From Centroscyllium fabricii (Eukaryota), in assembly GCA_051313645.2 (NCBI GenBank), contig JBNRSN020000056.1:5084001-5148000 (forward strand): a stretch of 64,000 nt of DNA, read 5' to 3'. The position numbers and the translations under genes were made by a program. Shown one piece after another: positions 1 through 64,000 of the stretch. Position 1 is the stretch's first letter, and each line of letters starts with the position of its first letter. The notes below the pieces were generated by a model. That model did no database searches. It worked only from the letters and a program-made list of their open reading frames with translations, and was not told where the DNA came from.

Positions 1-239
1 GTGGGATATGTGTCGATGAAGGCTCGATAGAGATGTGGGGAGGGGGCAGGGGCGGGGTGCTGGGTTTGGATGATCAGCCATGATCTGATTGAATGGCGGA
101 GCAGGCTCGAAGGGCCGAATGGCCTACTCCTGCTCCTAGTTTCTATGTTGCGCAGTGTGTTCGAGCCGTGAAAAAAGCATTTCACTGCCTAGATTACACT
201 TGTATTCAGTACATGTGACAAATAAAATTGAATTGACTT

Positions 240-1290
240 GAATGTAGCGTGACATGAACCCAAGATCCCGGTTGAGGCCGTCCTCATGAGTGCGAAATTT
301 GGCTATCAGTTTCTGCTCGACGATTTTGCGTTGTCGTGTGTCTCGAAGGCCACCTTGGAGAATGCTTACCCGAAGATCAGAGGCTGAATGTCCTTGACTG
401 CTGAAGTGTTCCCCGACTGTGAGGAACACTCCTGCCTGGCGATTGTTGTGCGGTGTCAGTTCATCCGTTGTCGCAGTGTCTGCATGGTCTCGCCGATGCC
501 ATGCTCTAGGGCATCTTTTCCTGCAGCATATGAGGTCGACAACATTGGCTGACTCACATGAGTATGTACCTGGTGGGTGGTGTCCTCACGTGTGCTGATG
601 ATCTGGCATGTCTTGCAGAGGTTGCCGTGGCAGGGTTGTGTGGTGTCGTGGTCGCTGTTCTCCTGAAAGCTGGGTAATTTGCTGCAAACAATGGTCTGTT
701 TGAGGCTGAGCGGCTGTTTGAAGGCGAGTAGCGGAGGCGTGGGGATGGCCTTAGCGAGGTGTTCGTCATCATCGATAACATGTTGAAGGCTGCGAAGAAC
801 ATGGCGTAGTTTCTCCGCTCCGGGGAAGTACTGGACGATGAAGGGTACTCTGTTGGTTGTGTCCCGTGTTTGTCTTCTGAGGAGGTCTATGCGAGTTTTC
901 GCTGTGGCCCGTCGGAACTGTTGATCGACGAGTCGAGCGTCATATCCTGTTCTTACGAGGGCGTCTTTCAGCGTCTGTAGGTGTCCGTCGCATTCCTCCT
1001 CATCTGAGCAGATCCTGTGTATTGGCAGGGCTTGTCCATAGAGGATGGCTTCTTTAACGTGGTTAGGGTGGAAGCAGAGAAGTGGAGCATCGTGAGGTTG
1101 TCCGTGGGCTTGCGGTAGGTGTCCGTCTTTGATGGAGATTCGTGTGTCCAAGAATGAAACCGATACTGAGCAGCAGTCCATGGTGAGTTTGATGGTGGGA
1201 TGGAACTTGTTGATGTTAACGTGGCGTTTTTTCAGTGATTCTTCACCGTGGGTCCATAGGAGGAAAATATCATTGATGTATCTGGTGTGA
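240..1290 (-). mobile_element. Penelope-like retroelement fragment (RT C-terminus + GIY-YIG), frameshifted
   Basis: RYINDIFLLWTHGEESL, SFLDTRISI, IGETMQTLRQRMN and EQKLIAKFRTHEDGLN motifs across broken frames. Confidence 0.85.
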
Positions 1291-1385
1291 TAAAGAGCAG
1301 TTAGAGGAATTACCTGTAATCATCTGGTGGTGTTCTCTGACTATATATGCTGTGCCTTTGTTCATCTCTTCCAAAGATGTCCAAA

Positions 1386-1915
1386 GGTGGCATAGTGGTT
1401 AGCACTGTTGTCTCACAGCACTGGAGACCCGGGTTCAAATCCAGCCTCGGGTACTATCTGTGTGGAGTTTGCACATTCTCCCCGTGTCTGCGTGGGTTTC
1501 CTCCGGGTGCTCCGGTTTCCTCCCACAGTCCAAAGATGTGCGGGTTAGGTTGATTGGCCATGATAGATTGGCCCTTAGTGTTAGGGGGATTGAATATATG
1601 GGGTTGCGGTGATAGGGTGGGATATGTGTCGGTGCAGGCTCGATAGGGATATGGGGAGAGGGCAGGGGTGGGGTACTGGGTTTGGATGATCAGCCATGAT
1701 CTCATTGAATGGCGGAGCAGGCTCGAGGGGCCGAATGGCCGACTCCTGCTCCTATCTTCTATGTTTCTATGTGTCGGTGCAGGCTCGATAGGGATCGACG
1801 GAGAGGGCAGGGAACAGGGTACTGGGTTTGGATGATCAGCCATGATCTCATTGAATGGCGGAGCAGGCTCGAGGGGCCGAATGGCCGACTCCTGCTCCTA
1901 TCTTCTATGTTTCAC
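1386..1915 (+). mobile_element. tRNA-derived V-SINE (HE1-like) with duplicated CR1-derived tail
   Basis: A/B-box head GGTGGCATAGTGGTTAGC...GGTTCAAATCC; V-core GGGTTTCCTCCGGGTGCTCCGGTTTCCTCCCAC; tail ending tctatgtttctatg present twice. Confidence 0.85.
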
Positions 1916-1917
1916 TT

Positions 1918-2015
1918 CACTTCACCTGAGGAAGGAGCAGCGCTCCGAAAGCTTTTGATTTCAAATAAAACTGTTGGACTATAACCTGGTGTTGTGTGAC
2001 TTCTTGCATTTGTCC
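1918..2015 (+). mobile_element. Penelope terminal-repeat remnant with minimal hammerhead motif
   Basis: CTGAGGA-a-GGAGC agc GCTCC-GAAA-GCTT followed by AATAAA; related copies at ~14245-14330, ~31005-31090, ~46740-46820 and ~57490-57570 (all minus). Confidence 0.7.
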
Positions 2016-2379
2016 ATTTAAAATACACATGTTAATTGGCTATAGAAACATAGAAGATAGGAGCAGGAGTCGGCCACTCGGCCCTTGAGCCTGCTCCGCC
2101 ATTCAATGAGATCATGGCTGACCATCCAAACCGAGTACCCTGTCCTTGCCCTCTCCCCATATCCCCCGATCCCCATCGAGCCTGCACCGACACATATCCC
2201 ACCCTATCCCCGTAACCCCACATATTCAATCCCCTTAACACCAAGGGTAAATTTATCCTGGCCAATCAACCTAACCTGCACATTTTTGGACTATAATTTG
2301 AAACTAAAAGGTGAGTGCCTATAGCTAGAGGAGTGAAAGAAAGATTGCACAAAACTCTCGTGTTTGTGTGTGTGTGTGT

Positions 2380-2704
2380 GGGGGCAGTGACGTCACTCTA
2401 AGTCTTGCTGGAAGAAAAGCTGGCGGCCATTTTGACGGCCTCACGTGACCCCCCGGACCCAGTCGGATGATGGCCGGGCGTCGCCATGGCGACGACGTTG
2501 CGCGCTGACGCAGCCCCGGCCGCGACCGCCTCAAGATGGCGGCGGTGTGAGGCGCGCACAGGCTGTCGGCGGGAGCAACGGTGGAAATTTCCAGCAAGTT
2601 GCCGAAGAAGAAAGCAGGCATAGAAGGGAAAGCCAAGCGGGATCGGCGGCCAGATTTCTCTTCTCATTCCCCTTCTCCCCCCCCGGCCCGGGGGGGACTC
2701 CGCC
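2380..2704 (+). promoter_or_regulatory. CpG-rich TATA-less promoter/5'UTR of RAD23
   Basis: High CpG; CRE TGACGTCA 2388-2395, YY1-type GCGGCCATTTT ~2423, E-box TCACGTGA 2441-2448, RFX-like palindrome GTCGCCATGGCGAC 2480-2493, YY1-type CAAGATGGCGGC 2532-2543. Confidence 0.8.
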
Positions 2705-2770
2705 ATGCTCATCACCGTGAAGACGCTGCAGCAGCAGACCATCAAAATCCAGATCGACCAGGAGCAGACG
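2705..2770 (+). CDS. RAD23A: RAD23A-like exon 1 (start of UBL domain)
   Basis: GCCATG start; MLITVKTLQQQTIKIQIDQEQT matches the RAD23 N-terminus; donor GTGAGG at 2771; phase 0. Confidence 0.93.
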
Positions 2771-2869
2771 GTGAGGAGCGGCGCGCAAAACCCTCGGCCG
2801 CCTCACAACAGTGACTGGGCTTCAAAGGTTGACCGAAACATACCGCATCCAAGGAGAGCGAGGGGAGTC

Positions 2870-4227
2870 CTCCTCTCCCCCCCCCCCCCCCCCACCCCCC
2901 CACATCAGTGGGTCGCACTCTCCCCCCCCCCCCCCCCCCCCCCCCACATCAGTGGGTTGCAATCTCTTTCCCCCCCCTCCCCATCAGTGGGTCGCACTCT
3001 CTCTTTCCCCCCCTCCCCCCCCAGTAAGTCGCACTCTCTCCCCCCCACATCAGTGGGTCGCACTCTCTCTTTCCCCCCTCCCCCCCCCCCCCCCCCCCAG
3101 TGGGTCGCACTCTTTCCCCCCCCCCCACATCAGTGGGTCGCACTCTCTCTTTCCTCCCCCCCCCCCCCACATCAGTGTGTCACACTCTCTCCCCCCCCCC
3201 CCCACAGTGGGTCGCACTCTCTTTCCCCCCCCCCCCACATATCAGTGGGTCGACCTCTCTCTTCCCCCCCCCTCCCCACATCAGTGTGTCACACTCTCTC
3301 TCCCCCACATCAGTGGGTCGCACTCTCTCTTCCCCCCCCCCCACATCAGTGGGTCGCACTCTCTCCCTCACCCCCACATCAGTGGGTCGCACTCTCTCTC
3401 CCCCACATCAGTGGGTCGCACTCTCTCTCCCCCACATCAGTGGGTCGCACTCTCTCTCCCCCACATCAGTGGGTCGCACTCTCTCTTCCCCCCCCCACAT
3501 CAGTGGGTCGCACTCAGGGCCGGCCCTACCATATAAACGATGTAAACATTTGTTTAGGGCCCCCGATTTGAGAGGGCCCCTCATAGGCCTAAGTGTTTTC
3601 ATTCTTAAATTATAGCCCATGATAGACATACATTGCCCCTGCACAATATTGTGCACAATGTACTGGTACATAACTGGTGCATAATTATATACTGGGTACA
3701 GTAGGTTTTAGTGCCGGCAGAAGAAGCCCCCCTTGTGCTTGTGCACACATATCTACAGACACAAACAGAAAGGGCCCCCAAAATACCTTGTTTGGGGCCC
3801 CCAAAATACCTTGTTTGGGGCCCCCAAATACCTTGTTTGGGGCCCCCAAAATACCTTGTTTGGGGCCCCCAAAATACCTTGTTTGGGGCCCCCAAATACC
3901 TTGAGCCGGCCCTGGTCGCACTCTCTCTTTCCCCCCCCCCCCACATCAGTGGGTCGCACTCTCTCCCTCACCCCCACATCAGTGGGTCGCACTCTCTCTC
4001 CCCCACATGAGTGGGTCGCACTCTCTCCCCCCCAACATCAGTGGGTCGCACTCTCTCTCCCCCACATCAGTGGGTCGCACTCTCTCTCCCCCACATCAGT
4101 GGGTCGCACTCTCTTTTCCACCCCCCCCACATCAGTGGGTCGCACTCTCTCTCTTCCCCACATCAGTGGGTTGCACTCTCTTGCCCCCCCCCCCACATCA
4201 GTGCGTCACACTCTCTCTCTCTCTCTC

Positions 4228-4259
<32 letters not shown>

Positions 4260-4570
4260 ACATCAGTGGGTCGCACACTCTTGCCCCCCCCCCACATCAG
4301 TGCGTCACACTCGCTCTCTCCCCCCCCCCCCCCACATCAGTGGGTCGCACACTCACCCCCCACCCCCCCATCAGTGGGTCGCACTCTCTTGCCCCCCCCC
4401 CCCCCACATCAGTGCATCACACTCTCTCTCTCTCCCCCCCCCCCCCCCACCCACATCAGTGGGTCGCACACTCGCCCACCACCCCCCCCATCAGTGGGTC
4501 GCTCTCTCTCTTTTCTCCCCCTCCCACCCCCCCCCCCCCCCCCCCACACATCAGTGGGTCGCACTCTCGC
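2870..4570. repeat. C-rich minisatellite (~30-40 bp unit CACATCAGTGGGTCGCACTCTCTC-Cn) at the start of intron 1
   Basis: Dozens of tandem units with variable poly-C length; interrupted at 3515-3914. Confidence 0.95.
3515..3914. mobile_element. hAT-type MITE inserted in the minisatellite
   Basis: TIR CAGGGCCGGC...GCCGGCCCTG; exact 8-bp TSD GTCGCACT (3507-3514 / 3915-3922); internal ~25-bp tandem GGGGCCCCCAAAATACCTTGTTT about x5. Confidence 0.88.
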
Positions 4571-4596
4571 CTCGCTCTGGCGTCAGAATGGTTGTG

Positions 4597-5070
4597 GGGG
4601 AGGCGGTGGCGTAGTGGTTATGTCACTAGACTAGTAAGCCAGAGGCTCAGTCAAATGCTCTGAGGATATGGGTTCAAATCCCACCACAGCAGCTGGTGGA
4701 ATTTAAATTCAATTCAATTTAATTCTGGAATTAAAATGTGAGTCTTAGTAATGGCGACCATGATACCATTGTCGATTGTTGCAAAAACCCATCTGGTTCA
4801 CTAATGTCCTTTAGGGAAGGAAATCTGCCGTCCTTACCTGGTCTGGCCTACATGTGACTCCAGACCCACAGCAATGTGGTTGACTCTTAATGCCCTCTGA
4901 AATGGCCTAGCGAGCCACTCAGTTGTATACAACCGCTACGAAAAACAATAAGACTGCAGCGGTTCAAGAAGGCGGCTCACTACCATCTTCTCGAGGGCAA
5001 TTAGGAATGGGCACTAAATGCAGGCCTAGCCAGCCAGCGACACCCACATCCCATCAATGAATAAAAAAAA
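4597..5070 (+). mobile_element. tRNA-derived SINE (second family) with LINE-derived tail
   Basis: GGTGGCGTAGTGG...GGTTCAAATCCC head; tail AAGAAGGCGGCTCAC...ATGAATAAAAAA; fragments also at ~5484-5690 and ~24010-25100. Confidence 0.7.
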
Positions 5071-5071
5071 A

Positions 5072-5475
5072 AGTCCCACTCCAGAGACTTGAGCACAAAA
5101 ATCCAGGCTGACGCTCCCAGTACCGAGGGCGTGCTGCACTGTCGGAGGTGCCCTCTTTCGGATCAGATGTTAAACCCAGGCCCCCCTCAATCTGCGCCCT
5201 CGGGTGGACGTAAAAGATCCCGCGGCCACTATTTCGAAGAGTTCTCCATGGTTCCCGGGGGGCCAGTATATATCCCTCAACCAACATTACTTAAATCCCC
5301 CCGCCCCCCAGATTATCTGGGTCATTAACACACTGCTGTTTGTGGGAGCTTGCTGTGCGCGAATTGGCTGCCACGTTTCCTACATTACAACAGTGACTCC
5401 ACTTCACAAAGTACCTCATTGGCTGTAAAGCGCTTTGAGACGTCCGGCGGTCGCGAAAGGCGCTGTAGAAACGCG
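5072..5475 (+). mobile_element. DeuSINE/SacSINE1-like SINE
   Basis: GTCGGAGGTGCC...GATGTTAAAC...GTGGACGTAAAAGATCC core; other copies ~6510-6900(-), 10146-11210, 11355-11600, 44478-45440, 45840-47097(-), 51085-51400, 56286-56735. Confidence 0.75.
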
Positions 5476-5807
5476 AATAATATGTGACTCCAGACTCTCA
5501 GTTGACTCTTAACTGTCCTCTGAAATGGCCCAGCGAGACACTCGGCTGTACAAAACTGCCACAAAGAATATCACGGACTGCAGCGGTTCAAGAAGGCAGC
5601 TCACCACCACCTTTAAAGGGCAGTTAGGGATGGGCAATAAATGCTGCGCCTTGCCAGCGACGGCCGCATCCCGTGAGCGAATAATAAAAATTTAAAAAAC
5701 CCCGTTTAAGGTGACTAGTGCCCATATATAATTCACTTCTACTAACACTATATAGCAGAATCGGTGATGCAACACAAGCAATGATCGTGCTGGCAAGTGA
5801 AAGACAA

Positions 5808-6467
5808 TGGCCCAGAAATTCGGGGCCCCAACGCGCGAGTATGGACGGTGTACTCGCGCGTGGGCCCCTCGGAATTGCCGGATTCCGGCGTGCACCGCGC
5901 ATACGCGCGACACCGGCAATTCCGAGCCCCTGACTGGAGGGGTCAGGAGTCGGAGCGCGTTGGCTTGCGCAGCAGGGGGTGCGCAGTGCACTTCCGATTT
6001 TTTCACAGGTTTGTATCAGGGTAAATATTGGAAATATTTACGGCTGATATTTTCAAGCGCAAGGAGTGGATTTCATCAGGTAAGTCTTTATTTTGTTCAA
6101 TTTAAGCATTTTTTTCTCCACAGGTTTTTCATTTTTAAAAACTTTGATTTTTAGCCCCGTTAAATACTTTAAATATTTTTTTCAAAATTTTACATTTTTG
6201 TTTTAAATAGCTAATTTACGTCATTGATAGTAATTTTTTTAAATGTGATTTAAAAAAAATGTATTTGAATATTTACTGAGGTTTTGGGGCTTGTAGTATT
6301 CATAAGTTTGACGGCTCTTCCTGTCAAACTTATGAATGGAGCATTCTTTGCTCCGATTGGCTCCCCGCGGACCACGTGATCCCGCGCGGAGCCTCGCACT
6401 AACTCCGACGTTGAGTTGCATCAGCGCAGCGCACGTGGCAAGCCTCCGACCCTAATTTCTGGCCCAG
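5808..6467. mobile_element. Non-autonomous DNA transposon, TIR TGGCCCAGAAATT (possibly PIF/Harbinger-like)
   Basis: TGGCCCAGAAATTC...AATTTCTGGCCCA; GC-rich subterminal arms and AT-rich core; relatives at 10396-11136 and 48538-50123. Confidence 0.75.
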
Positions 6468-6902
6468 TGAATACTCCTGCACATCAGTGTGGGGGGGGGC
6501 AGTGGGGGGAAAGACAGACTTGCATTTATATGGCGCCTTTCACGTTCTCAGGACGTCCCAAAGTGCTTTACAGTGAATGAAGTACTTTTTTTGGCGTGTA
6601 GTCACTGGTGTAATGTAGAAAATGCTGCCAATTTGTGCACCGCAAGCTCCCACATATAGCAATCTGATAATGACCAGAAAATCTGTTTTAGTGATGTTGG
6701 TTGAGGGATAAATGTTAGCCAGGACAGCAGGGAGAACTCCCCTGCTCGTCTTTGAAATAGTACCGTGGGTTCTTTTATGTCCACTTGAGAGGGCAGTAGG
6801 GATCTCGGTTTAATGTCTCATCTGAAAGACGGCACCTCCGGCACTGAGAGTGTCAGCATAGATTTTTGCGCTCAAGTCTCTGGAGTGGGACTGGAACCCA
6901 CA

Positions 6903-7290
6903 ACATAGAAGATAGGAGCAGGAGTCGGCCATTCGAGCCTGCTCCGCCATTCAATGAGATCATGGCTGATCATCCAAACCCAGCACCCCGCCCCTGCCTT
7001 CTCCCCATATCCCTCGATCCCTATCGAGCCTGCACCAACACATATCCCATCCTATCCCCGTAACCCCACATATTTAATCCCCCTAACACTAAGGGTCAAT
7101 TTATCCTGGCCAATCAACCTAACCCGCACATCTTTGGACTGTGGGAGGAAACCGGAGCACCCGGAGGAAACCCACGCAGACACGGGGAGAATGTGCAAAC
7201 TCCACACAGATAGTCACCCGAGGGCTGGATTTGAACCCGGGTCTCCAGTGCTGTGAGACAACAGTGCTAACCACTATGCCACCGTGACGC
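6903..7290 (-). mobile_element. V-SINE (HE1-like), representative full copy
   Basis: Reverse complement of the 1386 element; further copies ~1-140, 2045-2292, 9180-9585, 11998-12242, 15990-16352, 22815-23190, 25236-25628, 42296-42648, 43627-44012, 55296-55692, 57113-57348. Confidence 0.88.
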
Positions 7291-8243
7291 CCTTAAACTT
7301 CTGGCGAGGGTGCTACCAAGAGACACCTGAGGCACTGGGGCAGATGCTTTTAATCATGGAAGGTTTTTGCTGGGGACTTTTTTTTCTTCTGAGGTTGAAG
7401 AGTCAGCTATGAAGTCAAGGACTCGTCAATTTAAAACTGCCGAGAGGGGTCAGGAGAAATCTGTTTTCCCCGAGGGTCGCTGGAACATGGAATGCTTTGC
7501 CACAGGGATAGTTGAGGCAGAGACCATTGCATCTTCCGGGACAGTTGGCTAAGTAATTGCAGTAGAGAAAGATATAGGACTACGGGAGAGAGATTAGTTT
7601 TGGATTGCTCTAACAGCACCTGCTGTAAAGTTATGTATGGGGTTGTCTTGTGCTCGTCAAGCAGAGTAACAGACCCTACACTTGAGAGTAATTCAAGATG
7701 TTTCTGACAGATGCGATGGAGCCTCAATAAAATGACTCCTTTGGTTGTGGAAAGATTGGGTTGTCGAGTAACCCTGCCTGCACTTAACAAGTAGGGTGGC
7801 ATGAGTTGGACAAGCAAAGGGAAGCTTACCAGATCTCTCTGCTCGTAAGCAGCCTGGTTTCAGTTGGGTAAACTCCGGAAGTACCCTTGTGAATATCTAG
7901 AAGTCTAGACGTTAACTCTGTTTCTCTCTCCATGCATGCTGCCTGGCCTGCTGAGTTTTTCCCAGCGTTTTCTGTTATTTCAGATTTCCAGCATCTGCAG
8001 TATTTTGCTATCGCATTAGTGTTTGGTTCACTGCCACCCCTCTTCTAGGAATGCCCACCTTGAAGAAGTTCTGCTCTTCTCTTCGACGGGATCTCCGTTT
8101 GGCTCTTCAACCTTGTTCAGTGTCTCTTAATCTCTCCGGCTTTCTATCCTGTCGCTGACCTTCCCTTTTGTTCTTTCAACCCCTTTCCGTTTCTGCAGCC
8201 CCAACTTGTTTTAAAATCTATCCCCCCCCTCCTGTTTTTCTCC

Positions 8244-8280
8244 AGTTCTGATGAAAGGTCTTCGACCGGAAACGTCAACT
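8244..8280 (+). ncRNA. Minimal type I hammerhead ribozyme motif in a Penelope-type repeat
   Basis: AGTT-CTGATGA-aa-GGTC ttc GACC-g-GAAA-C-GTC-AACT: intact core, stem II, stem I AGTT/AACT, palindromic ACGT in place of stem III. Confidence 0.65.
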
Positions 8281-8422
8281 CTGTTTCTCTCTTCACCGAT
8301 GCTGCCTGGCCTGCTGAGTTTTTCCAGCGTTTTCTGTTGTTATTTCTAGAAGTCCAAAGCTTGGCTGTTATTAACCTGGGTCTCTGGAAAAGAATGTGTG
8401 CACTCCATATCAGGCAAACGAA

Positions 8423-8719
8423 AATAATAATAATAATTCAACTTTATTGTCATTATACAATGTACAAGTACATGAACAACGAAATGTGACCTTGCAAGCT
8501 CCCAAGAGTCCAGCAAAGCCGCTGCGTCTGTGCGCGACACCATTCCATCTTTTCCATCATTCCGACAATCTTCAGCCAACCCCCCCTCCCCGGGGCTCCT
8601 TTCGTGACCTTCTGCACCTGGTATTCCCTGGTGGTCACCCATCCAAGTACTAACCAGGCCTGGCTCTGCTTAGCTTCCAAGCCTTGCCAGTGACCCTGTC
8701 CCGAGTCCCAGGAACAGGG
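8423..8719 (-). mobile_element. 5S rRNA-derived SINE (SINE3-like), copy 1
   Basis: Minus strand GGAAGCTAAGCAGAGCCAGGCCTGGTTAGTACTTGGATGGGTGACCACCAGGGAATACCAGGTGC matches the 5S internal control region; tail TGACAATAAAGTTGAA(TTA)n. Confidence 0.8.
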
Positions 8720-8994
8720 ATTTACGTGGATTTCTCTGTGCGGTCCATTGATAATTTGACGTTTTTTCTGCACTTAACAATTCAAATGATCTAATTAAGA
8801 GAGGTGGACTGTAAGTTGGTTTGAAGATTCTTCCGTATGAGGATTAATGGGAGCTGGATAGGTCGGTGTGTCACTGGGGGCTAGGATACTTCCCACTTGG
8901 CTCCAGATAATTCTGCATTGTGTTGTGTTAATGGACAGCCGTCCTCCTAGCTGGGCAGTGGGAGGCTGACTAGTGCCCAGGTGCTGGTAAGATA

Positions 8995-9747
8995 CAGGCT
9001 GAGCACCGGTAATCCGGCACCCGATGGTCCGGCACCTTTAGTGGTCCGGCACGAATCGAAACCGGCGGTCTTCAGTTTGTGGAGCAACCGCTCGGCGGCG
9101 CCACTGTTTCCCGCGAAGGGTGGGCGAGCGCCGAAGGCGTCGGGCGTTTGGGTTTCTGCTTTTTAGTGTTCTATCGTTTAGGGCGGCACAGTGGCATAGT
9201 GGTTAGCACTGTTGCCTCACAGCACTGGAGACCCGGGTTCAAATCCGGCCTCGGGTGATTATCTGTGTGGAGTTTGTACCTTCTCCCCGTGTCTGTGTGG
9301 GTTTCCTCCGGGTGCTCCGGTTTCCTCCCACAGTCCAAAGATGTGCGTGTTAGGTTGATTGGCCATGATAAATTGACCCTTAGTGTTAGGGGGATTGAAT
9401 ATGTGGGGTTACGGGGATAGGGTGGGATATGTGTCGGTGCAGGCTCAATAGGGATCGAGGGATATGGGGACAAGGCAGGGACAGGGTGCTGGGTTTGGAT
9501 GATCAGCCATGATCTCATTGAATGGCGGAGCAGGCTCGAAGGGCTGAATGGCCGACTCCTGCTCCTATCTTCTATGTTTCTATGTATCCCCGGGCTCCCT
9601 CCCGGGAAGTGTTCTACCCGCGCGCTCTGGGCCCTGCAGAGTGTTCTACCCGCGCGCTCCCCCCGAACCTTGAGTGGTTTGGAATTTTCAATGGTCCGGC
9701 ACCGGGTGCCTGGTCCCGAGGGTGCCGGATTACCGGTGCTCAATCTG
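8995..9747. mobile_element. Tigger/pogo-like MITE interrupted by a V-SINE
   Basis: TA|CAGGCTGAGCACCGGTAATCCGG...CCGGATTACCGGTGCTCAATCTG|TA. Confidence 0.85.
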
Positions 9748-10395
9748 TACCTGGTTTTACATGGATAAACTCCAGCAGTACCCATATGCACCCTTACAAA
9801 TCCTTAAGCTTTGCCCTTGTCGACCTCTTGTCTTGAGTTTTTAGATAAATGGGTTATGCCCCAATCGGGAAAGAGTGTGAGCTCCATATCGGGCCAATAG
9901 AAACTCCACTTGTGTCCCGCTTCCCAGTAGTTTGGTTTGGAGGCTCTTAAGCAAATGTGACGGGGGTTCCGCACCACCAGTCAGGCCAGGCAAAATATCA
10001 AGATGAGGGAGGTCAGTGCTGGGGAATGGAACACTGTTCCCACTGCAGGCATCAAACGCTCCAAGATCAGGTATATAATAATCATATCAATCTGCCTCTA
10101 CTCTGCTCCAGCCTCAAAGGAATGGCCCTTACTGCTCCAACTGTGAGTGTCAGCTGTGGCTCAGTGGGCAGCACCCTCGCCTCTGAGTCAGAAGGTTGTC
10201 CGCTCAAGTCCCCACTCCAGAGACTTGAGCACAAAATAATCTAGGCTGACACTCCCAGTGCAGCACTGAGGGAGTGCCGTCTTTCGGATGAGATGTTAAA
10301 GCGAGGCCCCCCGCCTGCTCTTTCAGGCGGACATAAAAGATCCCATTGTACTATTTAAAGAAGAGATGGGGAGTTCTTCCCGGTGTCCTGGCCAA

Positions 10396-11136
10396 TGGCC
10401 CAGAAATTCGGGTCCCCACGCGCGAGTACGCGCCGGGTACTCACCCGTAGGCCCATCCAAAGTGCCGGTTTCGTGCATGCGCGCGAAACCGGCACTTCCG
10501 ATCCCCTGACCGAAGGGGTCAGGGGTCGGAACGCGGGTGCGGAATGCAGTTGCGATTCTTTTTACAGGGCCTGTCTCTGGGTAAGTATGGAGAAAGATAC
10601 GTCTCCTATTTTCAAGTGCAAAGACCCCTTTTCAGAAGGTAAGTGGTGAATTAATTCAATTAAAAAAAAAAAATTCCACATGTTTTTTATTTTTAAATAC
10701 TTTAAAGAAAGGTAAGTTTATTTTTAGCCCCGTTAAAAACTTTAATTATTTTTTTCAAAATTTTTAATTTTTGTTTAAAATAGATAATTTATGTAATTGA
10801 TAGTTATTTTTAAAAATGTGATTAAAAAAATATATTTTATTTCAAGATTTACTGTGGTTTTGGAGGTTGTAGTATTCATAAGTTTGACAGGTCTTCCTAT
10901 CAAACTTATGAATGGCGCATTCTGTGCTCTGATTGGCTCTCCGTGGCCCACGTGATCCCGCGCGATCCCTCGCACTATCTACGCTGCTGGGATCCGGGAG
11001 CGCGGGGCGCCGGCACTTCAGGAAGGCCCCGCATCAGGATTCCATGCGGGCCCACAGCTCAACGGCCGGCGCGCTGGGTAAGTGCATGTTGGAGGCTTGC
11101 ACTCGCGGGAAGCCTCCGACCCGAATTTCTGGGCCA
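10396..11136. mobile_element. TGGCCCAGAAATT-TIR DNA transposon nested in a DeuSINE
   Basis: TGGCCCAGAAATTCGGGTC...GACCCGAATTTCTGGGCCA. Confidence 0.8.
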
Positions 11137-12673
11137 TTAATAATATTTACCCCTCAAGCAACATCGCAGAAACACATTGATTGTCATCAGATTGCTGTTT
11201 GTGGGAGTAATTAGTAGAAATTTGCAGGAGTGTTGATGCTGGATCCATGGCAGCACTTAGTACCTCGCGGCACAAGATGCAGTCAGCTGTTGGGATTACC
11301 AGCCTGTATCACACGGCAGTAAGTGTTTCAGTGCCACTGCTGCCACTAGCATGACTCAGTGGCCGCACTCTTGCCCCTGAGTCAGAACGTTGTGGGTTCA
11401 AACTGCATTACAGACTTGACCGTATAATCTCGGCTGACACTTGGGTGCAGTAGTGAGTGCTGCGTTGTTCTGAGGTACTGCCGTTCACATGAAACATTAA
11501 GTTCAGGCTCTGCCTGTTCAGATGGATGTAAACGATCCACAGCACTTTCAAGGAAGAGTAGGACGTTTTCCCAGAGGTTTGGCCAACATTTATCGCTTTG
11601 TGGCAGGTCCACCTGCCATTGTATATAGCTGTACATCGCACTCGTGTATATAATTCTCTATAACAGACTCCAAACACCCGCTGGACATTCAACCAGGGTG
11701 TTAGGCACAATTGTAACTGTTTATGTATCTTTCTTATGTACGGGCCGTGGCCCCTTTAAGAGCACGGGAAACGCCGACCCACGCGATGACGTCATCACGG
11801 GCGTGGGATTGTACAGTCAGTTTGACCGACGACTTGATAGAGTAAAGACCTGTTTATTACTGTTCCTCCGTGTGGACTTCGTTTCTTTAGATAGGAATAC
11901 ACAGATTCCTACAGCTTGTTGAACTCCACCAAGATGAACTGCTCTTTGATGTTTGTGGAACCTTGCTGTGCACAAATTGACTGTCACAATTGTCTATGTC
12001 CAAAGATGTGCGGGTTAGGTTGATTGGCCATGATAAATTGACCCTTAGTGTTAGGGGGATTGAATATGTGGGGTTACGGGGATAGGGTGGGATATGTGTC
12101 GGTGCAGGCTCGATAGGGATCGAGGGATATGGGGAGAGGGCAGGGGCGGGGTACTGGGTTTGGATGATCAGCCATGATCTCATTGAATGGCGGAGCAGGC
12201 TCGAAGGGCCGACTCCTGCTCCTATCTTCTATGTTTCTATGACAGTGCCTACACGTCAGAAGTAATTACTTGGCTGTAATCTTTGGGAGTATGAAAACCT
12301 AGAGGTATCTTCAAGGACATCCTTTCTATCTTCTTTTCACTGATGAGCAGGAGTATTCATATCTTATGGGGTCGGCCATTTAAGACTGAGACGAGGAGGA
12401 ATTTCTTCACTCAGAGGGTTGTGAATCTTTGGAATTCTCTACCCCAGAGAGCTGTGGATGCTCATTCGTTGAATATATTCAAGACTGAGATCGATAGATT
12501 TTTGGTCTCTCGGGGAATCGAGGTATATGGGGATCGGGCGAGTAAGTGGAGTTGAGGTTGAAGATCAGCCATGATCTCATTGAATGGCGGAGCAGGCTCG
12601 AGGGACCGTATGGCCGACTCCTGCTCCTAGTTCTTATGTTATTTCACACGCCAGCAGTATTGTTGCTTGTGTT

Positions 12674-13109
12674 CAGGCCTGGCACCGTTAATCCGGACAC
12701 CGGTAATCCGGAACCTTCAGTTGTCCGGAACGAATCCGGCTGACTGGTCTGCGCATATGCAAAATGGCGGCTGCGCATGCACAAAATGGCCACCGCGCTT
12801 GGCTGCGCATGCCTGGGCCTGTGCCCGACTGGTCTGCGCATGCGCAAGATGGCCACCGCGCTTGGCTGCGCATGCGTAAAATGGCCGCCGCGCATGCATA
12901 AAATGGCCACCGCGCTTGGCTGTGTATGCCCGGTCCTCCCCGAACGATTGATGCTGCAGCGAGCGCACGTGCAGACCAATCAAAATGGCCACTGGCCTTC
13001 ACGGTGGCCATTTTGAATGGTCTGCGCATGCGCTCGCCAAAGCTTCAATCGTTCGGATTTTTCACTAATCCGGCACCAGCCTGGTTCTGGATTAACGGTG
13101 TCGGACCTG
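12674..13109. mobile_element. Tigger-like MITE with GCGCATGCGC/AAAATGGCC arrays
   Basis: CAGG..CACCGTTAATCC / GGATTAACGGTG..CCTG-TA ends. Confidence 0.8.
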
Positions 13110-14614
13110 TATTATCAATTCTAATATATTGAGTGTTAATAGAAGTGAGTTATATGTATGTGTCCTTTAAACAGTGTTAATAACTGTTATATGCCAACAT
13201 TTAAAAAAATATATATATTCCTTAAATTGCCATTCGTAGAATTACCAATAGAACGATTTGAACTCTCTGATTGTTGGCAGAAAATATAATGTAATTAAAA
13301 TTATATTTTAGATTATTTATATTGTAATTTTGGCCAATGGTGTCTTTTTCCCCTTATGCTCTTGAAGCCACTGATTCTTGTGGCATGGTTCCAGTGGCAC
13401 CACCAACCCTGCCCGACTTGCCCATGGGCGAACAGTCAGTACTGGAAACCCTAGCTGGGTGTTTCGCTTCCCTAGCCCATGGGCACTGGGGCTATTTGTA
13501 GAGCTCCCAACTCTTTCCCTGGCTGGCATCAGCTAACTCCCAAACCCATGACCTCTACCGTTTCGGAGGACAAGGGCAGCAGGCGCATGGGAACACCATC
13601 ACCTCCAGGTTCCCCTCCAAGTCACACACCATCCTGACTTGGAAATATATCGGCCATTCCTTCATCGTCGCTGGGTCAAAGTTCAGAAGAATGAGAGGGG
13701 ATCTCATTGAAACTTATAAAGTTCTAACGGGACTGGACAGACTAGATGCAGGAAGGATGTTCCCGATGGTCGGAGAGTTCAGAACCAGGGGTCACAGTCT
13801 AAAGATAAGGGATAAACCATTTAGGACAGAGATGAGGAAGAATTTCTTCATCCAGAGAGTGGTGAACCTGTGGAATTCTCTACCACAGAAGGCGGTGGAG
13901 GCCAATTCATTAAATATATTCAAGAAGGAGTTGGATACATTTCTTAAGGTTAAAGGGATCAAGGGATATGGGGAGGGGGCAGGGACAGGGAACTGAATTT
14001 GGATGATCAGCCATGATCGCATTGAATGGCGGAGCAGGCTCGAGGGGCCGAATGGCCTACTCCTATCTTCGATGTTTCTAACAGCACTGTGGGAGCACCT
14101 TCACCACACCGACTGCAGCAGTTCAAGGCGGCGGCTCACCACCACCTTCTCGAGGGGCAATTAGGGATGGGCAATAAATGCTGGGCCTTGCCAGCGACGC
14201 CCACATCCCATGAACGAATAAAAAGAACTTGGTGCAGACCATTGTAAGAAGTCACAACACACCAGGTTATAGTCCAACAGTTTTATTTGAAATCACAAGC
14301 TTTCGGAGCGCTGCTCCTTCCTCAGGTGTAAGTGATGGTACATCATGGTACAGACCAGGAATTGGAGCTGGGAACCTTTGGTCTGTGCGCCTCAGTAAAA
14401 TATTATGCAGTGCTTAAAACCTGAAAATTAGAAGGGAAATGCTAAAAATGCATCTTTTTTTAAGACCATCAAGGGGACATTCAGGAGGTGTTAAGCACAA
14501 CATTTAAGGTGATAAACTCTTGGGTTCAGCTCTTGACTGGAAGGGTCGCTGCTCTGATTATTCTCAATGATATGCTGTCAGCGTCTGACTGTGTATTCAT
14601 GTTTTATTTGACAG

Positions 14615-14773
14615 GTGCAAGCATTGAAAGAATGTATTGAAGCAGAGAAGGGCACCAGCTTCCCTGTTGCTGGTCAGAAGCTCATATACGCTGGCAAGAT
14701 TCTGAACAATGACGTGCAACTCAAGGAATACAAGATTGATGAGAAGAATTTTGTTGTTGTTATGGTAACAAAG
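14615..14773 (+). CDS. RAD23A: RAD23A-like exon 2 (UBL domain)
   Basis: ttttatttgacag acceptor; [53 protein letters not shown]; GT donor at 14774. Confidence 0.96.
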
Positions 14774-15835
14774 GTGTGCCAGACTTTGGGGGTTTCCAGC
14801 AGTGGAGCCCTTTTCTGTACTGATTCCTCGTGGGTTACAACATCTGCGGGGGGGGGGGGGTCTTGCGCTAATGCACAATTATTCCCCACTTTTAAAGATT
14901 CGCAACATGCATGACTGCACTGCCTTTTACATAGGCTATTTAAAATGAGATAATACCTGCTTCTTCAGCTGGACAATAAAGTTCCCATGGAAGGGGAGGT
15001 TACGCTCGTGTCCTGGCCAATGTTCCCTTAATTTTTTTTGGGGGGGTGCGCAGTCTCTTTAATCGGCTGCATGGCCCATTCAAAATTTCGTGCCTGCGTG
15101 AAGTGTCGCATTTGGAATGCCGGCCCCGGGTTGCATGGGCCCTCCAGACAGCCGCATGGCCGCACAGCTTAGCGGGGACGTTTACAACAGCAAAATACTG
15201 CGGATGCTGGAAAATCTGGGGTGGGGGGGAAGAGGTTCTGGGAATAACAGGTGACTAGGAGGGTACTGGGGTACCTAGCAAATACTCAGCAGGCCAGGCA
15301 GCATCGGTGGAGAGAGAAACAGATGCTGCCGGGCCTGCTGAGTATTTCCAGCATTTTCCGTTGTTACTAGCGGGGACGTTGTTCCTGGCTAGTTACCCCA
15401 GCACCCTCCTAGTCACCTGTTATTCCCAGAACCTACCCCCCCCATGCCCTGCCACCCACCCCACAAGTGCAAGATGCTTGGATCCGTACTCTAGTGTGGG
15501 TGATGTGTTAAGTTGTTTGGATATCAGTAACGCGCAAAGTAGTTGAGATGTTGCTGTGAAAGTTGAGCTGTTTCCCAATGTGCTCTCACCCCCGGTTGTA
15601 TTGCTGCTCTGAAACCCACTTTAATTTCTGTTCGTTGTATTGTGTATGTGCAGGTAGGGTTTGTCAGTGGGGGCTGCGAGTTTTACCTCTTCAAGATTTG
15701 TGTTTTGTTTATTTTTCATCCGATTTCCACTCTCCTCTCCTCATGAACTCCTTCAACTCATTTCACCATGTTACAGGGGAAATGATACATTCTTTGTACA
15801 TTAGAACAGGAAATCTAATTGTTAATTAACTCGAT

Positions 15836-16921
15836 GGAGGAGAAATTCGGTGGCTTGAGACTGCCGTTAGCGTCCTGAGAGGGCTGCTAATTGGGCGCAA
15901 GCCTGGCGTGGAGCCTCCCACGATGTTGAGTGGGGCACTGCCGTGGGCGGTAGCCGGTAGCGCCCCGTGGCTGATCACCGCCGGGGATACAGAAACACAG
16001 AAGATAGGAGCAGGAGTAGGCCATTCGGCCCTGCGAGCCTGCTCCGCCATTCGATGAGATCATGGCTGATCATCCAAACCCAGCACCCCCCTCCTACCCT
16101 CTCCCCATATCCCCCGACACCCCCAACTCTAAGAGCTATATCTCACACACATACTCATGGGCAATTTTTAGTATCTCCAATTCACCTAACCTGCATGTCT
16201 TTGGGTGGTGGGAGGAAACCGGAGTACCCGGAGGGAACCCACACGAACACGGGGAGAACATGCAAACTCCACGCAGAGGTGTCCCGGGCCAAGCAGGATT
16301 CGAACCCAGGAGCTCCTTATTGCGAGGCAGCACTGCTAACCACTGCGCCACCGACGTCATCAGAGCGCGCAGTGACCCTCTTGCGCCTGGGGGGATCGGA
16401 ATTGAGTTGCGCCCGCTGACTTTCCGTCGGACGCTGCCCGCGACAGCTTCAGCCTGTTGTACTTGCAGCGGGGGAGCGCCGCTTAAAGGGGAGGGTCCCG
16501 GGCGGCCATTTTTGTTGCGGCTGACTGCCAGCACCTTCCCCCTCTGCCCCCCGCCCCCGGCGGTGTGCTGCCTCTGCTCACTGAGCCCGGCACTTCCCTC
16601 GAGTGCCAGGCTCCTTTGGCGGCATGGTGACCCGCGGGGCTCCGTCCGGAACCGCACTAGGCCCCTCCCCTTTAACCATGGGAGGACGGCCTGCGGTACC
16701 GCAGCGCGGCGCTTGGTGCTGCCTGTCGCTTCAGCCCACAGCGCCGGAACTTCGGTTGTAGCGCCTAAAGAACGAGGTCGGGCGCCTGCAGTAGCGCCCG
16801 ACCTCCTCCTATGGGCGCTACAAGTGAATATCGGAACGGCGCCAGCGGTAGTCGGGCGCTAAAAGTAGCGCACCACCGGGGTTAGCGCCCGAAAATGGGC
16901 ACCACCGAATTTCTCCCCCAA
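15836..16921. mobile_element. GGGGGAAATTCGGTGG-TIR DNA transposon (V-SINE nested), ending 66 bp before exon 3
   Basis: TGGAGGAGAAATTCGGTGG...CCACCGAATTTCTCCCCCA. Confidence 0.78.
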
Positions 16922-16986
16922 GGACTTTGGATGGCGACTCATTTAAGAATGCTCCTTTTTTTCCCCCCCCAAAACAAACTCTGCAG

Positions 16987-17129
16987 CCTAAAAGTACCCC
17001 CACAGAAACGGGATCTGTTTCTACAGTTGGGCCGTCGGCCACCCAGTCACAGCCAGAAGGAGAAGAGAAGCCGAACGCGGACGATGGAAGCCAGGCCCAG
17101 ACTATCACCAGCTCGGTTTCAATATCCAG
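16987..17129 (+). CDS. RAD23A: RAD23A-like exon 3 (S/T/P-rich linker)
   Basis: ctgcag acceptor; begins PK as RAD23 exon 3 does; PKSTPTETGSVSTVGPSATQSQPEGEEKPNADDGSQAQTITSSVSIS; donor GTACGA; ends phase 2, compatible with exon 4. Confidence 0.85.
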
Positions 17130-17407
17130 GTACGAGTTGATCACACGAGATCAAACCAGCGGCTCTCGGCTTTCCGAGCGGAGCAAAGACAAATGCCCTG
17201 ATGTGTTTGTTTCCCGTCCGAGGTATAGAAAAGCCTCTTTGACTTGCTGAAAGATGCAGGGGCACTTGTGCGTTTGCTGTTGTCTCCAGGGGAAGCTCCC
17301 CTTCTCGCTCAGTGGCTGTGCACACCCTGGTACATTGCCGAGCCGTGCAGTCCGGGAGGCTACTCGGTTAAATCTCCAGCAGTGCTGTCTTAGTTGATCT
17401 GGGACTG

Positions 17408-17722
17408 CGGCACGGTGGCATAGTGGTTAGCACTGTTGCCTCACAGCGCCAGGGGCCCGGGTTCGAATCCGGCCTCGGGTGACTGTCTGTGTGGAGTTTG
17501 CACATTCTCCCCGTGTCTGCGTGGGTTTCCTCCGGGTGCTCCGGTTTCCTCCCACAGTCCAAAGATGTGCGGGTTAGGTTGATTGGCCAGGATAAATTGA
17601 CCCTTAGTGTTAGGGGGATTGAATATGTGGGGTTACGGGGATAGGGTGGGATATGTGTCGGTGCAGGCTCGATGGGCCGAAATAGCCTCTATCTGCACTG
17701 TAGGGATTCTATGATTCTATGT
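17408..17722 (+). mobile_element. V-SINE with alternative short tail
   Basis: Same head and core; ends GATGGGCCGAAATAGCCTCTATCTGCACTGTAGGGATTCTATGATTCTATG. Confidence 0.85.
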
Positions 17723-17741
17723 GGCAGTGGTGAGGACTCTA

Positions 17742-18896
17742 TGGGGGGAAAAATTCGGTGGCGTCCATTTTGGGGCGCTAACCTTGGTGGTGCGCTACTT
17801 TTAGCGCCCAGCTAACGCTCGCGCCGCTCCTTGGGATATTCGGTTTTAGCGCCCCAAGTAGGACATCGGGCGCTACTGCAGGTGCCCGACCTCGTTCTTT
17901 AGGCGCTGCCACTGAATTTTGGGCGCTGTGGGTGGCTGCGCCCGCGCCGCAGTACTGCAGGCCTCCCTCCCCTGGTTAAAGGGGATTGGCCTAGCGCGGC
18001 TCGGGCCGAAGCCCCGTTGGGCCCCAGCAATCGGAGTGCCGCCGAAGGAGCCCGTTACTTGAGGGAAGTGCCGGGCTCACGGATCACAGCCAGCACTCCA
18101 CGGGGGGGTCATTGGGGAAGGCCGGTGGGGATGGCAGAGGGGGCAGGTGCTGTCAGTCAGCTAGCAAGAAAAATGACCGTCCGGCAACCCCCCCCTTTAA
18201 TTATCGCTCCCCTGCTGCAAGTACGCCCCCCTGACCCTGTCAAGATTCAAGATAATTTTATTGCCATATGTAACTGGTACAATGGAATGCTTACTCCCCA
18301 TTCACTCCCACATTATAAGCATTAAAAAGTTTTCAAAAAAGCATAAATATAGAAAAATAATAAACAAATAAGTAACGAGTGCGGTTCGCAGTTCAGTAGG
18401 CACACTGCCCGTGGGTAGAAACTGCTCTTGAACCTGCTGGTCCTGGTTCGGATGCTGCGGTACCGACGGCCGGCCCGCAGGAGGGAGAACAGGTCGTGCC
18501 CAGGGTGATTGGGGTCCTTGATGATGGAGCGGGCCTTGTTCCGACACCTGGTCTGGAAGATCTCCTCAATGGACGGAAGTGCACACCCGATGATCTTTTC
18601 AGCCGTCCTCACGACCCTCTGGATGGCTTTCCTGTCCTGTGCAGTGGTGTTGCCATACCACACTGTCGCGGGCAGTGTCAGGCGGTATGGCAGCGGGCGT
18701 GACTGAAGTTCGCGGCTGGGGCGCGAGCGGGGCGCTGCGCTCTTCGATGACGTCATCGGCGGCGGCATAGAGCCGCGGGGCACTACCGGCTACCGCCCCC
18801 ACCGAATATAGCGGGAGGCCCCAACCCAGGCTTTCGCCCCATTAGCAGACCTCTTAGGGTGCTAACGGGAGGCGCAAGCCACCGAATTTTCCCCCC
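17742..18896. mobile_element. Inverted copy of the 15836-16921 transposon, containing a Rex1/Babar fragment
   Basis: GGGGGGAAAAATTCGGTGG...CCACCGAATTTTCCCCCC; subterminal sequences are the reverse complement of the upstream copy. Confidence 0.78.
18240..18672 (-). mobile_element. Rex1/Babar LINE 3' fragment
   Basis: VWYGNTTAQDRKAIQRVVRTAEKIIG...KDPNHPGHDLFSLL...RRYRSIRTRTSRFKSSFYPRAV; tail GGCAATAAA. Confidence 0.85.
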
Positions 18897-19557
18897 TATA
18901 GTTAGCCCCAGTGCCCTGGACATTAAAAAAAAAAAAAAAAAAAAAAAATTTGTTCATGGGATGTGGTCGTCACTGGCAAGGGAGGGAGTTCCAGGATTTT
19001 GACCCCGCGACGATGAAGGGACGGCGATTATATTTCCAAGTCAGGATGGTGTGTGACTCGTAGGGGAACTTGCAGGTGATAGTGTTCCCATGCGCCTGCT
19101 GCCCTTGTCCTTCGAGAGGTCGCGGGTTTGGGAGGTGCTGCCGAAGAAGCCTTGGCGAGTTGCTGCAGTGTATCTCGTAGACGGTGCACACACTGCAGCC
19201 ACGGTGCGCCAGTGAGTGGACCAGGGAGGCGAACAACGCCAAGCTTCCGGTTCTTGATCACTATTCTACAACCGCCGCCAGAAAGTGCGTGATTGTCAAA
19301 TGAGGATCAGACCAACCTGGGCTGTGTGACGACTTCCAATGATGATTAGCACATTGGTGCTCTCAGTCCAGTCTTGAATGTAAGGATGCCAGACTGAAAC
19401 TGTGCTCCCATCATCAGTGACCGCCTTTCAGAAGAGGAGGGGAGGAACCAGGAGTAGAAGAAGGAGGGTGGGCAAACCTGTCTCTGGAACAAGTAATTCA
19501 GGGCTGTGTTCCTTTTCAGCTATTTCTAGGTGGAATTCAGTTAAAACTGGCACATGG

Positions 19558-20278
19558 TACTGGGGGGTCCTGGTGCATGAAACGCAGAAGGTCAGTCTGC
19601 AGGTACAGCAGGTGATCAGGAAGGCCGATGGAATCTTGGCTTTTATTGCAAGGGGGATGGAGTATAAAAGCAGGGAAGTCTTGTTGCAGTTATACAGGGT
19701 ACTGGTGAGGCCACATCTGGAATACTGCGTACAGCTTTGGTTTCCATATTTAAATAAAGATATACTTGCTCTCGAGGCAGTTCAGAGAAGGTTCACTCAG
19801 TTGATTCCGGAGATGAGGGGATTGACTTATGAGGAAAGGTTGAGTAGGTTGGGCCTCTACTCATTGGAATTCAGAAGAGTGAGAGGCGATCTTATCGAAA
19901 CATATAAGATTGTGAGGGGGCTTGATCGGGTGGATGCAGTGAGGATGTTTCCACTGATGGGTGAGAGTAGAACTAGGGGGCATAATCTGAGAATAAGGGG
20001 CTGCCCTTTCAAAACTGAGATGAGGGGAAACTTCTTCACTCAGAGGGTAGCAAATCTATGGAATTTGCTGCCTCAGAGAGCTGTGGAAGCTGCGACATTA
20101 AATCAATTTTAAATGGAGATAGACAGTTTCCTAGCTGATGAGGGAATAAGGGGTTACGGGGAACGGGCAGTGAAGTGGACGTGAGTCTAAGTTTGGATCA
20201 GCCATGATCCAATTGAATGGTGGAGCAGGCCCGAGGGGCCGAATGGCCGACTCCTGCTCCTACTTCTTATGTTCTTAT
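19558..20278 (+). mobile_element. CR1 (HER1-like) LINE 3' fragment
   Basis: LYRVLVRPHLEYCVQLW...RRVRGDLIETYKI...FFTQRVANLWN; similar fragments ~12370-12640, 13680-14080, 20490-20830, 29700-30320(-), 41750-42980, 48930-49620, 52970-53850, 55030-56220(-). Confidence 0.9.
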
Positions 20279-20849
20279 CTTACAGCGCCTTGGTGGTGTG
20301 TCCGAGCTCCAGTCCACTCTGCTACGGGTAGTGGGATTTGAGTACACAGAAATATGCTACATAAATGGCATCAGTTTTTCCCTGCTGCCTGGCCTGCTGA
20401 GTATTTCCAGCATTTTCTGTTTTTATTTCAGATTTCCAGCATCCGCAGTATTTTGCTTCTGCGTCGATTTTTCTCTCCCTTGTCTTTAAAATCACGAAGG
20501 GTTTAGATCGAGTAAATAAAGAGAAACTGTTTCCAATGGCTGAAGGGTCGATAACCAGAGGGCCCAGATTGAAGGTGATTGGCAAAAGAACCAGAGGCGA
20601 CACAAGGAAAAACTTTTCTACGCAGCGAGTGGTTGGGATTTGGAACACGCTGCCTGATAGGGGGCTGGATACAAATTCAATAGTCGCCTTCAAAAGGGAA
20701 TTGGAGGAGAAAAAAATTGCAGTGATGTAGGGAAAGAGCGGGGGGAGTGGGACTGACTGGATTGATCTTCGAAAGAGCTGGCGCAGACTCGATGGAGCGA
20801 ATGGCCTCTTTCTGTGCTGTACTATTTCTATAGTACAGCACAGAAAGAG

Positions 20850-21512
20850 GCCTACAGTATAGGTCTATGAGCAGCAGTGATACCCGCCCTGCTGTATGCC
20901 TCAGAGACATGGACCATGTACAGCAGGCACCTCAAAGCACTGGAGAGGCACCACCAACGCTGCCTCCACAAGATCCTGCAAATCCTTTGGCAGGATAGGC
21001 GCACCGACGTCAGTGTTCTCGCTCAGGCCAACATCCACAGCATCGAAGCATGGCCGCGCTCGATCAGCTCCGATGGACGGGTCACATTGTCCGCATGCCC
21101 GATACGAGACTTCCAAAACAAGCGCTCTACTCGGAGCTCCGGCACGGCAAGGGAGCCCCAGGTGGGCAGAGGAAATGCTTCAGGGACACCCTCAAAGCCT
21201 CCTTGGAAAAAGTGTAACATCCCCACCGACACATGGGAATCCCTGGCCCAAGACCGCACAAAGTGGAGGAGATGCATCCGGGAAGGTGCCAAACACCTCG
21301 AGTCTCTTCAACGGGAGCAAACGGAAGCCAAGCGCAGGCAGCGGAAGGAGCGTACGTCAACCCAAGCACCCCCACCCACCCGCCCCTTCAACCACCGTCT
21401 GCCCCACCTGTGATAGAGACTGTAGGTCCTGCATTGGACTCATCAGTCGCCTGGGAACTCACTTTTAATGTGGAAGCAAATCATCCTCGATTCCGAGGGA
21501 CTGCCCAAGAAG
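20850..21512 (+). mobile_element. RTE-clade LINE 3' fragment
   Basis: IPALLYASETWTMYSRHLKALERHHQRCL...WQDRRT; C-terminal CPTCDRDC..IGLIS; inverted relative at ~52325-52960. Confidence 0.85.
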
Positions 21513-21832
21513 ACTATTTCTATGATTCTAAGGCATTGACTCCTTGCTGGGGTCGGGTTAAGAACATAAGAAATAGGAGCAGGAGTCGGCCAATCGGCCC
21601 CTCGAGCCTGCTCCGCCATTCAACAAGATCATGGCTGATCTGATCCTAACCTCAAATCTACTTTCACACTCCATCCCGCCTGAACCCATGTGATCTCCCG
21701 GGACAAAAACCCATTGGCCAATTTGGGAGAAAAAGTCTGGGAAATTCCTCCCCGACCCATCTAGGCGATCGAAACTTGTCCAGGAGATCACATGGCCGAT
21801 CTGAACCTAGCCTCACGTCCACTTACTGCCTG

Positions 21833-23677
21833 CAGGGTGCTACAAAAAATTTTTTTTTCACTTGCCCAGTCGGGCATGTGGATTTCTAAAACACTTGCCT
21901 GAACACAAATTTCACTTGCCCGAAATTTTTAAAAAAATAAATAAAGATTTTACATTCTTATTAAAATGCTTCAATATAAAGCCACAGATTGTGATTGTGC
22001 CTTTAGTTGCATTAGCCCGGTTTCCACCCCTCTCTGCCAGGGTCTCTCTTCTCTCTCCTCTGAACATTCTTCCCTCATTTACCAAACTTTCTGTGAAGCC
22101 GCTGCGGGCCGCGGGCTCCCTCACTCTCTCTCCCCGCCTACCATCGTCCAGCAGCCGCTCCGGCTTTTTCTCTCCCCATCAGCAGGTCGACGGCACCGAC
22201 CCACTCTTGCCGTGCGCCATCAGCCCGCTCCACCTAACCCGACAGCTGCCCCGTCCCCTGATTGACACGCTGCCTCTTCCAATCCCCGCCGTGCCGCCCG
22301 GCCCCACCGGCCAATCCGCACCCGCCTCCAGGGCGGGATCCACCCACCCATGCCCGTGGCCTCGATCATCGAGCGGACAAGCGGTTTTGTCGCGCCCGGG
22401 ACTGTCCCAGGATTTGGTCTCTGGGTGTCAGTGTCCCTGGATTCGGTCTCTGGGTGTCAGTGTCCCTGGATTCGGTCTCTGGGTGTCAGTGTCCCTGGAT
22501 TCGGTCTCTGGGTGTCAGTGTCCCTGGATTCGGTCTCTGGGTGTCAGTGTCCCTGGATTCGGACTCTGGGTGTCAGTGTCCCTGGATTCGGTCTCTGGGT
22601 GTCAGTGTCCCTGGATTCGGACTCTGGGTGTCAGTGTCCCTGGATTCGGACTCTGGGTGTCAGTGTCCCTGGATTCGGTCTCTGGGTGTCAGTGTCCCTG
22701 GATTCGGTCTCTGGGTGTCATAAGAACATAAGAAATAGGAGCAGGAGTAGGCCAATCGGCCCCTCGTGCCCGCCCTGCCATTCAATAAGATCATGGCTGA
22801 TCTGATCCTAACAATCATAGAAACATAGAAGATAGGAGCAGGAGTCGGCCATTCGGCCCTTCGAGCCTGCTCCGCCATTCAATGAGATCATGGCTGATCA
22901 TCCAAACCCAGTACTCTGTCCCTGCCTTGTCCCCATGCCCCTCGATCCCTATCGAACCTGCATATCCCACCTGATCCCTGTAACCCCACATATTTAATCC
23001 CCCTAACACTAAGGGTCAATTTATCCTGGCCAATCAACCTAACCCGCACATCTTTGGACTGTGGGAGGAAACCCACGCAGACACGGGGAGAATGTGCAAA
23101 CTCCACACAGATAGTACCCGAGGCCGGATTTGAACCCGGGTCTCCAGTGCTGTGAGACAGCAGTGCTAACCACTGTGCCACCGTGCCGCCCTACTATCGC
23201 AGAAGCACAGAAGTGTCAGTGTCCCTGAACCACTCAAAGGGATTGAACCCGGCGCTCGGACACTTCCAGCTGCCTGGAGGATCAGGAATCCCAGCTCCCC
23301 TCAAGGGGTCCCAACCTGAGACGTCGACTCCACACCTTTCTCCCCCGATGCTGCCCGGCCCACCGAGCCGCCGCCCCCCCTCCCCCCCCCCCCCCCCACT
23401 GATGCTGCCCGGCCCGCTGAGCCGCCCCCCCCCCAGCACTTTCTGCTGTTGTTACCGACTCACTGTTAGCGCCACCGGCCCACACCACCTAACCTGATTG
23501 CTGCCCCGTCCCCTGATTGACACGTGGCCTCCTCCAATCCCCACTGCGCTGCCCGGCTCCTGGCCAATCTGCACCCGCCTCCAGGGCGGGATCTAGCGCA
23601 CTTGCCCGGTTGGGCAAGTCCGATTTTGTTTTGCTTGCCTTTTGCTTGCCCCGGGCAAGCGGTTTTGTCGCGCCCTG
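21833..23677. mobile_element. hAT-like non-autonomous transposon with internal minisatellite and nested SINE
   Basis: CAGGGTGCTACAAAA...TTTTGTCGCGCCCTG; near-duplication CTGCC(T/C)G on both flanks; splits a CR1 tail. Confidence 0.72.
22403..22720. repeat. 29-bp minisatellite GGATTCGGTCTCTGGGTGTCAGTGTCCCT, about x11
   Basis: Near-perfect tandem units. Confidence 0.95.
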
Positions 23678-24137
23678 CTGCCCGCTCACCGTAACGCCTA
23701 ATTCCCTTTACTTCCAAGAAACTGTCAATCTCGGTTTTAAATTTATTCAAAGTAGTAGCTTCCACAGCTCTCTGGGGCAGCAAATTCCACAGTGAGTGAA
23801 GAAGCTTCTTCTCATCTCAGTTTTGAAAGGGCAGCCTCTTATTCTCAGATTATGCCCCTTAATCCTAGTTTCACCCATCAGTGGTAACATCCTCACCGCA
23901 TCCACCCAGTCAAGCCCCTACGAGGTTCTACGAGCAGCTCGTCGATATGGCCATTCTTTACCAGTGAGCCGGGACTGTGATTGTGAACAAGCTGTTTGAG
24001 GCTCCTCTTGTCTTCACTAGTAATCCAGCGGCCTGGAGCATAATCCTTGAATTTGAGTTCAAATCCCATCGTGGCAGTTTGCGAATTTAGATTCAGTTAA
24101 AAAAATCTGGAAATAAGCCGGTACCCTGTATCAGTGA

Positions 24138-24878
24138 AATGAATGGTAAGACCCTAGGAAAGACACAGGATCAGAGGGACCTTGTTGTGCATGTACATAG
24201 ATCCCTGAAGGCAGCAGGACAGGTGGATAAGGTGGTTAAAACGGCATATGGGATACTTGACTTCATTAGCCGAGGCATAGAATATAAGAGCAGGGAGGTT
24301 ATGATGGAGCTGTACAAAACGCTGGTAAGGCCACAGCTGGAATACTGTGTGCAGTTCTGGTCGCCACACTATAGGAAGGATGTGATTGCTTTGGAGAGGG
24401 TGCAGAGGAGATTCACCAGGATGTTACCTGGGCTGGAGCGCTTCAGCTATGAAGAGAGACTGGACAGGCTGGGGTTGTTTTCCTTGGAGCAGAGAAGGCT
24501 GAGGGGGGACCTGATTGAGGTGTACAAAATTATGAGGGGCATAGATAGGGTAGATAGAAAGGAACTTTTCCCCTTCGTAGAGGGGTCAATAAAAAGGGGG
24601 CATAGTTTCAAGGTAAGGGGCAGGAGGTTTAGAGGGGATTTGAGGAGGAACCTTTTCACCCAGAGGGTGGTTGGAATCTGGAACTCACTGCCTGAAAGGG
24701 TGATAGAGGCAGGAACCCTCAACATTCAAGAAGCATTTAGATGAGCACTTGAAATGCCATAGCATACAAAGCTACGGACCAAGTGCTGGAAAATGGGATT
24801 AGAATAGAAAGGGCTTGATGGCCGGCGCGGACGCGATGGGCCGAGTTATGTACTCTATAACTCGATGGCTCTATGAAA
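24138..24878 (+). mobile_element. CR1 LINE 3' fragment (second subfamily)
   Basis: LYKTLVRPQLEYCVQFWSPHYRKD...; inverted relative at ~57360-57985. Confidence 0.9.
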
Positions 24879-25793
24879 TAAAAAATGACAAACTGTCGGA
24901 TTTTCGTTAAAACCTTAGGGTAGGAAACCTGCCGTCCTTGCCCGGTCTGGCCTAAATCTGACTCCAGTACCACTCAAATATGGTTGACTCTTAGCTGCCC
25001 TCTGAGGTGGCCGAGCGAGCCAGTCCGTTGCCTGAAAACGGCCCACAAGGGCATCCAGGGACGAGCAATAAATGCCAGCATTGCCCACATCCTGTGAATT
25101 AATTTTTTTTATTTTATTTCGATTCTGGGAGACGGGTGTCGCTGAGCCAGCTCTCTCCACTTCCACTGCTAAAGCTACCTCCCTTGTCCCAGCAGCAACA
25201 TTGTAGAGCCACAAATAACCTGAGTCTGCGATTTGGGTGGCACGCTGGCACAGTGGTTAGCACTGCTGTCTCCCAGCACTGGAGACCCGGGTTCAAATCC
25301 GGCCTCGGGTACTGTCTGTGTGGAGTTTGCACATTCTTCCCGTGTCTGCGTGGGTTTCCTCCGGGTGCTCCGGTTTCCTCCCACAGTCCAAAGATGTGCG
25401 GGTTAGGTTGATTGGCCAGGATAAATTGACCCTTAGTGTTAGGGGGATTGGATATGTGGGGTTATGGGGATAGGGTGGGATATGTGTCGGTGCAGGCTCG
25501 ATAGGAATCGAGGGATATGGGGGAGGGCAGGGGCGGGATACTGGGTTTGGATGATCAGCCATGATCTCATTGAATGGCGGAGCAGGCTCGAGGGGCTGAA
25601 TGACCGACTCCTGCTCCTAGTTTCTATTCTGCCACCTGGATAAGAGATACAGGAGTGCCAGTGCAGGGCGCCAACTGGCGGTCATTGATATCCTGGAATC
25701 TGAACTAAACGGGCGCCAGTGTCATCGAGGCTTTAGAACGATTTCATGCAGTTGAAATTATTGGGTAAAGATTGTGGAAATATGAAAGAAATA

Positions 25794-26381
25794 CTGGTTG
25801 AAGTTCGTTAATCCGGCACCCGAAAAACCGGCAACTTCGAACGTCCGGCAATAATTTCCCCGACTGCTCTGTGCATGCGCAAAATGGCCACCGCGATCGA
25901 TGCTTCGGCGAATGATCTGCGCATGCGCCGCTGAATGGCGAGCGCATGCGCAGATCATTCACAATGGCCGAGCCTGGCCGCTGCGAGCCTCCCCCGAGCC
26001 TGGCCGCTGCGAGCCTCCCCCGAGCCTGGCCGCTGCGAGCCTCCCCCGAGCCTGGCCGCTGCGAGCCTCCCCGAGCCTGGCCGCTGCGAGCCTCCCCCGA
26101 GCCTGGCCGCTGCGAGCCTCCCCCGAGCCTGGCCGCTGCGAGCCTCCCCCGAGCCTGGCCGCTGCGAGCCTCCCCGAGCCTGGCCGCTGCGAGCCTCCCC
26201 GAGCCGGGTCTCCCCGAATGATCGGCGCATGCGCAGACCACTCAAAATGGCCGCCGGCCTTTCACGGCGGCCATTTTGAATGGTCTGCGCATGCGCTCGC
26301 TGAAACTTCAATCGTTCGGGATTTTCACTTGTCCGGTACGGGCCTGGTCCCGCCCGTGCCGGATTAAAGAACTTCAACCTG
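25794..26381. mobile_element. Tigger-like MITE with ~28-29 bp internal tandem array (25967-26205)
   Basis: TA|CTGGTTGAAGTTCGTTAATCCGG...CCGGATTAAAGAACTTCAACCTG|TA; unit CCGAGCCTGGCCGCTGCGAGCCTCCC, about x8. Confidence 0.85.
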
Positions 26382-26450
26382 TACATGTATCGTTTTGTGC
26401 TAAGTCCTGCAAAGCATGATGGACTGGTTGACATGGGTTAAAAGTTTAAA

Positions 26451-26892
26451 TGTTGAAATAGCTGATGCAAGGCTATTGAATGCAGTCAAGGCAGAGCTTT
26501 CCAATTACGAGGTATAGCTTGCAGACAAGAACCGGAGAAAGATAAGAAGGGAGAAGTAAACCCAGTGATAAAGGTCTTTGCAGATAAGCAATAACTGACT
26601 ATGCATACATGCTGGAATGTAGCCAGACGCTCTTCTCCTGTGTCTTGTACCTAATTAAGCTGAACATAAGTAATTATGAAGTGAGAATCTTTATCACTGA
26701 AGTCAATGATGTAATGTCCACATAACTAACTGAACTTGTTTGGATTGATGTATAAATGTAGCCTCTTTGAGAACGTTCAGGGAGGAGAGCAGTGACCATT
26801 GCTTGTTGCTCTCTCTCCCTTATCGATAAGTAAAATAAAGCATTGTTAGCCAGTTACCACTTGTCTGAGTCTTTGCTTGGGAAACTTCAACA
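26451..26892 (+). mobile_element. Probable solo LTR ending 27 bp before exon 4
   Basis: TGTTGAA...TTCAACA inverted termini; TATAAA ~26751; AATAAA ~26834; no clean TSD seen. Confidence 0.65.
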
Positions 26893-26919
26893 AGATGCCT
26901 CTTAAATTTGTATTTACAG

Positions 26920-27077
26920 TTCAGTGCCCTCTTTAGGGAGTGACATACTCTCTGCCCCATTGTCAGACAGTGATCTGCTCCCTCCACCAGTATCAATGAT
27001 CGATTTACTCTCGGAGCCGGATTTGCAGAGTGACGTGCCTGAGGAGCTGCCCCATGATGGCGCTAATACGACACCAG
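26920..27077 (+). CDS. RAD23A: RAD23A-like exon 4 (acidic/Pro-rich linker)
   Basis: tatttacag acceptor; (S)SVPSLGSDILSAPLSDSDLLPPPVSMIDLLSEPDLQSDVPEELPHDGANTTP; donor GTCAGT; phases 2/1 join exons 3 and 5 in frame. Confidence 0.82.
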
Positions 27078-27389
27078 GTCAGTAAACCCATAATTTTCTC
27101 TTTTTTTATAAACGCAAGGCGTAGGACCAAGCCAAAACAGTAAGCCTACAAATGTCTATTATTTTAAAACCTTCTGTATGGTCAACTTATGATTTACTAC
27201 TGCCATGAAATGTCCTCCACAGTTGGAATAAATATAAACCAGTGGTGGACAGTGATAGAAAGATTCTACAATCATAAACTGCAGGAGGGAACCGTAGAAA
27301 TTCACAACTGTCATCTAATCACCTGATTCTAATTAGTGCCAGGCAATTAATCCTACATTAAAAAAAATGTATTTATAAAATGTCTAATA

Positions 27390-27822
27390 CAGGTTGTGCA
27401 CCGTTAATCTGGCACCCGATAATTCGGCACCTTCAGTGGTCCGGCACGAATCCGTCTGGCCGGCCCACGTGATCCCAGGGACGATCGCGATGCGCGGGCC
27501 TCTCCCCGACTGGTGCGCAGAGGCCATTTTGAATGGTCTACGCATGCGTGGTGGCCATTTTTAATGGGCTGTGCATGCGCAACGGCCATTTTGAATGGGC
27601 TGCGCAGTGGCCATTTTGAATGGGCTGCGCGGTGGCCATTTTGAATGGGCTGCACATGCGGCCATTTTGAATGGGCTGCACGGCGGCCATTTTGAATGGG
27701 CTGCGCGGCAGCCATTTGGAATGGGCTGCACATGTGCTCCCTGAACCTTCGGTGGTTCGGATTTTTCAGTGGTCCGGCACCTGCCTGGTCCCGAGGGTGC
27801 TGGATTAACGGTGCTCAACCTG
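27390..27822. mobile_element. Tigger-like MITE with GGCCATTTTGAATGGGCTGC array
   Basis: TA|CAGGTTGTGCACCGTTAATC...GATTAACGGTGCTCAACCTG|TA. Confidence 0.88.
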
Positions 27823-28317
27823 TATATTGAAAGTCCTGTGCTGTAGTTTGCATTTCCTGTAAGTGTCGCACCTACTCCTGGTAAGACTTTCTCTGCAGTG
27901 TTCCCTTTGAGCTGCGTGGCCACGCAGCGCCCTTGAGCTCCCGCGCAGCCAGTGAGCCCGCTTTTAAACTGGGAGAAAAACGAGTGGGTGGAATTTTGAA
28001 TGGGCCGCGCAACCTGTTAAAGGGGCCGCGCGGCCCCAAATTTTTTTTACAGGGGACAATGGGAGGTATTTTCCGATTGGAGGCTTCCTGCGCGCGGAGG
28101 CCTCCGATCTGGAAAGAAAAATCTACGGACTTACCTGAGGGCTCCCGAGGTCCGGACACTTGCATTCCTGGGCCTCTCCAACTCGAAGTGCGCAGAGGCC
28201 CAGGTATCCCGGAGGCGCAGGCGGTTCGCAAGCGTTCCTGGGATCACGTGGGCCACGGGGAGCCAATCAAAGAAAGGAATCTCCCTTCAGACACTTGACA
28301 GAGGGACCCGCCAAATA

Positions 28318-28633
28318 CAGGTCGTGCACCGTTAATCTGGCAACCTCGGGACCAGGCCGGTGCCGGACCACTGAAAAATCCGAACCACTGAAGGTTCGGG
28401 GGAGCGCATGCGCAGACCATTCAAAATGGCCGCCGCGTGGGTGCAGACCTTTCAAAATGGCCACCACGCAAGTGCAGACCAGTCAAAATGGCTGCTGCGC
28501 ATGCGCAGACCAGTCGGGGAGAGGCCCGCGCATCGCGAGCATCCCTGGAATCACGTGGGCTGGCCAGCGGGATTCATGCCGGACCACCGAAGGTGACGAA
28601 TTATCGGGTGCCGGATTAACGGTGCACAACCTG
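28318..28633. mobile_element. Tigger-like MITE (inverted relative to the 27390 copy), nested in another DNA element
   Basis: TA|CAGGTCGTGCACCGTTAATC...GATTAACGGTGCACAACCTG|TA. Confidence 0.88.
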
Positions 28634-29308
28634 TACATGAATGGACATCACCCCAAAAACACAGTAAAAGACTTTTTAAAAAGATTACATATTTAAAATG
28701 AGTTGAAATTACAATAAATTAAATTAAGCAAAAATATAATTTTTTGAAAAAATAATTAAAGTTTTTTACGGGGCTAAAAATTAATTTACCTTATAAAAAA
28801 TATTTTTAAATGATAAATGAATAAAATTAAATTTAAAAAAAACTTTTTTTCAAATCTTATGCTGGTAAAAACAGGCCTATCTGCCCGCAGAGGCCCTTCT
28901 CCAGGGTAGGTGTCCGATCTGTCAAGAGCGTTCTTGACAGATCGGAATTGCCGGCTTTCAGCGCGTGCGCTTGGCGTGCCTGAAACCGGCATTCCCGATG
29001 TCCATACGGGTGTGTCAACAGCGCGTAGGGATCAGAATATACGGCCCAGTGTTTCTTTGTCGCACTGTGGTAACACCCCTATTATAAAACAGTGTCTCCA
29101 CGGGAGTTCTGCTAGTGCGTGTGTTTATTATATATGTAACCTGAAAGTTGGCGAGTGTCCTGTTCAATATTGATCGCTGTGTTGCCCTCGGTGATTACTG
29201 GATGTTGACGGCCGTACTGGAGGATGGCATTTTGCAAGTGATTACTGGCACACCACACCAGTGTATTTACGTTTTAGCACATTCAGTTGCTTCTGTTTCC
29301 TTTTCCAG

Positions 29309-29436
29309 TGACAAGCCAGGCTTACGAGACCATGCTGTCAGAAATCATATCGATGGGCTATGAGCACGAGCAGGTGGTGGCAGCACTAAGGGCAAGCTTC
29401 AATAACCCACACAGGGCTGTGGAGTACCTGCTGACG
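29309..29436 (+). CDS. RAD23A: RAD23A-like exon 5 (UBA1)
   Basis: ttttccag acceptor; (V)[42 protein letters not shown], where [10 protein letters not shown] is RAD23A-type; donor GTAAGG. Confidence 0.96.
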
Positions 29437-31238
29437 GTAAGGTGTGTGTGTGAGGCAGGGTTGGGGGGGGGCAGCGTTCCCGCTAATTTCCATAGGAAGA
29501 TAGGAGCAGGAGTAGGCCATTCGGCTCCTCGAGCCTGCTCCACCACCATGGCTGATCATCCAACCAACGGTCCCGTTTAGCTGCGCAGCCGCCTGAAGCT
29601 CCCGTGCAGGCCACTTTCTCAATGGCCTTATCTGAAGAAGGATGTTCTTGCCATGCAGGGAGTGCAGCGAAGTTTGGGGGGCAGCGTTCCCGCTAATTTT
29701 CTTTTTGGGCACGCGGCCCCTTCACACTCACTGTCAGTACCCTGTCCCTGCTTTCTCCCCATATCCCTTGATCCCTTTAGCCTTAAGAAATACATAGAAG
29801 ATAGGAGCAGGTGTAAGCCATTCAGCCCCTCGAGCCTGCTCCGCCATTCAATGCAATCATGGCTGATCATCCAAATTCAGTACCCCGTACCTGCCTTCAC
29901 CCCATATCCCTTGATCCCTTTAGCCGTAAGAAATATATTTAACTCCTTCTTGAATATATTTAATGAATTAGCATCTACGGCCTTCTATGGTAGAGAATTC
30001 CACAGGTTCACCACTCTCTGGGTGAAGAAATTCCTCCTCATCTCATTCCTAAATGGCTTACCCCTTATCCTTAGACTGTGACCCCTGGTTCTGGACTCTC
30101 TGACCATCGGGAACATCCTTCCTGCATCTAGTCTGTCTAGTCCTGTTATAATTTTATAAGTTTCAATGAGATCCCCCTTCATTCTTCTAAACTCCAGCGA
30201 GTATAAGCCCAATCGACTCAATCTCTCCTCATACGTCATTCCTGCCATCCCAGGTATCAGTCTGGTGAATCTTCGCTGCACTCCCTCCATGGCAAGAACA
30301 TCTTCCTCAGATAAGGCCATTGAGAAAGTGGCCTGCACGGGAGCTTCAGGCGGCCGCGCATCTAAACGGGAGCGCTGGTTGGGTGCTGCTCACACCATTG
30401 AGTGCAAATTTTCTCTGACCGTTCCAAGCCAAGTACAGGAAACTCTCGTTTAAACGGCACCTAAATATCCGGAATTCTCTATTAACCGGCAAAATCCTCG
30501 CTCTGAATACAACACCTCAATAACCGGCAGTGTTGCCGAGTCCGAGTCTCCCACGGTGGCCGAGTTAGTCAGTGGGGGTGTTAACTCACTCACTCTGTGA
30601 GGAGGACCCACCTTCCTGGGTGTTTGGGTTCTTACTTTAGGAGACTAAACACGTCAGTCAGTCTGTCACTTTCTCAGTAATACACAAAGTCAGAGACTGT
30701 AAAATAATTAAAGTTTATTGAACTAATCCCAGTACCGGTACTTCACTCTGAGAGACCCCTTGTGTTTGCACACAAGCATAGCAACCCAGAAGTGCGCCGC
30801 TCACGCTGAGACTGCAATTATTTATACAATACATAAATGCAAAACAGACCTTGCAAAAAGATTAAACGTCCATAAGCTCAGCGAATAATTCTGAAAAACA
30901 AAAACAACCAATGAAAAAAAATAGAGACAGTAGAAACCCAATTAAATGTCAACATCTTTGTGTTGACTCCTCCTTATCTTTGCAGCTGCAGCTTTGTTAT
31001 GCAAGAAGTCACACAACACCAGATTATAGTCCAACAGTTTTATTTTAAATCACAAGCTTTCGGAGCTTTTGCCCCTTCGCCAGGTGAAAGAGAGACTGAC
31101 TTAAAGAACGCACATATGGGAGGAAGGGAGAAATCCGATCTCTCCCACATCTCACCTTAGCAGAGATAGACAGAGCACACAAAGGCGTATTAACATATTT
31201 TAAGAGATTCATTTAAACATAGCATATATAGAGAGAAC

Positions 31239-31404
31239 GAACAATGTGGTCTCTCCAGCTGTTTCACATCACACCTCAGCTGAGGGACATCAAAGCAATC
31301 AAAGGTGTTCTAACCTTTGATTGTTAGGGTTAGAACACCTTTGATTGCTTTGATGTCCCTCAGCTGAGGTGTGATGTGAAACAGCTGGAGAGACCACATT
31401 GTTC
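31239..31404. repeat. Perfect inverted repeat, 77-bp arms, 12-nt spacer
   Basis: 31239-31315 is the exact reverse complement of 31328-31404. Confidence 0.95.
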
Positions 31405-31684
31405 TCGTTCTCTCTCTCTCATCGATTCTGAGGCGGTTGATGGCTGTCCACTGTTTGCGAGGAAGGTTTGACCCTCGGTAAAGGATGCTAGTTAAACTGC
31501 CAGCTCCTGAAAAAAGATGTGCACCATTAATCTATGCACCTAAGGTACAAAATAGGGGACGAGATGAAATGCAGAATACCAGCAGCAAGTGTTTTTTCTC
31601 TGGGTGTGAGTCATGTTGACCTTGTCTAAGCTGTAATGTTGTGCATGGTAATAAGGGAGTGTAGCAAGTGCACCCTTTCCTGTA

Positions 31685-32168
31685 CAAGTTGTGCACCGTT
31701 AATCCGGCACCCTCGGGACCAGGCTGGTGCCGAACCACTGAAGGTTCGGGGAACGCGTGCGCAGACCAGTCAGAATCGCCGCTGCGCGTGCGCAGACCCG
31801 TCAAAATTGCCGCTGCGTGTGCGCAGACCAGTCGAAATGGCCGCTGCGTGTGCGCAGACCAGTCAGAATGGCCGCTGCGTGTGCGCAGACCAGTCAGAAT
31901 GGCCGCTGCGTGTGCGCAGACCAGTCAGAATGGCCGCTGCGCGTGTGCAGACCAGTCGAAATGGCCGCTGCGCCTGCGCAGACCAGTCGAAATGGCCGCT
32001 GCGCCTGCGCAGACCAGTCAAAATGGCCGCTGCGCGTGCGCAGACCAGTCGGGGAGAGGCCCGCGCATCGCAAGCATCCCTGGGATCACGTGGGCTGGCC
32101 AGCGGGATTCGTGCCGGACCACTGAAGGTGCTGAATTATCGGGTGCCGGATTAACGGTGCACAACCTG
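31685..32168. mobile_element. Tigger-like MITE with 31-bp array (GCAGACCAGTCAGAATGGCCGCTGCGTGTGC, about x9)
   Basis: TA|CAAGTTGTGCACCGTTAATCCGG...CCGGATTAACGGTGCACAACCTG|TA. Confidence 0.88.
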
Positions 32169-32386
32169 TATTTACAGTGCATTTTACTAAACAGTGATAA
32201 CCAGTATTTTGTACAGACTTTTTAGTGATGGTGTGTGGGCTGGTGCAATGAAATACATGAAGGAGGGAGAGTGAGCTGTGGCGAATGCAGCATTTATGCT
32301 AGATCTCACTGTTGTAAAATGAGTTATTTGATCTTGTTGGCAGAGCCACATTGAACCTCTGATGCCCTCTTTCTTTTGGTTTACAG

Positions 32387-32471
32387 GGTATGCCTGATGC
32401 TTCAGTGCAGGAGAGTGCAGTGCCCCAGGACGATCCTGTGTCTGGTCAAGTAACTAACCCAGAACCACTAG
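32387..32471 (+). CDS. RAD23A: RAD23A-like exon 6
   Basis: tttacag acceptor; GMPDASVQESAVPQDDPVSGQVTNPEPL (SVQES as in RAD23A); donor GTAAGG; phase 1. Confidence 0.9.
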
Positions 32472-32684
32472 GTAAGGGACACTGTGCACTTGTCTTTTGC
32501 AAATAACTTGACAAAGCTTCTGTTTGTTTATCTGGGTTACATATACTGAAATATTTGTGGGTGTTTATGATGCGCGATCAATTATACTCGAGGCAAGGTT
32601 CATAGAATCATAGAAACTTTACAGTGCGGATAAAGGCCATTCGGCCCATCCAGTCCGCACCGGCCCAGGAAACTCCTCACTATA

Positions 32685-35560
32685 CTAACCCCATTTGCCC
32701 GCACCTGGCCCATAACCCTGTATGTTACGGTCCTTCATGTGCTGGTCCAAATATTTTTTAAATGTTGCGATGGTTTCTGCCTCCACCACCCTTACAGGCA
32801 GGGAGTTCCACACTTCCACAACCCTCTGAGTAAAGACATTTTTCCTTACCTCCCCCCTAAACCTCCCCCCCCTAATCTTGAATCTATGTCCCCTAGTACT
32901 TGACTCTCCCACCAAGGGAAACAATGCCCCTTTATCCACCCTATCGTGTCCTCTCATGATCCTGTACACCTCAATCGTGTCACCCCTCAATCTTCTCTTC
33001 TCCAAGGCAAACAACCCCAGCCTGTCCAGCCTTTCCTCGTAGCATAAGTCCCCCAGACCAGGTATCATCCTGGTAAACCTTCTCTGCACCCTCTCCAGGG
33101 CAACCACATCCTTCCTGAAGTGCGGTGACCAGAACTGCACACAGTACTCCAGCTGAGGTCTCACCAGCGTGTTATACAAGTTTAACATTACCTCCCTACT
33201 TTTGTATACTATGCCCTGGTTAATAAAGGCCAGAATTCCGTATGCCTTCTTAACCACCTTGTTTACGTGTCCAGCAACCTTCAGGGAGCTGTGCACCTGT
33301 ACCCCAAGGTCCCTCTGTTCCTCGGTCCTACCTAACGTTTTTTTGTTCATGGTATATTCCCTTACCCCATTTGGTCTGCCGAATTGTATGACCTCGCATT
33401 TCTCTGGGTTGAACTCCATTTGCCATTTTTCTGCCCAACTAACCATTACATTTATATCTTCCTGGAGCCTTTTACTATCTTCATCGTTATTTACCACCCT
33501 TCCAATTTTCGTATCATCAGCAAATTTGCTGATCGTACCCCCTACTCCCATGTCCAAATCATTGATGTATACTAGAAACAGTAAGGGTCCCAAAACCGAT
33601 CCTTGGGGGACACCACTGGTTACTGGTTTCCAGTCACAGAAGCAGCCCTCTACCATTACCCTTTGTCTCCTATCCCCCAGCCAATTTTGAATCCACTGTG
33701 CCAAGTTGCCCTGTATCCCATGTGCTTTAACCTTTGTTATTAGTCTCCTATGTGGGACTTTATCAAAAGCCTTGCTGAAGTCCATATACACCACGTCAAC
33801 AGTACTCCCTTCATCCACCCTCTTTGTTACCTCTTCAAAGAATTCCAACAGATTAGTTAGGCACGACTTACCTTTGACGAAGCCATGTTGACTATCCCTT
33901 ATCAGACCCTGCTTTTCCAAATGCAGACTGATTTTGTCCCTCAGAATTTTTTCCATTACTTTCCCCACTACAGATGTAAGACTGATTGGCCTATAGTTAC
34001 CCGGTTTGTCCCTACTACCCTTTTTAAACAGGGGTACTACATTAGCCGTTCTCCAGTCCTCAGGTACATCCCCTGACGCGAGAGAGGACCTGAAAATTTG
34101 AGACAGGGGGCCCGCAAGCTCTTCCCTGGCCTCGAACAGCAGCCTGGGGAACATCGCGTCCGGCCCTGGTGATTTGTCTACCTTTAAGCTTCCCAAGATT
34201 TCTAGTACTTCTTCCCTTGTAATGGTAATATCCTCAATTACCCCCCCTACACTCTGTCCGATTACGATGTCGGTTCCGTCCCTCTCTCTTGTGAATACTG
34301 AAGAGAAAAATTAGTTTAGTACCTCCCCCACCGCCTCGGGCTCGACGCACAACTTTCCGCTATCGTCCTTAATGGGCCCCACTCTTTCCCTCGTGATCCT
34401 TTTGTTTTTTATATAACTGTAAAATGCCTTAGGGTTATCCTTGATTTTGCCGGCCATTGCAATCTCATGACCCCTCTTGGCTTTTCTTATCTCCTTCTTT
34501 AATTACCCCCTATACTTCTTATACTCCCCTAGCGCCTCCTCAGTTTTTAGCCGTTTATATTCATTGAAGGCCCCCCTTTTTTTCTTCATTAATTTACATA
34601 TATCCCTAGACATCCAAGGTTCCCTTTGTTTACCTCCCCCGCCCTTAATTTTTGCAGGAACATGTTCCTCCTGTATCTTCCCGACCTTCCCTCTGGAGGC
34701 CTCCCACTGCTCTGATGCAGATCTTCCTCTGAGAAGATGGCCCCAATCTACTGCGGCTACATCGCGCCTAATTTTAATGAAATCCGCCATCCCCCAGTTT
34801 AGTACTTTTACCCCTGGTCCATTTTTATCCTTCTCCATTACAATCTTGAAACTAACTGAATTGTGGTCGCTATCCCCGAAGTGCTCCCCCACTGTTACCT
34901 CCTCTATCTGCCCGTCTTCGTTCCCAAGTATTAGGTCTAGTACCGCCCCCCCCTTGTAGGTGACCCAACATATTGCTTCAAAAAACTCTCTTGGCTGCAT
35001 TTTAAGAATGCTGAACCTTCCGTGCCCCTCACACTCTGACAATCCCAGTTGATGTTGGGGAAATTAAAGTCCCCTAATATTATTACTTTGTTATTTTCGC
35101 TTATCTTCGTGATTTGCTCACATATCTTACCCTCCATCTCCCCTTTACTGTTTGGTGGTCTATAATATACTCCCAGTAAGGTGCCCCCCCCCTTTTTATT
35201 TTTTACCTCCACCCATAGTGCCTCGTTTGAGGAATCATCCATTAGGTCGACCCGCCTGATGGCTGTGATTGAATCCTTAATCAGTATCGCTACCCCCCCT
35301 CCCCTTTTTCCCTCGTCTCTGTCCCGCCTGAAAATTCTATACCCCGGAATATTTAGCTGCCATTCCTGCCCCTCCTTCAGCCACGTCTCCGTGATAGCTA
35401 CTATATCATATTCCCATGAGTCAACCAATACCTTTAACTCATCCACCTTGTTAGTCAGACTCCTTGCGTTAAAATATATACCTTTCATTCTCTGACCTAA
35501 TACTACCTTGTTTTGCTGTCTAGTCTGCTTTCCTTTATTAGGTTGTATTCCCCTACCCAT
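32685..35560 (-). pseudogene. CR1 ORF2 (APE endonuclease + RT), disrupted
   Basis: NARSL, ITETW, GDFN, GDSDH; QGSVLGP, KFADD; frameshift in the C-run near 34945 and in-frame TAA stops near 34503 and 34311. Confidence 0.9.
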
Positions 35561-35595
35561 TATGCCTTCACTCTGGGTCCCCTCCCCCTGCCAAT

Positions 35596-36555
35596 TTAGT
35601 TTAAACCCACCCCAACCCGACTATCAAACCTTCCCGCAAGGATATTGGTCCCATTCCGGTTCAGGTGCAACCCGTCCTGCATGTACAGGTTCCACTTACC
35701 CCAGAAGCAAGACCAATTGTCCAAAAAGCTGAAACCCTCCTTCCTACACCAACTTCTTAGCCACGAATTAAGCTGCTCTATCTTACGGTTCCTATACTCA
35801 CTAGCTCGTGGCACTGGGAGTAATCCAGAGATTACAACCTTTGGGGTCCTGCTTTTTAGCTTTTTACCCAGCTCCCTAAATTCTCTTTGCAGGACCTCGT
35901 CCCCCTTTTTTCCTATGTCGTTGGTGCCAATGTGGACCACAACTTCTACCTGGTTCCCCTCCCCCCTCAAGATGTCCTGCAGCCGATCCGTGACATCCCG
36001 GACCCTGGCACCAGGGAGGCAAGTAACCATCCTGGTGTCACGTCTGCGGCCGCAGAACCGCCTCTCTGTGCCCCTTACGATTGAATCCCCTATTACTACT
36101 GCTGGCACACTAGTTTCCCTCCCATTCTGGGCAGCCCCAGCACCCCTAGTGCCAGGAAGTAGGCTGCTGCTGCCCTCCCCTGGTAGGTCCTCCCCCTCCA
36201 CAGTATCCAAAGCGGTATAACTGTTGGACAGGGGGACGGCCACAGGGGTTCCCTGCACTTCCTTCCTCACTCTGGCACTCCTCTTGGTGGTCACCCAATT
36301 TCCTTCTATCTGGTCTACTCTAGTCTTTGGTGTGACCACCCTCTCAAACGTGCTGTCCACGACCCGCTCATCGTTGTCTACGCCCCATAATGCTTCCATC
36401 CGCAGCTCCAGCGCCGCCATGCGGTCGGCTAAGATCTGTAGATGGATGCATTTCCTGCATACGTGTTCTTCAGGGGCCCCGTCCGGGCCCCTGAATTCCC
36501 ACATATTACAGGTGGAGCATATGACTGCGATGGCCTGCACTGCCATGTCTCCCAT
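35596..36555 (-). CDS. CR1 ORF1p: zinc-finger-like N-terminus + SGNH esterase
   Basis: CSTC..HVCRKC; VVIGDS, CLPGA, HIGTND and DGLHLN esterase blocks; open 319-aa frame. Confidence 0.88.
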   Translation of the reverse strand: MGDMAVQAIAVICSTCNMWEFRGPDGAPEEHVCRKCIHLQILADRMAALELRMEALWGVDNDERVVDSTFERVVTPKTRVDQIEGNWVTTKRSARVRKEVQGTPVAVPLSNSYTALDTVEGEDLPGEGSSSLLPGTRGAGAAQNGRETSVPAVVIGDSIVRGTERRFCGRRRDTRMVTCLPGARVRDVTDRLQDILRGEGNQVEVVVHIGTNDIGKKGDEVLQREFRELGKKLKSRTPKVVISGLLPVPRASEYRNRKIEQLNSWLRSWCRKEGFSFLDNWSCFWGKWNLYMQDGLHLNRNGTNILAGRFDSRVGVGLN

Positions 36556-37388
36556 TTTATATCTTAAATCCCTTGTTCTAGTAGACTTTAGTACCCTTCG
36601 TTTCCTTTTTAGATTTACTGAATCCCACTACTTTTAGTAGTTTTTAGAAAAGTTTGAGGAAAGTACTCACCAGTCCCTTGCCTCCTGTTGTGAAGGTTTT
36701 CTCTGTCCTGGAACCCTTTCCACCTAGGTTGGGCTCCTGAAAATAAAATAATTTGAACGTACCTTTTTTTAAATCGCTCTAACCCCCTAAGGTTAGAGGA
36801 GGATGGAAGGGTGGGAAACACTACCACGTAGTGTTTCGGGTTTAGCACACAGCTCCCCTTTTATACTGCAAAGAAAGTCCCACGAGACTTGCCGAGACTT
36901 GTCCCGCCCCCCGGCGACGCTGCTGATCGGCTTTTAAAAAAGCCCGCGCTGGCTCAGCTCTCCTGGCTCCGTTTCCCTGAAGCAACGCTAGCTCAGCTCC
37001 CCTGGAAGGAAAGGAAAGTTACCTGTCCTTCTCTCCTGGCTCAGCTCCCCTGAAGCAGCGTTAGCTCAGCTCCCCTGGAAGGAAAGTTACAGCTCCCCTG
37101 GAAGGAAAGTTACCTGTCCTTTTTCTGCGCCTCAGGCTCCCAGCTGGCTGGTTGAGAATAGAACTGAGGCTTTTATTCACTAAGAACCCTGGACATCCTT
37201 AGACTGACTGGCAACTCCTTGTACTGGGCCAGGCTCCCAGAGCTCGGGCCTTTATCAGGTAGGCTAGGGGCGGAGTCAGCTTCAGGCATGCCCGGGCATG
37301 TATACACACAGGCAAATATATACAACAGTGGTTTACCACATTCACCCCTTCTTTAAAAATGAGTCCAGTGGGGTTAAGTGAGACAAAG

Positions 37389-40300
37389 TCAAGTGTACAT
37401 GAGTCTTTCAGGAGGTCTGGTACGCCTCTGTGATCGTCGTGGCTCCAGCTGCGGTGCTGGTTCCACGTCTTTGTCCGCACGGGGGCAGTCGGTGGTCGGC
37501 GGCTGGGTCCTTGGATCCGGCGCGCAGTGTACAGGGGCTAGGGGAGAAAGATGAGATGCAGGTGCCTCCCGGGGGGTGGTGGTTTGCAAAAGGGGGGGGT
37601 GGCGGAGTTCGGCAGCATCGGGGGCACCTGAGGGGGCGAGGTCCCTAATAGAAACGGTGTCCTCCCGCCCGTCCGGATACGCAATGTAGGCGTATTGGGG
37701 GTTTGCGTGGAGGAGTTGGACTCTTTCGACGAGGGGGTCCGTCTTATGGCTCCTGACATGTTTCCGGAGCAAGCCGACTCCTGGGGACGTCAGCCAAGAT
37801 GGGAGCGATGTCCCTGATGTGGACTTACTGGGGAAGACAAAAGTTTTTTCATGAGGGGTGGCGTTTATGGCAGTGCAGAGGAGGGATCGGATAGCATGGA
37901 GTGCATCCGGGAGAACGTCTTGCCAGCGCGAGACCGGAAGGCCCCTGGACTTTAGGGCTAGCAGGGTGGCCTTCCAGACTGTAGCGTTCTCCCTCTCCAC
38001 CTGTCCGTTCCCCCGGGGATTGTAGCTGGTAGTCCTGCTCGTGGCGACGACTCCAGCGAGCAGGTACTGTCGCAGCTCGTCGGTCATAAATGAGGAACCC
38101 CAGTCGCTATGGATGTAGCTGGGGAACCCGAACAGGGCGAAGAGATTGTGCAGGGCCTTGATGATCGTGGCCGAGGTCATGTCAGGGCAGGGAACGGCGA
38201 AGGGGAACCGTGAGTACTCATCAATAATGGTGAGAAAGTACACATTGCGGTCGGGGGAGGGGAGGGGTCCCTTGAAATCGATGCTGAGGCGCTCGAAGGT
38301 ACGGGTGGCCTTGATCAGTTGTGCCCTGTCTGGCCTGTAAAAGTGCGGTTTGCACTTGGCGCAGACCTGGCAGTCCCTGGTCATGGTCCTGACCTCCTCA
38401 ATGGAGTAGGGCAGGTTGCGGGCCTTGACAAAATGGAAGAACCGGGTGGCAGAGGTCGTTGTGGAGGGACCGCAGTCGATCCACCTGCACGCTGGTGCAT
38501 GTTCCCCGGGAGAGGGCGTCTGGGGGCTCGTTGAGCTTCCCGGGCCGGTACAAGATATCGTAGTTGTAGGTGGAGAGTTCAATTCTCCACCTCAATATCT
38601 TGTCGTTTTTGATTTTACCCCGCTGCTTGTTGCTGAACATAAAAGCAACTGAGCACTGGTCAGTGAGCAGGGTAAACCGTTGACCGGCCAAGTAATGCCT
38701 CCAGTGGCGCACAGCTTCCACTATGGCCTGGGCCTCCTTCTCGACAGAGGAGTGTCTAGTCTCGGGGCCTTGGAGGGTCCGGGAGAAGAAGGCCACGGGT
38801 TTGCCCGCCTGGTTAAGGGTGGTGGCCAGGGCAAAGTCGGACGCATCGCTCTCCACCTGAAATGGGGCGGTTTCGTCCACCGCGTGCATGGTGGCCTTAG
38901 CGATGTCCCGTTTGATGCGGTCGAAGGCCATACGGGCCTCCGTCGTCAGGGGAAAGGAGGTGGACTTAAGGAGCGGGCGGGCCTTGTCTGCAAAGTTAGG
39001 GACCCACTGGGCGTAGTAGGAGAAGAAGCCCAGGCATCTTCGCAGGGCCTTTTGGCAATGGGGGAGGGGGAGTTCCATGAGCGGGCGCATGCGGTCTGGG
39101 TCGGGACCGATGACCCCGTTTTCCACGACACAGCCAAGAATGGCAAGGCGTGTTGTGCGGAACATGCATTTCTCCTTGTTATAGGTGAGATTAAGGAGTT
39201 GGGCCGTGCGAAGGAATTTTTCCAGGTTGGCGTCATGGTTCTGCAGGTCATGGCCGCAGATGGTCACGTTGTCGAGGTACGGGAACGTGGCCAGCAGCCC
39301 GTGCTGGTCAACCATACGGTCCATCTCCCGTTGGAAAACCGAGACGCCATTGGTGACCCCGAAGGGGACCCTGAGGAAGTGGTGGAGGTGGCCGTTAGCC
39401 TCGAAGGCAGTATAGCGGCGGTCCGCGGGGAGGATGGGGAGTTGGTGATGAGCCGATTTCAGGTCAGTGGTGGAGAACACCTTGTACTGCGCAATCTGAT
39501 TGACCATGTCAGATATGCGGGGGAGGGGGTACGCGTCCAACTGCGTAAAGTGGTTGATGGTCTGGCTGTAGTCGATAACTAATCGGTTCTTTTCACCGGT
39601 CTTAACGACTACTTGGGCCCTCCAGAGGCTGGTGCTAGCCTCAATCACCCCCTCCTTCAGGAGCCGCTGTACCTCGGACTTGATGAAAGCCCTGTCCCCA
39701 GCACTGTATCTCCTGCTCTTAGTGGCTATGGGTTTACAGTCTGGGGTGAGGTTAGCGAACAGTGGGGGAGGGGCGACCTTGAGGGTCGAGAGGCTGCAGA
39801 CGGTGGGCGGTTTGAGGGCCTCTGGCTGCGGACAGTGAGGGGGGGAATCGTAATGCGATTAAAGTGGGTTTGGAAGTCTAACCCCAGGAGGACGGCCGCG
39901 CAGAGGTTGGGTAGGACCAGGAGTTTGAAATCCTTGTACACTGCGCCGCTCACCAACAGGGTTACCACGCATTAACCGCCGACATCCGCGGTCTGGGATT
40001 TGGAAGCAAGGGAGATGCGCTGGTGCATGGGCCGAGTGGAGAGCGAGAGGCGGCGCACCGTATCGGGGTGGATAAAGCTTGCCGTGCTCCCCGAGTCAAA
40101 CAGGCAGTTCGTGGCGCAGCCGTTTACCTTAATGTCCATCATCGACTTTGTGAGGTGGTGGGGCCCAGACTGGTCCAAGGTAACGGAAGCCAGTACCGCG
40201 GCTGGTGGCTCATCGCAGTCAGTCGGGGAGCCGGGTCGGTCTGTGGCTGCAGGCTTCCAAGATGGCTGCTCCCATGAATCGCACATGGTGGGGTTTTCCA

Positions 40301-41104
40301 AGATGGCCACGAGGTCGGTTCGCACGCGGCGCTGCTGGGCCTGGGGGACGACTTGCAGATACTCGCGTAGTGTCCCTTCTTCTGGCAATGCGTGCACGTA
40401 GCGTCCTTCACCAGACAGCGCTGCCTGGAGTGCTTCACTTGGCCGCAGAAATAGCACTTCTGGCTCTGGGGTACCGCCGCGGTGGTCGGGGCGTTCACGG
40501 GGTGAGGCGAAGGTGGCAAGGCGTCGGGCCTGGCGTGTTCCACGCTGGCAGCTCCCGTGAGGTCCATGGGGTGGCCATGTGCATGTACGACTCCATACTC
40601 CGATCAGCCCCTTCGAGTGCGAGTCCGATGTCTGTGGCCTTCTTCAGGGACAGTTTCCCCAGTTCCAGCAGTCTCTTCCAGGTGTAGTCCGATTGTACGC
40701 CGGCGACGATGGCGTCTCGGACTAGCAGCTCCCTGTGCTCATCTGCTGAGGCCGTTTCGCAGTTGCAGGCTCTGCTGAGCTCCGTCAGGGCCCGCACAAA
40801 GCCCGCAAAACTGTGCCCGGGCCGTTGTTTGCGGGTCAGCAGGAGGTGCCTGGCGTAAACCGTGTTAGTCGGCTGCTCGTACTGCTCCTTGAGGAGGGCC
40901 ATCGCCGATGTGTAGGAGGTCGTTCCCTTGATGGTGATGGAGCCGTGACTGCAGAAGCAAGAGTTTCTGGGCATCCGACTGGACAGTGCTGGCGGAGGTC
41001 GCCAGGAATCCCTCAAAGCAGGTTAGCCAGTGGGAGAAGCTGCTCGGCGCCTCTGGAGCACTCGGGTCGAGTTCCAGGGTGGATAGCTTTAGGAGGGCGT
41101 CCAT
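37389..41104 (-). pseudogene. Gypsy gag-pol, frameshifted: gag with two Cys/His knuckles, protease, RT, RNase H, integrase
   Basis: CYFCGQVKHSRQRC and CTHCQKKGHYASIC; LFDSGS; RVPFGV..YLDN; SDASD..EKEAQA..TDQ; IDFKGP..HSD.G..NGQVER in the order PR-RT-RH-IN. Confidence 0.92.
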
Positions 41105-44095
41105 CTCAAAACTCTTAGTGAATAAAATTGATGCACGATCAATTATACTCGAGGCGAGGTTGAGAATACAACTGAGGCTTTTATTCACTAAGAACCCTGC
41201 ACATCCTTAGACTGACCAGCAACTCCTTGTACTGGGCCAGGCTCCCAGGGCTCGGGCCTTTATCAGGTAGGCTAGGGGCAGAGTCAGCTTCAGGCATGCC
41301 CGGGCATGTATACACACAGGCAAATATATACAACAGTGGTTTACCACAGTTTAGCAGAAATGTTTTTTTAACTTTGACAATTCCCCCCACCCCCCCCTCC
41401 TTTCTTGATGCTGTGTCTCCTTGCTGGGGTAGAGTGCCACGGGTGCTGTGGACCCTCCCTGTTTGGTCATTATTTATGCATGTGGCGGGCTATGTGACCG
41501 TCGGAGCTGTTGCCTGAACCTGATATCTAGATATGTACTTCCAGCAGGGTTCGCTGGATAGCGATTGATCCGGGAGCCCTGGACAAGTTGCTGCCCTAAC
41601 TGATTCTACTTGTGCCCTGGCTGGGATTGTTTATTTGCTGCCAGTTTTCTTTGCCTTCCTGTCTCTCGTGATTCTGTGCCGGTGAATGTCGAGAGACTAT
41701 TCGTCCTCGGGGACCATCACTGCTGAGTAGTTGCCACCTGACTTCCAGTGGGGTCACTGTGAGGAGGATGCCGAGAAATTCCAGTATGATTTGGACAGTT
41801 CGGTGATTAGGCAGATGCAATATAACGTGGATAAATGCGAGGTTATCCATTTTGGTGTCAAAAACAGGAAGGCAGATTATTATCTGAACAGCAATAGATT
41901 AGGAGATGGGGAAGTGCAACGAGACCTGGGTGTCCTTGTGCACCAGTCGCTGAAGGGAAGCATGCAGGTGCAGCAGGCGGTTAAGAAGGCAAATAGTATG
42001 TTGGCCTTCATAGCGAGAGGTTTGATTACAGGAACAAGGATGTCTTGCTGCAGTTGAACAGGGCCTTGATGAGACCACACCTTGAGTATTGTGTGCAGTT
42101 TTGGTCGCCTTATCTGAGGAAGGATGTTCTTGCCATGGAAGGAGTGCAGTGAAGATTCACCAGACTGATACCAGGGATGGCAGGAATGTCGTATGAGGAG
42201 AGATTGGGTCGATTGGGCTTATACTCGCTGGAGTTTAGAAGAATGAGAGGGGATCTCATTGAAACTTATAAAATTATAACAGGACTAGACAGACAAACAT
42301 AGAAACTAGGAGCAGGAGTAGGCCATTCGGCCCTTCGAGCCTGCTCCGCCATTCAATGAGATCATGGCTGATCATCCAAACCCAGCACCCCGCCCCTGCC
42401 CTCTCCCCATATCCCTATCGAGAATGCATTGACATATTTAATCCCCCTGACACTAAGGGTCAATTTATCCTGGCCAATCAACCTAACCTGCACATCTTTG
42501 GACTGTGGGAGGAAACCGGAGCACCCGGAGGAAACCCACGCAGACACGGGGAGAATGTGCAAACTCCACACAGATAGTACCCGAGGCTGGATTTGAACCC
42601 GGGTCTCCAGTGCTGTGAGACAACAATGCTAACCACTGTGCCACCGTGCAGGAAGGATGTTCCTGATGGCAGGGGAGTCCAGAACCAGGGGTCACAGTCT
42701 AAGGATAAGGGGTGAGCCATTTAGGACAGAGATGAGGAATTTCTTCACCCAGAGAGTGGTGAACCTGTGGAATTCTCTACCACAGAAGGCCGTAGAGGTC
42801 AATTCATTAAATATATTCGGAGTTGGATATATTTCTTAAGGCTAAAGGGATCAAGGGATGTGGGCAGAAGGCAGGGACAGGGTACTGGGTTTGGATGATC
42901 AGCCACGATCTCATTGAATGGCAGAGCAGGCTCGAGGGGCCGAATGGCCGACTCCTGCTCCTATCTTCTATGTTTCTATGTCACTGTGGATAGTGATCAG
43001 GAGTGGGAACCCTAGCTTCTTTTCATCCGCCCCCCTAACTCGGACACCAAAGCCGGTCTTGCTGCCCTCTTAGAGTGCTCATTCACTGAGGACCAGGGAG
43101 TCAATATGGGGCAGTTGTGTTTGTATTTCGTGCTTCACCAGGCAATGCACTTGCGCCCTAGGCCATCCGAGGTGCTGTTTTGCCTTTTGTTATCAGGGTT
43201 TTAATTGTTTTTATGCGCAAGTAACCTAACACGAGAGCACTAACAACATCTATCAAATATTGCAATACAGGTTGAGCGCCCCGAATCCGGCAACCACGGG
43301 ACCGAGGCTGAGCCGGTTTTGGTGTTTTTCTGGACTTCGGGACGTGTCTCTGATGTCCGAAGTCCGGAAATATCGCAACCGGGGCTCTGGCGTTTCTGGA
43401 CTTCGGACATCAGAAACGCGTTCCGAGTCTGGAAACGCCTGGGCCGCTCCGCGTAGAGCTGACTCGTTTCTCCGCCCCTCCCCTTTTGTTAAAGGGCAGG
43501 GACGCTGTGAGCGCCGCAGAGCATCCGACGGCCCACACTGGGCCACCAGGGCGGCGTGGTGCCGTGGCCGCAGCCTGGCGGAAACACTTGGTGGAGCCGT
43601 GCAGATTAAGGAGGATAAAACACAACACGGTGGCATAGTGGTTAGCACTGTTGCCTCACAGCACTGGAGACCCGGGTTCAAATCCGGCCTCGGGTACTAT
43701 CTGTGTGGAGTTTGCACATTCTCCACGTGTCTGCGTGGGTTTCCTCCGGGTGCTCCGGTTTCCTCCCACAGTCCAAAGATGTGCGGGTTAGGTTGATTGG
43801 CCAGGATAAATTGACCCTTAGTGTTAGGGGGATTAAATATGTGGGGTTACGGGGATAGGGTGGGATATGTGTCGGTGCAGGCTCGATAGGGATCGAGGGA
43901 TATGGGGACAAGGCAGGGACAGGGTGCTGGGTTTGGATGATCAGCCATGATCTCATTGAATGGCGGAGCAGGCTCGAGGGGCCGAATGGCCGACTCCTGC
44001 TCCTATCTTCTAAAAAAAACCCACTTATTGCATCACTCGCATTTTTCATAGGATTTTTCATAAAAAGACAACAAAAGGTAATGGCTTTTTAAGTA

Positions 44096-44318
44096 CAGGG
44101 TGAGCGTCCAAAATCCGGACTCCGGAACACTTTACGGATTCCGGACCACTTTACGGATTCCGGACTCTGGACCACTTTACGGATTCCGGACTCCGGACCA
44201 CTTTACGGATTCCGGACTCCGGGACATTTTCCGGATTCCGGATTCTGCAACATTTTACGGATTCCGGACGACCCTGCCACCAATCGTCCGGGATTCCGGA
44301 TTTTGGATACTCAACCTA
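44096..44318. mobile_element. Short Tigger-like MITE with GGATTCCGGA repeats
   Basis: TA|CAGGGTGAGCGTCCAAAATCCGG...CCGGATTTTGGATACTCAACCTA|TA. Confidence 0.8.
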
Positions 44319-44764
44319 TACAAAGAGTTAGAAATTGCTATCGCGGCTATTAAATTTTCAGTCCCTATTTGCTTCCTATTCCTGCTACATGGAGCACCTC
44401 ATTAGAATGGCAACTTTAGCTGCTCATCATCTTGTGGTTAAAACCTTTTGAGATGTAATTTGTTTACCCTTGCCTGATTCAGAAGGTTATGGTTTCAAGC
44501 CCCAGTCTAGAGGCGCGCATGTACAGTACTGAGGGAGTGCTGCGCTGTGGGAGGTGCCGTCTTTCGGATGTGGCGTCAAACCAAGGCGCCTCGGGTCGAC
44601 GTAAAAGTTCCCACGGCACTATTTGAAGACGACTAGGGGAGTTTTCCCGGTGTCCTGACCAACATTTATCCCTCAATCAACATCATTAAAACAGATTATC
44701 TGGTTGTTTGATTGCTGTTAGTGGGACCTTATTGTGTGCAAATTGGTTGCCATGTTCTCTTATA

Positions 44765-45360
44765 CAGGTTGAGCACCGTTAATCCGGTGACCAAAAAGCC
44801 GGCAACTTCAGTTGTCCGGCACAAATTGCCCTGACTGTCCTGCGCATGCGCAAAATGGCTGCCGCGATCGATGCTTCGGCGAATGATCTGTGCATGCGCC
44901 GCCGAACGGTGAGCGCATGCGCAGATCATTCAAACGGCCACCGGAGGCTGGACCGCCCTTTGCTTCCTCATTCGTGCACCGCTGAACGGTAAGGATCTGG
45001 CGCTCGCTCCAGCCTCACTCCCTCAGCGCTGACCAGGACCGCGCTCTACTAACTTGTTAGTGCTGTGCTGGGCCTGCAGCCTGGGCCTCAATTTATGGTT
45101 GTGGGGTGGGGTGGGGGGAGAGTCCCATCCTGTCTGCCTGGTGAGCCGAGCCGGGGGATCTTTGCACGGCGGGTTCTGGGCGGCTGCAGCTACACTGCAG
45201 GTGATCAAAACTTCCGGCGGTCATTTCCAATGTTGTGCGCATGCGCGCGGCCATTTCCAATGGTGCACGCTGCGCACTGGCCGACTTAATTCTTCCGTTT
45301 TTTTCAGTATACTGGCGCAGGCCTAGTCCTGCCCGTGCCGAATTAACGGTGCTCAACCTG
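44765..45360. mobile_element. Tigger-like MITE nested in a DeuSINE
   Basis: TA|CAGGTTGAGCACCGTTAAT...ATTAACGGTGCTCAACCTG|TA. Confidence 0.88.
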
Positions 45361-46101
45361 TATTACAACAGTGACTACACTTGAAAAAGTACTTAATTGA
45401 CGTCCTGAGATCATGAAAGGTGCTATGTAGATGCAAGTTATTTCTCTCTATGTGGGCATTATTCTTGGTTTTATACATACAGCTGAGGGCAATTTACTAC
45501 GTTGATCCAGCAGCTCTGACGGTAAAATATTTGTCAGTACACCTCCTCCGGCGGTCCTGTTGGTAAATGAACTGCCCACTATGGATGAGCTATACTGATC
45601 AGAAGAGTGCTCGGTTCAAACTCTCCTCTGTGTTGATTCAATTCAATTCAATTCAATTCAAGTTTTATTGTCATTGCAGAGTACTAGTACAATACAACGA
45701 GACGAAGACTCGACTCTCCCGAGAGTAGTGCAGACAAAAGAAACAAATTACATAAATAAATTGCATACAGTAAAGTTCATTATCAGGCGTGCAGGTACCG
45801 GAGTTTCTTTTTAGAGTTGAATTAGCTAATCTCAGTGGAGAAAGAAAGACTTGCATTTCTATAGCGCCTTTCACGACCGCAGGACGTCCCAAAGTGCTTT
45901 ACAGCCAATGAAGTACTTTTTGAAGAGGAGTCACTGTTATAATGTAGGAAACGCGGCAGCCAATTTGTGCACAGCAAGCTCCCACAAACAGCAATGTGAT
46001 AACGGCCAGAAAATCTGCTTTAGTGATGTTGATTGAGGGATAAACATTGGTCAGGGCACCGGGGAGAACTCCGCCCCCCCCCCCTGCTCTTCTTCGAAAT
46101 T

Positions 46102-46724
46102 CAGGTTGAGCACCGTTAATCCGGCACCCTCGGGACCAGGCCGGTGCCGCACCACTGATAATTCCGAACCACTGAAGGTTCGGGGGGACGCGCGGGTAGA
46201 ACACTCCCCGGGGCCCGGAGCGCGCGGGTAGAACACTCCCCGGGAGGGAGCCCGGGGATAGAATACTAAAAAGCAGAAACCCAAACGCCCGACGTCTTCG
46301 GCGCTCGCCCACCCATCGCGGGAAACTGTGGCGCCGCTGAGCGGCTTCCCCGGAAACTCAAGACCGCCGGTTTTGATTCGTGCCGGACCACTGAAGGTGC
46401 CGGACCATAGAATGGAATCATAGAGTCCCTACAGTGCAGATAGAGGCACCGACACATATCCCACCCTATCCCCGTAACCCCACATATTTAATCCCCCTAA
46501 CACTAAGGGTCAGTTTATCCTGGCCAATCAACCTAACCCGCACATCTTTGGACTGTGGGAGGAAACCGGAGCACCCGGAGGAAACCCACGCAGACACGGG
46601 GAGAATGTGCAAACTCCACACAGACAGTCACCCGAGGCCGGATTTGAACCCGGGCCCCTGGCGCTGTGAGGCAACAGTGCTAACCACTAACCCATCGGGT
46701 GCCGGATTACCGGTGCTCAACCTG
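46102..46724. mobile_element. Tigger-like MITE (contains a V-SINE; itself inside a DeuSINE)
   Basis: CAGGTTGAGCACCGTTAATCCGG...CCGGATTACCGGTGCTCAACCTG|TA. Confidence 0.85.
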
Positions 46725-47659
46725 TAGTGCCATGCAAAAAGTCTCACAACACCAGATTTATAGTCCAACGGTTTTATTTTAAATCACAAGCTTTCGGAGC
46801 TTTTGCCCCTTCGTCAGGCGAACAAAGAGAGACTGAACTCAAAGATCCAGTCCAACACCGGCACCTCCACATTATGTAGTGCCATGGGAATTTTTCATGT
46901 CCACCCGAGAGAGCAGACGGGGCCTCGGTTTAAAATCTCACCTGACGGACGCCGTCTCCGACAGTGCGGCGCTCCCTCAGCACTACACTGGGAGTGTCAG
47001 CCTAGATTTTTGTGCTCCAGCCTCTGGAGTGGGACTTGAACCCACCACCTTCTGACTCTGGCGCGAGAGAGAGCGCTGCCCACTGAGCCACGGCTGCCTT
47101 GGGTTAAGGCGAGCAAAGACCAGCCAGTGTTCCCGCTCCGTTCTTCATCAAGTGACTGGCTCGGCGTGACACCTGCGCATTTCTGCATTAACCATGTGAT
47201 TTGCTGCAATATTGCAGCAGCACGTTTCCTGCTGTCCCCTCCCCTCATCGACTAATGTACCTCATTTACAACTTTACTGCAGGTCTGGGGGCAGAATGGG
47301 GGCAAAATAAAATTTGCATTCAAAGCGAGAGCTCTTTCGAGGATATTAAAATGACAGTTGAAATAACTCAATTTCTTTTTTTTTTAACTCGGTATTTTCT
47401 CTCTCCAAGTACAGTAAACTCTTGTTTAAACGGCACTCCATCATCCGGAACTCTTTAATGACCGGCAAAATAGATAACCGGTAATCTTGCCGAATCCACC
47501 ATTTTTCATTTTTCAGAGTTTCTTGCGGTGGCCGAGTTAGTCAGTGTTTTTTAAAAAAAAATTGTTAAAAATTGCCTACCTTTCTGTTATCCGGAATTTA
47601 TCATCAACTGGCGCCATCCCGGTGCCGGATACGAAAGACTTTACTGTACTCATCATCAT

Positions 47660-47858
47660 CCGAGACTGTGCTTGACCAGGCCCGAGACTGTGCTTGACCA
47701 GGCCCGAGACTGTGCTTGACCGGGCCCCAGACTGTGCTTGACCGGGCCCCAGACTGTGCTTGACCGGGCCCCAGACTGTGCTTGACCGGGCCCCAGACTG
47801 TGCCCGACCAGAGCCCCAGACTGTGCCCGACCAGAGCCCCAGACTGTGCCCGACCAGA
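47660..47858. repeat. ~22-23 bp minisatellite CCAGACTGTGCTTGACCGGGCC, about x9
   Basis: Tandem units with a gradient of variants. Confidence 0.9.
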
Positions 47859-48158
47859 TTGCAAACCTCTGCCAACACTGCATGGAGAGCAGCCACGAGG
47901 AGGAGGTTAACTCTGTTTTCTTCTCTTCCGTCCCGCCCTATAGTACTTCGTCTGTGCTTGGCAGCTCCCTGCAGTCGCATGAGTTCAGGAGCTTAGCAGT
48001 TTGGTGCAGGCAATACGTCCACCATTCTGTGGACCAGCAGGCCGGTTCTCCTGTTTGTTGCTTCAGTTATGCTGCCTGACTTAAACATTTTTAAAATTCC
48101 TGTTCTTCTCTTTCCCCCCGCCTCCCCCCCCCCCCCCCCCCCCACCCCCGCCGCTTAG

Positions 48159-48289
48159 GTGAGAGTCCTCTGGAGTTCCTTCGAGATCTGCCCCAGTTCC
48201 AGAACATGAGGCAAGTACTTCAGCAGAACCTGTCAATGTTGCCAGCCCTACTTCAACAGCTGGGCAGAGAAAACCCACAGCTCCTGCAG
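48159..48289 (+). CDS. RAD23A: RAD23A-like exon 7 (XPC-binding/STI1 domain)
   Basis: poly-C tract then cttag; (G)[43 protein letters not shown]; donor GTAAGG. Confidence 0.96.
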
Positions 48290-50482
48290 GTAAGGGGGAA
48301 AATCGAAAGGGAGCTTTAGGAAAAGTGCATTGTTTACAGCAACCTGACCGTAGCAACAGAATACCTGGTGACCTTAATGTGCACAAAAAACAATAGATAA
48401 GCAATATGTACTCAGCTGAGCTGTGGTCTCAAAGTATCATTGCTGTGGCGATACAATATTCCTCCCAGTGGTTACTGCCACACACACATTGGGGTGGGGG
48501 AATGGTCTATCTGAAATTACAGGAAAGAGGCTCAATCGGCCCGGAAATTCGGGTCGGAGGCTTCCCGTGTGTGCAACCCTCCGACCTGCACTTACCCAGC
48601 GCGCCGGCCGTTGAGCTGTGGGCCCGCGTGGAATTCCGATGCGGGGCCTGTTTCAACTGCCGGCGCGCCGTGCTCACATATCCCAGCAGCGAAGATAGTG
48701 CGATGGATCACGTGGGCCACGGAGAGCCAATCGGAGCACAGAATGTTCCATTCATAAGTTTGACAGGAAGAGCTGTCAAAAGTATGAAAACTACAAGCCC
48801 CAAAACATCACTAAATCTTCAAATAATTTTTTTTTTAAATCATTTTTTAAAAATAACTATCAATTACATTAAATAACTTTTAAACAATAATTAAAATTTT
48901 GAAAAAAAGAATTTTTTCTAACACGAAACTCAAAAGGTTAGTATGCAGGTGCAGCAAGTGATTAAGAAGGCCAATGGAATGTTGGCTTTCATTGCTAGGG
49001 GGATAGAATATAAAAATAGGGAGGTATTGCTTCAGTTGTACAAGGTATTGGTGAGACCGCACCTGGAATACTGCATACAGTTTTGGTGTCCATACTTAAG
49101 AAAGGACATACTCGCTCTCGAGTCAGTACAAAGGTTCACTCGGTTAATCCCAGGGATGAGGGGTTGGACATATGAGGAGAGGTTGAGTAGATTGGGACTC
49201 TACTCATTGGAGTTCAGAAGAATGAGGGGAGATCTTATTGAAACATATAGGATTGTGAAGGGGTTGGATCGGGTGGACGCGGGGAGGATGTTCCCAATGA
49301 TGGGTGAAACTAGAACCAGGGGACATAAACTTAGAATAAGGGGCTGCTCTTTCAAAACTGAGATGAGGAGAAACTACTTCACTCAGAGGGTAGTAGGTCC
49401 ATGGAACATGCTGCCCCAAAAAGCTGTAGAAGCTACATCATTACATAAATTTAAAACAGTAATAGACAGTTTCCTAGTATTAAAAGGAATTAAAGGTTAC
49501 GGGGAGCGGGCAGGAATTTGGACATGAGTCTGGGTTCAGATCGGTCATGGCTCTGTGGGTAGTGGAGCGGGCCCAGGGACCGTGTAGCCTGATCCTGCTC
49601 CTATTTTGTGTGTCTAATTCTGTTAGATGCAGGAGATGCTTCTGTGATAGTAGATTGGTTGTTAGGATCAGATCAGCCATGATCTTGTTGAATGGCGGGG
49701 CGGGCTCGAGGGGCCGATTGGACGACTCTTGCTCCTATTTCTTATGTTCTTATGTAGGACTAAAAATAAACTTACCTTTCTTTAAAGTATTTAAAAAGAA
49801 TAAACCTGTGGAAAAAATGTTTTAGTTTGAATTAATTCACCACTTACCTTGTTAAAAGCAGGCCTCACGACTGCTTTTGACATTTCTAAAATATTCAGAC
49901 TTACCCAGAATGAAAAACCTGTTTAAAAAAAAAATCGGAAGTGCATTGCGCACGCGCTGCCACTCCCGCGCACGCGTTCCGACCTCTGAACCCTTCTGTC
50001 AGGGGTTCAGAAGTGCCGGTTTCCCACGCATGCGCTGTGCATGCACGAAACCGGCACTTTGGATGGGCCTACGGGTGAGTACCCAGCGCGTACTCGCCCG
50101 TGGGGACCCGAATTTCTGGGCCATTATTCCAACGTCCGTCACCATTGCTTCTGTGTTTCTGTGTATTTTGCTCATCTTTAATCAATGATTACTTCTGACC
50201 AGCTTCTTGTCTGAAGTGATCATTTGTTTGATCTGGTTAAAGTGTAATTGACTTGTTCACCTGCCAAAAACTTTCATTTTAAGCAAGTTTTCTTTCCATA
50301 GTGTCTGTGCGTGTGTTTTTATATTTAGTCTTTGAGATGTGAGCCACATTAGCAGGGCCATCATTTAATGTCCTCAGGGCGACTAGGGATGGATATTAAG
50401 GGGGAAAATTCGGTTGCTTGCGCCACCCGTTAGCGCCCTAAGAGAGCTGCTAATGGGGCGCAAGGCACATTATGCAGGCTGG

Positions 50483-51072
50483 CAGGGGCCAGCCTTGGCA
50501 ATTGCGGGGCCCAATTTGGACCAGGGTGGAACCTGAGCAATATGATATTACACGTCACTCAGGGCTGGCTAAACTCAAGTCAGCGTCCAGTCTGATACCT
50601 TAGCATCAATGTGAAAGTAAAGTGATCCAGATCTCCTTCGAGGTTGCTATAATTAGTCATGTTGTGCCTGACTGCTCCGTGCCTGCATTTCAAGTTCAAG
50701 TTTATTGTCACATGTACTAAATACAATCTAGACAGTGAAATGCTTATTGCGATCCGAACGCACCGCGCAACAAGGACATTAAGCTGCTCGGCACGCACGG
50801 AGCCCGCAAGACGTCAGCCATTCTATGGCGCCATCATCGTGGGTCCCGTTTCTGCTCCGGCTACTCAGTTCGATGTTTTTTCCTCTACCGCTCCGTTTAC
50901 TTACCGCTGCCTCTAACTAGCCCTAGACTAATTATTGATTGGTGCCTTTTTGCAGCTCAAAAGAATAAGAGAGTTTGGTTTGAAGGTGTTAGGGTTTTGA
51001 GTACGGACTTTCAAGTAATGGGCGCGGGGCCCCATTGGGTCAAATAGGTTCAATTGGCCTAAGGCCGCCCTG
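50483..51072. mobile_element. hAT-type MITE
   Basis: CAGGG...CCCTG termini; exact 8-bp TSD CAGGCTGG (50475-50482 / 51073-51080). Confidence 0.75.
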
Positions 51073-51421
51073 CAGGCTGGCACTTCAGTGTCACTGGGGT
51101 AGTGCTGCCTTGCCGGAGGTGCTGTCTTTCAGATGAGATATTGATCTGCCTTATTAAGTGGATGTTAAAGATCCCACGACACTGTTTGAAGACGAGCAGG
51201 GGAGTTCTCCTGGTGTCCCGGCCAACATTTCACCCTCATCCAACACCAACAAAAACTTGTTAGTTTTGCTGTCTGTGAGCAAAATGGCTGCTGTGTTTGC
51301 CTACATAACAGTGACTACATTTCAAAAGTGATGCATTGGCTGTGAAATGCCTTGGAATGTTCTGAGGATGTAAAAGGTGGTATGTAAATACACAAGCTTC
51401 ATTTCCCTTCTTTGTTAATTG

Positions 51422-51722
51422 ATAATAATAATAATAATAATTCAACTTTATTATCATTATACAATGTACAAGTACATGAACAACGAAATGTGATCTTGCA
51501 AGCTCCCAAGAGTCCAGCAAAGCCGCTGCGTCTGTGCGCGCCGCCATTCCATCTTTCCATCATTCCGACAATCTTCAGCCAACCGCCCCTCCCCGGGGCT
51601 CCTTTCGTGACCTTCTGCACCTGGCATTCCCTGGTGGTCGCCCCTCCAAGTACTAACCAGGCCTGGCCCTGCTTCGCTTCCATGCCTTGCCAGTGGCCCT
51701 GTCCCTAGTCCCAGGAACAGGG
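51422..51722 (-). mobile_element. 5S rRNA-derived SINE (SINE3-like), copy 2
   Basis: Closely similar to 8423-8719 over its full length, with the same ends. Confidence 0.8.
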
Positions 51723-51759
51723 TATCCTTGAATGGTGCATTTCTGCCTTTAATCAGGTA

Positions 51760-52122
51760 CAGGCTGAGCACCGTTAATCCGGCACCCTCAGGACCAGGCT
51801 GGTACCGGACCACTGAAAATTCAGAAGCATTTAGGTTTTGGGGGGAGCGCGCGGGTAGAACACTCCCCGGGGCCCGGAGCGCGCGGGTAGAACACTCCCC
51901 GGGGCCCGGAGCGCACAGGTAGAACACTCCCCGGGAGGGAGCCCGGGGATAAAACACTTACAAAACCTAAAAAAACAGAAACCCAAATGCCCGCCGGCTT
52001 CAGCGCTCGCTCACCCTTCCCGGGAAACGGTGACGCCGCCGAGCGCCTCCTCTCCAAAATGAAGAGTGCCGGTTTCCAATAGTACCGGACCATCGGGTGC
52101 CGGATTACCGGTGCTCAACCTG
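51760..52122. mobile_element. Tigger-like MITE (unexpanded relative of the 58832 element)
   Basis: TA-flanked TIRs; three GCGCGCGGGTAGAACACTCC units. Confidence 0.88.
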
Positions 52123-54035
52123 TATTCTCCCAGTCTCTATTCTCCCAGTCTCTCTTGTCTCCTGTGAAGCGCCTTAGGGCGTTTTACTACATTAAAGGCG
52201 CTATATAAATACAAGTTACTTGTAGTGTGCAGGTACAGCAAGTAATTAGGAAAGCTAATAGAATGTTATTGTTTATTGCGAGGGGAATTGAATACAAAAG
52301 TAGGGAGGTTATGCTTCAGTTATACTTCTTAGGCAGTCCCTGGGAACCGAGGATGACTTGCTTCCACACTAAAAATGAGTTCTCAGGCGACTGATGAGTC
52401 CAATGCGGGACCTACAGTCTCTGTCCCAGGTGGGGCAGACGGTGGTTGAAGGGGCGGGTGGGTTGACTTGCACTTGGCTTCTGCTTGCTCCCGCCGAAGA
52501 GACGGGGATAGGGTGGGGTGTGTGTCGGTACAAGCTCGATAGGGATCGAAGGATATGGGGAGAGGGCAGGGACAGGGTACTGGATTTGGATGATCAGCCA
52601 TGATCTCATTGAATGGCGGAGCAGGCTCGAATGGCCGACTCCTGCTCCTATCTTCTATGTTTCTATGACTCGAGGTGCTCGGCACCTTCCCAGATGCTTC
52701 TCCTCCACTTTGTGCGGTCTTGGGCCAGGGATTCCCAGGTGTAGTGGGGATGTTACACTTTTTCAAGGAGGCTTTGAGGGTGTCCTTGAAGCGTTTCCTT
52801 GGCCCACCTGAGGCCCTCTTGCCGTGCCGGACAATGTGAGTCGTCCATCTGAGCTGATCGAGCGTGGTCAAAGCTTCGATGCTAGGCATGTTGGCCTGAG
52901 CGAGAACACTGACGTTGGTGCGCCTATCCTGCCAATGGATTTGCAGGATCCTGCGGAGGTAGCTACTCAGTTACACTGGGCATTGGTGAGACCACATCTG
53001 GAGTACTGCGTACAGTATTGGTCTCCTTATTTAAGGAAGGATGTAAATGTGTTGGAAGCAGCTCGGAGAAGGTTTACCAGACTAATACCTGGAATGGGCG
53101 GGTTGTCTTATGAGGAAAGGTTGGACAGGCTAGACTTGTATCCACTGGAGTTTAGAAGAGTGAAAGGTGTCTTGATTGAAACATACAAGATCCTGAGGGG
53201 TCTGGACAGGGTGGATGTGGAGAGGGTGTTTCCTCTTGTGGGAGAATCTAGAATCAGGGGTCACTGTTTAAAAATAAGGGGTCACCCATTTAAGACAGAG
53301 ATGAGAGAATTTTTTTCTCAGGGGGTGGTGAGGCTTTGGAACTCTCTTCCTCAGGGCGGTGGAATCATAGAATCACTACAGTGCAGATAGAGGCCATTTC
53401 AGCCCATTACATATCCCACCCTATCCCCGTAACCCCACATATTCAATCCCCCTAACACTAAGGGTCAATTTATCATGGCCACTTAATCAACCTAACCCGC
53501 ACATCTTTGGACTGTGGGAGGAAAGCGGAGCACCCGGAGGAAACCCACGCAGACACGGGGAGAATGTGCAAACTCCACACAGATAGTCACCCGAGGCTGG
53601 ATTTGAACCCGGGCCCCATGTGCTGTGAGGCAACAGTGCTAACAACTATGCCACTGTGCTGCCGTGGAAGCAGAGTCTTTGAATATTTTTAAGGCTGAGG
53701 TCGATAGATTCTTGATAAACAAGGGGGGGGGTGAAAGGTTATCGGGGTAGGCAGAAATGTGGAGTAATCGGATCAGCCATGATCTTATTGAATGGCGCAG
53801 CAGGCTCGAGGGGGCCGAGTGGCCGACTCCTGCTCCTAGTTCGTACGTAAGTTGTTGTCGTTGTCTTCAGGCCAATATTTCTCTTCAGCAATGCCACCAA
53901 GAACACACTAAACCTGTTCGCGGAATGTTTCCAGCGCAGATTGTCCATCAAGTTTACCTGCATCAAAACAAGTCATTGCATTTCAAAATGAATTCATTGT
54001 ACTGTATATGAAGTGCTTGTAGATGTTTTGAGGTA

Positions 54036-54660
54036 CAGGTTGAAGTTCGTTAATCCGGCAGGGTCGGGACCAGCACCCGGCCGAATTATTGAAAACGCCG
54101 AATGATTGAAGCTTCGGCGGCGCATGCGCAGAACATTCAAAATGGCTGCCGCAAAATTTTTAATGCTCTGCGCATGCGCCGCCGGTACCTGGAAGGTGAT
54201 TTTCGGCCCTAGGGTCGGGTGGAACTCACAGGACGCGCTCGATTCTGCTGCCCACGGTGGATCAGGGAGCGGGCTGCACGGCTCCAGCGGGCCTGAGGCC
54301 CAATGCACGGCTCAAGCCCGGCTCACGTGACGCCACCGCACGCCAGCTTCGGAACGCAGTGACGTCAGCACGCAGCAGCCCCCGGCAGCGGTGGGGAGCC
54401 AGTGCGCCGAGTTTTGGCTGCACCGCGTCCTGCGAAAGGCGGCAACAGCTCATCTTCTGGGCCTGGGATTCACCATCGGCATCGGGGTGGTCACTAAGCC
54501 GGGATCCAGTGAGTATCTGTTAGGTGAAAGGGAAGCCCAGCCCAGCCCCGACGGCGGCCATTTTGAATTGTCTGCGCATGCGCCGGGCAGTCGGGAAAAT
54601 CTGTGCCGAACGACTGAAGCTGCCGGTTTTTCGGGTGCCGGATTAACGAACTTCAACCTG
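54036..54660. mobile_element. Tigger-like MITE ending 54 bp before exon 8
   Basis: TA|CAGGTTGAAGTTCGTTAATCCGGCA...TGCCGGATTAACGAACTTCAACCTG|TA. Confidence 0.9.
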
Positions 54661-54714
54661 TAATAGGGTGCTATAGAATTGCAAATATAATCATCATTAA
54701 TGACTTGCCTGCAG

Positions 54715-54870
54715 CAAATCAGCCAGCACCAAGAGCACTTCATCCAGATGTTGAACGAGCCAATGGAGGATGTTGTCGAGGTCGAAGGGGAGATGGGAGC
54801 GGTCGGAGAGGATACATCGCAGGTGAACTACATTCAGGTTTCACCCCAAGAGAAAGAAGCCATAGAGCGG
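54715..54870 (+). CDS. RAD23A: RAD23A-like exon 8
   Basis: ctgcag acceptor; [52 protein letters not shown]; donor GTCAGT. Confidence 0.96.
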
Positions 54871-57800
54871 GTCAGTGAAAACCAGTAAAGAAACATAGCT
54901 AAACTAGAAGAGCGCTTTTCATAGAATTGAAAACAGACCCTTCCTACGTCTTGTGGTGTCCTGACTCTCTCAAATCAGTCAGTGGGATTTTCAGCAGTGG
55001 GCTATTTAAAACAAAGATAGGGTAAAACATAGAAATATAGAAGATAGGAGCAGGAGTCGGCCATTCAGTCCCTCGAGCCTGCTCCGCCATTCAATGAGAT
55101 CATGGCTGATCATCCAAACTCAGTACCCTGTCCCTGCCTTCTCCCCATATCCCTTTAGCCTTAAGAAATATATCCAACTCCTTCTTGAATCTATTTAATG
55201 AATTGGCCTCAACTGCCTTCTGTGGTAGAGAATTCCACAGGTTCACCACTCTCTGGGTGAAGAAATTCCTCCTCATCTCTGTCCTAAATGGCTTACATAG
55301 AAACATAGAAGATAGGAGCAGGAGTCGGCCATTCGACCCTTCGAGCCTGCTCCGCCATTTAATGAGATCATGGCTGATCATCCAAACCCAGTACGCTGTC
55401 CCTGCCTTGTCCCCATATCCCTCGATCCCCATCGAGCCTGCACCGACACATATCCCACCCTATCCCCGTAACCCCACATATTCAATCCCCCTAACACTAA
55501 GGGTCAATTTATCATGTCCAATCAACCTAACCTGCACATCTTTGGACTGGGAGGAAACCGGAGCACCCGAAGGAAACCCACGCAGACACGGGGAGAATGT
55601 GCAAACTCCACACAGATAGTACCCGAGGCTGGATTTGAACCCGGGTCTCTAGTGCTGTAAGGCAACAGTGCTAACCACTATGCCACCGTGCCCCCCTTAT
55701 CCTTAGACTGTGACCCCTGGTTCTGGACTCCCCGGCCATCGGGAACATCCTTGCTGTATCTAGTCCTGTTAGAATTTTATAAGTTTCAATGAGATCCCCT
55801 CTCATTCTTCTAAACTCCAGTGAATGCAAGCCCAATCGACCCAATCTATTTTCATTCGTCATTCCTGCCATCCCAGGTATCAGCCTGTTGAATCTTCACT
55901 GCACTCCCTCCAGGGCAAGAACATCATTCCTCAGATAAGGCGACCAAAACTGCACACAATACTCAAGGTGTGGGCTCACCAAGGCCCTGTACAACTGCAG
56001 CAAGACATCCTTGTTCCTGCACTCGAACCCTCTCGCTACGAAGGCCAACAGACCATTTACCTTCTTAACCGCCTGCTGCACCTGCATGCTTACCTTCAGC
56101 GACTGGTGCACAAGAACACCCTTCTCCCAATCTGTTGCCGTTCAGATAATAATCTGCCTTCCTGTTTTTGACACCAAAGTGGATAACCTCGCATTTATCC
56201 ACGTTATATTGCATCTGTCATGGGGAAAGGAGCTGGATAAGGAACTCTGGCTGATCTTTTTACCTTGACTTGCCATTTCAACCATGGCTCAGTGAGAAGC
56301 ACTCTCACCCCTTGAGTCAGAAGTCTCACTCCAGATACTTGAGCACAAAATTCTAGGCTGAGACTGCAGTGCAGCACTGAGGGAGCGCTGCACTGTCGGA
56401 GGTGCCGTCTTTCAGTTGAGATGTTAAACTGAGGCCCCGTCTGCTCTCGCGAGTGGATGTGAAAGATCCCGTGACGCTATGTGGAAGAGGAGCAGGGGGG
56501 AGTTCTCCCCGGTGTCCTGGCCAAATTATATCCCTCATTCAACATCACTAAAACAGATTATCTGGGTCATTATCACATTGCTGTTTGTGGGAGCTTGCTG
56601 TGCGCAAATTGGCTGTTGCATTTCCCACATTACAACAGCGACTCCACTTCAAAAGTGCTTCATTGGCTGTAAGGTGCTTTGCGACGTCCTGAGCTTACGA
56701 AAGGTGCTATATATATATATATATGCAAGTCTGTCTTTCAATGTTTCTGTCAGTCACTCGGGCGCTGCAATTCACAGGGGCCACGTAGCTTTTAATCAAA
56801 TCTCAAACTCGGTTCTCTTAATCTCATGAAGGTAGAAATGGTCCTTGCAGATACTTTGAAAAATTCTGGAGTTTTTTAGTGTCTTGTGTTTCTCGACTGA
56901 AGATTGGAACAGATGATTTTTTTTTGTGGCTCTTATCCAATGTTATTGCAGTAACCCTTCAGTAAGAGTGATTACACGGCAGAAGTACAGCTGTGGAAAG
57001 GCACCATATGGGCCCACTCTGGCTCAGGTGACTCCGACTTGAGAAAGGGTACAGGTTTACTTAAGTACCGCTAAAGCCAGGAATAGAGTCATAGAGCCAT
57101 AGAGTTTTACAGCATAGAAACTAGGAGCAGGTGTAGGCCATTCGGCCTTTCGAGCCTGCTCCGCCATTCAATGAGATCATGGCTGATCATCCAAACCCAG
57201 TACCCTGTCACTGCCCTCTCCCCATATCCCTCGATCCCTATCGAACCTGCATATCCCACCCTATCCCTGTAACCCCACATATTTAATCTCCCTAACACTA
57301 AGGGTCAATTTATCATGGCCAATCAACCTAACCCGCACATCTTTGGACCTTAAGGAAAGAGGCCCTTCGGCCCATCGTGTCCGCGCCGGCCATCGAGCCC
57401 TGTCTATTCTGCTCCCATTTTCCAGCGCTTGGTCTGTAGCCTTGCATGCTATGGCATTTCAAGTGCTCATCTAAATGCTTCTTGAATGTTTGTAAGAAGT
57501 CGCACAACACCAGGTTATAGTCCAACAGTTTTATTCGAAATCACAAGCTTTTGGAGCGCAGCTCCTCCACTTCTTGAATGTTGTTGAGGGTTCCTGCCTC
57601 GACCACCCTTTCAGGCAGTGAGTTCCAGATTCCAACCACCCTCTGGGTGAAAAAGTTCTTCCTCAAATCCCCTCTAAACCTCCTGCCCCTTACCTTGAAA
57701 CTATGCCCCCTTGTTATTGACCCCTCTACTGAGGGGAAAAGTTCCTTTCTATCTACCCTCTCTATGCCTCTCATAATTTTGTACACCTCAATCAGGTCCC

Positions 57801-58831
57801 CCCTCAGCCTTCTCTGCTCCAAGGAAAACAACCCCAGCCTGTCCAGTCTTTCTTCATAGCTGAAGCACTCCAGCCCAGGTAACATCCTGGTGAATCTCCT
57901 CTGCACCCTCTCCAAAGCAATCACATCCTTCCTATAGTATGGCGACCAGAACTGCACACAGTATTCCAGCTGTGGCCTAACTAGCATCATGGCTGTCTGG
58001 AGCTTATTTGATTTCTTTCAGGTCTCGGGCAGGAATTTCCCAGTCTTTTCTTCTGAAATTGGCCACTTTTTTTGCCCCCCTCCCCAAACCAGACGTTGCC
58101 ATACTAATCGTCGGGAGGCTGGTGTCAGCAGTGGCGCGCATGATGAGAGCCTTGGGGCACTTTACTAAGTTAAAGGTGCTATATAAATAGCTGTTGATGG
58201 TCCCGATGCTCTATTCTTGTCCGTGAACTCCAGAGGAATTTATCGTCTGTATCAAACGGGCACTTCTGGCGGGCTGCCACATTTGATGAACTGGTTACTA
58301 ACGAGTGTAAAACTTTTGCTTAATTTCCTTTTTCTTCCCTCCTGTCTCAAAAGGCGCTGGCTTGTGCTGCCTATCTTGTGACAGGCGGATTTTACTATAG
58401 CCCTGCGGATCTTAAAGTGACCATCCTACCCGGTTGTCGGCAGACTGCTTGACCGCCCTCGCCTGACGTCCATGCACATGCACTTCCTCTGGCTGATCAC
58501 TATATAGCAATGCGGAAAGGGTTATCCTGCATTGCTTTCTCCTCGGCCCTGCTCTCCTCACCCCGGGGTACAGAGGACAATTGCAGTGCCCTCGCCCACC
58601 ACCTCGGATATGAGAGAGAGCAGCAGACGTGTGATCGACAAGTGTCCGTACAATATTTCTATTAAATTGTTAGCATTGAGATCTAGTTATAGTCAGTAGA
58701 TCATTACAAGCAATTAGTTGCTCATTTATAACTGGACATAATTCATTTTTAAAATCTCTCTATACAATTATAAACTGACGGGGAGAGATATAGAGACAAT
58801 TGAAGGGAAACGGTTTATTTAAAATTTAATA

Positions 58832-61196
58832 CAGGTTGAGCACCGGTAATCCGGCACCCTCGGACCACGACAGTGCCGGACCATTGAAAATTCGGAACCA
58901 CTGAAGGTTCGGGGAGCGCGCGGGTAGAACACTCCAACTGGCCGCAGCGCGCGGGTAGAACAGTCCAATTGGTCGCAGCACGCTGGTAGAACAGTCCAAT
59001 TGGTCGCAGCGCGCAGGTAGAACAGTCCAATTGGTCGCAGCGCGCGGGTAGAACAGTCCAAATGGCCACAACGCACGGGTAGAACAGTCCAAATGGCCAC
59101 AGCGCGCGGGTAGAACAGTCCAATTGGTCACAGCGCGCGGGTAGAACAGTCCAAATGGCCACAGCGCACGGGTAGAACAGTCCAATTGGTCGCAGCACGC
59201 GGGTAGAACAGTCCAATTGGTCGCAGCGCGCAGGTAGAACAGTCCAATTGGTCGCAGCGCACGGGTAGAACAGTCCAAATGGCCACAGCGCGCGGGTAGA
59301 ACAGTCCAATTGGTCGCAGCGCACGGGTAGCACAGTCCAAATGGCCACAGCGCGCGGGTAGAACAGTCCAATTGGTCGCAGCACACAGGTAGAACACTCC
59401 AACTGGCCGCAGCACGCGGGTAGAACAGTCCAATTGGTCGCAGCGCGCGGGTAGAACACTCCAACTGGCCGCAGCGCGCGGGTAGAACACTCCAACTGGC
59501 CGCAGCGCGCGGGTAGAACACTCCAAGTGGCCGCAGCACGCGGGTAGAACACTCCGACTGGCCGCAGCGCACGGGTAGAACACTCCAACTGGCCGCAGCG
59601 CGCGGGTAGAACACTCCAACTGGCCGCAGCGCGCGGGTAAAACAGTCCAAATGGCCGCAGCGCGCGGGTAGAACAGTCCAAATGGCCGCAGCACGCGGGT
59701 AGAACAGTCCAAATGGCCGCAGCACACAGGTAGAACACTCCAACTGGCCGCAGCGCGCGGGTAGAACACTCCAACTGGCCGCAGCGCGCGGGTAGAACAG
59801 TCCAAATGCCGCAGCGCGCGGGTAGAACAGTCCAAATGGCCGCAGCACACAGGTAGAACACTCCAACTGGCCGCAGCGCGCGGGTAGAACACTCCAACTG
59901 GCCACAGCGCGCGGGTAGAACACTCCAACTGGCCGCAGCGCGCGGGTAGAACAGTCCAAATGGCCACAGCACACAGGTAGAACACTCCAACTGGCCACAG
60001 CGCGCGGGTAGAACACTCCAACTGGCCGCAGCGCGCGGGTAGAACAGTCCAATTGGTCGCAGCGCACGGGTAGCACAGTCCAAATGGCCACAGCGCGCGG
60101 GTAGAACAGTCCAATTGGTCGCAGCACACAGGTAGAACACTCCAACTGGCCGCAGCACGCGGGTAGAACAGTCCAATTGGTCGCAGCGCGCGGGTAGAAC
60201 ACTCCAACTGGCCGCAGCGCGCGGGTAGAACACTCCAACTGGCCGCAGCGCGCGGGTAGAACACTCCAAGTGGCCGCAGCACGCGGGTAGAACACTCCGA
60301 CTGGCCGCAGCGCACGGGTAGAACACTCCAACTGGCCGCAGCGCGCGGGTAGAACACTCCAACTGGCCGCAGCGCGCGGGTAAAACAGTCCAAATGGCCG
60401 CAGCGCGCGGGTAGAACAGTCCAAATGGCCGCAGCACGCGGGTAGAACAGTCCAAATGGCCGCAGCACACAGGTAGAACACTCCAACTGGCCGCAGCGCG
60501 CGGGTAGAACACTCCAACTGGCCGCAGCGCGCGGGTAGAACAGTCCAAATGCCGCAGCGCGCGGGTAGAACAGTCCAAATGGCCGCAGCACACAGGTAGA
60601 ACACTCCAACTGGCCGCAGCGCGCGGGTAGAACACTCCAACTGGCCACAGCGCGCGGGTAGAACACTCCAACTGGCCGCAGCGCGCGGGTAGAACAGTCC
60701 AAATGGCCACAGCACACAGGTAGAACACTCCAACTGGCCACAGCGCGCGGGTAGAACACTCCAACTGGCCGCAGCGCGCGGGTAGAACACTCCAACTGGC
60801 CACAGCGCGCGGGTAGAACAGTCCAAATGGCCGCAGCGCGCGGCTAGAACACTCCAACTGGCCGCAGCGCGCGGGTAGAACACTCCAACTGGCCGCAGCG
60901 CGCGGGTAGAACAGTCCCAACTGGCCGCAGCGCGCGGGTAGAACAGTCCAAGGACCACTGAAGGTGTCGGACGGATCTCGCGGGTAGAGCACTCCACGGG
61001 GCCGGAGCGCGCGGGCGGAACACTCCCCGGGAGGGAGCCCGGGGATAGAACACCTAAAGTACCAGCAAACCAAACCGCGGGAAACGCCGGCGCCGCTGAG
61101 CAGCTGCTCGGCAAACTGAAGACCGCCGCTTTGATTTCGTGCCGGACCACTGAATGTGCCGGACCATCGGGTGCCGGTTTACTGGTGCCCAACCTG
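58832..61196. mobile_element. Tigger-like MITE expanded by a ~2-kb internal satellite
   Basis: TA|CAGGTTGAGCACCGGTAAT...GGTGCCCAACCTG|TA. Confidence 0.88.
58915..60950. repeat. 31-bp satellite (~65 units) with a 743-bp higher-order duplication
   Basis: Unit GGTAGAACA(C/G)TCCAA(C/A/T)TGG(C/T)CGCAGCGCGCG; rare variants recur at +743 (59331/60074, 59527/60270, 59640/60383). Confidence 0.93.
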
Positions 61197-61198
61197 TA

Positions 61199-61880
61199 CA
61201 GGTTGAGTGCTGGTATTCCGACACCCGATGGTCCGGCACCTTCAGTGGTCCGGCACGAATCGAAACCGGCGCTCTTCAGTTTGCGGGGCAGCCGCTCGGC
61301 GGCGCCACCGTTTCCCGCTGTAAAGCATGTACATTTATTTTTCAAAAAATTACATTTTTGTTTTAAATATTAAATTAAATGCCATTTTAATTACTTTTAA
61401 ATATGTGATTATCTTTATTTATTTGATATCTAGGTGTATTTTCTGGGGTCTTCCAATTCATACTTATGGGGTTTCCATACATACGGAATACCGATAAGAA
61501 TGAATGGGGATTCCCTTCTCTCATTCGTTAGACCAGCCCACGTGATCCCAGGGACGCTCGCGAACCGCCTGCACCCCGGGATACGTGGGCCTCTACCCGC
61601 CAGCACCCGGAGAGTCCCAGGACCGCCAATCTCCGGACCTCCTGGATCACCAGTTAGGCGGGCAATTTATTTGTGGATCGGTGGCATTTCCCCGCGGGAA
61701 GCCTCTGACCACAAATTCAGCCCCATCAATTATCTCTGCCATCCCCTCACTCTGAAGTACAAGGTAGTTCTGCTAATCAGTAAGTTTTCGATCCCTTCTT
61801 CAACCTTCAGTGGTTCGGAATTTTCAATGGTCCGGCACCGGCCTGGTCCCGAGGGTGCCGGATTACCGATGCTCAACCGG
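61199..61880. mobile_element. Second Tigger-like MITE abutting the first across one TA, internally interrupted
   Basis: CTG|TA|CAG junction at 61197-61198; right end GATTACCGATGCTCAACCGG|TA. Confidence 0.72.
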
Positions 61881-62079
61881 TATTTTAATGCAGCTTATAT
61901 TTTTAAAAAATTTGCACCTCAGCATATGAAAAAATGGGTTAGATTTTAAGCAGAAACCCTAATTCAGAACTGATGATAGGTCCCCACTCGAAGCCTGCCT
62001 GATGGGCCTGTATACCGTTTAAAACATTTATTTCCGGTTTCCTGTGTTTGGTATTCCTTTTCCTTTCCATTTTTGTTCA

Positions 62080-62449
62080 AATTCTCATCCTCATTTTCAA
62101 AATCTCTCCATGGCCTCGCCCCTCCTTATCTCTGCAACCTCCTCCAGCGCTAAAACCTTCCGAGATCTCTGCGTTCCTCCAATTCTGGCCTCTTGCACGT
62201 CGCTGATTTTCCACCGCTCCACCATTGGCGGCCGTGCTTTCAATTACCTGGGGCCCTGAGTTCTGGAATTCCCTCCCTAAACCTCTCCGCCTCTCTCTCC
62301 TCCTTTTAAGACGCTCCTTAAAATTTACCTCTTCGATCAAGCTTTTCGTCACCCTGTCCTAATTTCTCCTTATGTGGCTCGGCGTCAGATTTTGTTTGAT
62401 AAAGCCCGTGAAGCGCCTTGGGACGTTTTAATCCGTTAAAGGCACAGTA
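62080..62449 (+). mobile_element. L2-type LINE 3' end
   Basis: CTCCATGGCCTCGCCCCTCC...GGCCGTGCTTTC...CTGGAATTCCCTCCC...GTGAAGCGCCTTGGGACG tail; continues after the MITE. Confidence 0.7.
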
Positions 62450-63033
62450 CAGGTTGGGCACCATTAATCCAGTACACGAAAAACCGGCAGCTTCAGAGGT
62501 CCGGCACAGAGGTCTGCATGTGCAGACAATTCAAAATGGCCGCAGTCGGGGCTGGGCTTCTCTTTCTCCTGACAGATACTCACTGGATCCCGGCTTAGTG
62601 ACCACCCCGATGCCGATGGTGAATCCCAGGCCCAGAAGATGAGCTGTTGTGCCAGCCGCTTTTCGCAGGACGCGGTACAGCCAAAACTCTCTGCCCGGCT
62701 CCGCCATCACTGCCGGAGGCTGCTGCGTTCTGACACCGCATTCCGAAGCTGGCGTGCGGTGGCGTCACGTGAGCCGGGCTTGAGCCGCGCATTGGGCCTC
62801 AGGCCCGCTCCCTGATCCGCCAGGAGCAGCAGAATCGAGCGCGTCCTGTGAGTTCCACCCGACCCTAGGGCCGAAAATTACCATCCAGGTGCCGGCAGCG
62901 CATGCGCAGAGCATTCAGAAATTTCCTGGCGGCCATTTTAAGTGCTCTGCGCATGCGCTGCCGAAGCTTCAATCATTCGGCGTTTTCAAAAATTGCTGGT
63001 CCCGACCCTGCCGGATTAACGGTGTCCAACCTG
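62450..63033. mobile_element. Tigger-like MITE, inverted relative of 54036-54660, ending 72 bp before exon 9
   Basis: TA-flanked TIRs; interior is the reverse complement of the 54036 copy. Confidence 0.88.
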
Positions 63034-63105
63034 TATAAATGCAAATTGTAGTTTGTACCTGTTTGTCATGTTGCTTTTCCCCTTCTCTCTCTCTCTCTCG
63101 CACAG

Positions 63106-63219
63106 TTGAAAGCCTTGGGATTCCCCGAAGGCCTAGTCATTCAGGCTTATTTTGCCTGTGAGAAGAATGAAAATCTGGCTGCAAACTTCTTGCTGCAGCA
63201 GAACTTTGATGACGAATGA
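63106..63219 (+). CDS. RAD23A: RAD23A-like exon 9 (UBA2, stop)
   Basis: (CT)n-cacag acceptor; [40 protein letters not shown]. Confidence 0.97.
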
Positions 63220-64000
63220 AGAACAGCAAAGAAGCTTTTATCAGTGCGTCTTCGACGTCCGATAATCTGCTCTCCCAGCGCGTAAACCAACTTTAATTGA
63301 TAGAAAAGCAGTCATTTGGCTCTGTCCGTGAATAATGAGGTAGAAATGACTATTAGAGACTGTACATTACAGTTTATGGGAGGGAGGGCGGTGGGTGGGG
63401 TCTAGAAACACAACTAATTTTAACTTGGAAGGCTGCAAATTGAAGAGGGTGGGGGAATTTCTCAATATCAAAGCAAAAGCAAAGTATAAATATAACTCGT
63501 TTACTGGGTTTAAAGAGATCTATTTGTTTTCACGTGATACAATTCAAAATGAAACCCCAAAAAGGGGGAGCAAGGCGGTGGAGGAGCAGTGTTCCCACTA
63601 AGCCGCGCGCAGCAATCTTGAAGGTACCGCGCAGTCCGCTCACAAGCTCTCCCAATACCGCGCACGCGGCAGCGCAAAAAAGAAAATGTAAAGATGCCGC
63701 AGGTTTGGGGGAGAAACTGGCCGCGTGCAGCAGCAAAATTTTAAGAGGCAACGTTGTGACGAAGGATCTGTACTGACCTGCCTGAACAGTAAGATCATTC
63801 CCCCCATACCTTTGTGAATCCCAGAGCACCAGTGCACTAACCGGGGCGGGGGCGGGTGGGGGGGTCCGCTTCTTAGCCGGTGAGTACAGGACAAATCGGT
63901 ACTTGACTGGACCTTGTTACTGATTTTCCTTCCACCCCTTAATTACAGGTCCGCAACCCCTTATCCGCAATTCCGAAATTCGAAAAGCTCTGGAGTTTTT

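Follow-up and report, generated by a model that had tools for sequence, protein, structure and literature searches.

A Ty3/Gypsy element of the shark Centroscyllium fabricii with a probable self-derived primer for reverse transcription

Anatomy and kinship of the element

The window considered here is a stretch of 64,000 nucleotides of Centroscyllium fabricii contig JBNRSN020000056.1 (assembly GCA_051313645.2, positions 5,084,001 to 5,148,000). Its minus strand carries a decayed Ty3/Gypsy element belonging to a large family, for which 1548 exact normal junctions were counted in the 7.2-Gb genome. The 5' LTR (41129..41348, 220 bp, TG...CA) is followed by a one-base spacer (41128), a primer-binding site complementary to the element's own LTR (41113..41127) and gag-pol (37392..41104). 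The latter encodes a zinc knuckle, protease, RT, RNase H and integrase and is broken by frameshifts and stops, lying in five pieces in three frames with four stops. A polypurine tract ending in AA (37341..37354) precedes a truncated 3' LTR (37150..37340) that lacks its last 29 nt and is 97% identical to the 5' LTR. The element is placed in Ty3/Gypsy by its TG...CA LTRs with target duplication, its polypurine tract and the order protease, RT, RNase H, integrase; the best PDB matches of its proteins are to Ty3, and its closest named proteins come from rays and a catshark, in keeping with the shark origin assumed in the initial annotation. The RT active-site motif (39268..39279) reads YLDN instead of YxDD, and at this place most members of the clade described below carry N and several carry D, scattered over the tree.

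The CA that ends the LTR at 41129 is common to all 11 copies possessing a 3' LTR among the 20 copy regions fetched for this check (the remaining nine have no full second LTR), and a 5-bp target duplication was found in 9 of these 11. In contigs of four sequencing runs, which behaved as genomic and were used solely to fix the LTR end, 86-96 contigs per run diverge at 41129 into unrelated flanks. The 3' LTR breaks at 37150, about 29 nt below its AATAAA-bearing segment and near a possible poly(A) cleavage point, which may be coincidence. Directly downstream of the element lies a LINE (32685-36627, minus strand) with an esterase-like ORF1, an endonuclease and an RT, which its motifs mark as probably CR1-like. 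Tandem repeats occupy 36947-37121 beside it, and an inverted repeat of 86 bp with a loop of 12 nt is found at 31230-31413. Elsewhere in the genome, one locus (L137, L002/L003) displays two tandem 5' ends 3548 bp apart with the same left flank, followed by a 3' LTR.

In an RT tree, the element and its relatives form a clade of 47 rows apart from the Mag-, Gmr1-, CsRn1- and sushi-type elements of the genome (SH-aLRT 100); the tree is a quick one with a long-branch warning, a midpoint root and four sushi-type rows, and its references are the genome's own copies and no named elements, with putative type labels assigned by RT motifs. The initial annotation had regarded the element as Mag-like. The Mag lineage (A/B/C clades) likewise consists of non-chromovirus Gypsy elements with short LTRs and paired CCHC knuckles, the latter being typical of Mag. 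However, the element forms its own group in the tree, the genome's Mag-type elements use TGG primer sites, and RT-RNase H identity to them amounts to 28-29%, in a comparison that covers only these Mag-type copies (again putatively typed by RT motifs) and no named Mag, SURL or MolGy sequence. The Mag-like identity is therefore not supported.

Pairing of the primer site with the LTR

On the minus strand, 41113-41127 is a perfect reverse complement of 41179-41193 in the LTR, the primer site starts with TTT where tRNA priming would call for TGG, and an AATAAA hexamer (41185-41180) lies inside the LTR arm. All three observations had been made in the initial annotation and proved exact. The helix extends further, pairing 41179-41199 with 41107-41127 (21 pairs); the extension beyond 15 bp holds five G-U pairs and one Watson-Crick pair each at 41198 and 41199. 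The primer-site arm begins one base after the CA of the LTR, a spacing also seen for the TGG primer sites of other Gypsy elements in the genome. Stem length alone is not the argument here: the window contains 11 other clusters of 15-bp perfect inverted repeats whose loops measure at most 100 nt, and fold z-scores of -2.46 and -2.80, from two computations, are modest. What places the stem beyond chance is its position together with its covariation.

All 15 pairs are kept in 26 of the 29 other best-matching copies. As controls served eight Gypsy elements of other types in the genome, four of them Mag-type, all with TGG primer sites and with self-matches of at most 6 nt; they stem from 20 fetched regions, the others of which had no clean LTR end. 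An alignment of 32 relatives led to 87 related loci in metagenome and MAG contigs, the relatives sharing 44-65% protein identity. With 39 loci devoid of a Gag start and one too short, 47 were testable, since a Gag start and sufficient upstream sequence were present. Of these 47, 39 form a perfect stem of 10-19 bp, each exceeding the maximum of its 30 shuffles; in four more, the stem contains a single mismatch or wobble or is formed through the 3' LTR. Three testable loci (L045, L078 and L079), truncated or decayed, show no stem. One further locus below the score filter (L048) was added by hand for the primer-site set, the per-locus check and the RNAalifold input described below. Named relatives come from rays, a catshark, a sea anemone, a damselfly and a nematode; none was found among the viral contigs searched. 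Several clade members (L110-L117) sit within contigs of bacterial MAGs and most likely represent contaminating animal host DNA.

The initial annotation had proposed a test of conservation or covariation, and the pairing turned out to be conserved. The relatives and 60 shark Gag loci together provide 31 distinct primer sites of 11 nt, every one complementary to the LTR of its own element and positioned one base after the CA; this set corresponds to 33 groups minus L166 and L181, which reflect an unrelated U3 hairpin, and 18 of the 60 shark loci failed the anchored 11-bp test, mostly through single changes or truncation. The absence of full matches between families (0/1056) is true by construction and carries no evidential weight. 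RNAalifold, run on 30 sequences chosen for having the stem, returned 14 pairs, 12 of them with compensatory changes on both sides, and found the arm helix as the only common structure. Among shark subfamilies, six compensated letter pairs occur at two positions. Directly after the arm, the motif RCC is present in 28 of the 31 distinct arms and usually starts a second stem. In the window copy, fold prediction places an inner stem-loop in R/U5 (41139..41175), pairing 41175-41164 with 41150-41139.

Over-copied primer tracts and the predicted RNA start

In a number of genomic copies the primer site does not lead into the leader, and what follows it is the reverse complement of the element's own R region. 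In family A, 104 copies carry such over-copy junctions, to be compared with 1548 normal junctions and only three of the mirror-image kind; the second family (family C) has 49 over-copy, 1291 normal and no mirror-image junctions. Tracts were measured for 100/104 copies of family A, 49/49 of family C and 20/20 of a third pattern, and removal of duplicates left 148 unique tracts (89, 45 and 14, respectively). The 89 tracts of family A end at 19-50 nt (39), 51-57 nt (17), 58-140 nt (11) or beyond (22), and the 45 of family C distribute over the same intervals as 8, 13, 5 and 19. Immediately after the peak, at 58-64 nt, a single tract ends in family A, where the TATA box lies at -86/-85, and none in family C, where it lies at -82. 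In family C, seven tracts stop exactly at 52 nt, on an initiator-like A that follows the TATA box by 30 nt. Compared per position, the stop rates at 51-57 nt and at 58-140 nt differ with Fisher p values of 2e-9 (family A) and 6e-10 (family C), in tests that treat positions as independent and with a 51-57 bin that was set after seeing family A and before examining family C. In two families, then, tract ends accumulate some 30 nt below the TATA box, at ~55 nt in A and 52 nt in C. The third pattern, with 14 unique tracts of mixed subfamilies, has end points without a peak.

The TATA box itself (TATAAAG or a close variant) is found in shark subfamilies 82-93 nt above the 3' end of the arm, with an initiator-like motif some 30 nt below it. 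The window family has GATAAAG (41258..41264), 86 nt upstream of the arm's 3' end, a putative TATA-like box whose place at equal distance is taken by TATAAAG in sister subfamilies. Its position predicts an RNA start at about 41233, an A within 41231..41234 that coincides with the site where over-copied tracts pile up and stop. The proposal of Tf1-like priming in the initial annotation holds as far as the self-pairing goes; it probably does not hold for a location of the paired segment at the 5' end of the RNA, this segment lying ~40 nt downstream of the predicted start. No TATA box was found in the invertebrate relatives. Two of these have LTRs that begin as little as 50 and 72 nt above the cut proposed below, and therefore a primer length of 55 nt is not general and must vary.

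Not all tracts end at the peak. Those ending before it number 52/148, and 45/148 (~30%) extend past 140 nt, mostly reaching the LTR start; of the latter, five have target duplications and form palindromic inserts, and five run on into the internal region. Tracts to the LTR start need another route, because an RNA begun at the transcription start cannot template them. Candidate routes for these long tracts are a fold-back of the plus strand, recombination between the 15-bp homologous segments, and priming from the 3' R. The tracts thereby show that routes at the DNA level exist, but such routes do not explain the peak. The palindromic inserts (L320, L322, L330, L332 and L365) consist of LTR, primer site and inverted R-U3, thus integrated DNA with two U3 ends, and carry perfect 5-bp target duplications. 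Beyond the tract, the DNA mostly re-enters the element, either at various internal positions or at the U5 tip; six of the ten tracts that jump to the U5 tip are flanked by perfect 5-bp target duplications and were therefore formed before integration. In five other loci (L364, L247, L326, L198 and L273), the sequence after the primer copy goes back to the primer site or leader, which yields an antisense insert or a doubled primer site.

Priming mechanism, alternatives and known systems

Covariation and over-copied tracts together support the self-priming that the initial annotation had put forward. The likely primer is a 5' fragment of the element's RNA, predicted at ~55 nt in the window family. 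That the primer is self-derived in some manner is very probable on sequence evidence; that in sharks it would be the capped 5' piece of ~55 nt is also probable, to a slightly lesser degree. Whether it would be cut in cis by RNase H is an even call, the element's own enzyme being the best guess on the Tf1 model. Transcription would start at ~41233, and nucleotides ~41-55 of the RNA would fold onto the primer site through the R-region arm (41179..41193). The RNA would then be cut after AAA, between the arm helix and the second stem (AAA|RCC, 41179|41178), leaving a candidate primer at 41179..41233 whose new 3' end RT would extend through U5. Some 20 nt of R between the cut and the poly(A) site could serve the first strand transfer. 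The plus strand would later copy the primer, normally over ~15 nt, and such copying would rewrite the primer site from R in each cycle and keep the two arms matched, which could account for the perfect covariation. In 4-6% of 5' junctions, the plus strand would have run further and jumped by microhomology. Since only RNA ends at the transcription start, the peak is most simply read as the work of plus strands that passed from U5 into a primer consisting of the transcript's own 5' piece. The mechanism predicts a minus strong-stop DNA of ~51 nt and, with the start at 41233 and the cut at 41179|41178, offers exact predictions for RNA-end mapping.

The most serious alternative, which we consider unlikely and yet worth keeping in view, is a self-derived primer acting in trans or from the other end of the RNA: the primer site would anneal either a short transcript that stops at the 5' poly(A) site or the arm copy in the 3' R, and trimming back to the duplex would take the place of a cut in cis by RNase H. 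Prediction puts the arm in R and hence at both RNA ends, five tracts traverse U3 and the polypurine tract into the internal region, and among 62 informative copies of family A, three have a tract and an LTR that disagree at a diagnostic indel. An identical peak at the transcription start would also result from a short capped transcript, whereas a 3'-R primer gives no stop there, and the conserved RCC and stem right after the arm (28/31) are as expected of a recognised cut site. Improbable in our view is that the tracts merely reflect template switches at the DNA level, by plus-strand fold-back or host replication at the inverted repeat, and are uninformative about the primer. The long class that reaches the LTR start, five cases of it with target duplications, does fit plus-strand fold-back. 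Host switching should however be two-sided, in conflict with the observed 104:3 and 49:0, and DNA, which has no break at the transcription start, would not account for stops at that point whose position shifts with the TATA box.

Two further explanations dispense with self-priming altogether. The duplex might mainly hide the poly(A) signal of the 5' LTR while something else primes. Its AATAAA lies wholly within a duplex that can form only at the 5' LTR, and AATAAA or ATTAAA occurs in 21 of the 31 distinct arms and in all shark subfamilies seen; nevertheless, ten arms have neither (three of these carry a hexamer elsewhere in the loop), masking does not need an arm placed exactly one base after CA, and it leaves unexplained the one-sided over-copying (104:3) that stops at the predicted transcription start. 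As the main role we thus find it quite improbable: masking is geometrically possible but, judging from the ten arms without a hexamer, is not the conserved function of the duplex. As a side role in addition to priming, it is a possibility that we hold somewhat less than probable. The least credible explanation, to which we attach next to no weight, is priming by a tRNA 3' end, a tRNA half or another host RNA with an incidental self-match. Priming by tRNA halves has a precedent in some copia lineages, according to the accessible part of PMC6317226, and the comparison set was small. In this set of 20 distinct tRNA sequences from only three isotypes, the best match to any of the 31 sites is 5 nt; the primer sites are without TGG and each follows its own LTR, and no single host RNA can match 31 different sites.

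Self-priming has previously been demonstrated in Tf1, and has been inferred both in related chromoviruses and in a single copia lineage of plants. In the literature accessible to us, which left most subscription journals, Repbase and GyDB pages and bioRxiv supplements outside its scope, no paper on self-priming in the clade of the shark element was found. New are the genome-wide count of over-copying, its one-sidedness and stops that track the TATA box. A farther-reaching interpretation, advanced tentatively and as somewhat short of probable, is that an animal Gypsy clade unrelated to Tf1/sushi invented self-priming independently; that in sharks a capped primer of ~55 nt buries the 5' poly(A) signal with its last 15 nt, one fold protecting the RNA and priming its copying; and that over-copied primers, present in hundreds in the genome, map the transcription start of each family and record reverse-transcription intermediates. 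With the clade of the shark element, self-priming would extend to abundant animal non-chromoviruses of a different geometry, in which a long 5' overhang precedes the pairing and the paired arm overlaps the poly(A) signal. Control through tRNA fragments would presumably not reach self-primed elements, and programs that detect LTR elements by a tRNA site would miss them. From over-copy junctions, the primer of an LTR element could in general be read by sequence alone.

The Cigr-1 clade (Ciona, molluscs, annelids) is a candidate kin group by its anatomy: Cigr-1 has one ORF of ~1200 aa and LTRs of ~245 bp, which fits relatives of 1124-1338 aa. Its occurrence in molluscs and annelids is documented in the accessible parts of PMC6238403 and PMC8556966, which contain nothing on priming. 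The text of PMC2774666 mentions neither Cigr nor PBS, and the accessible parts of PMC6934838, PMC3601003, PMC7472051, PMC10680173 and PMC5443660 hold nothing on the clade of the shark element.

The closest functional parallels are Tf1 and Tf2 of S. pombe, Tj1 of S. japonicus and the Tf1/sushi chromoviruses, which likewise carry a primer site that can pair with the element's own LTR. The paired primer of Tf1 comprises 11 nt at the very 5' end of the RNA, whereas the shark element is predicted to have ~40 unpaired nucleotides before its paired segment. Its RT is ~30% identical to that of the genome's sushi-type elements and falls in a separate group, a chromodomain search gave no Chromo match in the window integrase or in eight relatives, and the arm of the shark clade often includes a poly(A) hexamer. 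The three-duplex pretzel of Tf1/sushi is not clear in the shark clade, where a stem after the arm is predicted in most loops and the leader-U5 pairing was not seen conserved. By these sequence comparisons, the element probably works like Tf1 but is not a member of Tf1/sushi. Among the genome's sushi-type elements (L461 and L465), one has an 11-nt self-matching primer site and one a chromodomain-like tail. Two self-priming lineages appear to coexist in this genome. The accessible parts of PMC5341516, PMC4600332 and bioRxiv 10.1101/2022.12.06.519325 describe the Tf1-type primer as the 5' part of the RNA, cut off and extended. The over-copied tracts may be likened to Tf1 plus-strand cDNA, which likewise contains a copy of the primer (PMC11042837, accessible part). 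In plants, self-priming has been predicted from complementarity between LTR and primer site for the TAR/Houba/Osr-1 (Ty1/copia) and Tcn1 (chromovirus) lineages (PMC6317226, accessible part), and self-priming thus arose outside Tf1/sushi, as TAR shows. Those are plant elements of other lineages, whereas the present one is an animal non-chromovirus Gypsy element whose primer has left traces in the genome.
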